Source: Enterobacteria phage P922
Direction: 5' to 3' (one strand)
Sequence record: OR999189.1
DNA length: 64,000 nt
Positions 1 to 64,000 of this stretch are shown here, piece by piece (positions within the stretch are counted from its first letter, which is position 1; every line of letters begins with the position of its first letter). A model generated the notes under the pieces. That model was not told the DNA's origin. It saw only the letters and a list, made by a program, of their open reading frames with translations, and made no database searches. The position numbers and the translations under genes were made by a program.

Positions 1-492
1 GTCCAGGATTATAATTTTACGGTAGATCACGCTGGATTAGTTGATGCAAATAAATGCGTTTGGAATGCCGAAGCAAAAGGTGAAGTATTTACCGCTGAAG
101 GTTATGTATTGAAACCTTGTTATCCTTCTTGGATGCCTAACGGAAATCGTGTAGCTATTAAATGCAAGAACTCTAAATTTAGCGAAAAGAAAAAGTCTGA
201 TAAGCCTATTAAAGCTAAAGTTGAGTTGTCAGAAGCTGATAATAAATTGCTGGGAATTTTAGCTTGCTACGTTACACTGAACCGAGTAAATAACGTTATT
301 TCTAAAATTGGCGAAATTGGTCCGAAGGATTTTGGAAAGGTGATGGGGCTAACTGTTCAAGATATTTTGGAAGAAACTTCTCGTGAAGGTATTACTTTAA
401 CTCAAGCGGATAATCCTTCTTTGATTAAAAAGGAATTAGTTAAAATGGTACAAGATGTACTTCGTCCGGCTTGGATTGAATTGGTGAGTTAA
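1..492 (+). CDS. rnlB: RNA ligase 2-like protein, C-terminal fragment (5' end outside window)
   Basis: Frame 1 is open from base 1 with no stop; track ORF 109..492 is only the first-Met portion. C-terminus resembles T4 Rnl2 from memory; sits beside gene 24 as in T4. Confidence 0.55.
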
Positions 493-496
493 ATAA

Positions 497-523
497 AAAG
501 GGACCGAAAGGTCCCTTTGTTTT
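497..523. terminator. bidirectional rho-independent terminator between convergent rnlB-like and gene 24
   Basis: Hairpin GGGACC-gaaa-GGTCCC flanked by A-run upstream and TTTGTTTT downstream. Confidence 0.65.
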
Positions 524-1805
524 ATTCATCAACGATAATTTTTGGTAGCTTAACACCTAATAAAACAGACAAATCTGAACGACCCGCCATTTTATCCATG
601 TCTCCACCATCAATTATTCTTGCTTCTTTTTCATCTTTTGCTACAGTGTAAGGATTTGCAGATAAAGCATATCTAACTAATAAACCAATAGATGGCTGCA
701 AACTTTCTGGATCAACTACAACTTTAAATGCACCTACATGTTCAGGGTCATCTAAGTCCAGACCTTCTGTATACGGGGCATAGAAAATTGATCCAACAAT
801 TTCTTTTTCGCCAATATTTTCTACCACGCCAACGATTACATAATCTAATGGGCTGTTAGTGTCACAATAAAGCGGTAAACCATTAGCTAAGAACCCGTAG
901 GCATTTTGTGAAAGATATTTATCATCTTCTGGTTTATGTTTTAACCAACCTGATGCGGCAAGAATCGCAGCAGCACGAGCTGAAGCAACACAGAACGTTG
1001 CTGTATAAGTTGATTCTTTTTGGATATGCGAAACCATTTCACACACCATTCGGTATAATGAACGACCAGCTTCAGGTGCAGATGCATAACTCAAATCAAT
1101 GAATCCGGTGTCAGTAATTCCTGTAACTTTATAGCGTTTTGATACTGTAATCAAAGACTGTAGAATATCTTTATTGATTTCATCCGCCATTTCAGTTGCA
1201 AGCAAATCTTCCAAGAAATTAGGAGCATCGAATCCATTTGCTTCTAAATCTTGTGCTAATTCAACTGTGATGCCAGTTTTAAGTTTACGAGATTTAACTG
1301 CGGTTTGCCATTTATTAATCTGGAATCTAGCATCCGCAATTTCGCTATCAGAGCTTTCAAATTTGCTTGTTGACGCTGCGTCAGAAAATAGGCGAACCTT
1401 TAAAAGAACAATTGCAATCTGAAGAGCTAATTCTAAATCGCTTTCTTCAATGGTAGCAAATGGTGTATCTTCTAATACTTTATAAACGATATTATTATAT
1501 TTGAATAAATCGCCTTTATTGAGAGTTAATTTAGACTCTTCTGTTAATTCTGTGATTTGTTCTCGGTCTACATACCCAGCTTCACCAGCGTAAGTAGCAC
1601 CAGTTTTAAACGTAAATTCGTTGTCTGGGTTAAGGTATTTGATACCATAAAAAGCAGCAACAGGTTGATTAGTTCTTTGTGTTGCTACAATGTCAGAATA
1701 TATTAATTTAGTGGTAGCGCGAGTCAAAGCAACGAGATTTGGGCGACCGATTGAGTTGCTATTCGTTGTGGTTGATTCGCGCAGAAGTTCGTTGATTTTA
1801 GCCAT
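522..1805 (-). CDS. 24: capsid vertex protein gp24
   Basis: 427 aa, N-terminus MAKINELLRE, paralogous to the adjacent major capsid protein; T4 synteny. Confidence 0.9.
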   Translation of the reverse strand: MAKINELLRESTTTNSNSIGRPNLVALTRATTKLIYSDIVATQRTNQPVAAFYGIKYLNPDNEFTFKTGATYAGEAGYVDREQITELTEESKLTLNKGDLFKYNNIVYKVLEDTPFATIEESDLELALQIAIVLLKVRLFSDAASTSKFESSDSEIADARFQINKWQTAVKSRKLKTGITVELAQDLEANGFDAPNFLEDLLATEMADEINKDILQSLITVSKRYKVTGITDTGFIDLSYASAPEAGRSLYRMVCEMVSHIQKESTYTATFCVASARAAAILAASGWLKHKPEDDKYLSQNAYGFLANGLPLYCDTNSPLDYVIVGVVENIGEKEIVGSIFYAPYTEGLDLDDPEHVGAFKVVVDPESLQPSIGLLVRYALSANPYTVAKDEKEARIIDGGDMDKMAGRSDLSVLLGVKLPKIIVDE

Positions 1806-1832
1806 TGCGCTTTCCTTTTGGTTTATATGATT

Positions 1833-1840
1833 TATTTATA
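1833..1840 (-). promoter_or_regulatory. late promoter (TATAAATA) for gene 24
   Basis: Plus-strand TATTTATA 28 nt upstream of the gene 24 start. Confidence 0.6.
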
Positions 1841-1855
1841 CCATAAAAACAACTA

Positions 1856-1876
1856 AAGGGACCCGAAGGTCCCTTA
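1856..1876 (-). terminator. terminator downstream of gene 23
   Basis: Hairpin GGGACC-cgaa-GGTCCC; on the minus strand it is followed by a T-rich run; lies 16 nt after the gene 23 stop. Confidence 0.6.
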
Positions 1877-1888
1877 AATCGTCAAAGA

Positions 1889-3454
1889 TTAGATACCTTT
1901 AACATATACACGGCGGAAGTAAGCGTTTTTACCAAGGCTATTCAGAATAGAAGGCATACCGCTCTGGATGCGAGAAGCCGGAGCCTGAGCAGCGGATTCT
2001 GCAAATGGGTTGATACCGATACCGTAACGAGTTTTGAATCCCATTACTGGTTGGAAGTTCTTCGGATCGGAACCACGCAGCGGAGTCAGAGCTACATATG
2101 GAGCATAGTAAATACCAGCATCCATTTCGTTCGGACCTTTATAACCTACAGTGAAATAATCCTGTTTAGCATACTGGTCGATATATACACGGTATTTACC
2201 ACCCAGAACACCAGCAAATACTGACTTGGTAGTATCAGTGTTAAAGCCGGTAGCCAGACCCTGTGCAGCATAAGAAATGCCAGTATCAACTGAAGCCAGA
2301 ACGTTAACTACGTTACGGGAAGCGATAATGAAGTTACCTTCACCACGACCGGTCTGACGAGCAATTTCAACTGCTTCTTTGTCAATCTGGAACAACAGAG
2401 CTTTAAAGGATTCACCCGCCCAGCGAGCACCACGAATATCAATCGGATCCTGGAAGTCAAATACACCAGCTTTAGAACCTGGAGTCAGGGTCATACCAGA
2501 TTTACCAACCTGAGCTGAGTAGTTAATCCAATCAACAACTTCACGGTTGATTTCCAGCATGATTTCGGTAGCCAGAATACCAGACAGTTCAGCATCAGCA
2601 TCCATACCGTGAACAGCGCGGAGGTCTTGTGCTAATTCGATAGAGTAAGCAGCTTTCAGCTGACGAGATTTAGCTTCGATAACTTGTTTATCGATACGGA
2701 AGCCCATTTCATTCCATGGGTTATCGGTAGAACCGTTGAAACCTTCCTGAAGTTCAGCGATAGAAGTAGCCATACCTTCAGCGATTTCTACCAGTACACC
2801 AGCTTCCATTTGTTTCTTAATTTCAGCATCTAATTTAGCTACGTCAGATGCAGTGGAATCAATTTGTTTAGCTTCTGTAGCTTGCAGATACACAGTACCA
2901 GTGTCCTGGAAGAAGTGGGTGTAAATAGTTCCAACTTCAAGAGTATCACTTGCTTTCAAAGCAGCGAATTTCTTAGCAGCACCCTGACCAGAGAACATTG
3001 CATCTGGACCATACATTGGGTGGAATGCTTCTTTAGCACCTGAAGCGATTGGGTCTTTACCATATACAGCACGCAGTGCGAATACCTGACCAGTCGGGCT
3101 GTTCATCGGCTGAACACCGCAAATATCGAAAGCAATCAGGTTAGGAATAGCACGACGTACCATACCCATAACAGCTGGGCCAATCTGAGTTACTGCGCCA
3201 GAAGTCTGACCAGCAGCGATGTTAGTAGCATTGTAACCATGGTCACCACCGATTTCAGCTTCTGTTAAGAAAGAACCGAACGCTTGGGCGATTTTTTCGT
3301 CTTTGTACTCTGGAGCTGTCTGGAAATCTTTTTCCTGGTTTTCAAAGATTTTAGCGATAATCGCTTGTTTGCTATTAGCAATTTCCGGTAAACCTTCACC
3401 TTCCAGTAATGGCTTCCATTTGTTCAAAAGTTCAGCTTTAGTTTTGATAGTCAT
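1889..3454 (-). CDS. 23: major capsid protein gp23
   Basis: 521 aa, N-terminus MTIKTKAELLNKWKPLLEGEG matches T4 gp23 from memory; synteny 24-23-22-21. Confidence 0.95.
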   Translation of the reverse strand: MTIKTKAELLNKWKPLLEGEGLPEIANSKQAIIAKIFENQEKDFQTAPEYKDEKIAQAFGSFLTEAEIGGDHGYNATNIAAGQTSGAVTQIGPAVMGMVRRAIPNLIAFDICGVQPMNSPTGQVFALRAVYGKDPIASGAKEAFHPMYGPDAMFSGQGAAKKFAALKASDTLEVGTIYTHFFQDTGTVYLQATEAKQIDSTASDVAKLDAEIKKQMEAGVLVEIAEGMATSIAELQEGFNGSTDNPWNEMGFRIDKQVIEAKSRQLKAAYSIELAQDLRAVHGMDADAELSGILATEIMLEINREVVDWINYSAQVGKSGMTLTPGSKAGVFDFQDPIDIRGARWAGESFKALLFQIDKEAVEIARQTGRGEGNFIIASRNVVNVLASVDTGISYAAQGLATGFNTDTTKSVFAGVLGGKYRVYIDQYAKQDYFTVGYKGPNEMDAGIYYAPYVALTPLRGSDPKNFQPVMGFKTRYGIGINPFAESAAQAPASRIQSGMPSILNSLGKNAYFRRVYVKGI

Positions 3455-3472
3455 TTGTGTTAACCTTTAAAA

Positions 3473-4282
3473 TTAGAAACGAGATGCGACTTTCGCATAT
3501 ACACTTACAATATCTTCTGCACCAGGTGCAGCTTTATCTTCTACAGCTTCAGTGACGAAATTTAGTCCGGCTGCTTCAGTATCAGGAGTATTTATACCCT
3601 CAGTAATAGTGCTTTCATCTTTATTAGACTTCTTCACCATTTCTACGATGGCACTCAATTTATTTGAGAATTCATCTGAATAATCCATACCTTCGACCAG
3701 AGCAGAGACTTTTTCTTTTTGAGACTCAGTCAGATCTTTAGTACTTTCGCTCAATGCCACTTCACGCTGCACATAATTGATATATGCGTCACGCTTATTG
3801 AGTTCTTCGAACAGACGAGCTGATTCTTCTTTATGTTCTTGCAGCTCTTCTTCCATTTCAGCCACAACATCAACTGATTCTTCTGGAACAACAACGTTGT
3901 GTTCAACAAAGAGCTCTTTTAATCCACCAAGCATGGATTCAAACAGTTCGGCTTTGATGCCTTTATCAACTGCTAATTTATTTTCAGCGAGCCATTCTTT
4001 CGCAAGATGGTCAATGAATTTAGAAGCTTGCTCAGCAATTTTCTTCTCAGCTTTTTCTTCTGCTTCTTCTTTATTTTTTTCTACTTCTTCTTCTGCTTTT
4101 TCAGCAATTTTAGCGATATGAGATTCAGCTAATTTAACGGCGTGCTGCTTGACGGTAGCTTCGAATACAGTGCCGAAAGTTTCTTTTGCTTCCGGAGAAA
4201 TATTAACTGATTCGAAAATACTATCAAGAGCAACGGAAGCATCAATTTTTTGCGCTTCAGCAATCAGTTGTTCTTTAAGCAT
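3473..4282 (-). CDS. 22: prohead core scaffold protein gp22
   Basis: 269 aa, highly acidic coiled-coil protein between genes 21 and 23. Confidence 0.85.
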   Translation of the reverse strand: MLKEQLIAEAQKIDASVALDSIFESVNISPEAKETFGTVFEATVKQHAVKLAESHIAKIAEKAEEEVEKNKEEAEEKAEKKIAEQASKFIDHLAKEWLAENKLAVDKGIKAELFESMLGGLKELFVEHNVVVPEESVDVVAEMEEELQEHKEESARLFEELNKRDAYINYVQREVALSESTKDLTESQKEKVSALVEGMDYSDEFSNKLSAIVEMVKKSNKDESTITEGINTPDTEAAGLNFVTEAVEDKAAPGAEDIVSVYAKVASRF

Positions 4283-4309
4283 TTTGTAGTCCTGTTGTTT
4301 AGATAATAA

Positions 4310-4317
4310 TATTTATA
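4310..4317 (-). promoter_or_regulatory. late promoter (TATAAATA) for gene 22
   Basis: Plus-strand TATTTATA 28 nt upstream of the gene 22 start. Confidence 0.6.
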
Positions 4318-4951
4318 ACGCTTTTTTCATGGCCTCTGCGAGAGCCATATAGGCGTCATCGGCACTTGTATCGGCTTCCGCCGTCTGTGATTCGGTAATT
4401 TCCTTAGGAGTTACCCATGCATCTGGAGCACTTGGACCCCATACTGCATCAACACCTACAGTTAATTTGAATCCTTCGTTTACGATACGATAACCTTTAT
4501 TTGTGTCAGTCAATGAACCTAATCCACGAGAAGAAACTCCTGGAATCCATCCGGCACGAATATTAGCTGCTAATTTATCTCCAGGACCGTGGTCACCTTC
4601 AATAACACGAGCTCGTCCGTATACGTCATTTCCTTTCCACCACATATCTTCTATAATGATAGCGGCTTGCATCGGGTCAACATTAGCGCGTGGAGGATGA
4701 TTTAATTCTCCGAGAGCTTGTTTAGTTAAAACTTGCTCATTAATATAGTCTTTTACCGCTTTTTCTAATATGCGTTTTGGATAAAGACGTTTATTTCTAT
4801 TGACGACTTCTGCTTGCATGAATATTCCTTCGATGTATAAACCCGGTTTTAAACCTAAGTCTTTTCCATCGTGGGATTCAAGCATTGGCACACCATCAAT
4901 AATTTCGCCAGGTTGACCCCAAGTTTCAATTAGTAATTGGGGTTCATTCAT
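4313..4951 (-). CDS. 21: prohead protease gp21
   Basis: 212 aa; size and position between 68 and 22 match T4 gp21. Confidence 0.85.
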   Translation of the reverse strand: MNEPQLLIETWGQPGEIIDGVPMLESHDGKDLGLKPGLYIEGIFMQAEVVNRNKRLYPKRILEKAVKDYINEQVLTKQALGELNHPPRANVDPMQAAIIIEDMWWKGNDVYGRARVIEGDHGPGDKLAANIRAGWIPGVSSRGLGSLTDTNKGYRIVNEGFKLTVGVDAVWGPSAPDAWVTPKEITESQTAEADTSADDAYMALAEAMKKAL

Positions 4952-5376
4952 TAGCTTAATCCTAATGCTTTACGGCGTTTAAGAGCTTTTTTACGCTTAC
5001 GCTGAGCACGAGATTGACCTGCTGGATTGGCAATCTTCGTTTTGGTAGCTTTGCGAGCAATTTGTCTACGTTTTGCTTTAGACAGCCCAGTGGTTTGAAA
5101 TGCATTACGTTCGCGTGTTTTGCGGTCTTTAGTACGTGTAATTTCACCACGAGCTGAAACGTGCTTAACAATGAATTCATTTAACGGCATATTTTCATTA
5201 ATAGAAGCTAATGCAACTGCTAAATCAGTTTCATCATCAAGCATATTCTCGACAATTGTATTTATATCGTCTTTATTTAAAGCAGAAGACAATTCGTCAA
5301 AGCGACCCTGTGCTTCAGGAATAAGTGCTTCGACATTCTCGAGAACTAATTCATGAGTTTCAGGGATCAGAAGCAT
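4951..5376 (-). CDS. 68: prohead core protein gp68
   Basis: 141 aa, basic C-terminus; position between 67 and 21. Confidence 0.75.
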
Positions 5377-5623
5377 TATTCATCATCCTCGTCTTCGTCA
5401 TCTTCGTCAGAGTCTCTGTCTTTTTTGTCGTCTTTATCATCACCATCTTCGTCTTCGTCATCATCCTTGTCTTCAGGTTCTTCACCTTCGATTAAGAAAT
5501 TACGAGCGATAGCGATTTTTTCTTCTTTAATTAAATCAATCGTTCTTGCAGCCATGGCTTCAGCAAATAATTTACGAGCGGCTACGAGGTCGTTTGATTT
5601 AATAGCTTCAATTAAACCTTCCA

Positions 5624-5624
<1 letters not shown>
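5376..5624 (-). CDS. 67: prohead core protein gp67
   Basis: 82 aa with extremely acidic D/E-rich C-terminal tail; between 20 and 68. Confidence 0.75.
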
Positions 5625-7249
<1,625 letters not shown>

Positions 7250-7281
7250 TTAAGCAGGATGGGGATTTCTCCCCATTCATT

Positions 7282-7773
7282 TTATTCCCAATAATCGAGA
7301 GCGAGAGTTACTTCAAAGGTTTGGATTTCATTGTTTGAATCCCAATCTAACTGAAGTTCACCCACGTTAGTAGGCCACAGGCCTTTAATTTCGACTTCTT
7401 TTGTTACAGTTTTAGCGTCACGAGCATATTGGCGTACAATAGCACTCTTTTTATACTCTGCTGGTTTTCCACCAGTAATTTCGTTTCCTTGCCCAGCAGC
7501 AATGCTTTGCCAGTCAACAAACTTCTGGCGTGCATCATGCGCCTCATCATTCATTACTGTAATAGTCCAGTCATCGAATGTACGATCGCCTGCTACGTTA
7601 ATTTTACGGTTCATAAATCCGACTGGAATTTTTTCTACAATACCAGCTGGTAAAGCAGTGGCTTTACATTGAAACGTAAAATTTTGTCCAAGATAAGAAA
7701 TTTCTACTTGGAATAAGTTAGGTCGAGCAAAATCACCAGATTCAAACGCTCGTGTTACATCATCTACAAACAT
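7282..7773 (-). CDS. 19: tail tube protein gp19
   Basis: 163 aa; size and position beside the sheath gene. Confidence 0.9.
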   Translation of the reverse strand: MFVDDVTRAFESGDFARPNLFQVEISYLGQNFTFQCKATALPAGIVEKIPVGFMNRKINVAGDRTFDDWTITVMNDEAHDARQKFVDWQSIAAGQGNEITGGKPAEYKKSAIVRQYARDAKTVTKEVEIKGLWPTNVGELQLDWDSNNEIQTFEVTLALDYWE

Positions 7774-7787
7774 ATTAGCCTCTGTAG

Positions 7788-7795
7788 TATTTATA
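7788..7795 (-). promoter_or_regulatory. late promoter (TATAAATA) for gene 19
   Basis: Plus-strand TATTTATA 15 nt upstream of the gene 19 start; a second copy at 7847..7854. Confidence 0.5.
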
Positions 7796-7880
7796 TCCCT
7801 ATGTTTAACCTAGGGCATATAGAATTAAAGAATTAAGGATATAGTGTATTTATATGGCCTGCCGAAACAGGCCTTTAGAA

Positions 7881-8498
7881 TCATTCTAGCAAATCCCAAA
7901 GATCTACACTATTTCTTTTTGACTTTTCTCGGTTAGATTCCCAAGTGATTATTTCTAAATTATTAATACCGCCAATTATTTTAGCAGGAATTAAATTATC
8001 AAAACCGTATTTGATAGATACCTTATGATCAAGTTGGTAAGCACCTTCTGTACCACACACTCCTATCTTATCAGCATTCGGCCATTTTGACCAAATTTTC
8101 TTATGCTTACGAGTTTCTCTATATACAGATGAAATATATTCACGCATTTCAGATTTATTTGGGTTCCATCTTGGATGATTTACGCCATGCATACATTCTA
8201 CTGTTTTTCCTTTATTCGCGGAACCATATGAATTATTATGCATTTTGTCTTTATGACGGCAATCACAACAAATATCAGTGTTTCTTCCAATGCGTTGATT
8301 ATATTCAATTCCACATTTATCGCAACGACATTTTACATACGCGGTACTACCTTTAATGTCTTCAACTTTAACATCAATTTCATAATACTTAAATCCGTGT
8401 TTAACCGCTCCAAGAGGTGTTAATTTATATCCCTTTGACTGATAATGTTTAAAATTTGATGGTACAATTTTTACTTTAATGAATTTAGAAATAATCAC
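7881..8498 (-). CDS. free-standing HNH homing endonuclease
   Basis: 205 aa, GTG start after a GAGGA RBS; Cys-rich zinc-binding segment (CRCDKCG...CCDCRH) and C-terminal H-N-N motif (QLDHKVSIKYGF...NNLEIITWESN). Confidence 0.7.
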   Translation of the reverse strand: MIISKFIKVKIVPSNFKHYQSKGYKLTPLGAVKHGFKYYEIDVKVEDIKGSTAYVKCRCDKCGIEYNQRIGRNTDICCDCRHKDKMHNNSYGSANKGKTVECMHGVNHPRWNPNKSEMREYISSVYRETRKHKKIWSKWPNADKIGVCGTEGAYQLDHKVSIKYGFDNLIPAKIIGGINNLEIITWESNREKSKRNSVDLWDLLE

Positions 8499-8536
8499 TT
8501 GATTCCTCGAGAACAGGGGCCGAAGCCCCTTATCAA

Positions 8537-10516
8537 TTAACCTGCAAGACCAGTTAACTCATCGAAATCTGCACCAGTAGCAGTTGCGACGAAATTCAAA
8601 GTAATATAATTTATACTGCGCGCCGGTTGGATGTAGAATGTTGCAACAAACTCATTTCTATCAATTACTGACGGAGTGTTATTTGTTGTATCGCAAACTA
8701 CACGATATTCATAAATTCCACCGAGAGCTTTAATTCCCTGTAAGTATTGGGCAGTTTCTGTGCGGAATGATGAACGAGTAAACGCGTTGTTTAATTCGAA
8801 CAAACGATATTTTGAACTACGTCCGATATTCGTTTTCAACATATTAAACAGACGACGAACGTTAATACGATCAAATGGAGAAGGAACAGAAGTAGCTGTT
8901 TTATCACCATACAATACGTAACCATCACCACCTGTGCCAGTTACTGGGTTGATAGCTTCTTGGTATAAACGGTCGCGCTGAGCTTGGCGAGTTTCAATAG
9001 CAAGTTTAATAACGTTAAGAATCTGGCCGCGATTATAACCAGCTGGAGACATCCAAGTCTGAGAAACGTTATCGGTTCTTGCACATAAACCGGCAATATC
9101 AGCTGCTAATGGAACCCAGCGATTGACATCATTATATTTGTCATACTGATATTTGTAGTTACCATCAATTGCTGCGTAGGTTGAACTGATATTAAAGTTA
9201 TTATCAGTGTATGAACCTGTTGCAGTTCTCCAATTGACTAAGTTATCAACAGCGCGAGTTACAGGAATTCCAACTACAGTTTCGCGCGGTGGTGAGCACA
9301 ATACTAAGCAATCCTGGCGAGCATCCCCAATTGAAACGACGTGTTTTTGGACAGTAGATGCTGTTTCTAAAGATTCACCGGCACAAGAACCCGCAATAAA
9401 CAACTGAACGTCAACAGATTCACGGTCAGCAAAGAAGTCCCAGGCTTCCATTAAATCTCCTGCTGTTACTTCAGCATTTGATGATAATCCACCAGACAGA
9501 GTTAAAATTCCAGAGAATCCTTCTGGCCAGTTTTGTGCAGTTGCGAAAATATATTCTGAACCGCCTTTTGCGAAAAAGTCATCAATGTAGATGTTACTAT
9601 CGTAAATATCTTTTTCACCACGCTTTGTTGAAAGAACAATACTTTGAACAATAGCATCATTACGACGAACTATAATAGCGTATTGCGAATCAGTTTGTGG
9701 TCCATATCCAAAAACTGCCTTGGCAGTAGATGCGCGTGTTCCGCCACCTGGATAAATTGGAAGTAATGCAGAAGCACCTTTTGCGTAGTCAGCTTTAGAT
9801 ACGATTTCAATTTCGATTTTATCGCCCAACTCGCCCGGATAAAGAGCTACTACTCCTGGAATTCCATATTTTTCGAGATTTGCCTGAAAGTCAACCGCTG
9901 TCATAGCAGCTTCAGCATTTTCAATCTCAGCTAATAAAATACCGGAATCAGTAATAATTTTTCCAAGAGTTATTACTGCAGCTAAACCAGATGAAGACGA
10001 AGAAATTTCCGCGGTCCAGTTAGAACCTAATGCTGGATATTCACCGACTTCTTTCGCTTTAGCGATAATTTTTGCGGTAGGAATACTAATTTTCTTAATT
10101 TTTCCATCAGCATCTACTTCGGTAATTTTACCTTCCGTTTCAATGTCTTCTGAAACATACTTAACTGTGATTTTATCTCCAACCGCGTAGTTACTACCTG
10201 GAGTAGAAATAGTGTATTCAATATTACCAGCAATCGGAGATGAGTTTTTAGCGGTATCTCTATCGACAGCACGCACAACTCGCAAATCATTTCCATATTG
10301 TAAGAAATTCATTGCAGACATAAAATAGTCAGCAGTTTCAGCTGTAGGTTGACCAAAAGTATTAACTAAATCTACTTCATTTGTAACCTGTTTGATCTGA
10401 AAAGCAGGACCCCACTGGAATTTACCGGCCAAAGCTGCTGTACCAGTAGAGTTATTAACCACGGTGCTTTGAACCGTAGTTTCTTTGAGCTCAATGCCCG
10501 GAGATAATAAAGTCAT
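8537..10516 (-). CDS. 18: tail sheath protein gp18
   Basis: 659 aa, N-terminus MTLLSPGIELKETTV; length equals T4 gp18. Confidence 0.95.
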   Translation of the reverse strand: MTLLSPGIELKETTVQSTVVNNSTGTAALAGKFQWGPAFQIKQVTNEVDLVNTFGQPTAETADYFMSAMNFLQYGNDLRVVRAVDRDTAKNSSPIAGNIEYTISTPGSNYAVGDKITVKYVSEDIETEGKITEVDADGKIKKISIPTAKIIAKAKEVGEYPALGSNWTAEISSSSSGLAAVITLGKIITDSGILLAEIENAEAAMTAVDFQANLEKYGIPGVVALYPGELGDKIEIEIVSKADYAKGASALLPIYPGGGTRASTAKAVFGYGPQTDSQYAIIVRRNDAIVQSIVLSTKRGEKDIYDSNIYIDDFFAKGGSEYIFATAQNWPEGFSGILTLSGGLSSNAEVTAGDLMEAWDFFADRESVDVQLFIAGSCAGESLETASTVQKHVVSIGDARQDCLVLCSPPRETVVGIPVTRAVDNLVNWRTATGSYTDNNFNISSTYAAIDGNYKYQYDKYNDVNRWVPLAADIAGLCARTDNVSQTWMSPAGYNRGQILNVIKLAIETRQAQRDRLYQEAINPVTGTGGDGYVLYGDKTATSVPSPFDRINVRRLFNMLKTNIGRSSKYRLFELNNAFTRSSFRTETAQYLQGIKALGGIYEYRVVCDTTNNTPSVIDRNEFVATFYIQPARSINYITLNFVATATGADFDELTGLAG

Positions 10517-10544
10517 TTTTAATCCTCTTTAATATGCTTTAATA

Positions 10545-13685
<3,141 letters not shown>

Positions 13686-13726
13686 GATTTCTCCTAATCT
13701 GGGCTTTAATTAGTTTATAATATTTA

Positions 13727-15428
<1,702 letters not shown>

Positions 15429-15440
15429 TTAAAATCCTTT

Positions 15441-15456
15441 GGGGCCTTGCGGCCCC
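15441..15456 (-). terminator. GC-rich hairpin between wac and gene 13
   Basis: GGGGCC-ttgc-GGCCCC; weak U-tract, so may be a stability element rather than a terminator. Confidence 0.35.
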
Positions 15457-15459
15457 ATG

Positions 15460-16926
<1,467 letters not shown>

Positions 16927-18477
16927 TTAGTAATGAACTTTAATAATATAGTTTAATGATATATTCCATGGTCTAGTTTCATAACCAATTAATCCTTCAC
17001 GATTAAGTGTACCATGAGCATCTCTCGGTCCACCTAATTCAAATCCATCATTAGTGAAGTATGAAGCATTATCCCAGTCGGAATATTTTCTAGTTCCAAG
17101 ATATCCTTGATAAACTGACGCGCCAAATGGGCCTTCACTTCTGTTATATTCCCCCCAACCACCGGCGTGTTTATGGTATGACATTTGTTGTGCCTGAACA
17201 CCACCAACATGCATTCCGTCACATCCTACGCCCAGTCTATCCTTTCCATAGCCATCTTGTCCACGTTGATTTAAAATATGACCGCCTGTGCCGGCTCCTC
17301 TGACGAAAAGACCTCGCATATCAGGAATACCAGGATTATTCCAATCACCACCAAATCTTGTTCCAACTACGTTTCTATAATCAGGAAATTGGTCACCTGA
17401 CACGGTTCCACCGTGACACATAGACCAACCTGGAGGTGCTGAATCACCTGCAAACATCATAATAGTCCCAACTGGAATTCTTTCGGACGCATATCTTTCA
17501 GTGGCAACAGGTTGATCGCCATTTTTCCACATTCCGCCGCGTGACCAAATTCCGTTTGCTGTAAGATGGTCTAAATTTAAAGAACCATTAATAGTTTGTC
17601 CACCACGAGTATTAATTACATCTGCGTTCCATGCTAATGCACCAGAGCTATCACCTTCAGGGGCAATACCGGCTTGCGTCGTTAATTTAACTACTCCACG
17701 CATAGAACCAGTAGCTCCTCGACCATTTAGTGTTTCACCTGTTACTGCAACACCCCCTAAATTATTATTAATTTCAGTCTGTGTTCCTAAACGTATAACA
17801 CCCCTATATTCATCTGTTGCAACAGAATTCATAAAGGTATATGGGGAAATTGCATATCCTTCGCGGAGAGTTCCTTGACGAGTTTGCGCAACAGTAGATA
17901 ATTGAACTACTCCTCTCACCGATTCTGTTGCAGTGTCTTCTGACGGAGCTATTTGTGAAATTAATTTTATTGCAAGTTTTTGGGTTTTTAATGGAGTCAT
18001 TGCCGTAGTATCATCTACGCCGGCCAAAGCTGCAGGTGTAGATGATATTTTAATAACCCCGTTTGATGACTCAGACGAATATCTATTTTGGAACACATCG
18101 TCAGTATGGTATTTCAGTTTTTGCGGAGTTATTGATGAATTATTATCTGAGCCTTCTAACGTTTCTTCATTTGTTGAATAACGCGTTAAACCATATTTAG
18201 TTTCAGTAGCATTTGGGTATAATAACCTTGTTGCTAATGTAGCTGGCGTAACGATTTTAGAATTATTAGTTCCATCTAAAACCTCTTGTTCTGACGCAAT
18301 CATTGCTATTCCTTTAACTTCCATAGTTGCATCAGGAATACCATTTACGCCGATATTACTTATTTTTGATAATGCAGACTGCACTGTCGTAACAGTGTTA
18401 GGAAAATTCGATCCTACTGGATCGAATTTAACATATTTTGATTCATTTGATACGTGCTGATATGTATTGTTACTCAT
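16927..18477 (-). CDS. 12: short tail fiber protein gp12
   Basis: 516 aa, Gly-rich fibrous protein; position between wac and 11. Confidence 0.85.
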
Positions 18478-19133
18478 GCTACTCTCTCAAAATAATAAAA
18501 TACTGTAGGTTGTGTGTGACTATCTAGCGTAACAGTTTGCGCACCTAATAATTGCCAAGTTCCGTACCCAGGTTTAGAAGGAGAAATTATTTCCTGTTTG
18601 AAAGTAATTCCTTTATCAGAGTATTGTTCTAAGATATGTTCTTGATTATCTAAATACTTAACTTGTATTTTATTTCCTATGGTAGGATGGTCTTCAAATG
18701 AATCAATTGCAATAAATTTTGCTACCATTTCCTGTAGAGCTATTCTAACGGCACTGGTAAATTCGATTGAAGTCATTCCATTAGTAGCTTTAACAGGAAT
18801 GCCAAACATGTTAACAATAACTGGGTCACCTGGTTTGGCTGAAGTATCATTGACAGTTCCTTCAAATGACCAGTAGTCTGTTTGCTGCACGCCAGTAGGA
18901 GATACGCCACTTATATTAACTAATACAGCTCCAACCTGTTGCTCTGCCATATTTCTAACATCATTGATAGCAGATTCTACATTTGGGTCATAAAAACCTT
19001 TTGCTATTTGTGAAATTGTTACAGCGCCTACTGGCTGATTATTCATAACCGAAATATCATTTTTCTTAGTTCTAAAACCAAGAAAATCTGCTAAGCGGGA
19101 AATAACTCCCGCTTTATTATTAAGTAAACTCAT
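18474..19133 (-). CDS. 11: baseplate wedge / short tail fiber attachment protein gp11
   Basis: Track start 19151; internal ATG ([20 protein letters not shown]) gives 219 aa, the T4 gp11 length, and an ATGA overlap with gene 10. Confidence 0.8.
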
Positions 19134-20938
19134 TATGCAATCCTTATCCAACGGTATACAGTAATAGACGGTTGAATATTACTAATATTAGCAGGAGGAG
19201 TATGTGAAGAGTTTGTTGTTGCGTAATCTTCACGGTATTTTGTATATATAGGACCAGTTTCATCTGGGTCATATTGGCAACCTCCAATAATAACCGATCC
19301 ATTTTCGTCTTCAATTAAAACTCTTTCGTCGGTTTTAGTTGCAGGAAGATTTGCGTTTTCAAGCGTTACTGATGTTGTTCCAACCGTTCCACCGGCAGTA
19401 TGTGAAGGATTTCCACTAGAATCTAAATCATTATTGTTTAAAGCAAAGTTTGGATCCGTAACATCATCATTCCATCCTACTAAAACTTGTCCTTTACCAA
19501 ATAATTTCCATGAACCAAACCCCATATAAGTCACCGGATTATTTGGGTTTATAGCATTTTCATAAATTGAACCTACAGGATAAATGCTATCGAAAATAGA
19601 TGATATTGAATTATACGTTCTAGTATAAGAATCAACTTTTTCAACATTTGGCCAACCGATTTTATCAAAATCCGTTAAGGCTACATCACCAGTAACTTCG
19701 GTAGATGATCCTTTACTAACATAACGGTCATCAGTCAATTCAATGATGTCATCTTTTTCTAAAAGAGTTCCTAAATCATTATTGAACCACGTTATAACGA
19801 TTATATCACCTGATTCAAATTTTCTATCAAATAAAAGACTGGTAGGTTTTCCATCTTCATATTCTATAGAATAATCTGTGTTTGATTCTTTCCATTCACC
19901 ACCAAGAGATATACAACCTTCTTGTGTATCTGAACTAGCGCCTTCACACAAAAACAGAGGATATCCAGCTGTTCCAGCTTGTTGCTGTAAAATTCCATTA
20001 AAACGAACCTCAAGAGAGTTAGGATTAATAGGTTCACCAGGAATTAATCCAAAAGCGGAAAATGGAATTGATTTCATCGTCGATAAATCAGTAACGTAAA
20101 TACTTCCTTCTAATGAAGTCTTTGATGTTAGTTTTGAATCTAGTACTTTTATTTGGCGTCTTGTATATGAACTTCTCCATTGTGATACACCATCCATAAA
20201 TGTTTCAATTTGAACAGTGTCACCAATATTACATGGCTGTCTTAGCCTAATATTAAATCCATCGAGAGGAATTAGTTCTCCTTCATTTTCCCCTGGAGAG
20301 CCAAAGTCACTGTTTTCACTAAATACATCACCGTAATATAATTCGTTACCACGATGTTTTACTCTTATGTTATTAACGTTATAACTAGTTCCACGGAAAA
20401 TATCTAAAAAGTCAGTTTGTCCTTGAACTTCAACTAAAAATTCTTTGCGAGCTACATTACTAATATCTGAACTAATAATTTTATCAATTTGTTTGTTTTT
20501 GACATACTCCCAACGTCCTGGAGCGCAATAAACGAGCTCTAAATCACTAAATTGAATATTAATTTCAACTGACGATGACGACCCTTTAATTGTATCTCCG
20601 GAAGCAGCTACTAAAGTAACTGGATTGATGTTCCATGTAGCGAATACGTCTCTAGCTCTAATTACCTTGTTGTAATCATTAACAGTTCCTTTAGGAAGTT
20701 GTAGAGTTACTCTTCCAGACGAAGTATTAATGGCATATGATTTTCCCCATTCTGCCGTTAGTGTTTGTCCAGATGAAGCATTATAAGTTTTCCAGGCACC
20801 GGCTGAATATGGAACATCTCCATCACCAAGTTCATAATAAAGTTCATCAAAGTTTTCATTTATTTTTATACCACCTTTACGCAGGTAGTCACCGGTACCA
20901 TCATCAACAACATTACCGATATTAATATTTTGTTTCAT
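19133..20938 (-). CDS. 10: baseplate wedge protein gp10
   Basis: 601 aa; T4 length and synteny. Confidence 0.9.
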
Positions 20939-21804
20939 TATTGAGCCACCCCGATTTTCTGCGTAGCGATAACTTTAACTGCTGCTCTCATACTGACAGT
21001 TGAAGAACTTATAGTCGCTGTTACATAATTTGTTTTAATACTAAATGCAATATTAGCGATTTCGTCTTCTTCGGTTTCATTCCCAACCCGCATGACAGCA
21101 TATTCAGAAGAAATGACCTCTGAATTAACAGTATCTACAAGAATATTTATTTCTGCTGTTTTAATTTTTCTTCCATCTACTGATTGGCATGTAACTAACA
21201 ATTTAGCCATGTTATATTCAGTACGATGAAATAGCGGAATGTCAACTGATCCAGACGTAGAAATATTCCATGTACCTTCGGCCGGTGATTCCTTTTGGCC
21301 AAACATACTTTCAATAGAATAATTCCAAACTGACGTAGAATTATCAGATGAAATACAACGTAAAGTAACTTTACTATATGGGCTAGTTACTACCAAATTA
21401 CCTGAAACGCCTTTAATTGAATCAATAGCTTGAATCGTTAAAGGATTAGTAACTGATATTGATCCATTTGAGTTAATAAATTCAACGCAGTCGCCAAGTT
21501 CGCCTCTTTCAATGATAACTTTAACACCAACAGTAGAGGTATCAATATCATGTCTAGTACCAACTTTCACCGGAGTTGCGTACTCTGTGATAGAATGCTT
21601 TTGATAATATCCAGTAGCATGGATAATTTGGCCGTTAGCACCAGTGCCATTTGCTACTGCCATTTTACGCTGATCGCCAAACGCGTTATAAATTGCGTTA
21701 AAATCACTATTAATTTTATTACCACCGTCGAATAAGATATCACCAGTAGAAGCGTTACCAATTTCGCCGGTATCAATCAATTTCTTTGGTTCTTGAATGA
21801 ACAT
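20938..21804 (-). CDS. 9: baseplate wedge protein gp9 (long tail fiber socket)
   Basis: 288 aa; T4 length and synteny. Confidence 0.9.
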   Translation of the reverse strand: MFIQEPKKLIDTGEIGNASTGDILFDGGNKINSDFNAIYNAFGDQRKMAVANGTGANGQIIHATGYYQKHSITEYATPVKVGTRHDIDTSTVGVKVIIERGELGDCVEFINSNGSISVTNPLTIQAIDSIKGVSGNLVVTSPYSKVTLRCISSDNSTSVWNYSIESMFGQKESPAEGTWNISTSGSVDIPLFHRTEYNMAKLLVTCQSVDGRKIKTAEINILVDTVNSEVISSEYAVMRVGNETEEDEIANIAFSIKTNYVTATISSSTVSMRAAVKVIATQKIGVAQ

Positions 21805-21828
21805 AGCGGTTTCCTTATGAGTTTATAG

Positions 21829-21836
21829 TATTTATA
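21829..21836 (-). promoter_or_regulatory. late promoter (TATAAATA) for gene 9
   Basis: Plus-strand TATTTATA 25 nt upstream of the gene 9 start. Confidence 0.6.
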
Positions 21837-21839
21837 AAG

Positions 21840-21862
21840 AAAAAGGGAGCCCATGGGCTCCC
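21840..21862 (-). terminator. rho-independent terminator downstream of gene 8
   Basis: Palindrome GGGAGCCCATGGGCTCCC with a T-run on the minus strand. Confidence 0.65.
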
Positions 21863-21867
21863 TTAAT

Positions 21868-22872
21868 TTAAAATGTAAACAGAATATTGATTTCTTCTGT
21901 TTGATCCATTGCCATAATAATAGGTGGCCTATTTTCCATATAAATCATTTCGCCCGAATGCCTCATTAAATCTTCCGGATCATAGTAATCCTTTTCAGCT
22001 TTAACGTTTGGGTCGTTTGGATGAACTTTAGCTTCAAGAGGATTCGTGATTATCGATATTTGTCTAAATCCTTTATTTCCTGGCAATGCAGCTTCAGGAA
22101 AATAAACTGAATCTAAGTATGCTTTAAAACGAATAGTATTTGCCTTAACCCGGTAAATTAATCCAAAATCATCTTGCTGCCAGGTGAGGTTATCTTCATA
22201 CCCCCATCTAGTCGGATCTTCTTTTAATTCCTCAGGCCAAGGAACCACGATATATTCATTCGTGCATCTGTTTATAGATACATCAGGCGGAATCTCAAAA
22301 AGATATTCCCATACATACCCGTCTCCAGGTTCGATTGTTCCTTCCGCGTCTCCTCGACCTTCAGGAGGAGTCATTGACCTAACAGAAGGAGTCCATTTTC
22401 CACCTAGCTTAAGGCATTCATCCTTATTAGTTAAAGACTCAATTGAGCACATTCCAGTATCAGGAACATCTAAACAACGATATACTAACCAGCCTGCGCC
22501 TGATTCGGTAGCGTTGTAAGGAGCTGAGTTACACACTACAATATCGTTAATTCTAAATGTGTATGGATCCGGATATCTAGTATCTCCCCAATCTCTACGA
22601 GGAATAACTGCATCAAGCATAGATGGAAGAACCTTTACGGTTCCCATCATATGAGTCCACATGTCAGTTACACCTAACACAGAATCAGTGGGATAAGGTG
22701 GGGCAAATCCCACCTCATTTTCGTTTGATGACCACGGTTCTGATCTTCCAAATGTAATAAAGATAGTGTTTTTATCCGGACCACTTCCAATTGAATTATA
22801 AAAATTCAACATTTTTTCTGTTCTAAATTTTGAAGTAACTATCGCACGATAGATAACACTTGAATCATTCAT
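21868..22872 (-). CDS. 8: baseplate wedge protein gp8
   Basis: 334 aa; T4 length and synteny. Confidence 0.9.
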   Translation of the reverse strand: MNDSSVIYRAIVTSKFRTEKMLNFYNSIGSGPDKNTIFITFGRSEPWSSNENEVGFAPPYPTDSVLGVTDMWTHMMGTVKVLPSMLDAVIPRRDWGDTRYPDPYTFRINDIVVCNSAPYNATESGAGWLVYRCLDVPDTGMCSIESLTNKDECLKLGGKWTPSVRSMTPPEGRGDAEGTIEPGDGYVWEYLFEIPPDVSINRCTNEYIVVPWPEELKEDPTRWGYEDNLTWQQDDFGLIYRVKANTIRFKAYLDSVYFPEAALPGNKGFRQISIITNPLEAKVHPNDPNVKAEKDYYDPEDLMRHSGEMIYMENRPPIIMAMDQTEEINILFTF

Positions 22873-25800
22873 CTATTTTAACCTGTGTTGGATTTTCAGG
22901 GTCTCTTGGATTTCCTATATTATCTTTTAGACGTTTATTAACTAAATCCCTAAACTGTGCAAATGTTGTTCCAGATGCGTCAAATAGAGGACTCATTAAC
23001 TTGCGTCGTTCAGAAGGCAATTGACCTTGAAATATTGAATTATTATTTTCAGCATTATAGTCATTAGGAAGAGGATATTTTACACCAGCCATTGGGCCAG
23101 GTTCATAAATTGCTTCTCCTGTTACTGAATCATGTTCAATTTCACCAGTTGGAGTTAATTTAGCTACTCTATCAGCATATTCAGTAGGCAATCCAGAATC
23201 CCACTTGTAGTTTTTGTATTTATTAATTATAGTCTCTGTATGTTTAAGAGTTAAACCGACATTAATAAACATTGTTAAAAGAGTAATTGCTATAAATCCA
23301 AATCCTACTGGATGAACAAAACGAATAACGTCAGATTTCCAGCGAGAAGAAGGTAAATTGGATTTAATTTTCATTACATAATATGATCGGCTTCTATTAA
23401 TATAGTCTATATTATTTTGAAGCAAATCCTTTCCTTTAACACCACGAATAATTTCGCCTTCAAAACTAGGGAGTCTTTCTGCTTTAACTTCTTGACCGGC
23501 AATTAATCTTCCCAAAAGATTATGAATAGTTACAGTCCATTGCAATTTACCGTTAGAATAACTTCTTTCTATATAAGTAACATTACATCTTCCTGTAGCT
23601 GTATAAATCGTTTGTCCTACTAAGTCTTCAGTCAAAGAATCAGATTGAATGATTATATCATATTCAGTACCAGCCCCAGATTCAATTTCAATTTCAACTT
23701 CTTCATTATAAAGAACTTTAAAAAGAAATTTGTATGATGCTTCAATTCCTTTAGTAGAATAAAAATCATAGCTACGTGATTCAAAAAATCTTGCAACAGC
23801 ATCACGTTTATCAGCATTTAAATAAATGTTTCTTTTATATATCTCTGACCACAAATATTCCCATGCATGCTCTTCTCGTGGATATTTGTTACGAATTAAA
23901 TTTCGTAAATTGTTATACTGAGTTCCATATCCATCAGAAAGATATTGAATATATGCTTCGCAAAATGCCTCAAAATTCGAATCTTGTAGTAAATAAGAAT
24001 CAGGCATCATTGTGCCAATCAATGGTCTTAAATCAGGGTCAGCTAATCCATGCTCTTCTTCTGGTGACCAAGGAGTTTCACGCTCTTGGTTTTGTAAAAA
24101 TGCTTTTAAAAATATTCCAGTTGGCTTCCAAATTATTTCAACCGTGTCTCTCACTCGATAGTTAAAATCATAGTAAGAAATTATTTCACCAGAAGATTTA
24201 TAAAAAAGCATCCCAGACGCATATTTTTTAAATCCCGTGAATTTAACATTTGGCATTACTATCGTACAATCACCATCATCCCAGTATTCATGAACTAATC
24301 TATCTGGCGATGTTTCCGGAATATTTTCTATAACTTTAGTGTATTTTAAATCAGCATAAACTACTACAGCTCTGTCAGAGTTGTTTATCCAACAACGTGT
24401 GTTAGATTTTTTAGACCAGTTAAAGAATGGTTCTGCATAATATTTCATCGGTTGAGGCGTAAAAGTTTCCCAATCAGATTTTTCATCTGCTATAAATGCC
24501 ATCATATGATAATGCTTATCGGCTAGCCATTCACGAGGAAATTCATATTTAACAGCACCGATTAACTGATATTTCGCTGCAGTTTCAGGGTCATTAACAA
24601 TGTTATCACTTAAAAATTTAAAATTACTCGAAGATAGAGAAACTAATTTACCGTCAGTTGACATATTCGCATATCCAGGTTGAATACGTCTTCTTTCTTC
24701 TTCAGTGTTGCCAAAAACTCTTTTCCATGTTTTCGTTTCATGATTTAAAATATATATTCCTTTATCAGCAGAGTCAATTATTTTTGATGTTCTAGGATTA
24801 GCATTTAATGTTTCAACTTCACCAATAATAAGAGCAAAAACTTTATCACCGATAGAATCCATTTTATAGCATACTGCTTTAGGATTTCCGGTTATAGTCA
24901 TTGTATCAGGTTCAAAAAGTCTTTCCGAATATGTTGGAGATAATGGATCAGAATCTATAGGTGCATTACTCGTTTTTATGTATCTAACTTTGTCTCTGGC
25001 GACAACGTAAATGTAATAATCAGTGCAAGTAATAGCTTCAGCTATACGATACACATTTGCAGGTAATGTAGCATAAGTACCAAATATTTCAACATCAAAT
25101 CCCAAATGAAGTTGATCTCCAAGTTTAGCAAATGTTATATCTTGTGAACTAAATCTAACATCATCAGCTGACCATCTAACATCAGTAGATTTGCGGCCAT
25201 AGAAAATCTTGTCGTATCCTAGAACGTATGTTGTGCTCGCAGATTGGTAATATACAGTCTTAGATAAAGGATATCCTACACGGTCATTGAAGAGCTTTAC
25301 AGCTTTCCAAGTTTGTCCTTTATCATTAGATACTTTAACTACAGGTTGATAACGCTCAAAAAGATATAGAATCCCTTCTGATTCCATCAAATAAACTCGA
25401 TTAATATCCTTACATACTTGCTGAATAGAACCTTGTATTTCATGATACTCATTTTCACCAATAATAAAATTACTTATTGATGAAACATCAGCATATGATG
25501 GGCTGAATTGGAATGATTCATTCATCAATGCAGCCATTATAGTATCATTATTAAAATTAACATAGTCAGAATTATTAAGAGTAAATTTTTCCTGAATGAA
25601 TTTATTAGCTAATTGCATTTCAATCATGTTTTGAAATGTATAAGCGTTTGTAGCAAAAGTTTCAAACTCTTCAGTATAAATCCAATCAGACTGCTCAAAA
25701 TCCTGCGCAGCTGTAGCTACTCTAATAATGTACGATGTCAATGGATTAGCATTATCAAAAAAGAAGCTGTTATTTGCAGTATATCCTAAGTTAATCCATC

Positions 25801-25963
25801 GGTATTGATTGCTCGGGAGATTTTCTCCCGAGTTTGTTTTTGTCTCAGCGATTTCTACAAAATAGTAGAAATTAGCACCAACGTCATCCCAGCGTACTTG
25901 CACCTGATTTGCGGATAACTTGGAAATTCTGAGACTAGTGACTGAAGGTGCTTTTACTGTCAT
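22865..25963 (-). CDS. 7: baseplate wedge protein gp7
   Basis: 1032 aa; T4 length and synteny. Confidence 0.9.
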   Translation of the reverse strand: MTVKAPSVTSLRISKLSANQVQVRWDDVGANFYYFVEIAETKTNSGENLPSNQYRWINLGYTANNSFFFDNANPLTSYIIRVATAAQDFEQSDWIYTEEFETFATNAYTFQNMIEMQLANKFIQEKFTLNNSDYVNFNNDTIMAALMNESFQFSPSYADVSSISNFIIGENEYHEIQGSIQQVCKDINRVYLMESEGILYLFERYQPVVKVSNDKGQTWKAVKLFNDRVGYPLSKTVYYQSASTTYVLGYDKIFYGRKSTDVRWSADDVRFSSQDITFAKLGDQLHLGFDVEIFGTYATLPANVYRIAEAITCTDYYIYVVARDKVRYIKTSNAPIDSDPLSPTYSERLFEPDTMTITGNPKAVCYKMDSIGDKVFALIIGEVETLNANPRTSKIIDSADKGIYILNHETKTWKRVFGNTEEERRRIQPGYANMSTDGKLVSLSSSNFKFLSDNIVNDPETAAKYQLIGAVKYEFPREWLADKHYHMMAFIADEKSDWETFTPQPMKYYAEPFFNWSKKSNTRCWINNSDRAVVVYADLKYTKVIENIPETSPDRLVHEYWDDGDCTIVMPNVKFTGFKKYASGMLFYKSSGEIISYYDFNYRVRDTVEIIWKPTGIFLKAFLQNQERETPWSPEEEHGLADPDLRPLIGTMMPDSYLLQDSNFEAFCEAYIQYLSDGYGTQYNNLRNLIRNKYPREEHAWEYLWSEIYKRNIYLNADKRDAVARFFESRSYDFYSTKGIEASYKFLFKVLYNEEVEIEIESGAGTEYDIIIQSDSLTEDLVGQTIYTATGRCNVTYIERSYSNGKLQWTVTIHNLLGRLIAGQEVKAERLPSFEGEIIRGVKGKDLLQNNIDYINRSRSYYVMKIKSNLPSSRWKSDVIRFVHPVGFGFIAITLLTMFINVGLTLKHTETIINKYKNYKWDSGLPTEYADRVAKLTPTGEIEHDSVTGEAIYEPGPMAGVKYPLPNDYNAENNNSIFQGQLPSERRKLMSPLFDASGTTFAQFRDLVNKRLKDNIGNPRDPENPTQVKIDE

Positions 25964-27942
25964 TGTGATATAGGCTCCAAATCGATAGTTAAGTATTGCG
26001 GGCGTAAATCATTTTCAAATACAATCAGTGAACCATCACGTGTGAAAATAACATCGTCTATTGGGTCAGAATATAGTTCAATAGTCTGAACCTCAAATTT
26101 ATCGGATGTTAAATTAATTTTAGCGATATTCCAATAAATCATATCAGCTGGATAATTTATTTCACCGATAACATAGTATTTGTCGCGTCCACTAGAATTT
26201 GCTAATTTATTAAAATCGTTGCCTGTGTATGGACGAATGTTTTTATTTTCTGTAACATCACCAGAAGCAAATGGACCAATAATAACTTTACCAATTCCTT
26301 TAGAATTTCGGTCTGTTGATACTATGCGAACGTCATATAATACATCTTCTTCTAAACCAGTATCAGGATTTACAACCTTTCGTCCAGAATTAAATGAAAA
26401 CGTATTAGATTCCATAGAACGGTCTTTTATTTGATTATTGTATTTAATACCTGCTTCAGGCGTTTTATAGAAGTTTTGTACTTCACGAACAATTTGAATT
26501 GTCGCTGATGAGCCAATGATAGAATGATCTGCATCATCTACATATGTCAACATCTTAGATTTAGCGAAAGATGAGTTAAAAATTTCTACGTCTTCGGTAT
26601 AATAACGATCAATTTTATCAATTATTTGACCTTCGAGCCACTGTTCGGATTCTTGCAGCTTATTTAAAGCATATGTGACTTTTAAATTAGTCTTAATAAA
26701 AAGGTAATTAGGAGAAATAATTGATGGTGTAATAGGAGCTAAATTATAGTCTTTGAGATAATTTTTAATATCTTCACGCTGTACAGTAGTTAAATACAGA
26801 CCTGATTTAGGTTTAGCAGCAATAAATGCATAACCGGGTTTTGTAGAATCAGTGAAAGTTTGAACTGCTTGAATAATAGAACCAAATCTCTCTGAAACGA
26901 ATGTATCATAATCAGTCGCAGTTACGCAGCGTTGTTGGGTTTCGCGTTTAATAGTACCCAATTCGCGAATACGCTCAATATCTTCTGGGTCACCACCGCC
27001 GTCTGCTCCAACGAAATCTGGGTCGTCGTTTGGATTTTCATTAATATTGATGACAGTTATATTTGTTAATGTATCTGCATATGAAAATCCGACTGCGCCA
27101 TTCGCATCTGCACCGTTAGTACTGATGTACTCAATAACAATCGTAGAGTTCTGGGTAGGTTTAAGACCTCCAATATAATTAGCGGTCAATGCTCCTTCTG
27201 CCGCATTAACGGAAATCTCACCTTCACCAAAATAAAATTCAGTATTTCCATCAATAGTTTCACGCATGTAGTAAATTGTTGATGTAGAACCAGCATGAAC
27301 CATTGACTTTCTTGTCCAGTTAATCCATTCTGCTCCATCAACGTATAGTTTAACTTGGTTTCTATCTATATTTTTGTCATAAATGATAATAGGTGTTAAT
27401 TTATCATAAATGATTTCAGTTCTTACTATACGTCCTTGGGCTAATTTTAAACGCGGAAAATATTGGTTATTTTTATCGCGAATAGCAATAACATCTTCAG
27501 TAGATACAAAGTTATAAGGATTAACGGAAGTATCTTTTGCATATGCTAAAAAGCGAGTACCACGAGGAATAGTAATATAATTTCTATTCAATGCGTCTGT
27601 ACAAGTTAGCATAATTTCAGTTTGAGCAGCTGATTTTGAAGTAGGTAAATATCCATTATCTTGTGCAGCTTGAACTACTGAACTACGCAAATTAGCAGTA
27701 CGCATAAAGCTTTCATACAAGGCAGCATTACCAAACTGCTGAATGTACAATGTATTATAAGCCAAAAGGTCACACAGAACGTTTAATCTTGAGCCTTCAA
27801 AATCATAATCCAAAAATTCATTTTGGCCATTAAGCCATTCAATGAGGTTTTGTTTTATTTCAGCAAATGTACCCCCGACGAATATCTCGGGAATAGCATT
27901 TGCTGTTCTTGTTAATTGATAATTTACAGGGGTCTTTGCCAT
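25960..27942 (-). CDS. 6: baseplate wedge protein gp6
   Basis: 660 aa; T4 length and synteny. Confidence 0.9.
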   Translation of the reverse strand: MAKTPVNYQLTRTANAIPEIFVGGTFAEIKQNLIEWLNGQNEFLDYDFEGSRLNVLCDLLAYNTLYIQQFGNAALYESFMRTANLRSSVVQAAQDNGYLPTSKSAAQTEIMLTCTDALNRNYITIPRGTRFLAYAKDTSVNPYNFVSTEDVIAIRDKNNQYFPRLKLAQGRIVRTEIIYDKLTPIIIYDKNIDRNQVKLYVDGAEWINWTRKSMVHAGSTSTIYYMRETIDGNTEFYFGEGEISVNAAEGALTANYIGGLKPTQNSTIVIEYISTNGADANGAVGFSYADTLTNITVININENPNDDPDFVGADGGGDPEDIERIRELGTIKRETQQRCVTATDYDTFVSERFGSIIQAVQTFTDSTKPGYAFIAAKPKSGLYLTTVQREDIKNYLKDYNLAPITPSIISPNYLFIKTNLKVTYALNKLQESEQWLEGQIIDKIDRYYTEDVEIFNSSFAKSKMLTYVDDADHSIIGSSATIQIVREVQNFYKTPEAGIKYNNQIKDRSMESNTFSFNSGRKVVNPDTGLEEDVLYDVRIVSTDRNSKGIGKVIIGPFASGDVTENKNIRPYTGNDFNKLANSSGRDKYYVIGEINYPADMIYWNIAKINLTSDKFEVQTIELYSDPIDDVIFTRDGSLIVFENDLRPQYLTIDLEPISQ

Positions 27943-27950
27943 TTTAAATC

Positions 27951-28244
27951 CTATTTAATGAATACTTTAGATGATGCCTGAGCCACAGTATCACCGCATG
28001 ATATTGGATCAGCCATTTGAACAGCTTTCTTTCCAGTGACATATACCTTAGAAGTTCTAGGTTGTGCCACTCCGCCATGTGTTTCATATGGCTTTTTAAT
28101 TTCTGTATGTTCTGTAATTGGATCACCTGCCACGAGAACAGCAATTCCTCCAGTGAATACTTTACTTTGTGTAGCATTCACAACTGTTGGAGGCCACGCT
28201 TCATGACCAGCAGTAACACACTTATCATAACTTAATCCTGACAT
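27951..28244 (-). CDS. 5.4: PAAR-repeat spike tip protein gp5.4
   Basis: 97 aa, small Gly-rich protein between genes 5 and 6; matches T4 gp5.4 size. Confidence 0.8.
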
Positions 28245-28801
28245 TATTGCCTCTCATATACGTAGCTTCTTAATTTATTAGCCCAACGACTCCAATTTCC
28301 AACTATAGTTTTTGTGTAATTTTTAACAAGAGTTTTTCTTATTGGAGCAGGAGGATCCGTTGGTTCAGTAGTATCAGAAGATGACCTAGAATTACTACCA
28401 GAACCTCCAGATTCACTTTGTTCTTGATAGTCATATATTAATGTTACTTCGTAAGTGAATGTCTTCTGGAGGTTTTGAGGAGCTTTCCATAGATATAACT
28501 GAGTATTAGAATCAGTTGGAAGGTCTTCCCATGAAGCAGCAGTTTTAAATTCATTATCTAAACGATATTTTAGTGCGTCATTTCCAAATCCAAACACAGA
28601 TTCATACGTTCCATATAAACGATTTTCTTCTACTAAAACCCCAGGAGTTTCTTCGTAACTAGTTATATTTATAGATACTAACGTTTCACCTGTTTCTAAT
28701 TGAGCGGTAAAGGTGACGTCAATAGAAGAACCTTCCATGGATTCTCCTAAATCAGCGCTCATTGGAAGTATATTAGCCAATGTCAATCCTCGATCCATCA
28801 A
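28244..28801 (-). CDS. hypothetical protein (gp5.1 position)
   Basis: 185-aa ORF between gene 5 and 5.4; overlaps the 3' end of gene 5 by about 29 nt. Confidence 0.55.
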
Positions 28802-30500
28802 TTGTGTATTGACCAGATGAAATAGAACTCATAGATGCCATTTTTTCTGTCCAATCACCACCAACGTCCCAATCAACTGTCCCAGCAACTTTCCAAGAAA
28901 GATTTCCATTTACTGTATTAGTCTGATTTCCTTCAACTAAAGTGGTAGCATCTCCTTTAACTGTAATGTCAGCATTACCTTCGACTACAATAGTAACATT
29001 ACCTTTAACTAGGATAGTTCCATTACCTTCAACTGTCTTAGTTTCATCGCCACGGACAAATATTGTGTTGCTTCCATCTATTTGGTGAAGACGATTATCC
29101 ATGTTGTAGTAAATTTCTGATCCACCGACGTTAGTCTTTTTATCGCCGGCTACCAAAAAATTACCGTCAGCATTTGTTATATCATACAAATTATCAACAG
29201 TTTTTCTTGTTCTTCTTCCTGACGGTGATACTTCCTCATATGTTCCAGTCGGATGAACTAATCTGTATCGTTCTTGTCCAGGCGTATCATCAAATTCCTG
29301 AATATGACCGCTTTCAGTTTCCATTGTGTGAACATATGGATATTCACCTTTATATGAAGAAACAGGTTCTTTAAATAAAATTCTCGAATCATTCGGAATA
29401 GGAGGGTCAGCTGGATCAGAAGACTTTGCTACAGTAGCAGCCATTGCTGACAAAGACCTAGCTGGTGTTTTCACTTCAATACCATATGATTCCAAATTCC
29501 CTGTAAGAATAATCATGGTAACACGGGATGCACGGCCTTTTGTTTGTTGATACCACAATGAATCACGACCAGCTTTATATGCTTTTTCCCAATCTCCGGC
29601 TAACATAGCTGTTAACATTGTGTTAAATTTAGCTACACCGCCAACACCCATCTGAAATGCCATATTTTCTAATGCCATTTGACGGGAACGATTAACTGCT
29701 TGCCAAACTGGGCCAACTTTAGAATGTGATTTAATGTCACGTTGCATATCAGCCAAATCGCGTTCAAATAAAGTTACCGCTTCTTCCATTGTAATAGAAC
29801 CTGGATTTCCGGTAATTTCACGACCAACTTGTTTTGATAAAACTTTATTAATTTGAGTCATATCACGAACTGGCTGCTTCATGATAAGATGACCAATACC
29901 AATTGTCGGATATCCTTCAGTATCCCAATAAACTTTTAGTCTTAATCCTTCATCGCGGCGAAGCATTTCAGCCATTGACATATTTGGATTATCATCAGTT
30001 GGAATTTCTGATAGCGGTCTATCATCAGGATTTATCGCAGTATCTAGATTGCTATCTTGGATAATATTAGAAGACGAATCATATCCTACTTCTCCGCCTT
30101 GGTTTAATACGTTAGTATCATTTCCTAGACGTCTAGGATACTGTCCAGTTGGGTCAGAAAAGCCTTCAAGTCTATTAGGTTTTTCACGAACTATTCCGCC
30201 ATATGTGCCAAGGACAATTCCGTTAGTTTTCCATTTGTCTAAAAAATGACCATAAACTCTAGTTCCTTCTACTGGACCAGTAACGGAGCCTCCAATTCCA
30301 GACATTGCTGCAGAAGTTATAGGTTGAATAACTGACATCCATGGTAATTTATCGGTTGGAATACCCATTACGTCGCCTTGCGCTCTTTGAGGTGGATGCA
30401 GACCAACCACACGAACACGAACACGACCTAATTTTAATGGGTCCATTCTATCTTCAACAACACCAACAAACCAATTAAGGTTATTACTTATCATTTCCAT
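28773..30500 (-). CDS. 5: baseplate hub + tail lysozyme (cell-puncturing device) gp5
   Basis: 575 aa; central lysozyme motif DTEGYPTIGIGHLI parallels lysozyme e ([14 protein letters not shown]); C-terminal beta-helix repeats (VEGN...VKGD). Confidence 0.95.
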   Translation of the reverse strand: MEMISNNLNWFVGVVEDRMDPLKLGRVRVRVVGLHPPQRAQGDVMGIPTDKLPWMSVIQPITSAAMSGIGGSVTGPVEGTRVYGHFLDKWKTNGIVLGTYGGIVREKPNRLEGFSDPTGQYPRRLGNDTNVLNQGGEVGYDSSSNIIQDSNLDTAINPDDRPLSEIPTDDNPNMSMAEMLRRDEGLRLKVYWDTEGYPTIGIGHLIMKQPVRDMTQINKVLSKQVGREITGNPGSITMEEAVTLFERDLADMQRDIKSHSKVGPVWQAVNRSRQMALENMAFQMGVGGVAKFNTMLTAMLAGDWEKAYKAGRDSLWYQQTKGRASRVTMIILTGNLESYGIEVKTPARSLSAMAATVAKSSDPADPPIPNDSRILFKEPVSSYKGEYPYVHTMETESGHIQEFDDTPGQERYRLVHPTGTYEEVSPSGRRTRKTVDNLYDITNADGNFLVAGDKKTNVGGSEIYYNMDNRLHQIDGSNTIFVRGDETKTVEGNGTILVKGNVTIVVEGNADITVKGDATTLVEGNQTNTVNGNLSWKVAGTVDWDVGGDWTEKMASMSSISSGQYTIDGSRIDIG

Positions 30501-31074
30501 AAGATTTCTCCATTATACGTATAAGGTCGTTCATAAATGAATTGATGTCTGATTTTGCTATTATTTTTATTTGACGAAGTTTTTCATTTTCAAGAACAGC
30601 AGCTTCATACGTATCGACCGCAGCAAGTGCTCCTTCATATTGAGGATATTTTCTAGCTTTATCGCCTTTGTCATACCAAACATATGGATTATCATCGTAT
30701 GATATTAAATTATAAAATTTTTCACCGTTTTCATTCACATGATATACTATTTGGTCTCCACCTACGTTTTTGTATTTTTGTATAGATGCTTGATAAGCAG
30801 CTTCTTGCGAAGTAATCCATCCATAATACGGATCATAATTATCATTACACATCAATAAAACCCAATACAACTGCGGATTTCCATATATAGCGTTTGCTAA
30901 TTCTTCCGGGCGTGGTGAACCTTTAATATAATAAGTACGTAAACGGTATCCCGCAAGAGCACGTTTGAAATAGTCTTTATAGTTTCTAAAAATATCTGTC
31001 ATAGGAATAGTCGGCGCGTTTTTATTCACCGTTTTGGCCGCATATTCAATCGGATCAAAAAATGTAAAGAGCAT
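30484..31074 (-). CDS. 53: baseplate wedge protein gp53
   Basis: 196 aa; T4 length; overlaps the start of gene 5. Confidence 0.85.
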   Translation of the reverse strand: MLFTFFDPIEYAAKTVNKNAPTIPMTDIFRNYKDYFKRALAGYRLRTYYIKGSPRPEELANAIYGNPQLYWVLLMCNDNYDPYYGWITSQEAAYQASIQKYKNVGGDQIVYHVNENGEKFYNLISYDDNPYVWYDKGDKARKYPQYEGALAAVDTYEAAVLENEKLRQIKIIAKSDINSFMNDLIRIMEKSYGNDK

Positions 31075-31087
31075 GGGCCCTCCTGTT

Positions 31088-31095
31088 TATAAATA
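31088..31095 (+). promoter_or_regulatory. late promoter (TATAAATA) for gene 4
   Basis: TATAAATA 27 nt upstream of the gene 4 ATG. Confidence 0.6.
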
Positions 31096-31102
31096 TATTA
31101 TC

Positions 31103-31110
31103 TATTTATA
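31103..31110 (-). promoter_or_regulatory. late promoter (TATAAATA) for gene 53
   Basis: Plus-strand TATTTATA 29 nt upstream of the gene 53 start; divergent from the gene 4 promoter. Confidence 0.55.
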
Positions 31111-31121
31111 AGGAGAATCCA

Positions 31122-31574
31122 ATGGCATATTCTGGAAAATGGGTTCCTAAAAATATATCAAAATATAGAGGTGACCCTAAAAAAATTACGTATAGATCAA
31201 ATTGGGAAAAATTCTTTTTTGAATGGTTAGATAAAAATCCAGAAATTATTGCATGGGGTAGTGAAACAGCAGTAATTCCTTATTTTTGTAATGCAGAAGG
31301 GAAAAAACGTAGATACTTCATGGATATTTGGATGAAAGATTCTTCTGGACAAGAATTTTTTATTGAAATAAAACCTAAAAAAGAAACACAACCACCAGTT
31401 AAACCAGCACATCTAACAACTGCAGCGAAGAAAAGATTTATGAATGAAATTTATACATATTCAGTTAATACTGACAAATGGAAAGCAGCGCAATCTTTAG
31501 CTGAAAAGCGTGGAATAAAATTTAGAATTTTAACAGAAGATGGATTACGAGCTCTTGGCTTTAAGGGGGCATAA
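31122..31574 (+). CDS. 4: head completion protein gp4
   Basis: 150 aa; T4 length; divergent from gene 53 with a late promoter upstream. Confidence 0.8.
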
Positions 31575-32398
31575 TGGCTATTTTTCAAATAATTAATGAA
31601 AGCACTCCCCAAGTTCCAAAGGTTAAGCAATCATTAAACGAAAAGAAATGGATTCAGATAGGTCTTGAATACAAAAAGGCCAAAGCAAAAGGAATGACAG
31701 GAAAGAAATTTGCTGAAGAAAGAGGAATCAAATACTCTACGTTTACTTCGGCAATGTCAAAATATGCTTCAGGAATTAAAACGGCTGAAAAGATTCAAAA
31801 GCTTGAATCAAAACCAATGAATAAACTCAATAAGCAAGAAAGACAACTGCTTATGATAAATTCATTCAGGCAAACATTGCGTGATAAAATTCGTAATGAA
31901 GGTGCAGCAATTAATAATAAAACCAGAAAGTGGTTTGCTGAAACTATTAAGCAAGTAAAAGGACATAAAGTTGTTCGCCCGCAGCCGGGACGAATATATG
32001 CTTTTGCTTATGATGCTAAACACAAAGAAACTCTTCCTTATTGGGATAAATTTCCTTTGATAATTTACCTCGGTTTAGGTAAACATAATTTAATGTATGG
32101 ATTGAACTTGCACTATATTCCACCTAAAGCTCGTCAGCAATTTCTAGAAGAGCTTTTAAAGCAATATTCAAATACACCTACTATTACTAATAAAACGAAA
32201 TTAAAAATTGATTGGAGTCAAGTGAAAGGATTTAGGGGTGCAGACCAAATGATTAAGGCATATATACCTGGTAATATTATGGGTAGCCTTGTTGAAATCG
32301 CCCCGAAAGACTGGGCGAACGTCGTGTTAATGCCACTTCAGCAGTTCGTTTCAAAAGGAAAACGTTTCTCTGCAAACAAAGTCTGGTCAAATATCTAA
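31574..32398 (+). CDS. 2: DNA end protector protein gp2
   Basis: 274 aa; T4 length and order 4-2-3-1. Confidence 0.8.
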
Positions 32399-32504
32399 TT
32401 CTATTATCTTCCATTCTTTTCTATTGTTTGTTCTAATTGGAATTGAATGGAAGGGACTTAGACCCATTATACCACCAACACTTATAAAGCATTATGAGGA
32501 ATAT

Positions 32505-33035
32505 ATGTCGCAAGCACTACAACAAATTTTTAACCAAGCAAATACAACTAACTTTGTAGTATCAATACCGCATAGTAATACTACATCTGCTTTTACTTTA
32601 AATGCTCAGTCAGTTCCTATTCCAGGAATTAGGATACCTGTTACTGATACCGTGACTGGGCCGTTTGGACTGGGCCGAGCACAACGTCCAGGTGTTACAT
32701 TTGAGTACGACCCACTCATTGTGAGATTTATAGTTGATGAAGAGCTTAAGTCGTGGATAGGAATGTATGAATGGATGCTAGGAACTAGCAACTATCTTAC
32801 AGGTGAAAATACTGCCCAAAAAACAGGTCCTGAATACATCACGCTTTACATTTTAGATAATAGTAAAACTGAAATCGTGATGTCAATAAATTTTTATAAG
32901 CCTTGGGTTTCTGACTTGTCTGAAGTAGAATTTAGCTACACGGAAGATTCAGACCCAGCTTTAGTATGTACAGCAACGATTCCTTATACGTATTTTCAAG
33001 TAGAAAAAGATGGCAAAATTATAGCAGAAGTTTAA
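32505..33035 (+). CDS. 3: tail tube terminator / tail completion protein gp3
   Basis: Track ORF starts upstream; first ATG after GAGGA RBS (MSQALQQIF) gives 176 aa, the T4 gp3 length. Confidence 0.75.
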   Translation: MSQALQQIFNQANTTNFVVSIPHSNTTSAFTLNAQSVPIPGIRIPVTDTVTGPFGLGRAQRPGVTFEYDPLIVRFIVDEELKSWIGMYEWMLGTSNYLTGENTAQKTGPEYITLYILDNSKTEIVMSINFYKPWVSDLSEVEFSYTEDSDPALVCTATIPYTYFQVEKDGKIIAEV

Positions 33036-33059
33036 TGCTTCAGTTTCATGTGTTATAAT
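33036..33059 (+). promoter_or_regulatory. middle-mode promoter (MotA box + -10) for gene 1
   Basis: TGCTTCA at 33036..33042 and TATAAT at 33054..33059, 13 bp apart; 26 nt upstream of the gene 1 ATG. Confidence 0.5.
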
Positions 33060-33084
33060 CTTAACTAAATTTGAGGAGAAACAT

Positions 33085-33809
33085 ATGAAACTAATCTTTT
33101 TAAGTGGTGTAAAGCGTAGTGGAAAAGATACTACTGCTGATTTTATCATGAGCAATTATTCTGCGGTTAAATATCAACTTGCTGGTCCTATTAAAGATGC
33201 ATTGGCTTATGCATGGGGTGTATTTGCAGAAAACACTGACTATCCTTGCTTAACTCGTAAAGAGTTTGAAGGAATTGACTATGATCGTGAGACTAATTTA
33301 AATCTGACTAAATCAGAAGTAATCACGATTATGGAACAAGCATTTTGCTATCTTAATAGTAAAAGCCCAATTAAAGGTGTGTGTGTTTTTGAGGACGAAG
33401 GACAAGAATCAGTTGATTCCGTAGCATGTAACAAGATTATTGACGTTATAAATAATATTGAAGATCAATGGTCAGTCCGTCGTCTGATGCAAGCCCTAGG
33501 TACGGATTTGATTGTTAATAACTTCGACCGCATGTATTGGGTAAAATTATTTGCTTTAGATTATCTTGATAAATTTAACTCAGGTTATGATTATTATATC
33601 GTTCCTGATACTCGTCAAGATCATGAAATGGATGCGGCTAGGGCGATGGGTGCTACAGTAATTCATGTAGTTCGTCCTGGTCAAAAATCCAATGATACTC
33701 ATATTACAGAAGCTGGATTGCCAATTCGTGATGGCGATTTAGTAATTACAAACGATGGTTCTCTTGAAGAACTTTTTTCTAAAATTAAAAATACACTAAA
33801 GGTACTATA

Positions 33810-33810
<1 letters not shown>
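33085..33810 (+). CDS. 1: deoxynucleoside monophosphate kinase gp1
   Basis: 241 aa; P-loop GVKRSGKDT; N-terminus MKLIFLSGVKRSGKDTTADFIMSNY as in T4 gp1. Confidence 0.9.
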
Positions 33811-34495
<685 letters not shown>

Positions 34496-34507
34496 TTTCA
34501 CAAAGTT

Positions 34508-34537
34508 GTTTACACGTTGATGAGGTAGTGATACTAT
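34508..34537 (+). promoter_or_regulatory. early promoter (GTTTAC -35 / TGATACTAT extended -10) for ipI
   Basis: GTTTAC at 34508 and TACTAT at 34532, 18-bp spacer. Confidence 0.55.
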
Positions 34538-34567
34538 TACCTTATCAAAATTAATTAGGAAAATAAA

Positions 34568-34855
34568 ATGAAAACATTTAAAGAATTTACTTCTACAGCT
34601 ACCCCGGTTTCTACTATTACCGAAGCTACTCTTACTTCTGAAGTTATTAAAGCAAATAAAGGACGAGAAGGTAAACCAATGATTAGTCTGGTTGATGGCG
34701 AAGAAATCAAAGGTACTGTTTACTTAGGTGATGGGTGGTCTGCTAAAAAGGATGGTGCTACAATCGTTATCTCTCCTGCTGAAGAAACTGCGTTGTTTAA
34801 AGCTAAACACATTTCTGCGGCACATCTCAAGATTATTGCTAAAAATCTTTTGTAA
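34568..34855 (+). CDS. ipI: internal head protein I precursor (IPI-like)
   Basis: 95 aa; N-terminal leader MKTFKEFTS with an ITE cleavage motif; body ATLTSEVIKANKGREGKPMISLVDGEEIKG resembles T4 IPI* from memory. Confidence 0.65.
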   Translation: MKTFKEFTSTATPVSTITEATLTSEVIKANKGREGKPMISLVDGEEIKGTVYLGDGWSAKKDGATIVISPAEETALFKAKHISAAHLKIIAKNLL

Positions 34856-34873
34856 TAAATAATTCACAAAGTT

Positions 34874-34903
34874 GTTTACATGGGGTTTTAGTTGTGATAC
34901 TAT
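34874..34903 (+). promoter_or_regulatory. early promoter for the second ip-like gene
   Basis: GTTTAC at 34874, TACTAT at 34898; -10/5'UTR identical to the ipI promoter. Confidence 0.55.
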
Positions 34904-34933
34904 TACCTTATCAAAATTAATTAGGAAAATAAA

Positions 34934-35242
34934 ATGAAAACTTACCAAGAATTTATCAATGAAGCGGCTGCACCAAAGACATTCGTTATTAATACTCAAG
35001 CGAGTCTTGATGATGAGTACGCAGATGCAATTCTGAGGTCACTTGCTAAGAACGGCGTTGAAGTATCTGCATCGGACTTTAAGAAAGGGTCTTCCGAGAT
35101 GTTTATTTCTATAACTAAAGGATCTAAAGCTAAGATTAAATCATCATTCGGAGTTGCTCGTACCGATCAAATCGACAATCATGACTTTAAACAAACTGGT
35201 GCTAAACGGCATAATACGATTGCATCACGCGGAATAAAATAG
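34934..35242 (+). CDS. internal-protein-like protein with capsid targeting leader
   Basis: 102 aa; leader MKTYQEFINEA; identical promoter/5'UTR module to ipI. Confidence 0.65.
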   Translation: MKTYQEFINEAAAPKTFVINTQASLDDEYADAILRSLAKNGVEVSASDFKKGSSEMFISITKGSKAKIKSSFGVARTDQIDNHDFKQTGAKRHNTIASRGIK

Positions 35243-35253
35243 TTTATAAAACC

Positions 35254-35283
35254 GTTTACTTTTAGATAGGGTAGTGATACTAT
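35254..35283 (+). promoter_or_regulatory. early promoter
   Basis: GTTTAC at 35254, TGATACTAT around 35278; palindrome AGGGTA...TACCCT flanks the -10. Confidence 0.5.
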
Positions 35284-35311
35284 TACCCTATCAACTACTG
35301 AGGAGAATAAA

Positions 35312-35497
35312 ATGAAACGTTGTGAATTAATTCGAAATGTTGCTATTGCAATTTCTGCTTCCGCTTTTAGTTTTTCAATGTTTGTTGGATTTATATGTGG
35401 ATTATTGACTACAGCAGAAAATGTTTTTTCACTTGTAGTAGCATTTTTAATTGGTTTAATCGCTATTGTTATGGATAAAATTTCTAAAGGTGAATAA
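35312..35497 (+). CDS. small hydrophobic membrane protein
   Basis: 61 aa with two hydrophobic helices; preceded by an early promoter and GAGGAG RBS. Confidence 0.5.
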   Translation: MKRCELIRNVAIAISASAFSFSMFVGFICGLLTTAENVFSLVVAFLIGLIAIVMDKISKGE

Positions 35498-35902
35498 ATG
35501 AATATTAACGAATATTATGTTTATGCTGGGGATTATGCAAATCCTTCTCATTTTGAAGGTAATTTAATACCTGATAGAGTTTTTAATACTCCTTTTGAAG
35601 CGTGGAGTTGGGTTGAAAGTAAAAATGGATTTTCTTATCGTTATGTTGAAGTAACTGATTGGAAAGGAACTAAATATCCTAAAGAGCATTATTATGTAGA
35701 CCCATCTAAAGTAAATTTTCTTTTGTTCGCAGGCGATAATTACTATCCTTGCGGTGGATATGATGATTTGATTGCGTATGCTGAAACAGAAGATGAATTA
35801 CGCCAAATTATTGAAGACAATAAATCAAAACGATTTGGCGATAGTTTTGACTGGTGGCAAATCGTAAATGCCCATACACATACTATTGTTGATAAAGGTT
35901 AA
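35498..35902 (+). CDS. hypothetical protein
   Basis: 134-aa ORF, tightly coupled to the upstream ORF. Confidence 0.55.
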   Translation: MNINEYYVYAGDYANPSHFEGNLIPDRVFNTPFEAWSWVESKNGFSYRYVEVTDWKGTKYPKEHYYVDPSKVNFLLFAGDNYYPCGGYDDLIAYAETEDELRQIIEDNKSKRFGDSFDWWQIVNAHTHTIVDKG

Positions 35903-35904
35903 TA

Positions 35905-36192
35905 ATGATTCTTTATGCGAAAGTATCATCCATTGAAAATGGATATAAATATGATCAAGAAGCAGCTAAAGCCTTGATTGATGATTATGGCATTTTAACA
36001 TGTTTTGAAGTTGAAAAGGTTTACATTGACCGTTCATCTTCTCAAGTTAAATTAGTGAAGGAAGACCGTAAATTTAATACAGTAAATTTTGATTTCTTTA
36101 TTGAAACGGAAAAAGGTCCTCTTGAATATGATATTTTCAAGAATCCTTTGGGTCTTGAATGCATCGTAAATATGTATTATCATAAATGGTAA
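35905..36192 (+). CDS. hypothetical protein
   Basis: 95-aa ORF starting 3 nt after the upstream stop. Confidence 0.5.
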   Translation: MILYAKVSSIENGYKYDQEAAKALIDDYGILTCFEVEKVYIDRSSSQVKLVKEDRKFNTVNFDFFIETEKGPLEYDIFKNPLGLECIVNMYYHKW

Positions 36193-36289
36193 ATATGCTT
36201 TAAGAATTATTTGTTATTATTAACTTATATCGCACTGATTAATACCCTCTATCATCAAGGGTTCTTGTTTGAGAGCCTTTGTTAATAAT

Positions 36290-36362
36290 TGGGAATTAGC
36301 CAAGTTGGTAAGGCACTGGATTTTGATTCCAGGATGCAAAGGTTCGAGTCCTTTATTCCCAG
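36290..36362 (+). tRNA. tRNA-Gln (anticodon UUG)
   Basis: Hand-folded cloverleaf: acceptor TGGGAAT/ATTCCCA, anticodon loop ttTTGat, T-loop GGTTCGAGTCC. Confidence 0.8.
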
Positions 36363-36363
36363 C

Positions 36364-36450
36364 GCGAGAATGGTCAAATTGGTAAAGGCACAGCACTTAA
36401 AATGCTGCGGAATGATTTCCTTGTGGGTTCGAGTCCCACTTCTCGCACCA
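36364..36450 (+). tRNA. tRNA-Leu (anticodon UAA)
   Basis: Acceptor GCGAGAA/TTCTCGC, anticodon loop ctTAAaa, long variable arm, encoded CCA. Confidence 0.8.
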
Positions 36451-36455
36451 AATTT

Positions 36456-36529
<74 letters not shown>

Positions 36530-36539
36530 ATTTAATTTA

Positions 36540-36612
36540 CTCCGTGTAGCTAGTTTGGTAGAGCGCCTGATTTGGGATCAGGAGGTCCAAGGTTCAAATC
36601 CTTGTATGGAGA
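36540..36612 (+). tRNA. tRNA-Pro (anticodon UGG)
   Basis: Anticodon stem CCTGA/TCAGG with loop ttTGGga; T-arm CAAGGTTCAAATCCTTG; acceptor stem has two G-U pairs. Confidence 0.7.
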
Positions 36613-36614
36613 CT

Positions 36615-36704
36615 GGAGGCGTGGCAGAGTGGTTTAATGCACCGGTCTTGAAAACCGGCAGTCGCTCCGGCGACTCATAGGTTCAAATCCTATCGCCTCC
36701 GCCA
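36615..36704 (+). tRNA. tRNA-Ser (anticodon UGA)
   Basis: Acceptor GGAGGCG/CGCCTCC, anticodon loop ctTGAaa, long variable arm, encoded CCA. Confidence 0.8.
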
Positions 36705-36709
36705 GTTTT

Positions 36710-36785
36710 GCTGATTTAGCTCAGTAGGTAGAGCAACTCACTTGTAATGAGAAGGTCGGCGGTTCGATTCCGTTAATCAGCACCA
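36710..36785 (+). tRNA. tRNA-Thr (anticodon UGU)
   Basis: Acceptor GCTGATT/AATCAGC, D-arm GCTCAGTAGGTAGAGC, anticodon loop ctTGTaa, encoded CCA. Confidence 0.8.
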
Positions 36786-36786
36786 A

Positions 36787-36861
36787 GGCCCTGTAGCTGG
36801 AAGGTTCAAGCAAGCGACTCATAATCGCCAGATGGTGGTTCAATTCCACCCAGGGCCACCA
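36787..36861 (+). tRNA. tRNA-Ile/Met (anticodon CAU; probably the lysidine-modified Ile type)
   Basis: Acceptor GGCCCTG/CAGGGCC, anticodon loop ctCATaa, T-loop GGTTCAATTCC, encoded CCA. Confidence 0.7.
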
Positions 36862-36870
36862 AATTAATTT

Positions 36871-36957
36871 GGGGAGTTATCCCGTAGAGGTAGCGGTGTG
36901 GACTGTAAATCCATTGTCATTGCGACTCGGGTGGTTCGACTCCATCACTCCCCACCA
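36871..36957 (+). tRNA. tRNA-Tyr (anticodon GUA)
   Basis: Acceptor GGGGAGT/ACTCCCC, anticodon stem-loop GTGGA-ctGTAaa-TCCAT, long variable arm, encoded CCA; D-arm fold uncertain. Confidence 0.6.
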
Positions 36958-36961
36958 ATTT

Positions 36962-37036
36962 GGATGTGTAGCTCAATGGCAGAGCGATCGCCTGTTAAGC
37001 GATTGGTTATAGGTTCGAATCCTATCACGTCCGCCA
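36962..37036 (+). tRNA. tRNA-Asn (anticodon GUU)
   Basis: Acceptor GGATGTG/CACGTCC, D-arm GCTCAATGGCAGAGC, anticodon loop ctGTTaa, encoded CCA. Confidence 0.75.
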
Positions 37037-37040
37037 AATC

Positions 37041-37116
37041 CGAGGCATAGCTCAGAAGGAAGAGCAAGGACCTTCTAAGTCCTAGGTCGTAGGTTCGATC
37101 CCTACTGCCTCGACCA
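37041..37116 (+). tRNA. tRNA-Arg (anticodon UCU)
   Basis: Acceptor CGAGGCA/TGCCTCG, D-arm GCTCAGAAGGAAGAGC, anticodon loop ctTCTaa, T-loop GGTTCGATCC, encoded CCA. Confidence 0.75.
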
Positions 37117-37132
37117 ATTAAGTGAGGAAAAT

Positions 37133-37483
37133 ATGAAAGGTAATGTTTATTTAGTAGTTCATGATTTAACATTCTATTTTAATCACAATGACACTGTTAT
37201 TTCTGAACGTGTAATTAATTTACTTTATCAGCATGCAGATTATGTTTATGTCGAAAATGAATACGGTCATTGGCAATTTCTCAAAAATCGTTCATTTGGT
37301 TTAGATGGTTACGAATATTTTGAACGTAAAGATCTTTTAGATAAAATTCCGTTATCTACACAATATCAAAATCACAAGTCTTTATATAAATGCCGCCCAA
37401 TTCGAAATGCTGAATCTGCATATGAAGCGATTGATTTATGGCGTAAACGCCGTGAACAAATTGATGCTTTAAAAGAATATTAA
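37133..37483 (+). CDS. hypothetical protein
   Basis: 116-aa ORF with GAGGAAAA RBS starting 17 nt after tRNA-Arg. Confidence 0.55.
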   Translation: MKGNVYLVVHDLTFYFNHNDTVISERVINLLYQHADYVYVENEYGHWQFLKNRSFGLDGYEYFERKDLLDKIPLSTQYQNHKSLYKCRPIRNAESAYEAIDLWRKRREQIDALKEY

Positions 37484-37689
37484 GAAACCGGGTCGCTACC
37501 GGTAAGTCGTCGGACTGATGTTCCCTGGAGTATAGTTTCTCCCACAGTTTTACTGTGTTCTGATTCTTTACTATCACAGCAGAAACGGCGCACCGAATTA
37601 TCGATTCGAGGAAATATCTTTGCCGTAAGCCGAGTAGCGTTTTTGACGGAACGTTCGGATATGATCGAGATATGGCCTTTTAAAAATAT

Positions 37690-37817
37690 TGAGTAGCGTC
37701 AACTACTTAATAACCGGGTTCGAATCCCGGCGTTTCGTACAAACACTTGCCTTAGCAGGTGGAACCCCGACAAGGTTGCCGCAAGGCTTAGCCCCGACCG
37801 AAAGGTTGGGGCTTTTT
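37690..37817 (+). ncRNA. candidate small stable RNA(s) downstream of the tRNA array (T4 rnaC/rnaD-like)
   Basis: About 400 nt without a credible ORF; tRNA-like T-arm CCGGGTTCGAATCCCGG and terminal hairpin GCCCCGACCGAAAGGTTGGGGC followed by TTTTT. Confidence 0.3.
37791..37817 (+). terminator. rho-independent terminator
   Basis: GC stem CCCCGACC...GGTTGGGG followed by a T5 run. Confidence 0.6.
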
Positions 37818-37907
37818 AGTTTGAATCACATAGAGAATGCTGTTACGGATAATAACAAAGTAATAAATAATTAATAACCAACCGATAAATTATTTCAAGG
37901 ATTTTAA

Positions 37908-38471
37908 ATGAAAACCTATGCCGAATTTTTAACCGAAGCAGCAAAATTACCATCTGAAGCAGATCTTACTAAAGTATTCTTCCAATTAGACCCAAAAGAC
38001 CGTGGCGATTTTCTTAAGTGGAAAGCTAAAGCTATTGAAATGTATAACATCGATAATAGTTCTTTTACGATGAGTCAAGAAAATAAATTCAATAAAGCAT
38101 TTTTCAAAATTTCTAAGAAATTGGCATCAGGCGCTCAGGTTCCTAAATCTGCCTTAGCTACTCCTGAACGTGCACCTGTTAAAATTTCTAAGAATATGTT
38201 TGACACTAAAAAATATGTTAATGCTTTGAATAAAGCTCTTGACGCATTGGATGATGCAAAGAAGGCAGCCCGTGATCTTCAAGACGTGTACACCGATTTT
38301 GATCGTAAAACTAAAGGTTCTATTTCAAATAGCGAACGCAATAGTGTAAGTGTTTATTCTGATAGCCTTGATGTTCTTGGCGATGCGTATACTGAAATTA
38401 AAAATCGTATTAACACTGCATCTAAGCTAAAAGCTGCCGCAGAAGCTATAATAACTAAACTAGATAAATAA
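37908..38471 (+). CDS. internal-protein-like protein with capsid targeting leader
   Basis: 187 aa; leader MKTYAEFLTEA; followed by a terminator hairpin. Confidence 0.6.
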   Translation: MKTYAEFLTEAAKLPSEADLTKVFFQLDPKDRGDFLKWKAKAIEMYNIDNSSFTMSQENKFNKAFFKISKKLASGAQVPKSALATPERAPVKISKNMFDTKKYVNALNKALDALDDAKKAARDLQDVYTDFDRKTKGSISNSERNSVSVYSDSLDVLGDAYTEIKNRINTASKLKAAAEAIITKLDK

Positions 38472-38479
38472 TTTTAAAT

Positions 38480-38504
38480 CCCTATCTAAATGATAGGGCT
38501 TTTT
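38480..38504 (+). terminator. rho-independent terminator
   Basis: Hairpin CCCTATC-taaat-GATAGGG followed by CTTTTT. Confidence 0.65.
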
Positions 38505-38637
38505 GGTATCTAGGCCTTTCTGGACCTCTCTAGGCATCATTTAGTTTCTACCCTTTATAATATATTATCCTATCCTTTAATTGCCCCTCCCTGCCCTAGA
38601 ATTCTCTAAAACTTTTTAAAAATTTTTTCACAAAACT

Positions 38638-38667
38638 GTTTACACCCTTGTCATTCCATGGTACTAT
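38638..38667 (+). promoter_or_regulatory. early promoter
   Basis: GTTTAC at 38638 and TGGTACTATACAACTATCAA at the -10 region. Confidence 0.5.
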
Positions 38668-38710
38668 ACAACTATCAACTACTGATACAGAAAACAACTT
38701 GGAGAATGAA

Positions 38711-38974
38711 ATGGATAATTACGGCGAACTGTTCAACTTCTTTATGAAATGTGTTTCAGAAGATTTCGGTCGTACAGTGAATGATATTAAAGTTATCGGT
38801 CCTGACTATCCGATGTTTGAAACTTACGCAGTAATGGGTAATGAAGACGGTCAGTGGTATACTGTAAAGGTTGTGATTAACATGTTCACTGCTGAAGGTT
38901 ATGTTAAACTGTCTTCTAAAGTTTACCATGATAACGACGAAATTGCAGAAGAATATTTTAATAATATGAAATAA
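38711..38974 (+). CDS. hypothetical protein
   Basis: Track ORF starts at a TTG inside the promoter; first ATG (MDNYGELFNF) after GGAG RBS gives 87 aa. Confidence 0.5.
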   Translation: MDNYGELFNFFMKCVSEDFGRTVNDIKVIGPDYPMFETYAVMGNEDGQWYTVKVVINMFTAEGYVKLSSKVYHDNDEIAEEYFNNMK

Positions 38975-39029
38975 GTTTACATAGGCTCATGATTGAGATA
39001 TTATGAGCCTATAATTTGAGGAAACTGTT

Positions 39030-39560
39030 ATGTCTCTTTATACCGAACTGAATGAAACTTCCGAAAAATCTTTTGATGGTATTTTATCAATAATGCAAAA
39101 GCAGATATTAGAACAGCTTAGTGAAGCCGCAAGCAACGGACATAAGGCTTGTCGAATCCCAAGCCCACATCGTCGCCTGTATGAACGCCCTCTTATTAAT
39201 TGGCTAGAAAGTGAAGGTCTTACGGTTAAGATTTGTCCTGCCAAATTTGATGTCCCACGCATTCTTAATATTTACTGGGATAAACCGGTTGAGAAACCGA
39301 TTGAGAAAAGTGACCCTTGGGTTGTTAATGTAAAAACATATGATAATGGATGCTCACTTGAGGTGTCTGCTGTAATTAAAGGCACTCACGGTGAAAAATC
39401 GTGGGGTTGGCCTGGTAAAGATAAAGAAATCGTGTTAAGTGTAAAAGCTACTAGTATTAGTACTCCTATAGCTAAAAGCATTATTAATGCTGCTATCGAT
39501 GAAGCTGAACGAATTTGTAAAATTAAAAATAGTTTACATCTCTCAAATAATGGGATATAA
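39030..39560 (+). CDS. hypothetical protein
   Basis: 176-aa ORF with GAGGAAA RBS. Confidence 0.55.
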   Translation: MSLYTELNETSEKSFDGILSIMQKQILEQLSEAASNGHKACRIPSPHRRLYERPLINWLESEGLTVKICPAKFDVPRILNIYWDKPVEKPIEKSDPWVVNVKTYDNGCSLEVSAVIKGTHGEKSWGWPGKDKEIVLSVKATSISTPIAKSIINAAIDEAERICKIKNSLHLSNNGI

Positions 39561-39603
39561 TTCTTCCACAGATTTTAAATCTCAATTAACCTAAGGAAAT
39601 ACT

Positions 39604-40197
39604 ATGAACACACTGAAGAAAATTGTTGAGTTTATTCGCACTAAACTTGGTTCTGCTATGGCTAAAAATCTATCTGTTGAAGAACAGTATACTGCTGCAG
39701 CAGCAAAATTACTTGATAAAATTAAAGACCTAAAAACTGCTTCTGTTAAATCTATTAATGAAGAAAAACGTATTCGTGAACTTGTTATCGAAAAGAATCG
39801 ACAAGCCGAATCAAAAGAGCGTGAAATTCGCAAACTTCTTTCCGAAGGTCAAGATGTAACAATGCATGCTAAGCTCGGTTTACTATATCGTCGAACAGCT
39901 GAGCAGTTGACTACTAAAGCTGATGGTTATGCTGAAATGCGAATTGAAATCGCCAAGAAAGTAGTTGAGTTAGATGATGCTCGCCAAGAACTTGCGGTTA
40001 AATTGGAATATATCCGTGAAACTCGTGCGGCAAATGCCCTTGGAATTAGTACTGCCGATGATGTAGTTGAAATTGCAGCGCTAACTAAGGTTGATATTGA
40101 AGATACTCTTGCTCGAGTTGAAACCTTTAACGGTAATATTTCCGGGGTTGAAACTACCTCTGCCGATGTTCAGGAATACATTAATTCTCTGAAATAA
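39604..40197 (+). CDS. coiled-coil protein, weak PspA/IM30-like resemblance
   Basis: 197 aa, predicted mostly alpha-helical with heptad-like charged repeats; followed by hairpin AAGGGGC-ttcg-GCCCCTT. Confidence 0.55.
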
Positions 40198-40238
40198 TGA
40201 TAAGGGGCTTCGGCCCCTTATACTTGGAGTAAATAGGA

Positions 40239-40853
40239 ATGAAAATGAAAATGCAAAGTGATTTCAATTCAATGTTTGAAGAGTTCCAAAGACAGGTTGA
40301 TGTTCCAGACCAATTACTAAATGCTCTTAAACGTATGGCAGAAGGACGTAATTACTATTGGGGGTCTTCATATGAAACTGATGAAAGTCTTTCTGGAAGA
40401 TTTTCTAGAGGTAAAAAGTCTTTAATACGTCCTGGAATACTCATTAACAGTATTGAATCAATTCATTCATTGACGTGTGATTTTGATGTTGAATTTACTG
40501 ATTTCATTTCTCCTGAATGGACAGTTTGTTATTTAAATGACGATTATGATTATCTTGGCGTTTATAGTTTAAGTGACGCGTGGTTTAGACGTAATTTACA
40601 AAAGTCAAATTTATTTTATATTGATACTACGGTAAAATTTCAGGGAAAGAAATATTTCTTTACTCTTATAGTTGACTCTGAAACAAAATATGAAAATAAG
40701 CGTATTCTTAATAAAAGGAATATCTTGACTATTATTGATGATCTTTTTGATAAATTCGTGGAAAATCCTAATTTTGAAAGCGATTTATTACTAGAAAAAT
40801 TTGTTAAGGAATGTAGAGAATATGTCAAAGCCATCACTATACCTTCCAAGTAA
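40239..40853 (+). CDS. hypothetical protein
   Basis: 204-aa ORF with GGAG RBS. Confidence 0.55.
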   Translation: MKMKMQSDFNSMFEEFQRQVDVPDQLLNALKRMAEGRNYYWGSSYETDESLSGRFSRGKKSLIRPGILINSIESIHSLTCDFDVEFTDFISPEWTVCYLNDDYDYLGVYSLSDAWFRRNLQKSNLFYIDTTVKFQGKKYFFTLIVDSETKYENKRILNKRNILTIIDDLFDKFVENPNFESDLLLEKFVKECREYVKAITIPSK

Positions 40854-41214
40854 ACCTGTGAAGTATGAACTAAAGCGCCAGATAATTTCTACCGATGTAT
40901 TAATGGGTCCTGTGGTAGCTGTATCATTTGTGATTCTGCTAATTGCTGGAATGGTTATAGACGTTATGACTGATATTGAATCCGGTGTAATATTTGGAGC
41001 AACGCTAATTCTTCCATTAATAATTCCGCTTTTATTAGTACCTGTAAATTGGGTAGGATACTGGTATCAAGGAAGACATTATCGTAAACGCGTACGTGAA
41101 TGGAAAGCTCAGTGTAAAAAGATTAAAAAGGAACACCAGCTTAAACTAGATATGTATGAATTTAACGAAATTATGAAATTTGTTAAGGAATCACGATGCA
41201 AAAGCCAAAACTAA
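40822..41214 (+). CDS. small membrane protein, paralog 1 of 3 (C-terminal CRK motif family)
   Basis: First ATG in the track ORF; two hydrophobic helices; C-terminus FVKESRCKSQN. Confidence 0.5.
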   Translation: MSKPSLYLPSKPVKYELKRQIISTDVLMGPVVAVSFVILLIAGMVIDVMTDIESGVIFGATLILPLIIPLLLVPVNWVGYWYQGRHYRKRVREWKAQCKKIKKEHQLKLDMYEFNEIMKFVKESRCKSQN

Positions 41215-41558
41215 ATAAAGTCAAATATTCGTTTCTCGAGGCAATGTTAATTCTTGCTGTATCAGTATTTGCAGCTCTTGCGGGTAGTCTTATTGGATTA
41301 ATGATTGACTGTTTTATTTTAAACGTCGATGGTTCAGCAATTATAACAGAGGTTTGGAGTGAACTTCGTTTTACTATAGCAATTTCATTATTTTCATTCT
41401 TTGGCACTATATTATATTTTCATTATGATAATTTTAAAATAAATTGGCAAAGAAAAAAGGATTACAAAATACAATTAAAAGAATATAATAACTACATGTC
41501 TTATATTGAAAATGAATCAATGAAAGAGTTTGTGAGTGATTGTAGGAAAATTAAATGA
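41196..41558 (+). CDS. small membrane protein, paralog 2 of 3
   Basis: 120 aa; two hydrophobic helices; C-terminus FVSDCRKIK; overlaps neighbours. Confidence 0.55.
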   Translation: MQKPKLNKVKYSFLEAMLILAVSVFAALAGSLIGLMIDCFILNVDGSAIITEVWSELRFTIAISLFSFFGTILYFHYDNFKINWQRKKDYKIQLKEYNNYMSYIENESMKEFVSDCRKIK

Positions 41559-42043
41559 TTTTAAAAACTCGCTGGTATGATTTAGATGATGGGGACGATG
41601 GCATTTCAGTTGATGGAGTTGACTGGAGTGGCTGTTCCGAAGATATGAAAAATTTGCTGATTAGGGAGTTTAGAATGGGATATCAACCAGTTAAGCCATC
41701 TACTGCAACAAATGATAAATTCGTGTGTATTCATAATGGTCGCGCTAAATTAACGAACGCTGATTGGTTCACAGATAAAATTATGATTCTGTGGTACATT
41801 ATTAGTTTTCCTGTGACATCATTTGTATTTTGCTTCTTTGGAGAAAGTCCAGTAGGCAGAACGGGAGATTGGATTATTTTAACCATACTTGTTAATATTT
41901 TTACAGCAGCAATATTATCTGGGATATGGTACACGTTCATTGAAATGCCATGGCGGCTACGCAGACAACAAAAGATTTTTGATGAAAAGAAATATACTCA
42001 AAATTTAAATAACTTTATCACTGAATGCAGGAAATTAAAATGA
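41555..42043 (+). CDS. small membrane protein, paralog 3 of 3
   Basis: 162 aa; two hydrophobic helices; C-terminus FITECRKLK; ATGA overlap with upstream gene. Confidence 0.55.
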   Translation: MILKTRWYDLDDGDDGISVDGVDWSGCSEDMKNLLIREFRMGYQPVKPSTATNDKFVCIHNGRAKLTNADWFTDKIMILWYIISFPVTSFVFCFFGESPVGRTGDWIILTILVNIFTAAILSGIWYTFIEMPWRLRRQQKIFDEKKYTQNLNNFITECRKLK

Positions 42044-42480
42044 AAACATTATCAGCTGGTATTATCTTTATGACAGAAGATAAAGATTTATTTATGGGTC
42101 GGGTTACTGGTTCTCGTAAGCCTGGAATGATGGCACATCGCTGGGATATTCCAAAGGGCCGTGTAGAAAATTCTGATTTAAGCGCATTAGATGCAGCACG
42201 AAGAGAATGTTTAGAAGAGACTGGTTTTAACAATTATAATCCAGATCTTCTAGAAGACCTAGGTGTATTTAAATATTCTAGTAATAAAGACCTACAGTTA
42301 TTTTATTATACGATTCCAGTAGAGCATGAGATGTTTAGAAATTGCTATTGCGAGTCTTATTTTGAAAATAAAGATGGCGTTATGATTCCAGAGATGGATG
42401 CTTTTGCTCTTATTCCTCGTACCCAGTGGCAATATGTGATGGGCCCTTCACTTTACCGAATAATGAACAGCCTCTTTTAA
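42025..42480 (+). CDS. nudE: Nudix hydrolase NudE (e.1)
   Basis: 151 aa; Nudix box RECLEETGF; directly upstream of lysozyme e as in T4. Alternative ATG at 42040. Confidence 0.75.
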   Translation: MQEIKMKTLSAGIIFMTEDKDLFMGRVTGSRKPGMMAHRWDIPKGRVENSDLSALDAARRECLEETGFNNYNPDLLEDLGVFKYSSNKDLQLFYYTIPVEHEMFRNCYCESYFENKDGVMIPEMDAFALIPRTQWQYVMGPSLYRIMNSLF

Positions 42481-43283
<803 letters not shown>

Positions 43284-43284
43284 T

Positions 43285-43314
43285 GTTTACTTCCTCCAAG
43301 GGTTTTGATACTAT
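43285..43314 (+). promoter_or_regulatory. early promoter for denV
   Basis: GTTTAC at 43285, TGATACTAT at about 43306..43314. Confidence 0.5.
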
Positions 43315-43341
43315 ACATTCATCAACTACTTGGAGGAAATT

Positions 43342-43755
43342 ATGACCCGTATCAATTTAACACTTGTTTCTGAATTGGCCGACCAACATCTTATGGCTGA
43401 GTATCGTGAATTACCACGCGTATTTGGTGCAGTCCGTAAACATGTTCAAAACGGTAAATGTGTAAAGGATTTTAAAATCTCTCCAACATTTATATTAGGC
43501 ACAGGTCACGTAACATTCTTTTACGACAAACTCGAATTTTTACGTTTACGTCAAATCGAGCTAATCGCTGAATGCTTGAAACGTGGTTTCAAAATCAAGG
43601 ACACGACTGTCCAGGATATTTCCGACATCCCTGCCGAATTTCGTAATAATTATGTCCCGGACGAAGCGTCCATTGCGATAAGTCAAGCACGCTTAGATGA
43701 AAAAATTGCTCAACGTCCTACTTGGTACAAATACTATGGTAAATCAATTTACTAA
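43342..43755 (+). CDS. denV: endonuclease V (pyrimidine dimer DNA glycosylase)
   Basis: First ATG gives [34 protein letters not shown], matching T4 endonuclease V from memory. Confidence 0.9.
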
Positions 43756-43767
43756 GGAAAAATTAAA

Positions 43768-44022
43768 ATGTATCAAGAATTTATCGCTGAAGCAGATGCC
43801 AAAGGCCCCAAATTTAAAGTTAAAGCTTTCATTGGTGATGCCGAAGATTTTGGCTCATTAAAACGTAATGGGTATTCTTTCTCAGGCGGCAATGGTAAAG
43901 AAATAAACACCTATGCAAAACGTAGTGAAATTGCTTATGTTGTAGTAAGCCCTAAAGTAGATGTTGACGATATTGGATACGATTTTAACAACTTCGGAAT
44001 TATTTCTGGCGGTAAAGCTTAA
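43768..44022 (+). CDS. internal-protein-like protein with variant leader (MYQEFIAEA, lacks KT)
   Basis: 84 aa; leader matches the capsid targeting consensus except for loss of two codons after Met. Confidence 0.5.
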   Translation: MYQEFIAEADAKGPKFKVKAFIGDAEDFGSLKRNGYSFSGGNGKEINTYAKRSEIAYVVVSPKVDVDDIGYDFNNFGIISGGKA

Positions 44023-44025
44023 ACA

Positions 44026-44055
44026 GTTTACGCTTAAGTATTAATATGGTATAAT
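44026..44055 (+). promoter_or_regulatory. early promoter for the IPIII-like gene
   Basis: GTTTAC at 44026, TGGTATAAT at about 44047..44055. Confidence 0.5.
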
Positions 44056-44083
44056 TACTCTATCAAAACAAACAAGGAAACAC

Positions 44084-44659
44084 ATGAAAACGTATAAAGA
44101 ATTTATCGCTGAAGCTTCTGTGGAAAAGGCCAAAGGCATTAATAAAGATGAGTGGACTTACCGAGGAAATGGTTTTGACCCTAAAACAGCCCCTATTGAA
44201 CGATACTTAGCTACAAAAGCTTCCGACTTTAAAGCTTTCGCTTGGGAAGGACTTCGCTGGTGTACTGATCTAAATATTGAAGTTGATGGGCTTAAATTTG
44301 GCCATATTCAAGATGTTGTTGCTAGTAACTTGGACGCAGCTTTTGTTAAAGCTGACGGTGACCTTCGTCGCTGGAATTTAAAATTATTCTCTAAACAGAA
44401 AGGCCCAGTGTTTGTGCCTAAAGCTGGTAAATGGGTTATTGATAATAAATTAGCTAAGGCTGTCAACTTCGCCGGTCTTGAATTTGCCAAGCACAAATCG
44501 GCATGGAAAGGTCTTGATGCAATGGCTTTCCGTAAAGAATTCGCCGAGGTTATGACTAAAGGCGGCTTTAAGGCAGAACTAGATACCTCTAAAGGTACGT
44601 TTAAAGACGCTAATGTTCAGTATGCTTACGCCGTTGCTAATGCAGCCCGTGGTAATTAA
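44084..44659 (+). CDS. internal head protein III-like
   Basis: 191 aa; leader MKTYKEFIAEA; size close to T4 IPIII (about 194 aa). Confidence 0.6.
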   Translation: MKTYKEFIAEASVEKAKGINKDEWTYRGNGFDPKTAPIERYLATKASDFKAFAWEGLRWCTDLNIEVDGLKFGHIQDVVASNLDAAFVKADGDLRRWNLKLFSKQKGPVFVPKAGKWVIDNKLAKAVNFAGLEFAKHKSAWKGLDAMAFRKEFAEVMTKGGFKAELDTSKGTFKDANVQYAYAVANAARGN

Positions 44660-44836
44660 TAAGGCCGATACTTAGGCCTATTTACATTCAAATAACATGG
44701 GAACAAGCTGGACCTCATGATTCTATGAGAGATTCCCGCCAACCTGTAATAAGGTCGAGCCCAAGTGCGGTAATGGGTAAATACAGAAATGGACAATTCA
44801 TGCGCCATGGAATGGCCCAAATTTAGAGAGAATAAA

Positions 44837-45379
44837 ATGAGAACATTTTTAACTGGTCCTTATCTATCCCTGATGAATGCTTTTACACACCATTCTGATG
44901 CTAGAGTAGAAGAAATTTGTAATAGTGGATTTTATGTACCTGATTCGTCGCATTTATTTAAAGAATATTGTACACTTCGTTTAGATGGTGGCAGACAATC
45001 TGGTAAATCAACTGCAGTAACTAATTTTGCCGCTAATTGGTTGTATGACGGTGGAACAGTTATTGTTCTTTCTAATACTTCAGCTTACGCTAAAATTTCT
45101 GCGGGCCACATTAAAAAAGAATTTTCGCGTTATTCTAGCGATGATATTCGATTCCGCTTATTTACTGATTCTGTGCGCAGTTTTATTGGGAATAAAGGAA
45201 GCAAGTTCAGAGGTTTATCGCTTTCGCGGATTTTGTATATAATCGATGAGCCTGTTAAATCTCCTGATATGGATAAAATTTACGATATTCATATTGAAAC
45301 TGTGCACCACTGTTGCAATAGTAAATGCTGCATTGGCGGTATTACTCGTCCGCAGTTTTTCGTAATTGGGATGCAATGA
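44837..45379 (+). CDS. P-loop NTPase-like hypothetical protein
   Basis: First ATG with GAGAG RBS; Walker A GGRQSGKST and Walker-B-like LYIIDEP. Confidence 0.5.
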   Translation: MRTFLTGPYLSLMNAFTHHSDARVEEICNSGFYVPDSSHLFKEYCTLRLDGGRQSGKSTAVTNFAANWLYDGGTVIVLSNTSAYAKISAGHIKKEFSRYSSDDIRFRLFTDSVRSFIGNKGSKFRGLSLSRILYIIDEPVKSPDMDKIYDIHIETVHHCCNSKCCIGGITRPQFFVIGMQ

Positions 45380-45705
45380 TGACAGATACGCAACTTTTCG
45401 AATATCTTTATTTTTCGCCAAAAACTATTAAAAATAAATTGGTGAATCATTTTGAAATTTTGGCAAATAACAACGTCTTGAGCGAATTTTATCCCAAGCA
45501 ATACAAATTACAAAAAGGTGTATTCAAAGGATGCAGAGTTTTGTGCACTGCTCCTAATGCAAGATTAATGAATAAAATTCCATATTTTACCATGGAATTT
45601 ATTGATGGACCTTTTAAAGGACTAATCACCCAAAGTTTAATGGCATATGATTCTGAGCCATTTTTAATTAAAGAACAATCTTGGATAAATTTATTTTCTA
45701 ATTGA
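45376..45705 (+). CDS. hypothetical protein
   Basis: 109 aa from ATGATG overlapping the upstream stop. Confidence 0.45.
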
Positions 45706-45713
45706 GAGGTTAT

Positions 45714-46076
45714 ATGAAAGCATACCAAATTCTTGAAGGCACACATAAAGGTACTATTTATTTTGAAGATGGTATTCAAGCACGAATTATTGTTTCTAAA
45801 ACCTTTAAAGAGGATTCTTTTGTAGACCCAGAAATTTTCTATGGTTTGCATGCCCGTGAAATTGAAATTGAAACACAACCTACAGTTAAAATCGAGGGTG
45901 GTCAACACCTGAACGTTAACGTTCTGCGTCGTGAAACTCTGGAAGATGCAGTTAAGCATCCGGAAAAATATCCGCAGCTGACCATCCGTGTATCCGGTTA
46001 TGCAGTTCGCTTTAACTCTCTGACTCCGGAACAGCAGCGCGACGTTATCGCTCGTACCTTTACTGAGAGTTTGTAA
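45714..46076 (+). CDS. autonomous glycyl radical cofactor (GrcA/YfiD-like, T4 Y06I-like)
   Basis: C-terminal about 60 aa ([60 protein letters not shown]) matches E. coli GrcA from memory, including the RVSGY glycyl radical motif. Confidence 0.8.
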
Positions 46077-46297
46077 TGGCAAAGATAATTATTGAAGGTT
46101 CTAAAGATGTGCTAAATGCTTTCGCCGAGTGGTTTAGTAATTCAGGCGAACAGCAATTTAATGAAGCATGGAACATGGGTGATATTAGTGGAATTTATCC
46201 TACGACAGAAATTTCTGTTCAGGGATATGGCATTCATGAACCTATTCGTTTAGTTGAATATGATTTGGGTACTGGTGAGGAAGTAAAATATGATTGA
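46076..46297 (+). CDS. hypothetical protein
   Basis: 73-aa ORF with ATG start, translationally coupled to neighbours. Confidence 0.45.
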   Translation: MAKIIIEGSKDVLNAFAEWFSNSGEQQFNEAWNMGDISGIYPTTEISVQGYGIHEPIRLVEYDLGTGEEVKYD

Positions 46298-46556
46298 AGA
46301 TATTAAGGGTTATAAGCCACATACTGAAGAGAAAATCGGTAAAGTGAATGCTATCAAAGATGCTGAAGTTCGTTTAGGACTTATCTTTGACGCTTTATAC
46401 GATGAATTCTGGGAAGCACTAGATAATTGCGAAGACTACGAATTCGCAAAGAATTATGCTGAAAGCCTCGATCAGCTAACTATTGCTAAAACGAAACTCA
46501 AAGAAGCCAGTATGTGGGCTTGTCGTGCTGTGTTCCAACCAGAGGAAAAATATTAA
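46290..46556 (+). CDS. hypothetical protein
   Basis: 88-aa ORF overlapping the upstream stop. Confidence 0.45.
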
Positions 46557-46834
46557 TGGCTCAATTAAGCGCAGGGTTTGGTTATGAGTATTATACTGCC
46601 CCTCGTCGTGTATCTGTTGCTCCTAAGAAAATTCAAAGTCTTGATGACTTCCAGGAAGTAGTCCGCAAAGCTTTCCAGGACTATGCACGTTATCTTAAAG
46701 AAGATTCACAGGACTGTCTCGAAGAAGATGAAATTGCTTACTATGAGCAGCGTCTTGAACAGCTTAAAAACCTACATGAGGTTCGTGCAGAAGTTACAAA
46801 GTCTATGAATAAATTGATTAGATTTAAAGAATAA
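46556..46834 (+). CDS. hypothetical protein
   Basis: First ATG ([13 protein letters not shown]) overlapping the upstream stop (TAATG); 92 aa. Confidence 0.45.
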
Positions 46835-46836
46835 TT

Positions 46837-46866
46837 GTTTACTTTTCCTCTTGACTGTGGTATAAT
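46837..46866 (+). promoter_or_regulatory. early promoter for regB
   Basis: GTTTAC at 46837, TGGTATAAT ending at 46866. Confidence 0.5.
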
Positions 46867-46893
46867 TTTTCTATCAGTTAAGAGGAGAATAAC

Positions 46894-47355
46894 ATGACTA
46901 TCAACACAGAAGTTTTTATCCGTCGAAATAAGCTCCGTCGTCACTTTGAGTCGGAGTTTCGTCAAATTAACAATGAGATTCGTGAGGCATCAAAAGCAGC
47001 AGGGGTCTCATCGTTTCATCTAAAATATTCTCAGCATCTTCTTGATCGTGCAATTCAACGGGAGATTGATGAGACATATGTTTTTGAATTATTCCACAAA
47101 ATAAAAGACCATGTTTTAGAAGTTAATGAATTCCTGAGTATGCCTCCGCGTCCTGACATTGACGAGGATTTTATTGATGGGGTTGAATATCGTCCTGGGC
47201 GTTTAGAAATCACAGATGGAAATCTTTGGCTTGGATTTACAGTTTGTAAACCTAATGCGAAGTTCAAAGACCCGTCGCTTCAGTGCAGGATGGCAATTAT
47301 TAACAGTCGTCGTTTACCAGGAAAGGCTTCTAAAGCAGTAATTAAAACTCAATGA
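46894..47355 (+). CDS. regB: site-specific endoribonuclease RegB
   Basis: 153 aa; N-terminus MTINTEVFIRRNKLRRHFESEF consistent with T4 RegB from memory; early promoter upstream. Confidence 0.7.
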   Translation: MTINTEVFIRRNKLRRHFESEFRQINNEIREASKAAGVSSFHLKYSQHLLDRAIQREIDETYVFELFHKIKDHVLEVNEFLSMPPRPDIDEDFIDGVEYRPGRLEITDGNLWLGFTVCKPNAKFKDPSLQCRMAIINSRRLPGKASKAVIKTQ

Positions 47356-47362
47356 GGTAAGC

Positions 47363-47908
47363 ATGAGAAAAGCACTACTCGCTGGTCTATTGGCCATTTC
47401 AATGATGGCACATAGCTCCGAGCATACTTTCAGTAATGTCCAACTCGATAACATGCGTTACGCATATCAATTCGGGGAACAATTTTCTAAGGATGGAAAA
47501 TATAAAACACACAAAAATATCCACAAGAGTGGATTAGGTCATATAATGGCTGCTATTTTATGGCAAGAAAGCTCTGCCGGAGTTAATTTAAAATCTAAAC
47601 CAAAGCATCATGCCTATGGAATGTTCCAAAATTATTTGCCGACCATGCGAGCAAGAGTTAAGGAACTTGGTTATAATATGACCGATGCTGAAATAAAAAG
47701 AATGTTGAATAAACGGTCCAATTCAGCTTCCTGGGCGTACATTGAACTTTCTTATTGGTTAAATATACATAAGGGCGATATAAGAAAGGCAATATCCTCT
47801 TATAATTCGGGATGGAATGTTAAAGCAGGTTCTAAATATGCTTCTGAAGTCCTAGAAAAGGCTAACTACCTTAAAAATAATAAACTGTTGGAAATAGTAA
47901 ATGACTAA
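47363..47908 (+). CDS. secreted lytic-transglycosylase-like protein
   Basis: 181 aa; signal-peptide-like N-terminus (MRKALLAGLLAISMMAHS); SLT-like motifs WQESSAG, YGMFQ, SYNSGWN. Confidence 0.55.
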   Translation: MRKALLAGLLAISMMAHSSEHTFSNVQLDNMRYAYQFGEQFSKDGKYKTHKNIHKSGLGHIMAAILWQESSAGVNLKSKPKHHAYGMFQNYLPTMRARVKELGYNMTDAEIKRMLNKRSNSASWAYIELSYWLNIHKGDIRKAISSYNSGWNVKAGSKYASEVLEKANYLKNNKLLEIVND

Positions 47909-48242
47909 AATTTTGGTTTTATGTGTAGGATTAATTTCATTTTCTGCGTTAGCAAATACATCATACACTGAAATTAGAGAGTATGTAAACCGTACTGCCG
48001 CGGATTATTGTGGGAAAAATAAAGCATGCCAAGCTGAATTTGCGCAGAAATTAATATATGCATATAAAGACGGAGAAAGAGATAAATCAAGCAGATATAA
48101 AAATGATACTTTATTAAAACGATATGCTAAAAAGTGGAATACCTTAGAATGTTCAGTTGCGGAGGAGAAAGATAAAGCCGCTTGTCATTCAATGGTTGAC
48201 CGTTTGGTAGATTCTTATAATCGAGGATTGAGTACTAGATGA
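47901..48242 (+). CDS. small secreted/membrane-anchored hypothetical protein (vs-region)
   Basis: 113 aa with hydrophobic N-terminus (MTKILVLCVGLISFSALA) and several Cys. Confidence 0.5.
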   Translation: MTKILVLCVGLISFSALANTSYTEIREYVNRTAADYCGKNKACQAEFAQKLIYAYKDGERDKSSRYKNDTLLKRYAKKWNTLECSVAEEKDKAACHSMVDRLVDSYNRGLSTR

Positions 48243-48718
48243 TTGTAAAATATATCAAGGGCGATATTGTCGCCCTATTTCTTCAAGGTAATATTATTGC
48301 GCACGGATGCAACTGCTTCCACACAATGGGCTCTGGTGTAGCGGGTCAATTAGCAAGAGCCTATCCCAAAATTTTAGAAATAGATAAAACCACTACCGAA
48401 TACGGTTCTCGTGATAAATTAGGCGATATGTCTATTGTTTTTAAGCATAGTCCTACGGGATTTGGTATATGCTATAACCTGTATACGCAATACGAACCGG
48501 GTCCTAATCTTGATTATGGTGCTTTAGTAAATTGCATGATAGAATTAAATCTACAGGCAGAAACCCTTTTGTTTAAACCAGTAATTTACATTCCACGCAT
48601 AGGTTGTGGTATTGCTGGCGGTGATTGGGATAAGGTTTCTAAATTAATCGACATGTTTACTCCTGATATTGATTTAATAGTGGTGGATTATGAAAGCACA
48701 TTACCCACATCCGTTTGA
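48239..48718 (+). CDS. macro-domain-like protein (putative ADP-ribose binding/hydrolase)
   Basis: 159 aa; motifs KGDIVALF...NIIAHGCNC, MGSGVAGQLARAYP and IPRIGCGIAGGDW resemble macro domain signatures. Confidence 0.55.
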   Translation: MIVKYIKGDIVALFLQGNIIAHGCNCFHTMGSGVAGQLARAYPKILEIDKTTTEYGSRDKLGDMSIVFKHSPTGFGICYNLYTQYEPGPNLDYGALVNCMIELNLQAETLLFKPVIYIPRIGCGIAGGDWDKVSKLIDMFTPDIDLIVVDYESTLPTSV

Positions 48719-48902
48719 CCCTAAAAATAAAGTGGAAATTATTCGTCAATGGGAACGCATTTGCCGTACTAAATGCCCAATTAATAGTCTACATGATGTA
48801 GATAAAGACTACATCGGAACATTCGTTGAATATACCTTTATTGATAAGAAAGGTCGTAAACAACATGTAGAAGAATATTGCTTAAAGGTTACATGGTTAT
48901 GA
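48690..48902 (+). CDS. hypothetical protein
   Basis: 70-aa ORF with ATG start overlapping the upstream gene. Confidence 0.4.
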   Translation: MKAHYPHPFDPKNKVEIIRQWERICRTKCPINSLHDVDKDYIGTFVEYTFIDKKGRKQHVEEYCLKVTWL

Positions 48903-49084
48903 GTTTAAGTAAAGAACAAAAAGACAGACTGTTTTCTCTTATTCACGAAGTTATGGATAAAAATAGTGAATTGGAAAAAGTTTGCGATGAATGCGGTCCT
49001 TTTAATACCGACGAATACGAAGAACTGTGTAAAGATTTCGACGATAAAGAACAAGAACTTATTGATTATATAAATTCCTTATGA
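48893..49084 (+). CDS. hypothetical protein
   Basis: Track ORF starts at a TTG; first ATG gives about 63 aa; acidic, Cys-containing. Confidence 0.4.
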   Translation: MVMSLSKEQKDRLFSLIHEVMDKNSELEKVCDECGPFNTDEYEELCKDFDDKEQELIDYINSL

Positions 49085-49269
49085 TTACTCGCGAACAAAA
49101 GAATGAAATACGATTTTTAATCAGCGAAATTACTAGTTTAGAACGAGATTTATCTTTTGAATTGGCTTCGGATTATGGAGATGCTGAAACATACTACGAA
49201 TTAGTAAAATCTATCGATAAAGCTGAAAATGATTTAGAAACATATTTAGAAAATTTAACTAAGGACTAA
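49081..49269 (+). CDS. hypothetical protein
   Basis: 62-aa acidic ORF; ATGA overlap with upstream gene. Confidence 0.45.
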   Translation: MITREQKNEIRFLISEITSLERDLSFELASDYGDAETYYELVKSIDKAENDLETYLENLTKD

Positions 49270-49270
49270 G

Positions 49271-49852
49271 ATGGCGAGTTTAATTTTTACTTATGCAGCA
49301 ATGAATGCTGGAAAATCTGCTTCTCTTTTGACTGCTGCACATAATTATAAAGAACGTGGAATGAGTGTATTAGTTCTTAAACCTGCTATTGATACTCGCG
49401 ATTCTGTCTGTGAAGTCGTTTCTCGCATTGGAATTAAACAGGAAGCGAATATTATTACGGATGATATGGATATTTTTGAGTTCTATAAATGGGCTGAAGC
49501 ACAAAAAGATATTCATTGTGTATTTGTAGATGAAGCACAGTTTTTAAAAACTGAACAGGTGCATCAATTAAGCCGAATTGTCGATACATATAATGTTCCT
49601 GTTATGGCTTATGGTCTAAGGACTGATTTCGCCGGAAAATTATTTGAAGGTTCTAAAGAACTTTTGGCGATTGCGGATAAACTTATTGAACTAAAGGCAG
49701 TTTGTCATTGCGGTAAAAAAGCGATTATGACAGCTCGATTAATGGAAGATGGAACACCAGTTAAAGAAGGTAATCAAATCTGTATTGGTGATGAAATTTA
49801 TGTTTCTTTGTGTAGAAAACATTGGAACGAATTAACTAAAAAGCTCGGTTAG
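49271..49852 (+). CDS. tk: thymidine kinase
   Basis: 193 aa; P-loop AAMNAGKSASLL; C-terminal Cys cluster; matches T4 Tk from memory. Confidence 0.9.
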   Translation: MASLIFTYAAMNAGKSASLLTAAHNYKERGMSVLVLKPAIDTRDSVCEVVSRIGIKQEANIITDDMDIFEFYKWAEAQKDIHCVFVDEAQFLKTEQVHQLSRIVDTYNVPVMAYGLRTDFAGKLFEGSKELLAIADKLIELKAVCHCGKKAIMTARLMEDGTPVKEGNQICIGDEIYVSLCRKHWNELTKKLG

Positions 49853-49894
49853 TGCAAAAGTTATAAATAGGTTTATCTAACTAAAGGGGTATAT

Positions 49895-50107
49895 ATGCTA
49901 CAATTAACTGAAAAGCAACTTCGCAATCTTACTGTGCTTCAATTAGATGAAATTCGTAGGGAAGTTGGAAATATCATTTCAGCTTTGCGTCGAGAAGTAT
50001 CACTCAACCAATCTCCGGCAGACTATACTAGATTGCGAAATTTTGAAAAATACCTTGATAAAGTTAAGGCCGTGCATCGGCATAAAGTAAATACAGGACA
50101 AAAATGA
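49895..50107 (+). CDS. hypothetical protein
   Basis: 70-aa ORF with AGGGG RBS between tk and rI. Confidence 0.45.
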
Positions 50108-50119
50108 TAGGAGGCCTTT

Positions 50120-50413
50120 ATGGCCTTAAAAGCAGCGGCACTTTTTGCCATGCTAGGATTGTCATTTGTTTTATCTCCATCGATTGAAGCGAATGTCGAT
50201 CCTCATTTTGATAAATTTATGGAATCTGGTATTAGGCACGTTTATACACTTTTTGAAAATAAAAGCGTAGAATCGTCTGAACAATTCTATAGTTTTATGA
50301 GAACGACCTATAAAAATGACCCGTGCTCTTCTGATTTTGAATGTATAGAGCGAGGCGCGGAGATGGCACAATCATACGCTAGAATTATGAACATTAAATT
50401 GGAGACTGAATGA
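50120..50413 (+). CDS. rI: lysis inhibition regulator rI
   Basis: 97 aa; signal-anchor N-terminus MALKAAALFAMLGLSFVLSPSIEA; near-identical to T4 rI from memory. Confidence 0.8.
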   Translation: MALKAAALFAMLGLSFVLSPSIEANVDPHFDKFMESGIRHVYTLFENKSVESSEQFYSFMRTTYKNDPCSSDFECIERGAEMAQSYARIMNIKLETE

Positions 50414-50796
50414 AATTCAGCGACTTTTCACAAAGTGGAAAACCTTCAAAGGCAGATGAATACTTAGGTTTATTAATGGCTGCGCAAGCTTATTTTCATT
50501 CTGCGCATTTTGAAACTAAAAGTTATGCTAGACACAAAGCATACGATTTTATTTTCTCTGAGTTGCCAGATTTGATTGACAAATTTGGTGAGCAGTATTT
50601 GGGGTATTCTGGTAGAAAATACACACCTTCAATTCCAGATGCTAGTAAACTTCCTACCGACACAATTAAAATGATTGATCGTATACTAGACCAATCTAAC
50701 AGCATTTACAAAGAAATGCCTCCAGCCATTCAAAGCACGATAGATGATATTACTGGAATGTTTTATCAAAGTAAGTATCTTCTTTCCCTCGAATAA
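50410..50796 (+). CDS. hypothetical protein (rI.1 position)
   Basis: 128-aa ORF overlapping the rI stop; followed by a strong terminator. Confidence 0.55.
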
Positions 50797-50800
50797 CATT

Positions 50801-50824
50801 AGTCTCCTTCGGGAGACTTTTTTC
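50801..50824 (+). terminator. rho-independent terminator
   Basis: Hairpin AGTCTCC-ttcg-GGAGACT followed by TTTTTT. Confidence 0.7.
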
Positions 50825-50833
50825 ATTTTACCG

Positions 50834-50863
50834 GTTTACTTTCCATTTGAGCTGTGATACTAT
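50834..50863 (+). promoter_or_regulatory. early promoter
   Basis: GTTTAC at 50834, TGATACTAT ending at 50863; directly after the terminator. Confidence 0.5.
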
Positions 50864-50891
50864 ACAACCATCGGATAAAGAGGAGAACATC

Positions 50892-51080
50892 ATGAAAATT
50901 GAAGCACTTAATCAAGAAGGAAATATCTACGTCATCATTAATGGTGATTTTTTCGTCGACATGGATGAAGTTACTAGTGAAGAACTTGAAGAACTTCTTA
51001 AGAAACGTTATGATATGTGTGATGAAGCTGCAACTCACATGGCGTGTGCAATATTCTCTCTTTCATATGTGGTGGAATAA
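50892..51080 (+). CDS. hypothetical protein
   Basis: Track ORF starts at a TTG; first ATG after AGGAGAA RBS ([10 protein letters not shown]) gives 62 aa. Confidence 0.45.
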
Positions 51081-51283
51081 TGATTAGTATCGAACAAGCA
51101 GATAAAATTAAAGAATTGGTAGCTTTAATTCGCAAAGCAGATGGGGAACTTAGTGACTTTGGTTGGTTTTCGTCAGGTATTGCAAATAAAGGTATTGAAG
51201 AATTTGAAGCTAAAGTTGATAATGCTGTAGAAGCTTTAGATATGTTTCTTGATGAAATTATCGATCATAATACGAGAGTTTAA
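51080..51283 (+). CDS. hypothetical protein
   Basis: Track ORF starts at a GTG; ATG at 51080 (MISIEQADK) overlaps the upstream stop (TAATG); 67 aa. Confidence 0.45.
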   Translation: MISIEQADKIKELVALIRKADGELSDFGWFSSGIANKGIEEFEAKVDNAVEALDMFLDEIIDHNTRV

Positions 51284-51285
51284 GT

Positions 51286-51480
51286 ATGCTGACACACGAA
51301 CAGTTTGAAAAAATCATTAAATTAGTACGTGATGTTGAAATAGATTCATATCAATTAGCAGTTGAGCATTGTGAAGGATATTCATACGACGGTATAGAAG
51401 CAGCTAAAAGAGATTTGGATAAATCCAAAGCTAAGTTAGTTCAATATCTTGAAATGATTAGGTGGAATAATGAAAACTGA
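51286..51480 (+). CDS. hypothetical protein
   Basis: 64-aa ORF with ATG start. Confidence 0.45.
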   Translation: MLTHEQFEKIIKLVRDVEIDSYQLAVEHCEGYSYDGIEAAKRDLDKSKAKLVQYLEMIRWNNEN

Positions 51481-51643
51481 AAAGCAGATGTTTTTAATGA
51501 AGCTAATTGAAGAATATGCTAATGCAGTTTCTGACTATGAGTATTCTTCTCGTGAAAGAGGTACAGCTTTCGCAAAGGAAGAAATGAAAATTATGGTTGA
51601 TGCTCACACAAAGCTTCAGAATTTTATTGAAAACGTCATTTAA
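51470..51643 (+). CDS. hypothetical small protein
   Basis: 57-codon ORF (MKTEKQMFLMKLIEEYANAV...) not in the track (under 60 aa); ATG overlaps the upstream gene end. Confidence 0.35.
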   Translation: MKTEKQMFLMKLIEEYANAVSDYEYSSRERGTAFAKEEMKIMVDAHTKLQNFIENVI

Positions 51644-51645
51644 CG

Positions 51646-51675
51646 GTTTACAAGTTGGCAAGGTTATGGTATAGT
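51646..51675 (+). promoter_or_regulatory. early promoter
   Basis: GTTTAC at 51646, TGGTATAGT ending at 51675. Confidence 0.45.
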
Positions 51676-51810
51676 AATCTTGTCAACTGCTAAGGAGAAG
51701 AGAATGAAAGTTTTGTTTGTTGTGTATGTGATGATTCAATATAATTACCCAATGTTTACTTATAATCTGGTGAACAACATTATTGATATTATTCAAAGGA
51801 GTATGTAATT

Positions 51811-52368
51811 GTGAGTGAGTCGAAGAGAATCAATATGAAACGATTAGTACTAGAAGTTAGTTCACTTTTTGGTGAATTGGCTATAGAAAAAGTAAATAAT
51901 ATGTATCGTTTGACGCAAGAAGACGATATGCTATATTTTACGCCTAGCGAAATTATTCATTTAACCCAAATTGAAAAACCTTACACTGATAAAATTGTAA
52001 GCATTAATGATGAGCATAAAATTCATTTCTATTCTTTATGCCCAGGATTTAACATTGAAAGCGAGTCAATATGCTTATCAATTAATAATTGGGATAATTT
52101 TATAACTAAAATTAAATATTTTTATTATTCTAACGAAAGAAAACATGGTTTAAAATGGTTTAAAAATTGCAATGCTATTATTACTAACGATTGCAATCAG
52201 AATGATGAAACTCTTTTAAATGTATCAAAATGTTATGAAGAGGGAGATGTCTTAACTATTCGTCAAATTGATGATTTTCGATCACATATTGTCACATTTA
52301 CCAAAGACGAAGCTATTGCGCTAAAGACTTATCTTGATTCTGTCATTCCAACTATGATTTCAAAGTGA
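51811..52368 (+). CDS. hypothetical protein, paralog pair member 1
   Basis: 185 aa, GTG start after GGAG RBS; C-terminus SKDEAIALKTYLDSVIPTMISK resembles the next ORF. Confidence 0.5.
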   Translation: MSESKRINMKRLVLEVSSLFGELAIEKVNNMYRLTQEDDMLYFTPSEIIHLTQIEKPYTDKIVSINDEHKIHFYSLCPGFNIESESICLSINNWDNFITKIKYFYYSNERKHGLKWFKNCNAIITNDCNQNDETLLNVSKCYEEGDVLTIRQIDDFRSHIVTFTKDEAIALKTYLDSVIPTMISK

Positions 52369-52374
52369 GGAAAT

Positions 52375-52896
52375 ATGTTTATTTCAAGTGAAAGCGGTTT
52401 AATTCGTGTTGAATTTAAAAATGACATCTTCCTTATTCAAGGAGATGATATTATTAAAATGAGTTATGACGAAATCAAGAAAATTTGTCATATTCTTGAA
52501 AGTCGTGGAAAAGGAAATGCTACTATCGATATAGGTGATTTATGGGTGACACTTTATGAAGTATCCGAAGGATTTAACATTGAAGATGAAAACAACATCT
52601 TAGCTATTGATAAAAGAAGTGATTTGTTTGATGTGTTAAAAGTTTATGAACAGTCAAACGGTGGAAGAAAAGCTGCATTGATTTATCAAAAACCACATTC
52701 ATGTGGAACTGCTTCAATCATTTCAAATATTGAAGATGAAACTGATACTTATATGTGTGTTTTAAAAGCTGGTGGTGACCGTCATCCGGATTTTATTTCT
52801 ATTCGTCAAAACAATGGAGAAATTTCATTATCAAAATCAGAAGCTGAAGCTATGATTAAGTATTTAACAACTGTTACACCTTCAATGAAAGGATAA
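52375..52896 (+). CDS. hypothetical protein, paralog pair member 2
   Basis: 173 aa; C-terminus SKSEAEAMIKYLTTVTPSMKG parallels the upstream ORF. Confidence 0.5.
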   Translation: MFISSESGLIRVEFKNDIFLIQGDDIIKMSYDEIKKICHILESRGKGNATIDIGDLWVTLYEVSEGFNIEDENNILAIDKRSDLFDVLKVYEQSNGGRKAALIYQKPHSCGTASIISNIEDETDTYMCVLKAGGDRHPDFISIRQNNGEISLSKSEAEAMIKYLTTVTPSMKG

Positions 52897-52898
52897 TT

Positions 52899-53360
52899 AT
52901 GATTATTAATGAAAGCTCTTGGCACTATAAATTATTCAAAATGTTTAATGATGAATGGAAACGACCTAAGACACTGTGTGCATACTTTTGGTCTATTGTT
53001 ATCCCTACATTTTTCGTTTCTTTTTTCGGATGTACTATACTCGCAGGTCTAACTATTATCTGTGCAGAAATCATGCAGAAATGGTTTATTTATGGTAGTT
53101 TATGGACTCTTATTCCATCAGCATTTATACTTGCTATTTTGCTTGTTTTACTTATTATTGGTTCATTTGTTATTCCTGCACAACTACATGAAAAATATAA
53201 AGATTATAAATGGAAAAAGGATTATGCTTTACATGTAGAAAATATTGATAGGGCGTATAAAGGTTTACCTCCTATTCAACCCAAGAAATCTATTATCGTC
53301 GAATTTTTAAAAACGCGTAAAGCTAAAGTATGTCCTGTTATTGAATATAAGGCTGAATGA
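52899..53360 (+). CDS. small membrane protein
   Basis: 153 aa with two long hydrophobic helices; coupled to the downstream NTase gene. Confidence 0.5.
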   Translation: MIINESSWHYKLFKMFNDEWKRPKTLCAYFWSIVIPTFFVSFFGCTILAGLTIICAEIMQKWFIYGSLWTLIPSAFILAILLVLLIIGSFVIPAQLHEKYKDYKWKKDYALHVENIDRAYKGLPPIQPKKSIIVEFLKTRKAKVCPVIEYKAE

Positions 53361-54370
53361 TGAAAACAGTAATGAAAAGCTATTTCGGTAGTCATCTTTA
53401 TGGAACTTCTACTCCAGAATCTGATGTAGATTTTAAAGAAATCTTTGTTCCTCCTGCTCGTGATATTCTTATCGGAAATGTTAAAGAGCATATGAGTAAA
53501 AACACTAACAACACATCATCTAAAAACACTAAAGATGATATTGACCATGAACTATACAGTCTTAAGTATTTCTTTAAATTAGCAGCAGATGGTGAAACTG
53601 TAGCATTGGATATGCTTCACACTCCACCTGAGCTAGTGGTTAAATCTGATTTGCCTGATGTATGGAAGTTTATTCAAGACAATCGTTCTCGTTTTTATAC
53701 GACTAACATGAAATCCTATTTAGGATATGTCCGCAAGCAAGCTTCTAAATATGGTGTTAAGGGTTCTCGTTTGGCTGCATTACGTGATGTATTGAAAGTA
53801 GTTAATCAAATCCCCGATCAGTGGGTTGATTACCGAGAAGATGGAACACAAGGACAACGTCGTACTAAAGTTGAAGATATTAAGCATCGTCTTCCAGAGA
53901 ACGAATTCTGCGAATGGGTATTCCATAATCATGAGAAAACAGGCCCACAGACGTTCTACACAGTGTTGGGTCGTAAATATCAGACAACGCTTTCTCTTAT
54001 TGAGCTTAAGCAGTCACTGAACAAATTAGATGCTGAATACGGTGAACGTGCTCGTAAGGCCGAAGCCAATGAAGGTATTGACTGGAAAGCTCTGAGTCAT
54101 GCTTGCCGTGGTGGACTCCAACTATTGGAAATTTACAAAACTGGTGACTTGGTTTATCCACTCCAAGATGCTCCATTTATTCTCGACGTGAAGTTGGGTA
54201 AACATCCATTTAAAACGGTTCAAGAGTTTTTGGAAGATGTGGTCGATCAAGTAGAAGCAGCATCTACTGAAGCTTCTAAGAACGGTATGCAGCAAAAAGT
54301 AGACATGGGTTTTTGGGATGACTTCCTTGAGAGGGTTTATCTTGAAAACCACCGAAGTTATTATAAATGA
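53357..54370 (+). CDS. Pol-beta-superfamily nucleotidyltransferase-like protein
   Basis: 337 aa; N-terminal NTase signature FGSHLYGTSTPESDVDF (GS-x10-DxD); followed by a strong terminator. Confidence 0.65.
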   Translation: MMKTVMKSYFGSHLYGTSTPESDVDFKEIFVPPARDILIGNVKEHMSKNTNNTSSKNTKDDIDHELYSLKYFFKLAADGETVALDMLHTPPELVVKSDLPDVWKFIQDNRSRFYTTNMKSYLGYVRKQASKYGVKGSRLAALRDVLKVVNQIPDQWVDYREDGTQGQRRTKVEDIKHRLPENEFCEWVFHNHEKTGPQTFYTVLGRKYQTTLSLIELKQSLNKLDAEYGERARKAEANEGIDWKALSHACRGGLQLLEIYKTGDLVYPLQDAPFILDVKLGKHPFKTVQEFLEDVVDQVEAASTEASKNGMQQKVDMGFWDDFLERVYLENHRSYYK

Positions 54371-54372
54371 TA

Positions 54373-54396
54373 GGGAGCCTTCGGGCTCCCTTTTTT
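54373..54396 (+). terminator. rho-independent terminator
   Basis: Hairpin GGGAGCC-ttcg-GGCTCCC followed by TTTTTT. Confidence 0.7.
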
Positions 54397-54420
54397 ATTT
54401 CAAAAATTTTTCACAAAATT

Positions 54421-54450
54421 GTTTACAAGCATAAAGCTTTATGGTACTAT
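54421..54450 (+). promoter_or_regulatory. early promoter
   Basis: GTTTAC at 54421, TGGTACTATACAACTATCAA at the -10 region; directly after the NTase terminator. Confidence 0.5.
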
Positions 54451-54487
54451 ACAACTATCAAAACAAACACTTAAACGGAAAAACAAA

Positions 54488-54637
54488 ATGAAAATTACAC
54501 CAATTGAAGTAAAAAAGTTGATTGACACAGAAGAAATTTCAGAGTGTTTTGAAAGTTTCTTAGAAGATGCAACTGAAGATAATGCAGTTTATCTCGCTCA
54601 GAAAATTATCGAAACTTATTTGGAGAAGAATCAATGA
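54488..54637 (+). CDS. hypothetical small acidic protein
   Basis: Track ORF starts upstream inside the promoter; first ATG (MKITPIEVKK) gives 49 aa. Confidence 0.4.
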   Translation: MKITPIEVKKLIDTEEISECFESFLEDATEDNAVYLAQKIIETYLEKNQ

Positions 54638-54897
54638 CAGTTTACGTAGATGTTTTAATGAATCATGGATGGAAACTTCGCGGTCATCCAACTAAAAATT
54701 GTCATATGTTCACTGATGGAGATATTGAAGAGCTTCATGAAATGGCAGAAGCAATAGGAATGAAACGTTCTTGGTTTCAAGATAAACGCATTAAACATTA
54801 TGACTTACACGCTCGGCGACGCCAAAAAGCTATAGAACTTGGCGCCGTAGAAGTATCTCGTCGCGAAGCAGTAAAAATTTGGCAAACATTAAAATAA
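54634..54897 (+). CDS. hypothetical protein
   Basis: 87-aa ORF with ATGA overlap with the upstream gene. Confidence 0.45.
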   Translation: MTVYVDVLMNHGWKLRGHPTKNCHMFTDGDIEELHEMAEAIGMKRSWFQDKRIKHYDLHARRRQKAIELGAVEVSRREAVKIWQTLK

Positions 54898-54900
54898 ATT

Positions 54901-54930
54901 GTTTACAGCAGGGTAGTAGTGTGATACTAT
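54901..54930 (+). promoter_or_regulatory. early promoter for the AAA+ ATPase gene
   Basis: GTTTAC at 54901, TGATACTAT ending at 54930; palindrome GGGTA...TACCC flanks the -10. Confidence 0.5.
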
Positions 54931-54966
54931 TACCCTATCAAAACAAATGTAAAATTGGAGAATAAA

Positions 54967-55935
54967 ATGAAAACTGTAACTATCAATAAGGGTATCTACT
55001 TCGGTAAAGAAATCTCTGGAACTTTTGAGCTCTTAGGTGAATGGTTCCCAGATAATGCTCCGGTAGATGCACAAGGAGATGGTAAAGTTTTTGTTGAAAT
55101 TGACGGTAAGCGTCGCGGTGTTTGGGTTTACAAATCAGACATTTCATATGATGGTGTAAAAGTTGAAGAAGTTAAAGAATCATATGAAGATATGAAAACC
55201 CGCATTAATAAAAGATTTAATGTTATGGGAATGATGACGAATGGTATTATTAACGGAAATATTCGTTCATTAATTATCTCTGGTGCGGCGGGTATTGGTA
55301 AAACGTATTCTTTAGATAAAGCTTTGAATAAAGCAAATGATAATGGATACATTGAATATAAAAGCATTAATGGTAAAATCTCTGGTATCGGTCTTTATGA
55401 ACAGCTTTGGAATAATCGTGAAGAGAATTCTGTCCTTTTGATTGATGATGTGGATGTTTTCTCTGATATGGACATTCTTAATCTTCTGAAAGCTGCTCTG
55501 GACACTGGAGAGACCCGTAAAGTCTGCTGGAGCACCGCATCTTCTTACTTAGAAGAAAAAGGCATTGAGCGTGAGTTTGAATTTAAAGGAACGATTGTTT
55601 TTATCACAAACGTTGACATTGACCGCGAATTAGACCGTGGTACTAAACTTGCTCCACATTTACAAGCATTAGTGTCCCGCTCGGTTTATTTGGATTTGGG
55701 TGTTCACACTAATGAAGAAATTATGGTCAGGGTTGAAGATGTTATTCTTTCAACTGACATGATGCAAAAGCGCGGTCTTTCTGATGAAGAAACTTATAAA
55801 GCATTATCATGGATGAAAGTTAATGTTAATCGTTTACGCAATGTTTCACTGCGTACTGCTCTTTATCTTGCTGACTTTATTATGACCGACAAAAACGGTT
55901 GGGAAGAAATTGCTGAGGTTACTCTTCTGAAATAA
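54967..55935 (+). CDS. AAA+ ATPase-like protein
   Basis: First ATG after GGAG RBS (track start is TTG); Walker A SGAAGIGKT and Walker B VLLIDDVD. Confidence 0.65.
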   Translation: MKTVTINKGIYFGKEISGTFELLGEWFPDNAPVDAQGDGKVFVEIDGKRRGVWVYKSDISYDGVKVEEVKESYEDMKTRINKRFNVMGMMTNGIINGNIRSLIISGAAGIGKTYSLDKALNKANDNGYIEYKSINGKISGIGLYEQLWNNREENSVLLIDDVDVFSDMDILNLLKAALDTGETRKVCWSTASSYLEEKGIEREFEFKGTIVFITNVDIDRELDRGTKLAPHLQALVSRSVYLDLGVHTNEEIMVRVEDVILSTDMMQKRGLSDEETYKALSWMKVNVNRLRNVSLRTALYLADFIMTDKNGWEEIAEVTLLK

Positions 55936-56024
55936 TTCATAAGAGGACTTCTATGACAAAAAGGCAGTTCAGAAATAGATTATATGGACTGCCATTAAAA
56001 AGATAACTAGAATTAAACTGGTGA

Positions 56025-56339
56025 ATGGAGGTAATGATGTTATACTCAAAGGCTCGTGAAATTTACGAAACTAAAATTAAAGAAGCAGTATTTAAGTTCG
56101 CAACGACAATGCGATGGACAAATGACTGGGAGTATTCAAAAAATCATAAGAAGCCCATGGTGACAAGAAAGGCTCATATGTTAGTGTTAATAGACCGTGA
56201 GCAGATTAAAGCCCGAGAAGCCCTCCAGAATCATAAAAAGGCTGCCTTTGAATGGTTTATGGATAACACTGCTCCTGAGACTAAGAAAGCAGTGAGCGCA
56301 TGGTTCAGTGGAAAAAATTGTGAAAGAAGTTTCTTTTAG
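56025..56339 (+). CDS. hypothetical protein
   Basis: 104-aa ORF; possible alternative starts at 56034/56037. Confidence 0.45.
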   Translation: MEVMMLYSKAREIYETKIKEAVFKFATTMRWTNDWEYSKNHKKPMVTRKAHMLVLIDREQIKAREALQNHKKAAFEWFMDNTAPETKKAVSAWFSGKNCERSFF

Positions 56340-56341
56340 TG

Positions 56342-56371
56342 GTTTACAAGACTGTTCCTCTGTGGTACTAT
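56342..56371 (+). promoter_or_regulatory. early promoter
   Basis: GTTTAC at 56342, TGGTACTATACAACTATCAA at the -10 region. Confidence 0.5.
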
Positions 56372-56399
56372 ACAACTATCAACTACGGAGGAACACAAA

Positions 56400-56927
56400 A
56401 TGAACGCTAAAGATATTTTCAACCTGGTAAATTACAACGATGGTAAATTTAAATCTGAAGCGCAAAGCAAGTTCTTTAACGACATCTCAATCGGAGGTGA
56501 AATCACTGTTGATGGAGGACAAATTTACAAATCCCGTTGGAATTGGATCGTTATTATTGATGAGATCGGTATTGTAGAAATTTACAAGAATACGAATAAA
56601 AATCGTACATTACACTGGTCTCGTGATACTAACGAACAGTACAAAAAGGATAAAGCATCTAAAATGTCTCGTGTAACTCAAGAAGATATTGAGTTCATCA
56701 AGAAAGATATTTTAATGTATGATAACTTAATTGCTGAAGAGCAAGCTGTTATTGATAAATTTGACGAGATTAAAGCTTCTCGTGAAATTCCTGATTTTAT
56801 GAAAGAATCAGTAAATGAACGATACTCTCTCATTTCAGAGCGTATTGAAACTTACAAAAAGCAAAGAGCTGAACGCCAAAATACTCTTCGGAAGTTTGAA
56901 GAACGGTTAAAGACGGTACTCGCATAA
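56400..56927 (+). CDS. hypothetical protein with C-terminal coiled coil
   Basis: 175-aa ORF with GGAGG RBS and early promoter upstream. Confidence 0.5.
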   Translation: MNAKDIFNLVNYNDGKFKSEAQSKFFNDISIGGEITVDGGQIYKSRWNWIVIIDEIGIVEIYKNTNKNRTLHWSRDTNEQYKKDKASKMSRVTQEDIEFIKKDILMYDNLIAEEQAVIDKFDEIKASREIPDFMKESVNERYSLISERIETYKKQRAERQNTLRKFEERLKTVLA

Positions 56928-56982
56928 CCGCTTTATACCAAGGATGGTATAATGGTTCTAAGCCCTTTTAATTGAGATTATT

Positions 56983-57390
56983 ATGAAACGGTTGATAATT
57001 AAAAGATTGAATTTATTGATATGTTGTTTATGTATAGTAGTTGCATATGGTTATTACGCAATTAATGATTATATGCATTATAAAGATTATGATGTTACTG
57101 TAGTTAATACTATTACAGGAACTCAAGGAAAAGGGTCTAGTTTATCGTTTATTGCCGTATATGAACTCAAAGACGGTTATAGATTTAGTGAATATATTTC
57201 CCCAGAGATGTATTCTTCAATAGAAAAAGGTGATAATATTACTGTAAGTTTACGTCCTTTCGACGTAAAACAGACACTGTTTGATAATATTGTTTGGTTC
57301 TTTGGGATGGTATTAGTTCAATCCGTGTGTGGCGCTTATGTAGTTTGTTCAATCATATTCTGTGTATTTAGTAAAATTGAAATTGAGTGA
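56983..57390 (+). CDS. small membrane protein
   Basis: 135 aa with N- and C-terminal hydrophobic helices. Confidence 0.45.
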   Translation: MKRLIIKRLNLLICCLCIVVAYGYYAINDYMHYKDYDVTVVNTITGTQGKGSSLSFIAVYELKDGYRFSEYISPEMYSSIEKGDNITVSLRPFDVKQTLFDNIVWFFGMVLVQSVCGAYVVCSIIFCVFSKIEIE

Positions 57391-57397
57391 GGAAAAT

Positions 57398-58288
57398 ATG
57401 TCAGTAGTAATTAATAATGTCAATGCAGTAATTAAATCTTTAGTTAATAAAAAAATGATGAATGAATGGACTGTACTTCGTCGTGGAGAGCCAGATAAAT
57501 TTTTTCATAGATTTAACCCAACTTTGGATTTGAATGTTATTGATAAAGATGTTCATGCCGAAATTTTAGATAAGTTTAAAGTTGATATTGGATTTGGATT
57601 AGAAAAACATTTGCAGCGAACAAGCGGATCTGGAATGAGTTTATCTAATCGCATTATGAAAGCCCTTAATAAAATTGGAGCATTGTCTCGTATTAACGCG
57701 AGTGAAATCCTTCGTAATTATAATAAAGGATATGACCTTTATGGTCGACTGATGCCAAAATTATCATTCGATCAAATGATAGCGGATTTGTGGGAAAATC
57801 AAAGACGATTATTAGCATTAGGCGCTCGATTAGCTAAAGGTTTAGATAAACAAATGATTTTTAAGACCAATAATACAGAAGACCTTAAATGCTTTAAATT
57901 TAGTATTCGTGGAGATGATTATTACATCAGAGCTCACTCTACAGATTATGCTAATATGGGGCATCATCTCTGTTTAGCTTTTGAAGTTTTAAAAGAAGCT
58001 GGAACATTAGAATATACGTCTGGTGCTAAATGCCCTATTGGTTCAAGTTGTATTTTAATTTATCGCCCGGATGAATCCAGTTCAACTAAATTGCCTACAA
58101 AACCTGTACCGGTTCGTAGTAACGAAAAACATTCTGAACAAATTGATTATTTTAATAAGCAGATTGAAGAGCTGAATATTTCTATTCAACAATATGATGA
58201 TGAAATTTTCAGACTATCTGGATTGAGTAGTAAAGCTAAATCTGAGCGTGAAAAGTTAATTAAAATTGTTGATTTACTTAAATCTTAA
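57398..58288 (+). CDS. hypothetical protein, paralog A of a four-member coiled-coil-tailed family
   Basis: First ATG after GAGGAAAA RBS (MSVVINNVNAV); about 296 aa; C-terminal coiled coil of about 45 aa. Confidence 0.55.
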   Translation: MSVVINNVNAVIKSLVNKKMMNEWTVLRRGEPDKFFHRFNPTLDLNVIDKDVHAEILDKFKVDIGFGLEKHLQRTSGSGMSLSNRIMKALNKIGALSRINASEILRNYNKGYDLYGRLMPKLSFDQMIADLWENQRRLLALGARLAKGLDKQMIFKTNNTEDLKCFKFSIRGDDYYIRAHSTDYANMGHHLCLAFEVLKEAGTLEYTSGAKCPIGSSCILIYRPDESSSTKLPTKPVPVRSNEKHSEQIDYFNKQIEELNISIQQYDDEIFRLSGLSSKAKSEREKLIKIVDLLKS

Positions 58289-58296
58289 GGAACACC

Positions 58297-59325
58297 ATGA
58301 AAACTCGTTCTCAAATTGAAGATATGGTTCGTAATGCCAGTTATACTCGTGATGTTATGACATTTTTGTGTGAAAATAATTTAGACCCTGATAAAGTTAA
58401 TCGTGTTATTCATCACTTTAAGTATACGAATAGCAGTGAATGGGTGCGTAATTTTAGTAAAGCGGGATATATTACACAAATGACTGCTCGTGAGCAACTC
58501 ACCGATTTCTGTAAAACTATTGATTATAAAAATCCTTTATTTGTTCAAGGCGTTGGTCAAAGTAAGGTCGATTTATCATCTGGATTTTTCAATCCAAATC
58601 ATTATCGTATTGAATGGAGATTTATTGCTCTGTTCCGTAGACAATTAAAGCAAATTTTATCAACTGCGAGTCGATTAAAAGGTTCTGATATTAACTTAAA
58701 GAACCTGAAATTTGATGGTTATACTCTTCAGATGGAAGTAAGACCATTAAAAGAAAATAATAGAACTGCACGAATTAGCTTTAAACCTAATACAAAAAAT
58801 TCTCTTTCAATTTGCGAATGCCTTAAATCGCAGTTGACAGAAGCATTTAAGTATATGGATGTTGTTGCCGCTGTTCAGTCTAAGATTTTACCTCATTTTG
58901 AGCGAAATTGGGAACATACAACAACGTATGAACTTGATATGATCGTTTCATTTAAATACGATTTTTTGAGAAAGGACGAAGTCACGCAAGAGAAAAAGCA
59001 AGAAGTGCAAGATAACTTAAATTTAAATTTATCTAATTACTCATCAAACGATCCTAAATTTTGGATGTATAGTTCAGGTAATAAGGATGCATGGAAATTC
59101 AATAAAGTGAATTTTCTTCCTGTTGAAAATCCGAGTCTTAAACCTGTTGAAAAATGGCATGCAGATGCGATTGAGAAGTCTATCAAGGCAGTAGATGATG
59201 AACTCGTTAAAGCAACTAATGAAGTGCTAGAAGCTGAAAAGATGCTAGAAAAAGCTCAAGAAAAAGTCAAAAATCTTACGAAGCAACGTTCTAAACTGAA
59301 CAATGCACTAAATGCACTAAACTAG
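58297..59325 (+). CDS. hypothetical protein, paralog B
   Basis: 342 aa; N-terminus MKTRSQIED; C-terminal coiled coil (ELVKATNEVLEAEKMLEKAQEKVKNLTKQRSKLNNALNALN). Confidence 0.55.
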   Translation: MKTRSQIEDMVRNASYTRDVMTFLCENNLDPDKVNRVIHHFKYTNSSEWVRNFSKAGYITQMTAREQLTDFCKTIDYKNPLFVQGVGQSKVDLSSGFFNPNHYRIEWRFIALFRRQLKQILSTASRLKGSDINLKNLKFDGYTLQMEVRPLKENNRTARISFKPNTKNSLSICECLKSQLTEAFKYMDVVAAVQSKILPHFERNWEHTTTYELDMIVSFKYDFLRKDEVTQEKKQEVQDNLNLNLSNYSSNDPKFWMYSSGNKDAWKFNKVNFLPVENPSLKPVEKWHADAIEKSIKAVDDELVKATNEVLEAEKMLEKAQEKVKNLTKQRSKLNNALNALN

Positions 59326-59354
59326 TTTACTTTGCCACAAGGATGTGGTATAAT
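59325..59354 (+). promoter_or_regulatory. early promoter inside the four-paralog cluster (before paralog C)
   Basis: GTTTAC at 59325, TGGTATAAT ending at 59354. Confidence 0.5.
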
Positions 59355-59382
59355 GTTCTTACTTTCTACTGAGGAGATTAAT

Positions 59383-60384
59383 ATGACTCGTAACGAATAT
59401 ATCAAATCATTCAATAGCGTTATTGATGATAAAGTTAAACCTATGTCTAGTCAGAATAGTGTTCTTTCTATTATCAATCAATGGCTCAATAATATTGATG
59501 TAAGCATTGTTTCTTCCAACAGATTTATTCACGAAGTTCGTGAAATTTCTAGTCGTACAGATAAAGATGACATTAAGAAAACCTTTAAAGGGTCTCGTCT
59601 TCTTTCATACTTAGTCAACAGAGATATTCTTGGTAAATTTGGGAAAGAAATTAAACGAACTAAAGATGTAGTAGGATATAATTGGTTCGGTGATGTTAAT
59701 TCTTATCATCTTAATAATAAAGAAGACCCTGAGAATATTTTTACTCGTCGTTGGATTAGTAATTTCAGACTTTTCAAAGGACAAATTCTAAAATCAGCTT
59801 CTAAATTATGTTATGGCGATTATCGTCAAATTCATCCTTTGGCTTCTGATATGATTATCGTAAAAGAATATGAACTTGATAAAAATAAAGTAGCTATTTT
59901 TGTGAATTATGGATTTTTTACACCAGACGCTAACCAAAAGAATATTAATAAATTTTTCTCAATTGCTAGCACTATAACTTATCAATTAGAGGCGGCTTTG
60001 GGCTGTATGGAAACCGTAAAAAGTATTCATACTTATCCTTTTAAAAATATGTGCGGTTGGGAAGGATATAAAATTATAATTAGCCTCCGTGAAGTGAAAC
60101 GTACGTACTCACCGACTGATAAAGAAATTTACCAACAAAAATGTGATGAAATTGTGAATACTCCTAAAGAAGAAACTACCCTTGAAGAACTAATGGAATG
60201 TCTTGACGATTCGCCTGAACCGATAGAAATTCGTCCAGAAGTTATTGCACTAGAAAAAGCTTATAAAGAAGTTCTAGAAATTTCTAATAAAGCGCAGAAA
60301 GATTATGAGAAGGCTAAAAGGATTTGGGAAGAATCTGTTAATCGCCTTGATCGTTTGGAACAAGCTTTACAGTTAATTAAGTAA
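59383..60384 (+). CDS. hypothetical protein, paralog C
   Basis: First ATG after GAGGAG RBS (track start is TTG); 333 aa; C-terminal coiled coil. Confidence 0.55.
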   Translation: MTRNEYIKSFNSVIDDKVKPMSSQNSVLSIINQWLNNIDVSIVSSNRFIHEVREISSRTDKDDIKKTFKGSRLLSYLVNRDILGKFGKEIKRTKDVVGYNWFGDVNSYHLNNKEDPENIFTRRWISNFRLFKGQILKSASKLCYGDYRQIHPLASDMIIVKEYELDKNKVAIFVNYGFFTPDANQKNINKFFSIASTITYQLEAALGCMETVKSIHTYPFKNMCGWEGYKIIISLREVKRTYSPTDKEIYQQKCDEIVNTPKEETTLEELMECLDDSPEPIEIRPEVIALEKAYKEVLEISNKAQKDYEKAKRIWEESVNRLDRLEQALQLIK

Positions 60385-60436
60385 TTTAAAGCCAAGGATG
60401 GCTCGGAGTATAAATCATTAACCAAGTGAGAAGAAC

Positions 60437-61363
60437 ATGAAAACTCGTAAACATTATATTGATTATTTTGACAGTCTTATTACTAAACATCGTAATTATC
60501 AGATAGGACATAGAGCAGTAATCAATAATATTCTTCGTGATTTTTTAGACTATATTGGATGGGAAAACCATATTTGTAAAGATACACAAAATGCGTATTC
60601 ACATTCTCTTGGTTCTTTGCTAGAGTGGTTCAAACGTTCCCGATTACTATCTTCTGTGATAGCTGTTAATAATGTTAAAAAATTTATGTATCCAAGCTAC
60701 ATTGAGACTAATGTATCAAATGCTAATGTTGTTACATTTAATATTATTAATGACGTGAAAAGAACTTATTTAGAAGAATGGTTTTCTAAAAATAGTAAAG
60801 AAAAATTTGCTAGTGAGTTTTCACATGAATTTAATAATAATGTGAATATGCTTTTTAAGCATTCTCGTAGACTGTTTTGTCATGGCGATGACCGTACTAT
60901 TAATGTAAATGTAAAAGATTGGGTTACGGCTAAATTTATTCCATCATCACAGAATGGACCATTTGAATTGTCAATTATTGTTTGTGCTCCGCATGAAATA
61001 TATAAAAATCTTCCATATATGAAACCGCGTGAAGCTAATAAACATAATAAAACGATTCGTTCTTTGACTTATAATCTTCGTACGTTATTGTCTAAAATGG
61101 ACGTAGTTGAATCCTTTGATGATAATACGAATTATGGTCTTTCACTGTTTGAAACTAAAGTTGTTATTAAGTTAAAGGACCCTAGTAAATTTAAACCTAC
61201 ACCAAAGCCCAATCATGGGAATGATACTATGAAAGAAGAACGCGAATATCTCAGTGCCCGTTTGATTGAAGTTGAAAAACAGATTGAAGAGCATACTAAA
61301 GTTATTAAGGCTTTAACCGCCAAAGCAAATGGTTTACGTGATGCTATTGAGGTACTGAAATGA
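60437..61363 (+). CDS. hypothetical protein, paralog D
   Basis: 308 aa; N-terminus MKTRKHYIDY; C-terminal coiled coil ([42 protein letters not shown]). Confidence 0.55.
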   Translation: MKTRKHYIDYFDSLITKHRNYQIGHRAVINNILRDFLDYIGWENHICKDTQNAYSHSLGSLLEWFKRSRLLSSVIAVNNVKKFMYPSYIETNVSNANVVTFNIINDVKRTYLEEWFSKNSKEKFASEFSHEFNNNVNMLFKHSRRLFCHGDDRTINVNVKDWVTAKFIPSSQNGPFELSIIVCAPHEIYKNLPYMKPREANKHNKTIRSLTYNLRTLLSKMDVVESFDDNTNYGLSLFETKVVIKLKDPSKFKPTPKPNHGNDTMKEEREYLSARLIEVEKQIEEHTKVIKALTAKANGLRDAIEVLK

Positions 61364-61677
61364 AAAAGCGTTTATTAGAAGATATTGCAGCTTCAAGTAA
61401 TTCCAGTCTAATTAAAATTATTATGGCTGGTGAAGAAGACGATCTAGAAATGCGTGGAAAGATTCATGGTTGTGACGATCTAGACTTTAAACCTCCAGCT
61501 TGGGATGCCATTATGGTTATGGTTGAACGTCGCGAAAGGGCTTCTAAAAACGTTCCTAATTGTCCTGAATGCGGTACTGAACAGGTTCAATTAGTCCATT
61601 GGCAGACTAGTAATCTTCGTTATAAATGCCGTCATTGCAAACACCGATTTAACCGAGAAGAAAATGACAAAGCGTAA
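61360..61677 (+). CDS. small zinc-ribbon protein
   Basis: 105 aa; CxxC...CxxC motif (CPECGTEQ...CRHCKH); overlaps neighbours. Confidence 0.5.
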
Positions 61678-61906
61678 AGAATATATGGAGACTGCTGAAA
61701 AGGCAGTCCGTGAATTAGCAATAGCGTATTATAATGAACACGGTAAATTTCCTGATAGATACAGCGTGCTTAAATCTGCTTTAACTCGTTCATATAAAAA
61801 TATGCTATCAGAAGTAAGTGATATTATATACAAACATAAAGAACAAACAGGTCAAAGTCTTGATTACGACGAGACTTTTAAACAAGTACTAGGAATTAAG
61901 GAATAA
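61664..61906 (+). CDS. hypothetical protein
   Basis: 80-aa ORF immediately upstream of nrdC. Confidence 0.45.
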
Positions 61907-61907
61907 T

Positions 61908-62171
61908 ATGTTTAAAGTATATGGCTATGATAGCAACATCCACAAATGTGTGTATTGCGATAATGCAAAACGTCTTTTGACTGTGAAGAAACAGCCGTTT
62001 GAATTTATCAACATTATGCCGGAAAAAGGTGTTTTTGATGACGAGAAAATTGCTGAGCTTCTGACGAAACTAAGTCGTGATACTCAAATCGGATTGACGA
62101 TGCCACAAGTATTTGCTCCTGATGGAAGTCATATTGGTGGATTTGACCAATTGCGGGAATACTTTAAATGA
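61908..62171 (+). CDS. nrdC: glutaredoxin/thioredoxin NrdC
   Basis: 87 aa; active-site CVYC; sequence MFKVYGYDSNIHKCVYCDNAKRLL matches T4 NrdC from memory. Confidence 0.9.
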   Translation: MFKVYGYDSNIHKCVYCDNAKRLLTVKKQPFEFINIMPEKGVFDDEKIAELLTKLSRDTQIGLTMPQVFAPDGSHIGGFDQLREYFK

Positions 62172-62476
62172 TAGAATTAAATGAACAGACTATTTTTCTA
62201 GGCGATGGCACAGAAGACGAACTGGAATATAAACTATATGAATATATGGTTTGGTTAGCTAAAGCAGAAGGTATAGACTTTGTTGTGGCTAACCCGTATG
62301 GCGAGAACACGGTTGTAATCGGTGGTACTGCTTATGAAGTCCAATGGCAATACGTTGGGCTTGAATCTGAAGAATTTGAAGAAGATGAGCATGGTGATTG
62401 GCATCCAGTGGGTCCTTGGTATTGGGAAAACGGTGAACCTGATTTTGAAGTGTCGAGTTGGTGGTGTGATAAATGA
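62168..62476 (+). CDS. hypothetical acidic protein
   Basis: 102-aa ORF overlapping the nrdC stop. Confidence 0.45.
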   Translation: MIELNEQTIFLGDGTEDELEYKLYEYMVWLAKAEGIDFVVANPYGENTVVIGGTAYEVQWQYVGLESEEFEEDEHGDWHPVGPWYWENGEPDFEVSSWWCDK

Positions 62477-62793
62477 CTATTGAAAATAAATTAGATGTTG
62501 ATGCAGTTCTGAGTGAAATCATTGAAGACCATGATGCATTTTCAGAAAATTATGATTTTGATTTTTCAGACTATCTTAAACCTGTCGAAATAGAAGACTG
62601 GGTACAAGATGGCAAATGTCAATATCGGCAGTGTGTTTATTTTAGCCCAAAACATAATGTACATGTTTCCGTAAATGAATGCCGTTCAGGTTCTTACCAT
62701 TCTGACTGGTATTATGCAGTTCCGACTGTTGAATTAGTCGAGCCCCGTGAACGTGTAGTAACTCAGACAATACGAGAATGGATTACGCTATAA
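62473..62793 (+). CDS. hypothetical protein
   Basis: 106-aa ORF; ATGA overlap with upstream gene. Confidence 0.45.
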   Translation: MTIENKLDVDAVLSEIIEDHDAFSENYDFDFSDYLKPVEIEDWVQDGKCQYRQCVYFSPKHNVHVSVNECRSGSYHSDWYYAVPTVELVEPRERVVTQTIREWITL

Positions 62794-62916
62794 AACCTTG
62801 GTGGGCGGCTAGATGGGAAACAGTAGAGCCAGAGCCGGAAGAACCGGTTTACACTGATGAAGAAACAGTATATAATGAACCTACGATAAATGACTTAATT
62901 GATATGGAGATGGGAC

Positions 62917-63363
62917 ATGATTACAGTAGATAAGTGGTTTAGAATTAATCGTGCTGATAAAGGGCTATGTAATTATTGGCCAGAACTTAGTGCAGGTACT
63001 GTCTTTAAAGTTCGTGAACTCGCAAAAGAATGCGAAGATGATATAGAACCTGATACTGGAATTATTGAAATTGAACTTTCTGATGGAAAGATTATTAACA
63101 TCTATGATAAGCCAATTACGTATTGGTGCTTGTGGAATACTGAATCAGTAGAAAATGGCGAGATTGAAGAAGTTGTAGAACGAGTTGATCAAGCTATTCA
63201 TAAACCTAAAGCCGCTTTTCAAGGTGAACGCATTTCATATGCATTAGCTAAATTAGCTGCGCAAGAAAACAACGATGGCTATGAAGGAAATTTGATGCAA
63301 GCTGCGGCAGAATATATTGAATGGCTTGAAACTCAAATTTCTTTTTCTGACCGAGCATTTTAA
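62917..63363 (+). CDS. hypothetical protein
   Basis: Track ORF starts at a TTG; first ATG after GGAG RBS (MITVDKWFRIN) gives 148 aa. Confidence 0.45.
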   Translation: MITVDKWFRINRADKGLCNYWPELSAGTVFKVRELAKECEDDIEPDTGIIEIELSDGKIINIYDKPITYWCLWNTESVENGEIEEVVERVDQAIHKPKAAFQGERISYALAKLAAQENNDGYEGNLMQAAAEYIEWLETQISFSDRAF

Positions 63364-63539
63364 TGAAAACTGAATTGGTTTATACTGAAAAGTTAAATGG
63401 TGGTAAGGTTTGGAAACTTTTTATTAAAGGAAGTCCTACCGACTCTAATATGACCACTTGTGTAGGAACTTATTCTCGTCCTACTAAAAAGATGATTCGG
63501 CAATATAAGCGATTGCATCGAATGTTTTACAATACTTGA
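63363..63539 (+). CDS. hypothetical small protein
   Basis: 58-aa ORF (MKTELVYTEKLNGG...) not in the track; ATG overlaps the upstream stop (TAATG). Confidence 0.3.
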   Translation: MKTELVYTEKLNGGKVWKLFIKGSPTDSNMTTCVGTYSRPTKKMIRQYKRLHRMFYNT

Positions 63540-63580
63540 AAATAATAAATACCCTTATCTATTTAAGGTAAGGGTTTATT

Positions 63581-64000
63581 ATGTTATTGACTGGCAAATT
63601 ATATAAAGAAGAAAAACAGAAATTTTATGATGCACAAAACGGTAAATGCTTAATTTGCCAACGAGAATTAAATCCTGATGTTCAAGCTAATCACCTTGAC
63701 CATGACCATGAATTAAATGGACCGAAAGCAGGAAAGGTACGTGGATTGCTTTGTAATCTCTGCAATGCTGCAGAAGGTCAAATGAAACATAAATTTAATC
63801 GTTCTGGTTTAAAGGGACAAGGTGTTGATTATCTTGAATGGTTAGAAAATTTACTTACTTATTTAAAATCCGATTACACCCAAAATAATATTCACCCTAA
63901 CTTTGTTGGAGATAAATCAAAGGAATTTTCTCGTTTAGGAAAAGAGGAAATGATGGCTGAGATGCTTCAAAGAGGATTTGAATATAATGAATCTGACACT
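63581..64000 (+). CDS. 49: recombination endonuclease VII (Holliday junction resolvase), 3' end outside window
   Basis: Open frame to the window end (140 codons); MLLTGKLYKEEKQKFYDAQNGKCLICQRELNPD with Zn-binding Cys and HDH motif matches T4 endo VII from memory. Confidence 0.9.
   Translation, partial: MLLTGKLYKEEKQKFYDAQNGKCLICQRELNPDVQANHLDHDHELNGPKAGKVRGLLCNLCNAAEGQMKHKFNRSGLKGQGVDYLEWLENLLTYLKSDYTQNNIHPNFVGDKSKEFSRLGKEEMMAEMLQRGFEYNESDT

Follow-up and report, generated by a model that had tools for sequence, protein, structure and literature searches.

The vs.1 and vs genes of the T4-type phage P922 and the predicted export of their products, an SLT/GH23-type protein and the annotated valyl-tRNA synthetase modifier

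Results and Discussion

The vs.1–vs locus

In the window, which is the whole stretch of 64,000 nucleotides from Enterobacteria phage P922 (sequence record OR999189.1) that was analysed, two consecutive open reading frames are found between positions 47363 and 48242, and these are the already known T4 genes vs.1 and vs. The sequence-only reading had marked both, and both are real and placed exactly as it had described them on the plus strand (Table 1). They belong to a T4-type (Tequatrovirus) early region with 98.7% identity to Tequatrovirus genomes, and the gene order regB–vs.1–vs–tk.4–tk is shared with T4 itself (Tequatrovirus T4, GenBank AF158101 / KJ477685). Vs.1 shares at least 99% identity with many Tequatrovirus proteins. 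For Vs the identity to its T4 counterpart is 95.7%, the only difference in length being a 2-residue indel in the signal-peptide c-region of Vs (113 aa here, 115 aa in T4). There is no difference of substance from T4, and the P922 region represents another isolate of the same genus.

Table 1: Features of the regB–tk.4 region in the window (positions are those of the window).
Feature	Position	Strand	Basis
Promoter, sigma-70-like, upstream of regB	46838..46866	+	TTTACT, 17-nt spacer, TG-TATAAT; pattern match
regB, site-specific endoribonuclease, directly upstream of vs.1	46894..47355	+	Pfam REGB_T4, E = 1.4e-68
vs.1, 181-aa precursor, SLT/GH23-type, predicted murein-cleaving	47363..47908	+	Pfam SLT, phrog_600, fold
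Predicted Sec signal peptide, Vs.1 residues 1-18, MRKALLAGLLAISMMAHS (followed by SEHT)	47363..47416	+	Rule-based, conservation
Glu69 codon (ES motif), predicted catalytic acid/base of Vs.1	47567..47569	+	Invariant in 29 orthologues
vs, 113-aa precursor, four-helix protein	47901..48242	+	phrog_1256, PF26829 'ValRS_modifier'
Predicted Sec signal peptide, Vs residues 1-18, MTKILVLCVGLISFSALA (followed by NTSY)	47901..47954	+	Rule-based, conservation
vs.1 stop / vs start overlap, 8 nt	47901..47908	+	ORF coordinates
tk.4, macro-domain protein, directly downstream of vs (context only)	48239..48718	+	Pfam Macro, E = 1.3e-7

A consensus scan upstream of regB gave a promoter candidate that agrees with the consensus at 10 of 12 positions and has the extended -10 TG, and it is likely the early promoter of a regB–vs.1–vs–tk.4 transcript. 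As vs.1 and vs follow regB on the plus strand behind this sigma-70-like promoter within the T4 early region, both would be expressed early, a timing derived from knowledge of T4 and from the genomic context. Aeromonas phage phiAS4 and a metagenome contig (L006) show the same linkage of regB and vs.1. Wherever vs was found it lies directly 3' of vs.1, and in all five loci inspected the two genes overlap or almost touch (L002 has a 2-nt gap, and L006 and L007 have an overlap of 1 nt). The 8-nt overlap in P922 probably reflects translational coupling. On the other side tk.4, whose product has been named AdfM for anti-DarTG2 factor (bioRxiv 10.1101/2025.11.20.689424), overlaps the vs stop by 4 nt.

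Vs.1 as a minimal SLT/GH23 protein

A likeness of the 181-aa protein to lytic transglycosylases had been proposed from its motifs, and it is borne out by profile, orthologues and fold. Searched with the Pfam SLT model (PF01464), Vs.1 scores above the gathering score (23.4 against 21.3 bits, E = 4.8e-5), which is a narrow margin for a single sequence, and 28 of its 29 orthologues match the same model at E <= 0.01 with a best value of 1.3e-7. It also matches phrog_600 (E = 5.6e-69), and a search of NCBIfam gave no match for Vs.1 or Vs. All motifs noted before are present, namely E69-S70 within WQESSAG, G86-M-F-Q89 and S146-Y-N-S-G-W-N152, and the residues E69, G86, F88, Q89, N90, Y147, N148 and G150 are invariant in the 29 orthologues. 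Judged from the role that is established in family-1 lytic transglycosylases, Glu69, which is located at the C-terminal end of helix 59–70 in the AlphaFold model, would be the catalytic residue.

In sequence Vs.1 is very weakly similar to the solved SLT structures, as phmmer against these structures gave nothing relevant and a profile search found only goose-type lysozyme with E = 0.34, and a comparison of folds was therefore needed. The AlphaFold model of Vs.1 has a pLDDT of 88.4 (about 55 for residues 1–20), and the best 26 Foldseek matches in the PDB are all SLT/GH23 enzymes, among them MltD, a Ralstonia GH23 chitinase, Slt70, LtgA, phi6 P5 and T7 gp16. The probabilities are mostly 0.9–1.0 (0.63–0.84 for the phi6 P5 and T7 core matches), and the E values of about 1e-2 for the best matches and up to 0.75 as well as the TM scores of about 0.4–0.5 are modest. 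The modelled protein shows the lysozyme-like alpha-helical GH23 fold, by which alone a lytic transglycosylase and a hydrolytic g-type lysozyme are not separable.

With the family-1 lytic transglycosylases (Slt70 catalytic domain, MltD, Neisseria LtgA, EmtA/MltE) Vs.1 shares the GH23 fold, the ES motif and, by prediction, the periplasmic location, while their G-L-M-Q and A-Y-N-x-G motifs appear as G-M-F-Q and S-Y-N-S-G. It is however very divergent, with only 23 bits to Pfam SLT and 13–19% identity to solved structures, and unlike these enzymes it is encoded by a phage and would be made early in lytic infection. The predicted mature protein (163 aa, 18.8 kDa, pI 9.7) is a bare domain to which one helix is added at the N-terminus (residues 25–38) and which lacks a lipid anchor, LysM and superhelical domains; within the family EmtA/MltE is a small single-domain lipoprotein. 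The N-terminal domain of T7 gp16 and phi6 P5 have the same fold, and in PHROG Vs.1 cross-matches lytic tail proteins and internal virion proteins. Those domains are parts of large virion proteins and act from outside at entry, whereas Vs.1 is a free protein with a predicted signal peptide that would be made inside the infected cell. Homologues of Vs.1 are encoded in 2013 phage records, from Straboviridae, Ackermannviridae and Felixounavirus.

The similarity of vs.1 to SLT enzymes was reportedly described in the 2003 review of the T4 genome, as cited by a paper of 2006. In the latter it was published along with the proposal of 'some role in cell lysis' by Nolan et al. (PMC1524935), and this comparative-genomics remark is all that our literature search on Vs.1 function returned. 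An accessory role in lysis or its timing, in which Vs.1 with or without Vs pre-weakens the wall together with the gene e endolysin or takes part in lysis inhibition like RI, would agree with a muralytic fold behind a predicted export signal, with the Felixounavirus phage KhF3, where the vs.1 homologue adjoins rIIA and rIIB, and with the presence of rI 2 kb downstream within the window. We nevertheless consider such a role improbable, as vs.1 lies in an early operon behind regB and away from the late lysis genes, and an early, free, secreted and active endolysin would be expected to lyse the cell prematurely. Moreover, vs.1 is non-essential, with 46 of its 52 TA sites hit in the HIDEN-SEQ transposon screen, unlike t, which was scored essential, and e, in which insertions are almost absent. 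Since the phage can do without vs.1 and gene e supplies the late endolysin, the expected outcome of Vs.1 action would be a local remodelling of the wall and not lysis. Remodelling of peptidoglycan, as proposed in the sequence-only reading, would thus be a reasonable assumption.

Predicted signal peptides on both proteins

Hydrophobic, signal-peptide-like N-termini had been noticed on both proteins, and both indeed have the tripartite layout. The rule that we applied asks for a positive n-region, an uncharged hydrophobic h-region of about 10–20 residues and small residues at -3/-1; the call was based on this rule together with conservation and with RI as positive control, the signal peptide of which is cleavable and experimentally proven (PMC8385771). 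Vs.1 starts with MRK followed by 13 uncharged residues and AHS in front of the predicted cut (SE behind it), and Vs with MTK followed by 15 uncharged residues and ALA (NT behind it). Applied to every ORF in the window with 50 aa or more (149 in total), the rule selects just five, namely Vs.1, Vs, RI, a multi-pass membrane protein and a shadow ORF of 56 aa.

The layout is kept in all orthologues examined (29/29 for Vs.1 and 37/37 for Vs, 66 in total), even though the identity within the signal-peptide segment is 0.25–0.39 as compared to 0.55–0.62 for the mature parts, and the hydrophobicity is constant. The predicted signal peptides appear to be conserved as a feature and not as a sequence. Because the rule is selective within the window, the layout is conserved and the underlying sequence drifts, the N-terminal features of both proteins go beyond chance. 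The Vs.1 homologues of Cba120 and KhF3 (Ackermannviridae and Felixounavirus) also carry predicted signal peptides, and a distant Vs orthologue (P0126) has the lipobox LSG-C in place of the ordinary cleavage site. From these features we infer that Vs.1 and Vs are exported and cleaved at the sites given in Table 1.

Vs as a small helical protein with four invariant cysteines

The several cysteines noted in the 113-aa protein are five, C8 in the hydrophobic N-terminus and C37, C43, C84 and C95, the latter four being invariant among Vs orthologues and positioned at helix ends. The precursor of 12.9 kDa would be processed to a mature protein of 95 aa and 11.0 kDa, for which the AlphaFold model (pLDDT 85.3; helices 20–37, 41–63, 68–84 and 89–110) confidently predicts a small, basic four-helix bundle. 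Two disulfides, C37–C43 and C84–C95, probably staple its two helical hairpins, a pairing that follows only from the positions of the cysteines in the secondary structure. Disulfides of such kind form only in the oxidising periplasm.

Vs matches phrog_1256 with E = 7.5e-40, and all its homologues carry the precomputed PF26829 label. An exhaustive profile search over 1.84 billion representatives gave only eight matches, all of them orthologues from T4-like phages, and searches for similarity in sequence or fold found nothing except its own family. The distant orthologues P0125 and P0126 retain the cysteine pattern as well as the synteny regB–vs.1–vs. Three weak matches from a word-index search (P0122–P0124) were discarded, as only a frameshifted fragment had been matched and the similarity was spurious. 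The exported four-cysteine helical lysozyme inhibitors of the LprI/DUF1311 type, which we take to resemble Vs, were considered as relatives, and Vs matched neither the Pfam model nor a solved structure of DUF1311.

A Vs homologue is present in 795 phage records as compared to 2013 for Vs.1; most phages that carry Vs.1 are thus without Vs, and Vs.1 does not need Vs. The idea of a conserved module of an SLT protein and a small secreted partner was rejected, as the gene that follows the vs.1 homologue in phiAS4, Cba120 and KhF3 is unrelated and has no signal peptide.

Like the predicted Vs, the T4 proteins Spackle (gp61.3) and RI are small, have cleavable signal peptides and are periplasmic (PMC7677548, PMC8385771), and Spackle is an early protein that blocks the gp5 tail lysozyme (PMC7677548, PMC7650644). 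This likeness, together with the predicted early periplasmic nature of both proteins, is what a role of the pair in superinfection exclusion, as suggested in the sequence-only reading, or in resistance to lysis from without could build on. We found no evidence in its favour and regard it as very improbable: neither Spackle nor RI shows detectable homology or a specific fold match to Vs, a Spackle-like inhibitor was rejected on these grounds, imm and sp already account for the known exclusion functions of T4, and the literature searched holds no superinfection phenotype for vs or vs.1. Spackle as an inhibitor of gp5 and RI as an antiholin have demonstrated functions, which sets them apart from Vs.

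The valyl-tRNA synthetase modifier label

Vs is uniformly labelled as valyl-tRNA synthetase (ValRS) modifier in hundreds of genomes, in phrog_1256 and in Pfam (PF26829, 'ValRS_modifier'), and by sequence it is a member of this family. Binding to ValRS needs a cytoplasmic location, and the signal peptide, the lipobox of one orthologue and the four cysteines predict otherwise. The cytoplasmic label is topologically inconsistent with the predicted export of Vs, and at this locus the one true surprise is where Vs is predicted to reside.

The label rests on classical T4 genetics and biochemistry, and if the classical mapping of the mutants is sound, at least some Vs acts in the cytoplasm. The purified tau factor of Neidhardt and Marchin is said to be about 10 kDa in size. 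The ORF carries the name of this factor in every database and its predicted product of 11–13 kDa, be it the precursor or the mature form, would be compatible with that size. Tau must however be cytoplasmic to bind ValRS in vivo, whereas Vs has the predicted hallmarks of an exported, disulfide-bonded protein. One can ask whether Vs is the cytoplasmic tau factor that binds and alters the host ValRS, with an N-terminus that does not function in export or with export of only a part of the protein, and with Vs.1 as an unrelated neighbour. Beside the uniform annotation and the fitting size, the phenotype described below is one that the loss of a translation factor could plausibly cause when amino acids are limiting. 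Against it stand the signal-peptide layout that all Vs orthologues keep despite the drift in sequence, the lipoprotein box, the four invariant cysteines in a helical protein of 95 residues, and the absence of an alternative start behind the hydrophobic segment, the next Met being residue 98. In addition, expression of full-length Vs with a His tag in the E. coli cytoplasm gave insoluble protein (PMC8076793). Products of about 8–11 kDa are also predicted from several ORFs nearby, and our literature search found no accessible paper that places vs mutations inside the Vs ORF and no discussion of a signal peptide on Vs. Taken together we regard a cytoplasmic tau factor as possible but doubtful.

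Similarly, it is only tentatively that we suggest that Vs is a processed, disulfide-bonded periplasmic protein acting with or on Vs.1 or on another envelope target and that the ValRS label, now 50 years old, has a different explanation. If so, the label could go back to an assignment of the vs locus to the wrong frame, to binding after breakage of the cells or to a second, cytoplasmic pool of Vs.

Phenotypes from the HIDEN-SEQ screen

Both vs and vs.1 are non-essential in rich medium (bioRxiv 10.1101/2025.11.20.689424). In the same 2025 screen no other T4 gene is depleted as strongly as vs when M9-glucose is compared to LB (log2FC -2.19, q = 0 for vs), and a clean vs deletion plaques poorly on M9-glucose (bioRxiv 10.1101/2025.11.20.689424). 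For vs.1 the values in minimal medium are log2FC -0.87, p = 0.0055 and q = 0.155, and the read means for insertions in vs and vs.1 are both about 10-fold below those of the flanking genes (bioRxiv 10.1101/2025.11.20.689424). A polar effect on vs might account for the reduced number of insertions counted in vs.1. Overlapping junction and shared drop in HIDEN-SEQ also make a link between vs.1 and vs possible. The minimal-medium phenotype of vs speaks against an envelope role insofar as a role related to translation would explain it no less well. Were Vs periplasmic, the need for it in minimal medium would be a phenotype of envelope or peptidoglycan turnover and not of translation.

Proposed role of the pair

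We favour the reading that vs.1 and vs are coupled early genes of T4-type phages whose products are both exported by the Sec route and act in the periplasm, Vs.1 as an SLT enzyme and Vs on an envelope target, and we give it a probability of roughly 0.6. In this model vs.1 and vs would be transcribed together with regB and be coupled in translation, and both proteins would be made with cleavable Sec signal peptides. Vs.1, a minimal single-domain SLT/GH23 enzyme with intact Glu69, would most likely act from the periplasmic side at an early stage of infection and cut MurNAc-GlcNAc bonds in the murein of the host. Vs would most likely act on an envelope target, possibly with or upon Vs.1.

Conclusion

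Among the accessory genes of the large virulent myoviruses of enterobacteria, vs.1 is one of the more broadly conserved, and knowing the function of a protein that is predicted to be secreted early and to cleave murein would extend the textbook picture of the T4 cycle by one step. As a phage–host modification factor Vs was among the first to be named, and it now has a clear minimal-medium phenotype. If it proved to be cytoplasmic in spite of its sequence, signal-peptide prediction would gain an instructive exception; if it proved to be periplasmic, the accepted account of this phenotype, like that of the classical modification of ValRS, would have to be reconsidered.

Results and Discussion

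The window covers a T4-type phage early region. Both ORFs of interest lie exactly where the sequence-only reading had placed them, with an overlap of 8 nt, and the gene order in the window is that of T4 (regB, vs.1, vs, tk.4, tk.3, tk.2, tk.1, tk and rI), which identifies the 181-aa ORF as vs.1 and the 113-aa ORF as vs with practical certainty. Over a 3.1-kb stretch around the pair, Salmonella phage F13076 is 98.7% identical and many Escherichia and Shigella Tequatrovirus genomes 97–98%, and altogether 813 phage records match. The two genes and the similarity of Vs.1 to SLT (Pfam PF01464, GH23-type lytic transglycosylase) domains are already known.

Features of the vs.1-vs locus and of other parts of the window
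Feature	Position	Strand	Evidence
tRNA cluster, 10 genes	36290-37116	+	
124-aa ORF	45702-46076	+	vs.6 position
Promoter-like site 5' of regB	46838-46866		
regB	46894-47355	+	Pfam REGB_T4, E = 1.4e-68
vs.1, 181-aa ORF	47363-47908	+	position in T4 gene order
vs, 113-aa ORF	47901-48242	+	position in T4 gene order; product 95.7% identical to T4 Vs
tk.4, macro-domain ORF, directly 3' of vs	48239-48718	+	Pfam Macro, E = 1.3e-7
Inverted repeat	48258-48276		flagged terminator-like, both strands
Three small ORFs between macro-domain ORF and tk		+	
Thymidine kinase (tk)	49271-49852	+	
rI (antiholin)	50120-50413	+	phrog_1246 'lysis inhibition'
135-aa ORF	56983-57390	+	phrog_2547 (unknown function), E = 1.9e-67

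Some neighbouring features were also recorded. The tRNA cluster comprises Gln, Leu, Gly, Pro, Ser, Thr, Met(CAT), Tyr, Asn and Arg genes; T4 has eight tRNA genes, its CAT tRNA being read as Ile after modification, and the Tyr and Asn tRNAs would presumably be extra relative to T4. The equivalent of vs.6 in phage Ec_MI-02 is annotated as 'autonomous glycyl radical cofactor GrcA', and a strong Gly_radical match has been described for vs.6 (Nolan et al. 2006, PMC1524935). The T4 orthologue of tk.4 was named AdfM and counters the DarTG2 defence system (2025 preprint), while the label 'phosphatase' persists for tk.4 homologues in many GenBank records. Inside the start of tk.4, 16 nt past the vs stop, lies the G+C-rich inverted repeat AGGGCGA-TATTG-TCGCCCT followed by ATTTCTTC, which may form an RNA structure or attenuator between vs and tk.4, or may have arisen by chance within the coding sequence.

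Both proteins had been proposed to carry export signals, and we examined them with classical rules (positive n-region, uncharged hydrophobic h-region, small residues at -3 and -1). The N-termini read MRK-ALLAGLLAISMMA-HS/SEHT for Vs.1 and MTK-ILVLCVGLISFSALA/NTSY for Vs (slash, predicted cleavage), and the rule holds for every orthologue examined (29 of Vs.1, 37 of Vs); these have an uncharged stretch of 11–21 residues, a plausible cleavage site at positions 17–24 and n-regions with 1–3 positive and no negative charges, except for one Vs orthologue (P0099) with no charge of either sign. Mean identity to the window protein falls from 0.62 (Vs.1) and 0.55 (Vs) in the mature parts to 0.39 and 0.25 in the predicted signal segments, which on the Kyte-Doolittle scale average about +2.05, the remainder about -0.8; such drifting sequence with constant hydrophobicity is the signature typical of signal peptides. 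When applied as a control to all 149 window ORFs of at least 50 aa, the rule selected five, namely Vs.1, Vs, RI, a predicted 135-aa multi-pass membrane protein and one 56-aa shadow ORF. RI served as positive control: experiments have shown that its N-terminus is cleaved as a signal peptide and is not a SAR domain (2021; PMC8385771). The proposed signal peptides are thus borne out for both proteins: export of Vs.1 appears highly likely, and for Vs we estimate a probability of about three in four. The 135-aa ORF probably encodes an inner-membrane protein; its N-terminus (MKRLIIKRLNLLICCLCIVVAYG...) is strongly hydrophobic, and at least one more such segment follows.

The family of Vs is narrow, and none of its homologues is informative. 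Neither a word-index search (6 clusters) nor a profile search (about 40) found homologues beyond T4-like phages, all hits bearing the precomputed Pfam label PF26829 'ValRS_modifier', and an exhaustive HMMER profile search returned only 8 proteins among 1.84 billion cluster representatives. Of the four invariant cysteines, C37 and C84 lie where helices 1 and 3 end, C43 where helix 2 begins and C95 in the early part of helix 4, and these positions suggest that one disulfide may staple each helical hairpin. The pattern is kept in the most distant orthologues, P0125 and P0126 (26–30% identity), from metagenomic contigs with the synteny regB - vs.1 - vs - ... - tk as in the window. P0125 has a Sec-type signal and P0126 (locus L006, 4001-4327, metagenome contig SRR27558799_977) the lipoprotein box FALSG/C instead of a signal-peptidase-I site; a weak LPAM_1 match in one of eight Vs orthologues scanned presumably belongs to P0126. 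Because signal-peptidase-I and lipoprotein signals alternate and four cysteines occur within 95 residues, the family is, judged by these features, almost certainly extracytoplasmic. On the L006 contig, a gene of the Acb2/Tad1-hairpin family also lies between regB and the glycyl-radical gene.

All databases label the vs ORF as modifier of valyl-tRNA synthetase (ValRS), a name that goes back to the classical tau factor (Neidhardt and Marchin), a binder of the cytoplasmic host ValRS; this role is at odds with the predicted export of Vs. Tau factor was reported to be about 10 kDa in size, a figure that does not discriminate mature Vs (predicted 11.0 kDa) from its precursor (12.9 kDa). Full-length, N-terminally His-tagged Vs ('Valyl') formed inclusion bodies in E. 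coli (PMC8076793), which is expected of an unprocessed secretory precursor but is not specific. The literature searched makes no mention of a signal peptide on Vs.

For Vs.1, the single sequence narrowly passed the gathering score of the Pfam SLT family (23.4 bits, E = 4.8e-5; gathering score 21.3), and 28 of 29 diverse orthologues (41–83% identical) matched at E <= 0.01, the best at 1.3e-7. The 29-sequence alignment shows no variation at E69, G86, F88, Q89, N90, Y147, N148 and G150, indicating that the SLT-like motifs of the sequence-only reading are real and under selection. The AlphaFold2 model built on this alignment is confident (mean pLDDT 88.4, pTM 0.83), and in a Foldseek search of the PDB its 26 top-ranked matches without exception belong to GH23/SLT enzymes, among them P. 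aeruginosa MltD, a GH23 chitinase, Neisseria LtgA, Slt70 of P. aeruginosa and E. coli, the phi6 P5 lysin and T7 gp16 (probability mostly 0.9–1.0, E about 1e-2 for the best, TM about 0.4–0.5), with negligible sequence similarity to the solved structures. Within this fold Vs.1 is minimal and very divergent; we are very confident of the fold itself, and catalytic activity is reasonably probable. For vs.1 of six T4-like genomes, an SLT match described as 'marginally significant' was reported earlier, its authors noting that it corroborated PSI-BLAST results of the 2003 T4 genome review (Nolan et al. 2006, PMC1524935). Some GenBank records use the label 'transglycosylase SLT domain-containing protein', and the literature searched mentions no tested function. 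The homologues from Cba120 (orf114, Ackermannviridae), phiAS4 and KhF3 (Felixounavirus) score 22.7, 20.4 and 18.8 bits against SLT, the more distant ones of Cba120 and KhF3 likewise having N-terminal signal peptides and keeping ES, G-x-F-Q-N and S-Y-N-A-G.

Whether the two proteins act together was judged from gene arrangement and fitness data. The vs start overlaps the vs.1 stop or lies within 2 nt of it in all five loci inspected (the window, L001, L002, L006 and L007), which suggests translational coupling. A vs.1 homologue is present in 2013 phage records and vs in 795, and in phiAS4, Cba120 and KhF3 the vs.1 homologue is followed by an unrelated gene that lacks a signal peptide; Vs.1 therefore does not require Vs, which is a lineage-specific add-on if the two cooperate. 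In a 2025 transposon-sequencing preprint (10.1101/2025.11.20.689424) vs was the T4 gene most depleted in M9-glucose relative to LB (log2FC -2.19, q = 0), vs.1 showed log2FC -0.87 (p = 0.0055, q = 0.155; supplementary table), phage with a clean deletion of vs formed plaques poorly on minimal medium and both genes were scored non-essential. In the LB control, mean reads for vs and vs.1 were 26.6 and 22.6, roughly ten-fold under flanking non-essential genes (vs.3 652, vs.4 265, tk.4 290, tk.3 767; HIDEN-SEQ supplementary file 7), on which the authors comment for vs only; this could reflect a mild fitness role common to both genes, or a polar effect on vs of insertions in vs.1. We consider a functional link between Vs and Vs.1 possible but rather doubtful. 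No support was found for the proposed part in superinfection exclusion.

We propose that both genes would be transcribed early with regB from the promoter-like site and both precursors exported via Sec and cleaved near residue 18. Mature Vs.1 (163 aa, pI 9.7) would be a free periplasmic SLT-type enzyme cutting glycan strands with Glu69 as acid/base, leading to local sacculus remodelling and not to cell lysis, because vs.1 is dispensable and lysis needs the late holin-endolysin pair. Mature Vs (95 aa, pI 9.1) would form a periplasmic helical bundle stapled by two disulfides and bind an envelope target, with Vs.1 or a host wall enzyme as candidates.

Conclusion

In summary, a predicted secreted, minimal SLT enzyme is common to at least three groups of large virulent enterobacterial myoviruses. 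The sole point likely to surprise the specialist is that Vs, long labelled a cytoplasmic ValRS modifier, has in its sequence all the hallmarks of a periplasmic protein.

Follow-up and report, generated by a model that had tools for sequence, protein, structure and literature searches.

An open reading frame of Enterobacteria phage P922 encodes a macrodomain protein of the ALC1/TARG1/DarG class that stands alone, with no second domain, and the frame is, almost certainly, this Tequatrovirus's allele of the T4 gene tk.4 (adfM). I propose that the protein is a counter-defence akin to an orphan antitoxin, one that hydrolyses the thymidine-linked ADP-ribose placed on DNA by DarT2, and I put the probability of this at about 0.65. 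The gene is already known: T4 RefSeq carries an A1pp/macro annotation for it, and a role in countering DarTG2 was given to it in 2025. What the present analysis brings beyond the literature is an active site with an invariant glutamine and the existence of diverged alleles that recombine.

The gene and its place in the genome

The window, meaning the whole stretch of 64,000 nucleotides that was analysed (sequence record OR999189.1), contains at 48239..48718 on the + strand one ORF that begins with ATG and, with the stop codon counted in its coordinates, encodes 159 amino acids. The original prediction, made from the letters of the window, saw in it a macro-domain-like protein and quoted the motifs KGDIV...NIIAHGCNC, MGSGVAGQLARAYP, and IPRIGCGIAGGDW. 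Both the frame and the motifs are as described, and the match of the protein to the Pfam Macro family (32 bits, where the gathering score is 22) and, over its full length, to PHROG 335 (E=1e-71), the family of T4 Tk.4/AdfM, bears out the assignment.

Many Tequatrovirus genomes, for instance those of Salmonella phage F13076 and Escherichia phage vB_EcoM_HZ_ZJUN4, match the 2.6 kb around the ORF at 97-99% identity, and the region is collinear with 57.5-64.5 kb of T4 (reverse strand), at an overall identity of 92.6%. Read against the T4 annotation, the genes on the + strand come in the order vs.6 (GrcA-like), vs.5, vs.4, vs.3, regB, vs.1, vs, and the ORF, followed by tk.3, tk.2, tk.1, tk, rI.1, rI, and rI.-1. 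The ORF lies between vs and tk.3, the slot of tk.4 in T4, and its flanks are near-identical to T4 and collinear with it. Because the gene order matches the T4 annotation, the ORF is the positional orthologue of tk.4. The protein is 58% identical in amino acids to T4 Tk.4 (NP_049723; E=1e-70). By the same collinearity with T4 coordinates, the gene of another anti-DarT factor, adfN (T4 gene 30.3), should fall outside the window.

The family has gone under several names. In T4 RefSeq the label is 'phosphatase; Tk.4; contains A1pp phosphatase motif', and the same protein appears in other records as 'macro domain protein', 'Poa1p-like family protein', or 'hypothetical protein'. A protein 100% identical to that of the window is annotated in Salmonella phage F13076. 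The original prediction did not name the gene as the long-annotated tk.4 of T4. Nor is the ORF there by chance: the protein database has 794 homologues at E<=1e-3, and members of the family turn up across many host genera, in 2,859 of 50,697 phage records.

From regB to tk every gene has the same orientation, with tight spacing. The stop codon of vs and the start codon of tk.4 overlap (Table 1), which suggests that the two genes are translationally coupled. At the other end, the C-terminus of the window allele extends beyond that of T4 Tk.4. A candidate promoter upstream of regB may, with low confidence, start a transcription unit regB-vs.1-vs-tk.4-...-tk. It counts as weak evidence because the consensus scan found fewer sigma-70-like sites in the region than shuffled sequence would lead one to expect. 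A terminator-like hairpin within the ORF does not exceed the shuffle expectation for the region either.

Table 1. Features of the tk.4 locus and their positions in the window
Feature	Position	Strand	Basis or conservation
tk.4/adfM orthologue, 159-aa stand-alone macrodomain protein	48239..48718	+	
ATGA overlap: vs stop TGA 48240-48242 / tk.4 start ATG 48239-48241	48239..48242	+	
Overlap of tk.4 3' end with tk.3 (DUF7202) start, 29 nt	48690..48718	+	
Allele cassette diverging from T4, 37-75% nt identity (60-nt windows)	about 48260..48720	.	sliding identity profiles
Candidate sigma-70-type promoter upstream of regB (TTTACT-17-TATAAT with TG)	46838..46866	+	consensus scan only
H22-G23-C24-N25-C26 motif	48302..48316	+	H22, G23, N25, C26 118/118
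M30-G36 (MGSGVAG), first glycine loop	48326..48346	+	G33, A35 118/118; M30 115/118
N80-L-Y-T-Q84	48476..48490	+	Q84, N80, Y82 118/118
P119-W130 (PRIGCGIAGGDW), second glycine-rich loop	48593..48628	+	P119, W130 118/118

Divergence from T4 is confined to a cassette that takes in most of the gene. The flanks of the cassette are 93-100% identical to T4, and identity recovers at the start of tk.3. The first 14 residues of the window protein are those of T4 Tk.4. The second loop reads GCGIAGGDW in the window allele and GAGIGKGNW in T4 Tk.4, and of the two the window allele fits the family consensus, GIAGGDW, better than does the GIGKGNW of T4. Phage vB_EcoM_SCS4 has a natural chimera, of window type through residues 1-50 and of T4 type through residues 51-155, and therefore the two allele classes recombine inside the gene. 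The window-type allele (at least 90% identity) is found in 318 phage records and the T4-type allele in 224, with another 159 at 80-90% identity. By sequence, then, the window protein is of a separate allele class from T4 Tk.4, and in natural T4-like phages tk.4 exists as two or more alleles that have diverged strongly and recombine.

Fold and active site

That the ORF encodes a real macro-domain protein is, with regard to its fold, near certain. An HMM search and structure prediction were the checks named in the original prediction, and both came out positive. The Pfam Macro model (PF01661) matches with E=1.3e-7 over profile positions 2-117 of 118, and the AlphaFold2 model, made with an alignment of 37 homologues, has a mean pLDDT of 94.3 and a pTM of 0.89. 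Structure prediction and fold search agree on the three-layer alpha/beta/alpha macro fold. The closest structural neighbours belong to the ALC1-like class (TARG1/DarG/Poa1p/SCO6735) and not to the MacroD, viral, or PARG classes. A single-query sequence search of the PDB finds Bt_1257 (4e-10), Poa1p (1.6e-9), SCO6735 (8.5e-8), DarG (5e-5), and TARG1 (0.01), and the same search with the family profile finds Bt_1257 (2e-18), TARG1 (1.5e-16), Poa1p (1e-14), SCO6735 (1e-14), and DarG (2e-11).

Conservation of residues was counted over 118 aligned homologues (Table 1), and D49 is invariant in all of them as well. The window allele keeps all 16 family-invariant residues in an intact reading frame. 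N25 corresponds to Asn27 of SCO6735, Asn22 of DarG, and Asn23 of the AdfM of phage PhiKZ, and the counterpart asparagine is functionally important (PMC9411070; PMC13309987). The first glycine loop, MGSGVAG, aligns with RMGAGIA of TARG1 and SWGGGIA of Poa1p and lies where macrodomains have their phosphate-binding loop. The second, PRIGCGIAGGDW, aligns with RIGCGLDRLQW of TARG1 and has A126 where TARG1 has its catalytic Asp125. The original prediction had made its case hang on a macro fold and on a glycine-rich loop shared by orthologues. The fold is macro, and the glycines of the second loop are indeed shared, G122 and G124 by 117/118 homologues, G127 by 112/118, and G128 by 111/118. With both glycine loops conserved, the protein is predicted to bind ADP-ribose.

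The residue that sets the family apart is Q84. Profile alignment puts it in the column of the catalytic K84 of TARG1, and a multiple alignment (MAFFT) puts it opposite a glutamine in Bt_1257, K84 in TARG1, and K78 in PhiKZ AdfM. Its correspondence to K80 of DarG follows by way of TARG1 K84, PhiKZ gp104 K78, and the published structural superposition (PMC9411070), and it occupies as well the position of Gln85, essential in SCO6735. SCO6735 and Bt_1257, which are 54% identical to each other, make up a subclass of ALC1-like macrodomains in which Gln85 replaces Lys80 of DarG and Lys84 of TARG1 (PMC9411070). In SCO6735, the changes Q85A and Q85E kill the enzyme and N27S nearly does so, and the nucleophile is proposed to be a water positioned by the backbone (PMC9411070). 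It appears from the alignments that the T4-type AdfM family has a glutamine-type active site like that of SCO6735, without the lysine of DarG.

Proposed role against DarTG2

ADP-ribosylation of DNA by DarT toxins is a widespread defence against phage. A T4 lacking both adfA and the NADAR gene adfN (30.3) remains fully resistant to DarTG2, and therefore a further factor was to be expected. When a transposon library of T4 was put on E. coli expressing DarTG2, tk.4 was the single hit, and T4 with a clean knockout of tk.4 is sensitised to DarTG2; in this preprint of November 2025, the gene was renamed adfM, for anti-DarT factor Macrodomain (bioRxiv 10.1101/2025.11.20.689424). The enzymatic removal of ADP-ribose from DNA by T4 AdfM is the authors' inference, worded 'it seems likely' (bioRxiv 10.1101/2025.11.20.689424). 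Biochemical removal of DarT2 marks was shown for PhiKZ gp104, a different phage macrodomain independently named AdfM (Cell Reports, PMC13309987). The factors AdfA and AdfB work otherwise, by direct binding, and some of their alleles in phages are reported to be inactive. AdfB of phage ICP1 was considered as a precedent and dropped, being a DarT-binding protein that is not described as a macrodomain.

One of the functions offered in the original prediction was the reversal of DarT-type ADP-ribosylation of DNA, and by analogy the genetics of the T4 orthologue speak for it (bioRxiv 10.1101/2025.11.20.689424). The other two, removal of the phage's own Alt/Mod modifications and breakdown of immune signals derived from ADP-ribose, gain no support from the present analysis. 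To carry the function of T4 Tk.4 over to an allele 58% identical to it, and with it catalysis by the window protein, is a step that we infer from sequence. A mechanism using glutamine and water rather than the chemistry of DarG is probable by analogy with SCO6735.

The proposed course of events is as follows. The protein would be made early, from the regB-tk block of genes, insofar as a match to a promoter consensus is a guide. In a DarTG2 host, DarT2 is set free and ADP-ribosylates thymidines in single-stranded DNA, which would block replication of the phage. The cytosines of T4-type DNA are glucosyl-hydroxymethylated and its thymidines are unmodified, and therefore an eraser is needed. The window protein would bind, between its MGSGVAG and PRIGCGIAGGDW loops, the ADP-ribose that thymidines of single-stranded phage DNA carry. 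The invariant Asn25 would hold the invariant Gln84 so as to position the distal ribose for attack by a backbone-bound water, with no catalytic lysine involved. Hydrolysis of the N-glycosidic bond between thymidine and ribose would then restore the DNA and undo the block to replication set by DarT2.

Several points count against this reading. The catalytic lysine of DarG, its DarT-binding domain, and the lysine-bearing extension of the mobile loop are all absent; specificity or activity could differ between this protein and the T4 allele that was tested; and homologues linked to NAD salvage hint that some members of the family, at least, act on a metabolite.

It is rather improbable, in my estimation, that the main substrate is a soluble derivative of ADP-ribose and not DNA. 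The protein could in that case be an ADP-ribose-1''-phosphate phosphatase or an O-acetyl-ADP-ribose deacetylase, could break down immune signals or toxins derived from ADP-ribose, or could feed ADP-ribose to NAD+ salvage. Such a view draws on the names 'phosphatase', 'Poa1p-like', and 'O-acetyl-ADP-ribose deacetylase' in GenBank, PHROG, and JGI, on the strong similarity to Poa1p, and on an argument in the literature that the targets of phage Macro domains are mostly soluble derivatives of ADP-ribose. It draws as well on the homologues of Vibrio phage Gary and Acinetobacter phage Liucustia, whose genes lie between those for ribose-phosphate pyrophosphokinase and nicotinamide phosphoribosyltransferase, a pair for NAD salvage, or overlap the end of one. 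Yet these homologues (35-40% identity, with Q84 and N25 kept) have the long mobile loop and come from other phage families, and their context may not transfer, while the database names are labels derived from the domain, and F152 of Poa1p is Ala126 in the window protein. Nor does a T4 infection have a known source of ADP-ribose-1''-phosphate, presumably because the repair of RNA by Pnk/Rnl leaves no 2'-phosphate junction. The sole experiment on an orthologue, finally, gave a phenotype specific to DarTG2 (bioRxiv 10.1101/2025.11.20.689424). A different thought, and a distinctly unlikely one, is that DarT2 is neutralised mainly by stoichiometric binding of the toxin, the ADP-ribose pocket serving for recognition and not for turnover. 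In its favour, SCO6735 keeps an inhibitory effect on DarT when its catalysis is killed by Q85A, a stronger effect than dead DarG or TARG1 show (PMC9411070), AdfA and AdfB are there as examples of direct binding, and the fast turnover of alleles at the tk.4 locus fits a protein-protein interface caught up in an arms race. But the residues essential for catalysis in SCO6735 are all invariant in the 118 homologues, which is unexpected for a pure binder, and the protein lacks the C-terminal DarT-binding domain of DarG. Nor would binding explain conservation over phages of very different hosts, whereas a hydrolase would be independent of the sequence of the toxin.

Very little weight can be given to the idea that the protein reverses some other ADP-ribosylation of macromolecules, whether the marks left on proteins by Alt, ModA, and ModB, RNAylation, or marks left on RNA by host systems such as CmdTAC. 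T4-like phages do encode three ADP-ribosyltransferases, and enzymes of the TARG1 class are able to act on both protein and nucleic acid. Reversal of the marks of Alt and Mod is nonetheless unlikely because these enzymes modify arginine, and macrodomains of the class of the window protein are not known to cleave arginine-linked ADP-ribose. CmdTAC defends robustly against T4 despite tk.4, SCO6735, the closest characterised type of active site, is inactive on the RNA substrates assayed, and tk.4 has no phenotype in the T4 screen when DarTG2 is absent (bioRxiv 10.1101/2025.11.20.689424). As for the window allele being a decayed or inactive variant, phages are known to carry inactive alleles of AdfA and AdfB, but I consider it extremely unlikely here, given the intact frame with every family-invariant residue, the confident structure model, and the number of records, given above, in which this allele class is found.

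Erasure of thymidine-linked marks thus being the preferred reading, what can be said of the origin of the family and of its two allele classes? In the profile search of the PDB, the phage family ranks nearer to Bt_1257, TARG1, and Poa1p than to DarG, and a Pelagimonas homologue (P0094) has no DarT gene adjoining it, its neighbours at this one locus being genes for bactofilin and a peptidase. E-value ranks and a single locus hint at an origin of T4-type AdfM other than capture from a DarTG2 operon. One may go further and suppose both that the allele classes of tk.4 differ in function and that the family, lysine-free and working through glutamine and water, descends from housekeeping macrodomains of the glutamine type and not from a captured DarG. 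As a joint claim this is doubtful. Compared with the T4 type, the window-type allele might deal with a different variant of DarT2, through direct binding of the toxin, or with a different ADP-ribose linkage. With a descent of this kind, the activity called AdfM would have arisen twice in phages, the second time independently.

T-even phages now appear to remove each kind of mark with a protein of its own: guanosine marks with the NADAR protein AdfN (30.3), thymidine marks with the macrodomain AdfM (tk.4). The window gene takes its place in this scheme, and the misleading 'phosphatase' of the databases is corrected. The glutamine-type site and the divergence of alleles leave the basic picture unchanged. 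They matter for predicting which T4-like phages, therapeutic or environmental, overcome strains that carry DarTG2.

Comparison with known systems

T4 Tk.4 is the nearest relative with a known phenotype. It shares with the window protein its slot between vs and tk.3, its single domain, and the invariant residues, with 155 amino acids against 159 here. The requirement for the protein in the face of DarTG2 rests on the T4 allele, to which that of the window is 58% identical.

In its active site the window protein most resembles SCO6735 (PDB 5E3B) and Bt_1257 (2FG1, 2AFC), to which it is 25-30% identical. It has both their glutamine (Q84) and the locking asparagine (N25), and where SCO6735 has Gly128 in its substrate loop, the window protein conserves G122 and G124. 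The 'mobile loop' of SCO6735 bears an extension of 5-6 residues with Lys89/Lys94, linked by its authors to processivity on DNA (PMC9411070). The extension is absent from the window protein, whose loop is of the length found in DarG and TARG1 and which has a six-residue gap opposite 'HGIYKDSKGLP' of Bt_1257. SCO6735 cleaves thymidine-ADP-ribose DNA made by DarT faster than does DarG or TARG1, rescues cells from the toxicity of DarT, and also inhibits DarT through binding, and it does not act on ADP-ribose attached to guanosine, to a 5'-phosphate, or to the 2'-OH of RNA (PMC9411070). Unlike the window protein, however, it is a cellular protein, reported to be induced by DNA damage, and not a viral counter-defence.

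DarG (5M3I, 5M31/5M3E, 7OMU) differs more. The catalytic Lys80 of T. aquaticus DarG stands against Gln84 in the window protein, which has neither the C-terminal DarT-binding domain nor an adjacent darT, its neighbours being vs and tk.3 (DUF7202). Models of DarG in NCBIfam and PADLOC match the window protein weakly, which counts a little in favour of the proposed role. For the NCBIfam model (NF048014), the score is 27.7 bits, with the cutoff at 250, over profile positions 2-142 of 338 only.

With TARG1/OARD1 (4J5S) and Poa1p (6LFQ), the window protein has in common the fold and the layout of motifs (KGD..., H-x-C/I-x, MGxG, PRIGCG...W). TARG1 acts on ADP-ribose linked to Glu/Asp of proteins and Poa1p on ADP-ribose-1''-phosphate. 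The Lys84/Asp125 dyad of TARG1 is absent, Gln84 and Ala126 standing in those columns. Relative to Poa1p, His23 is kept as His22 and Ser30 is aligned with Thr29, whereas the position of Phe152 has changed as noted above.

PhiKZ gp104 (Chimallivirus) is, like T4 Tk.4, a stand-alone phage macrodomain that counters DarTG2, and it shares with Tk.4 the name AdfM. Its identity to the window protein is about 21%, with no significant full-length alignment by BLASTP. It is of the lysine type (N23/K78), is imported into the phage nucleus, and has its biochemistry demonstrated. Judged by their residues and degree of similarity, the two proteins that bear the name AdfM, the T4 type and that of PhiKZ, are separate lineages within one class of fold.

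Recombination within tk.4

The tk.4 allele of Escherichia phage vB_EcoM_SCS4 is divided between the two allele classes: residues 1-50 are the same as those of the window allele throughout, while residues 51-155 are of the T4 type; its overall identity to T4 is 94%. The switch falls at about window position 48,385. As judged by this comparison of sequences, SCS4 carries a natural chimera, which shows that the window-type and T4-type classes recombine intragenically. Just ahead of the point at which the window and T4 alleles diverge lies a hairpin (see the table), whose stem-loop is the same in T4. Terminator-like sites in the region are not clearly more numerous than expected from shuffling.

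Features of the tk.4 region and of related phage loci
Feature	Position	Strand	Remarks
124-aa ORF	window 45702-46076	+	T4 vs.6 position
Acb2-like ORF, 88 aa	window 46290-46556	+	T4 vs.4 position; Pfam Acb2_Tad1_hairpin (PF24729), E=9e-20
181-aa ORF	window 47363-47908	+	vs.1 position; SLT lytic transglycosylase domain, Pfam
Perfect GC-rich hairpin AGGGCGATATTGTCGCCCT, then T-rich tail	window 48258-48276	+	at codons K7-L13 of tk.4, no more than 40 nt into the gene
Asp49 codon of tk.4 protein	window 48383-48385
tk.2-position ORF	window 48878-49084	+	DUF7438, E=4e-19
tk.1-position ORF	window 49081-49269	+	DUF7438, E=6e-14
Chimeric tk.4 allele, SCS4	L003 (SCS4 locus) 1501-1968		allele comparison
tk.4 homologue, Vibrio phage Gary	L005 (Gary locus) 3504-3980		35-40% identity range
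tk.4 homologue, Acinetobacter phage Liucustia	L006 (Liucustia locus) 3501-3974		35-40% identity range

The early gene block around tk.4

From its domain match, the ORF at the vs.4 position appears to be Acb2, a nucleotide sponge of the anti-CBASS/Thoeris type. It lies 1.7 kb upstream of tk.4, and the early gene block therefore holds two putative counter-defence genes. The ORFs at the tk.2 and tk.1 positions are tandem paralogues, since both match DUF7438; SCS4 aligns poorly to the window at about 48,880-49,250, where its annotation lists three small genes, as against two in the window. The ORF at the vs.1 position, with a predicted signal-like hydrophobic stretch at its N-terminus, barely exceeds the Pfam threshold for its domain (23.4 bits against 21.3). 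By position the 124-aa ORF corresponds to T4 vs.6, for which the annotation gives GrcA, the autonomous glycyl-radical cofactor.

Besides the tk.4 segment, two short, indel-rich patches, at window positions 51107-51286 and 51767-51946, are 72-80% identical to T4, with 15-21 gap columns. Outside them, the region of small mobD.x genes is 90-99% identical to T4.

Distant homologues and Asp49

The homologues in Gary and Liucustia retain the active-site residues Q84 and N25 and possess a long loop like that of Bt_1257. In both phages the homologue directly abuts the genes for ribose-phosphate pyrophosphokinase and nicotinamide phosphoribosyltransferase, the stop codon of one gene overlapping the start codon of the next; the two phages belong to unrelated lineages. 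Then there is a Streptomyces phage in which a Sir2 gene adjoins a homologue of the tk.4 family. The macrodomain family may be connected with phage NAD+ salvage.

Asp49 is kept in all 118 phage-family homologues and also in the proteins of Gary and Liucustia. Unlike the phage family, the macrodomains Bt_1257, TARG1, and PhiKZ gp104 have no Asp at this position.

Follow-up and report, generated by a model that had tools for sequence, protein, structure and literature searches.

T4 is the best-studied phage, and about half of its genes are still without a function. In the 64,000-nucleotide stretch of Enterobacteria phage P922 DNA (OR999189.1) analyzed here (the window), four adjacent genes raise the question of whether they encode one protein family and whether its members may act against host defense.

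Gene Identity and Locus

The window is that of a Tequatrovirus, with 99.8% identity to phage EcNP1 and 94% to T4, the latter being DNA identity over 4.7 kb. The four consecutive plus-strand open reading frames of 296-342 aa described in a first-pass annotation were all found and were assigned as follows.

57398-58288, plus strand: nrdC.6 ortholog, 296 aa (PHROG 2257; precomputed Pfam assignment PF26899; synteny with T4T)
58297-59325, plus strand: nrdC.5 ortholog, 342 aa (Pfam DUF7235/PF23882; PHROG 2351)
59383-60384, plus strand: nrdC.4 ortholog, 333 aa (PHROG 1435; precomputed Pfam assignment PF26897)
60437-61363, plus strand: nrdC.3 ortholog and nrdC.4 paralog, 308 aa (PHROG 1435; BLASTP; hhalign; end-to-end alignment)

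Order and orientation are identical to those in T4, where the 5' to 3' series nrdC.6, nrdC.5, nrdC.4, nrdC.3 lies between nrdC.7 and nrdC.2, and the proteins are 97, 95, 90, and 96% identical, respectively, to those of T4T. By identity and synteny, the T4 names first suggested for the block, nrdC.4-nrdC.7, were therefore off by one. The length of nrdC.4 is counted from an ATG behind a GAGGAG ribosome-binding site. The nrdC.5 protein matched the DUF7235 model (PF23882) over its full length with 432.6 bits (E 1.2e-129; the gathering cutoff is 30 bits), and no match to this model was obtained with nrdC.6, nrdC.4, or nrdC.3. The block consists of non-essential early accessory genes of a T4-type phage. 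These genes are already annotated and one function has been published, and what is described here is a modest, incremental extension of known biology.

C-terminal Tails and Relatedness of the Four Proteins

All four proteins end in a helical tail of 46-59 aa with an unbroken heptad register.

58124-58285, plus strand: nrdC.6 tail, aa 243-296, predicted to form a helical hairpin (heptad scan, AF2)
59146-59322, plus strand: nrdC.5 tail, aa 284-342, predicted as one helix of 58 residues (heptad scan, AF2)
60238-60381, plus strand: nrdC.4 tail, aa 286-333 (heptad scan and register)
61223-61360, plus strand: nrdC.3 tail, aa 263-308 (heptad scan and register)

The a/d register is continuous for 6-8 heptads in each tail, and 37-42% of the residues are charged. 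When all 35-aa segments of the 47 plus-strand open reading frames of at least 100 aa in the window were ranked with a home-made heptad scan, the best segment of each of the four proteins lay in its C-terminal part and within the top 0.2-1.5%. AF2 monomer models of moderate confidence, produced for nrdC.5 (pLDDT 70.6) and nrdC.6 (pLDDT 78.2), place one helix at residues 284-341 of the former and a helical hairpin at 243-272/278-295 of the latter, each preceded by a low-confidence linker. Scan, registers, and modeled helices uphold the coiled-coil C termini proposed in the first-pass annotation.

In the three families compared across genera, the tail is more conserved than the body. Identity to distant orthologs is 64% in the tail and 38% in the body of nrdC.6, and 30 and 20%, respectively, in nrdC.5; the values for nrdC.4 orthologs are 61 and 45%, and the nrdC.4 tail is near-invariant among orthologs of 40% overall identity. 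The allele classes of nrdC.3 are 75-88% identical in the tail and 28-67% in mid-protein. Sub-threshold matches of the nrdC.5 tail were to the coiled coils of SMC, keratin, and EmrA. The extreme C terminus has the common form LxxA/I-L/I/V-x-x-L/I-K/N, a pattern defined post hoc. The nearby nrdC.8 (175 aa) also has a heptad tail, on a different and shorter body.

The view of the block as four paralogs with shared motifs held in part. BLASTP among the four proteins linked only nrdC.4 and nrdC.3 (E 1.7e-6), which reached an hhalign probability of 98% with the tails removed and both matched PHROG 1435 over their full length (E 3.3e-165 and 1e-100, respectively); on this sequence similarity the two are clearly true paralogs. 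Alignment of nrdC.5 with nrdC.4, again with the tails removed, was borderline, with probabilities of 18-56% and E values of 1e-4 to 1e-3. The body-only score was 31-38 compared with 16-17 for the reversed-sequence control, over 136-170 collinear columns, and the probability ranged from 3.6% to 86% with the alignment used. Profile similarity between nrdC.5 and nrdC.3 was weak. An N-terminal motif, (K)TRxx(Y/I)I, is common to nrdC.3, nrdC.4, and nrdC.5, and nrdC.5 is probably a distant paralog of the other two.

For nrdC.6, it might be supposed that only three of the four proteins are related, that its tail is convergent, and that the four-paralog picture is an architectural coincidence. Such a reading accords with the sequence comparisons, in which the nrdC.6 body scored 16-19 against the other three proteins and the reversed controls scored 14-19, addition of AF2-derived secondary structure to the profiles raised no signal above control, and the KTRxxYI N terminus was absent; it also accords with the tail of nrdC.8 on its dissimilar body and with the identities between genera, about 47-50% for nrdC.6 and 24-28% for nrdC.5. 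This reading is somewhat unlikely; motif position and fold-level evidence speak against it. A short motif is found at an equivalent position (aa 113-152) in all four proteins, nrdC.6 included.

57797-57853, plus strand: nrdC.6 helix-pair motif NQRRLLALGARLAKGLDKQ, aa 134-152 (the most conserved block of the family)
58633-58689, plus strand: nrdC.5 helix-pair motif FRRQLKQILSTASRLKGSD, aa 113-131 (aligned by hhalign with the nrdC.4 motif)
59764-59820, plus strand: nrdC.4 helix-pair motif FRLFKGQILKSASKLCYGD, aa 128-146 (alignment)
60830-60892, plus strand: nrdC.3 helix-pair motif FNNNVNMLFKHSRRLFCHGDD, aa 132-152 (alignment)

In the AF2 models, NQRRLLALGARLAKGLDKQ lies within and just past helices H124-133 and H135-145 of nrdC.6, and FRRQLKQILSTASRLKGSD within and just past helices H105-115 and H117-127 of nrdC.5. 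Tegunavirus gp94 contains a hybrid bridging motif, GARLCSGNDR, and is collinear with both nrdC.6 (E 0.0015) and nrdC.4 (E 0.029). The secondary-structure elements of the nrdC.5 and nrdC.6 models are equal in order and spacing, and the two models match three BFVD proteins in common (TM-scores 0.30-0.49; E 1e-3 to 1e-7 overall), namely PM2 A0A0A0PZG4 (E 1.9e-5 with nrdC.5 and 1.9e-7 with nrdC.6), Acj61 E5E4A2 (1.1e-5 and 3.1e-4), and fHe-Yen9-01 gp111 (4.2e-5 and 1.2e-3). The extreme C terminus of nrdC.6 is likewise of the post hoc form given above. The nrdC.4 and nrdC.3 families were absent from the top BFVD matches of both models. Judged from these models, nrdC.6 probably shares the architecture and fold of the other proteins, a kinship suggested by fold and motif position and not by sequence. 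In outline, all four proteins would begin with a helical part followed by the conserved helix pair, continue through a beta-hairpin/helix/beta-hairpin core and a flexible linker, and finish in the conserved, amphipathic helix of the C terminus.

Promoter Cassettes and Gene Exchange

Hairpin-bearing promoter elements were located upstream of the genes.

56937-56953, plus strand: conserved hairpin ACCAAGGATGGT over a TATAAT box, 5' of nrdC.7/nrdC.6 (folding; comparison)
59326-59354, plus strand: PeSL-type early promoter TTTACT-17-TATAAT with spacer stem-loop GCCACAAGGATGTGGT, 5' of nrdC.4 (consensus scan)
60385-60414, plus strand: degenerate PeSL-like element TTTAAA-18-TATAAA with hairpin GCCAAGGATGGC, 5' of nrdC.3 (folding; comparison)

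In PeSL cassettes (Arbiol et al. 2010, PMC2839356; Comeau et al. 2014, PMC4122927), the same combination of promoter and spacer stem-loop precedes variable accessory genes, the T4/PST consensus being TTTACW-N17-TAYWAT with the stem-loop in the spacer (PMC4122927); the nrdC genes are not mentioned in either paper. The site at 59326-59354, which confirms the extra early promoter reported within the cluster, has all PeSL features, including a hairpin that folds, and a TG upstream. It is kept in three other genera, with conservation seen in Tequatro-, Gapriver-, and Dhakavirus loci, and the surrounding sequence diverges between genera while the promoter stays. Lacking the final T of its -10 hexamer, the element at 60385-60414 escaped the promoter scan, and it has the PeSL features only in part; its Mosigvirus counterpart is a canonical TTTACA-17-TATAAT. 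The transcription unit with nrdC.6 and nrdC.5 begins at the hairpin at 56937-56953, which belongs to a 45-nt element that is almost identical across three genera, with the hairpin and -10 box present and no canonical -35 at 17-nt spacing. As in the PeSL cassettes of T4-type hyperplastic regions, gene content changes exactly at these junctions, but the likeness is incomplete in that the element before nrdC.3 is degenerate (TATAAA) and that before nrdC.7 is without a properly spaced -35.

Gene sets of the region are genus-specific, the nrdC.3 alleles fall into three classes and show a mosaic pattern, and a PeSL-type cassette stands before each module, in agreement with the modular acquisition proposed earlier. 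The description of the paralogs as diversifying did not hold in the sense of gene-wide positive selection, since pairwise dN/dS for intact copies was 0.06-0.33 (a frameshifted L008 copy of nrdC.4 was left out). These values indicate that the four genes are real and under constraint, and the sequence comparisons point to allele and cassette replacement, not gene-wide positive selection, as the source of diversity. The families are very narrow: all members are from T4-like phages, and they account for only 9 clusters in a set of 1.84 billion representatives. Together with the genus-specific gene sets and the nrdC.3 allele classes, this distribution is in the style of an arms race. Across genera, nrdC.5 retains 20-28% overall identity with few, scattered invariant residues, and nrdC.6 retains the long near-invariant polar motifs NYNKGYDLYGR and NQRRLLALGARLAxGxDKQMxFKTN. 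Such motifs would also suit an enzyme or a binder of a conserved partner, in place of a fast-evolving inhibitor.

Possible Functions

Expression of T4 nrdC.5 from a plasmid allows a T4 deletion mutant to plate again on cells that carry dsr1 of ECOR17, and Dsr1 is thought to work via NAD+ depletion (Srikant, Guegler & Laub, eLife 2022, PMC9391042). The statement that these genes have no known function is therefore outdated for nrdC.5. The gene at 58297-59325 is the ortholog of T4 nrdC.5, at the same position and with 95% protein identity, and by analogy its product would be expected to overcome Dsr1. The activity is known genetically and for the T4 allele. The allele in the window departs from it at 17 positions, and several of these fall within aa 201-208 or the tail. 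With nrdC.4 and nrdC.3 as probable distant homologs of NrdC.5 and nrdC.6 sharing its architecture, the published activity against Dsr1 makes all three good anti-defense candidates. The earlier proposal of host inhibitors or anti-defense proteins finds direct support for nrdC.5 in the T4 result, and for nrdC.3, nrdC.4, and nrdC.6 we infer it.

On balance, the four proteins may well be early, oligomeric inhibitors of host defense with specificity residing in the variable body. They would be made early from the conserved promoter cassettes and would oligomerize via the coiled-coil tail, and the fast-changing body would bind and neutralize a host immune protein stoichiometrically. The target of NrdC.5 would be the SIR2-type NADase Dsr1, presumably bound directly, although NrdC.5 could act indirectly; the nrdC.3, nrdC.4, and nrdC.6 products would be aimed at other defense systems or variants. 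A functional analog of the role proposed for NrdC.5 is DSAD1 of an SPbeta-like phage, which, according to PMC10973363 and PMC11087589, counteracts or modulates the SIR2 NADase DSR2 and so lets infection proceed despite a defense-associated sirtuin. DSAD1 differs in target (DSR2), phage group, and host (Bacillus), and the likeness is one of analogy only. Among T-even phages, the dmd-tifA-adfA "anti-TA island" and the anti-OLD gene gp49.2 (PMC13096335) are comparable as small, non-essential early clusters with one host system per gene, lost or amplified under selection; these inhibitors are small and unrelated, whereas the nrdC.3-nrdC.6 products are ∼300 aa with a common coiled-coil-tailed architecture.

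A broader reading takes in the uncharacterized relatives of ∼300 aa that fold searches revealed in T4-like phages of Klebsiella, Erwinia, Pectobacterium, Serratia, Yersinia, Enterobacter, and Acinetobacter. Tentatively, these and nrdC.3-nrdC.6 could belong to one unrecognized Straboviridae superfamily, evolving very fast and made up of immune-sensor inhibitors with coiled-coil tails. Each paralog would then be adapted to a separate host defense system, the tail would drive homo- or hetero-oligomerization or dock to a common partner, and genera would trade new specificities in the form of PeSL promoter-gene cassettes.

It appears improbable that the proteins are instead enzymes or host-takeover factors, for example in NAD+ or nucleotide metabolism or in modification of host proteins, with an indirect rescue from Dsr1. 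The invariant polar blocks (N, Q, R, D, K) of nrdC.6 across genera, the location of the cluster among the nucleotide-metabolism genes nrdC and nrdD, the NAD+-depleting action ascribed to Dsr1, and the evasion of DSR1 by NAD+-restoring phage pathways (cited in 10.1101/2025.06.06.658234) are all compatible with such a role, but no known fold or enzyme family was matched in Pfam, NCBIfam, PDB sequences, or PDB folds. The nrdC.5 profile gave no match below E 0.045 against PDB sequences, its weak matches involving mainly the linker and tail. Moreover, the scattered invariant residues of nrdC.5 at 20-28% identity are unlike a conserved active site, and a coiled-coil tail as the best-conserved part is typical of binders and scaffolds. 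A thioredoxin-like redox function, suggested by many GenBank records and by several phage records in which all seven genes are labeled "thioredoxin," is rejected, there being no Pfam thioredoxin or glutaredoxin match at E ≤ 1, no CxxC among the four sequences, and a predicted secondary structure (AF2, nrdC.5 and nrdC.6) that is not a thioredoxin fold; most simply, the label arose because the name propagated from the adjacent nrdC (61908-62171).

If nrdC.3, nrdC.4, and nrdC.6 are kin of the one known anti-Dsr1 factor, the block would supply three concrete candidate inhibitors of other defenses. The plan of variable body and conserved tail offers a testable model for the evolution of specificity and its swapping between phages, and it bears on host-range prediction for therapeutic T4-like phages. 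In the same neighborhood, 1.1 kb downstream at 62473-62793 of the window, lies the published OLD inhibitor gp49.2 (PMC13096335).

Identity of the four genes

The 4.7-kb stretch that carries the cluster shares 99.8% identity with Escherichia phages EcNP1 and Nami and 94% with T4, and its four genes lie on the + strand, the direction of T4 early transcription. Orthologues were assigned against the annotated T4T record as nrdC.6 to nrdC.3, so that the names nrdC.4 to nrdC.7 given in the first-pass annotation were off by one; nrdC.7 is a 135-aa membrane protein encoded directly upstream of the cluster.

57398-58288, + strand, nrdC.6, 296 aa, 97% identity to T4T
58297-59325, + strand, nrdC.5, 342 aa, 95% identity to T4T
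59383-60384, + strand, nrdC.4, 333 aa, 90% identity to T4T
60437-61363, + strand, nrdC.3, 308 aa, 96% identity to T4T

The cluster region gave no Rfam or tRNA matches and contained no substantial opposite-strand genes, minus-strand ORFs being at most 57 aa. In T4 RefSeq NC_000866.4 (locus L016), nrdC.6 is annotated as 275 aa (52066-52893) rather than the 296 aa of T4T (HM137666, L001) and the window; the final part of its coiled-coil tail appears to be missing, possibly through a frameshift or an annotation difference.

Many GenBank records matching window positions 57000-61700 label all seven genes from nrdC.7 to nrdC.1 “thioredoxin,” one record calls a gene of this stretch “Mur ligase domain-containing protein,” and some matching database entries carry bacterial labels (Bacillus cereus, Enterococcus faecalis), all of which look like annotation propagation or contamination. 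A thioredoxin identity was rejected, there being neither a CxxC motif nor a thioredoxin domain match, and the GenBank label probably reflects name propagation from nrdC.

C-terminal tails and relationships among the four proteins

A simple heptad scan, in which hydrophobic occupancy of the a and d positions was scored minus strong hydrophobics elsewhere and Pro and Gly were penalized, placed the best 35-aa window in the C-terminal part of all four proteins, with scores of 0.64-0.88; across the 47 + strand ORFs of ≥100 aa, these rank within the top 0.2-1.5% of windows. Each tail holds one register over 6-8 heptads, with charged residues making up 37-42% of it. In the AF2 models of nrdC.5 (pLDDT 70.6) and nrdC.6 (pLDDT 78.2), a low-confidence linker leads into one 58-residue helix (284-341) and a helix-turn-helix (243-272, 278-295), respectively. 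The heptad-rich C termini proposed in the first-pass annotation were borne out by the scan, the unbroken registers, and, for nrdC.5 and nrdC.6, the modeled helices. Searching the PDB with the nrdC.5 profile returned five sub-threshold matches, three of which were SMC, EmrA, and keratin coiled coils aligned to the tail.

The tail is better conserved than the body in each family measured across genera: distant orthologues match the window protein at 0.64 identity in the tail versus 0.38 in the body for nrdC.6, 0.30 versus 0.20 for nrdC.5, and 0.61 versus 0.45 for nrdC.4. The four C termini share the form L-x-x-[AI]-[LIV]-x-[LAV]-[LI]-[KN], a pattern, defined post hoc, that no other ORF among the 78 on the window's + strand contains. 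Two genes upstream of the cluster, nrdC.8 (56400-56927, 175 aa) also finishes in a clean heptad helix (score 0.72-0.76), giving five coiled-coil-tailed proteins within 5 kb that are interrupted solely by nrdC.7; no profile similarity was detected between the nrdC.8 body and the four cluster proteins.

Among the four proteins, BLASTP linked only nrdC.4 and nrdC.3 (E 1.7e-6, 24.5% identity over 269 aa), which share one PHROGs family, with nrdC.5 and nrdC.6 in two others. Family alignments were built from related loci and protein database sequences. With these, hhalign returned 98% probability for nrdC.4 with nrdC.3 and either 86% or 3.6% for nrdC.5 with nrdC.4, depending on the alignment set. 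Comparisons were also made on tail-less proteins, to keep coiled-coil composition from affecting the scores, and reversed targets served as controls.

Body-only hhalign scores
nrdC.4 with nrdC.3: 88-94; reversed control 13-16
nrdC.5 with nrdC.4: 31-38 (E 1e-4 to 1e-3, 136-170 collinear columns); reversed control 16-17
nrdC.5 with nrdC.3: 13-22; reversed control 11-13
nrdC.6 with the other three: 16-19; reversed control 14-19

At their N termini, nrdC.3, nrdC.4, and nrdC.5 have a (K)TRxx(Y/I)I motif in common, which is also kept in the divergent nrdC.5 proteins from other genera. No long direct repeats indicative of recent DNA duplication were found in the cluster; the only DNA-level trace of a relationship between nrdC.5 and nrdC.3 is a 19-nt direct repeat (58290-58308 and 60430-60448, 89% identical) spanning the RBS region and the ATGAAAACTCGT (MKTR) starts of both genes.

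The first-pass reading of four paralogs is therefore certain for nrdC.4 and nrdC.3 and probable for nrdC.5 as a paralogue of these two. For nrdC.6, whose scores lie at the level of the reversed controls, it is plausible but unproven, and nrdC.6 may be unrelated to the other three. No profile link between nrdC.6 and nrdC.5 emerged when AF2 secondary structure was added, in global mode, or at low mact. On the side of kinship, the nrdC.5 and nrdC.6 models have an identical order of elements with very similar spacing (N-terminal helices, helix pair, β-hairpin, helix, β-hairpin, linker, tail), and Foldseek searches of BFVD with the two models converged on three proteins.

Proteins matched by both models
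Pectobacterium phage PM2 A0A0A0PZG4: nrdC.5 model E 1.9e-5, nrdC.6 model E 1.9e-7
Acinetobacter phage Acj61 E5E4A2: nrdC.5 model E 1.1e-5, nrdC.6 model E 3.1e-4
Yersinia phage fHe-Yen9-01 gp111: nrdC.5 model E 4.2e-5, nrdC.6 model E 1.2e-3

A short motif also occupies an equivalent position in all four proteins, within the helix pair and immediately beyond it (nrdC.6, 134-152; nrdC.5, 113-131; nrdC.4, 128-146; nrdC.3, 132-152). Tegunavirus gp94 carries a hybrid form of it, ESNRLIAQGARLCSGNDR, and matches both nrdC.6 (E 0.0015) and nrdC.4 (E 0.029) collinearly. Weak Foldseek matches of the nrdC.5 model to tail-completion and tail-terminator proteins (E about 1e-2) were treated as noise.

Promoter cassettes and allele replacement

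Three regulatory elements were noted.

56937-56953, highly conserved hairpin with a -10 element, before nrdC.7
59326-59354, TTTACT-17-TATAAT promoter with a stem-loop in the spacer, within the cluster
60385-60414, degenerate copy of the PeSL type, before nrdC.3

The element at 59326-59354 fits the published definition of the PeSL, the early promoter with stem-loop of the T4/PST group (TTTACW-N17-TAYWAT with an added stem-loop), and a role for such elements in shuffling accessory genes as modules has been proposed (PMC4122927). The extra internal promoter of the first-pass annotation corresponds to this element, and the internal elements number two rather than one. The 59326-59354 element is kept in Gaprivervirus and Dhakavirus despite diverged flanks. 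Spanning the 56937-56953 site, a 45-nt element, CGCATAA(C/A)CGCTTTATACCAAGGATGGTATAATGGTTCT, lies just after nrdC.8 (56918-56960), includes an 8-bp hairpin whose 3′ arm holds a TATAAT box, and is near-identical in Tequatrovirus, Gaprivervirus, and Dhakavirus, where identity of the flanking proteins is only about 50%; in Tequatrovirus, it is separated from nrdC.6 by the inserted membrane gene nrdC.7. The putative PeSL hairpins are supported by sequence conservation; their folding energies are not significant alone (z -0.8 to -1.9).

Family members by genus
Tequatrovirus: nrdC.6, nrdC.5, nrdC.4, nrdC.3
Gaprivervirus and Dhakavirus: nrdC.6, nrdC.5, nrdC.4 (nrdC.3 absent)
Mosigvirus: nrdC.6, nrdC.5, nrdC.3 types (no nrdC.4; O157 typing phage 3, L020, 2863-5942)
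Tegunavirus: gp94 at the cluster site, gp111 between nrdC.11 and nrdC.10 homologues

A separate TTTAC...CCAAGGATGG...TATAAT cassette precedes each of the three Mosigvirus family genes. Given these cassettes and the gene complements of Mosigvirus, Gaprivervirus, and Dhakavirus, the second.3/.4-type gene of Tequatrovirus may have been gained by cassette exchange and not by in situ duplication. The conserved PeSL-type cassettes, including one per Mosigvirus family gene, therefore lend good support to the modular acquisition suggested earlier. Tegunavirus fHe-Yen9-01 (L017) encodes two genus-specific relatives with the same tail (9459-10337 and 16382-17323), and the position of gp111 means that family members are not always tandem.

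The nrdC families are extremely narrow in distribution. A combined nrdC.4 and nrdC.3 profile recovered 9 clusters in an hmmsearch of 1.84 billion representatives, none of them bacterial and none nrdC.5 or nrdC.6. The nrdC.5 and nrdC.6 families occur in T-even-like phage genomes or phage-sized records, a few of them with bacterial labels, and the gp94 family only in Yersinia phages related to fHe-Yen9-01.

Identity between genera is 24-28% for nrdC.5, about 47-51% for nrdC.6, and 38-51% for nrdC.4. The nrdC.3 alleles fall into three classes, at ≥90% identity (138 records), 60-80% (358 records; listed examples 60-64%), and <60% (about 55%; 156 records), and are mosaic, with 90-100% identity over the first 60 aa, 28-67% in the middle, and 75-88% in the tail. 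Pairwise gene-wide dN/dS within Tequatrovirus was 0.06-0.33 for intact copies, far below 1, so that “diversifying” in the sense of gene-wide positive selection was not seen; nrdC and nrdC.10 gave lower values (0.01-0.07). The cluster genes are constrained and functional, and their diversity arises mainly by allele and cassette replacement. Rearranged forms include P0138, a chimera found on three contigs (one of 167 kb) that fuses nrdC.5 residues 146-274 to nrdC.3-type residues 134-308 with deletion of nrdC.4, and P0141 of Shigella phage Sf25, an nrdC.6 with residues 177-259 duplicated internally.

Proposed anti-defense function

The first-pass observation was largely right and its interpretation partly so; “no known function” does not hold for nrdC.5, the function of which is already published. 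A T4 clone carrying deletions plated on ECOR17 only when dsr1 had been disrupted, MG1655 was protected from this clone by cloned dsr1, and nrdC.5 expressed alone restored its plating (Srikant, Guegler and Laub, PMC9391042). Dsr1 carries a SIR2 domain and is believed to deplete NAD+ (PMC9391042), and its sensor domain is reported to be homologous to that of Avs7, which recognizes phage major capsid proteins (2026; PMC13581612). No paper later than PMC9391042 was found on nrdC.3, nrdC.4, nrdC.5, nrdC.6, or their Pfam families.

In the mechanism proposed, the cluster proteins would be expressed early and oligomerize through the conserved tail, with the variable N-terminal and β-sheet parts of the body binding a host immune protein; Dsr1 would be the partner of NrdC.5, and other systems would be those of the remaining three proteins. 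Alternatively, the proteins may act enzymatically or indirectly, as the long invariant polar motifs of nrdC.6 could indicate. No known fold or enzyme family was matched by the four proteins; Pfam and PDB sequence searches returned nothing meaningful, and NCBIfam and PADLOC gave sub-threshold matches only, mainly on the coiled-coil tails. The analysis adds a family-level picture and three concrete candidates (nrdC.3, nrdC.4, and nrdC.6), an incremental extension of known T4 biology and not a new kind of system.

A 106-aa ORF 1.1 kb downstream of the cluster (62473-62793) is homologous to T-even gp49.2, which a 2026 paper describes as inhibiting the OLD defense nuclease (PMC13096335), and the pin gene lies further downstream; because of these two genes, the whole nrdC neighborhood looks like an anti-defense region.
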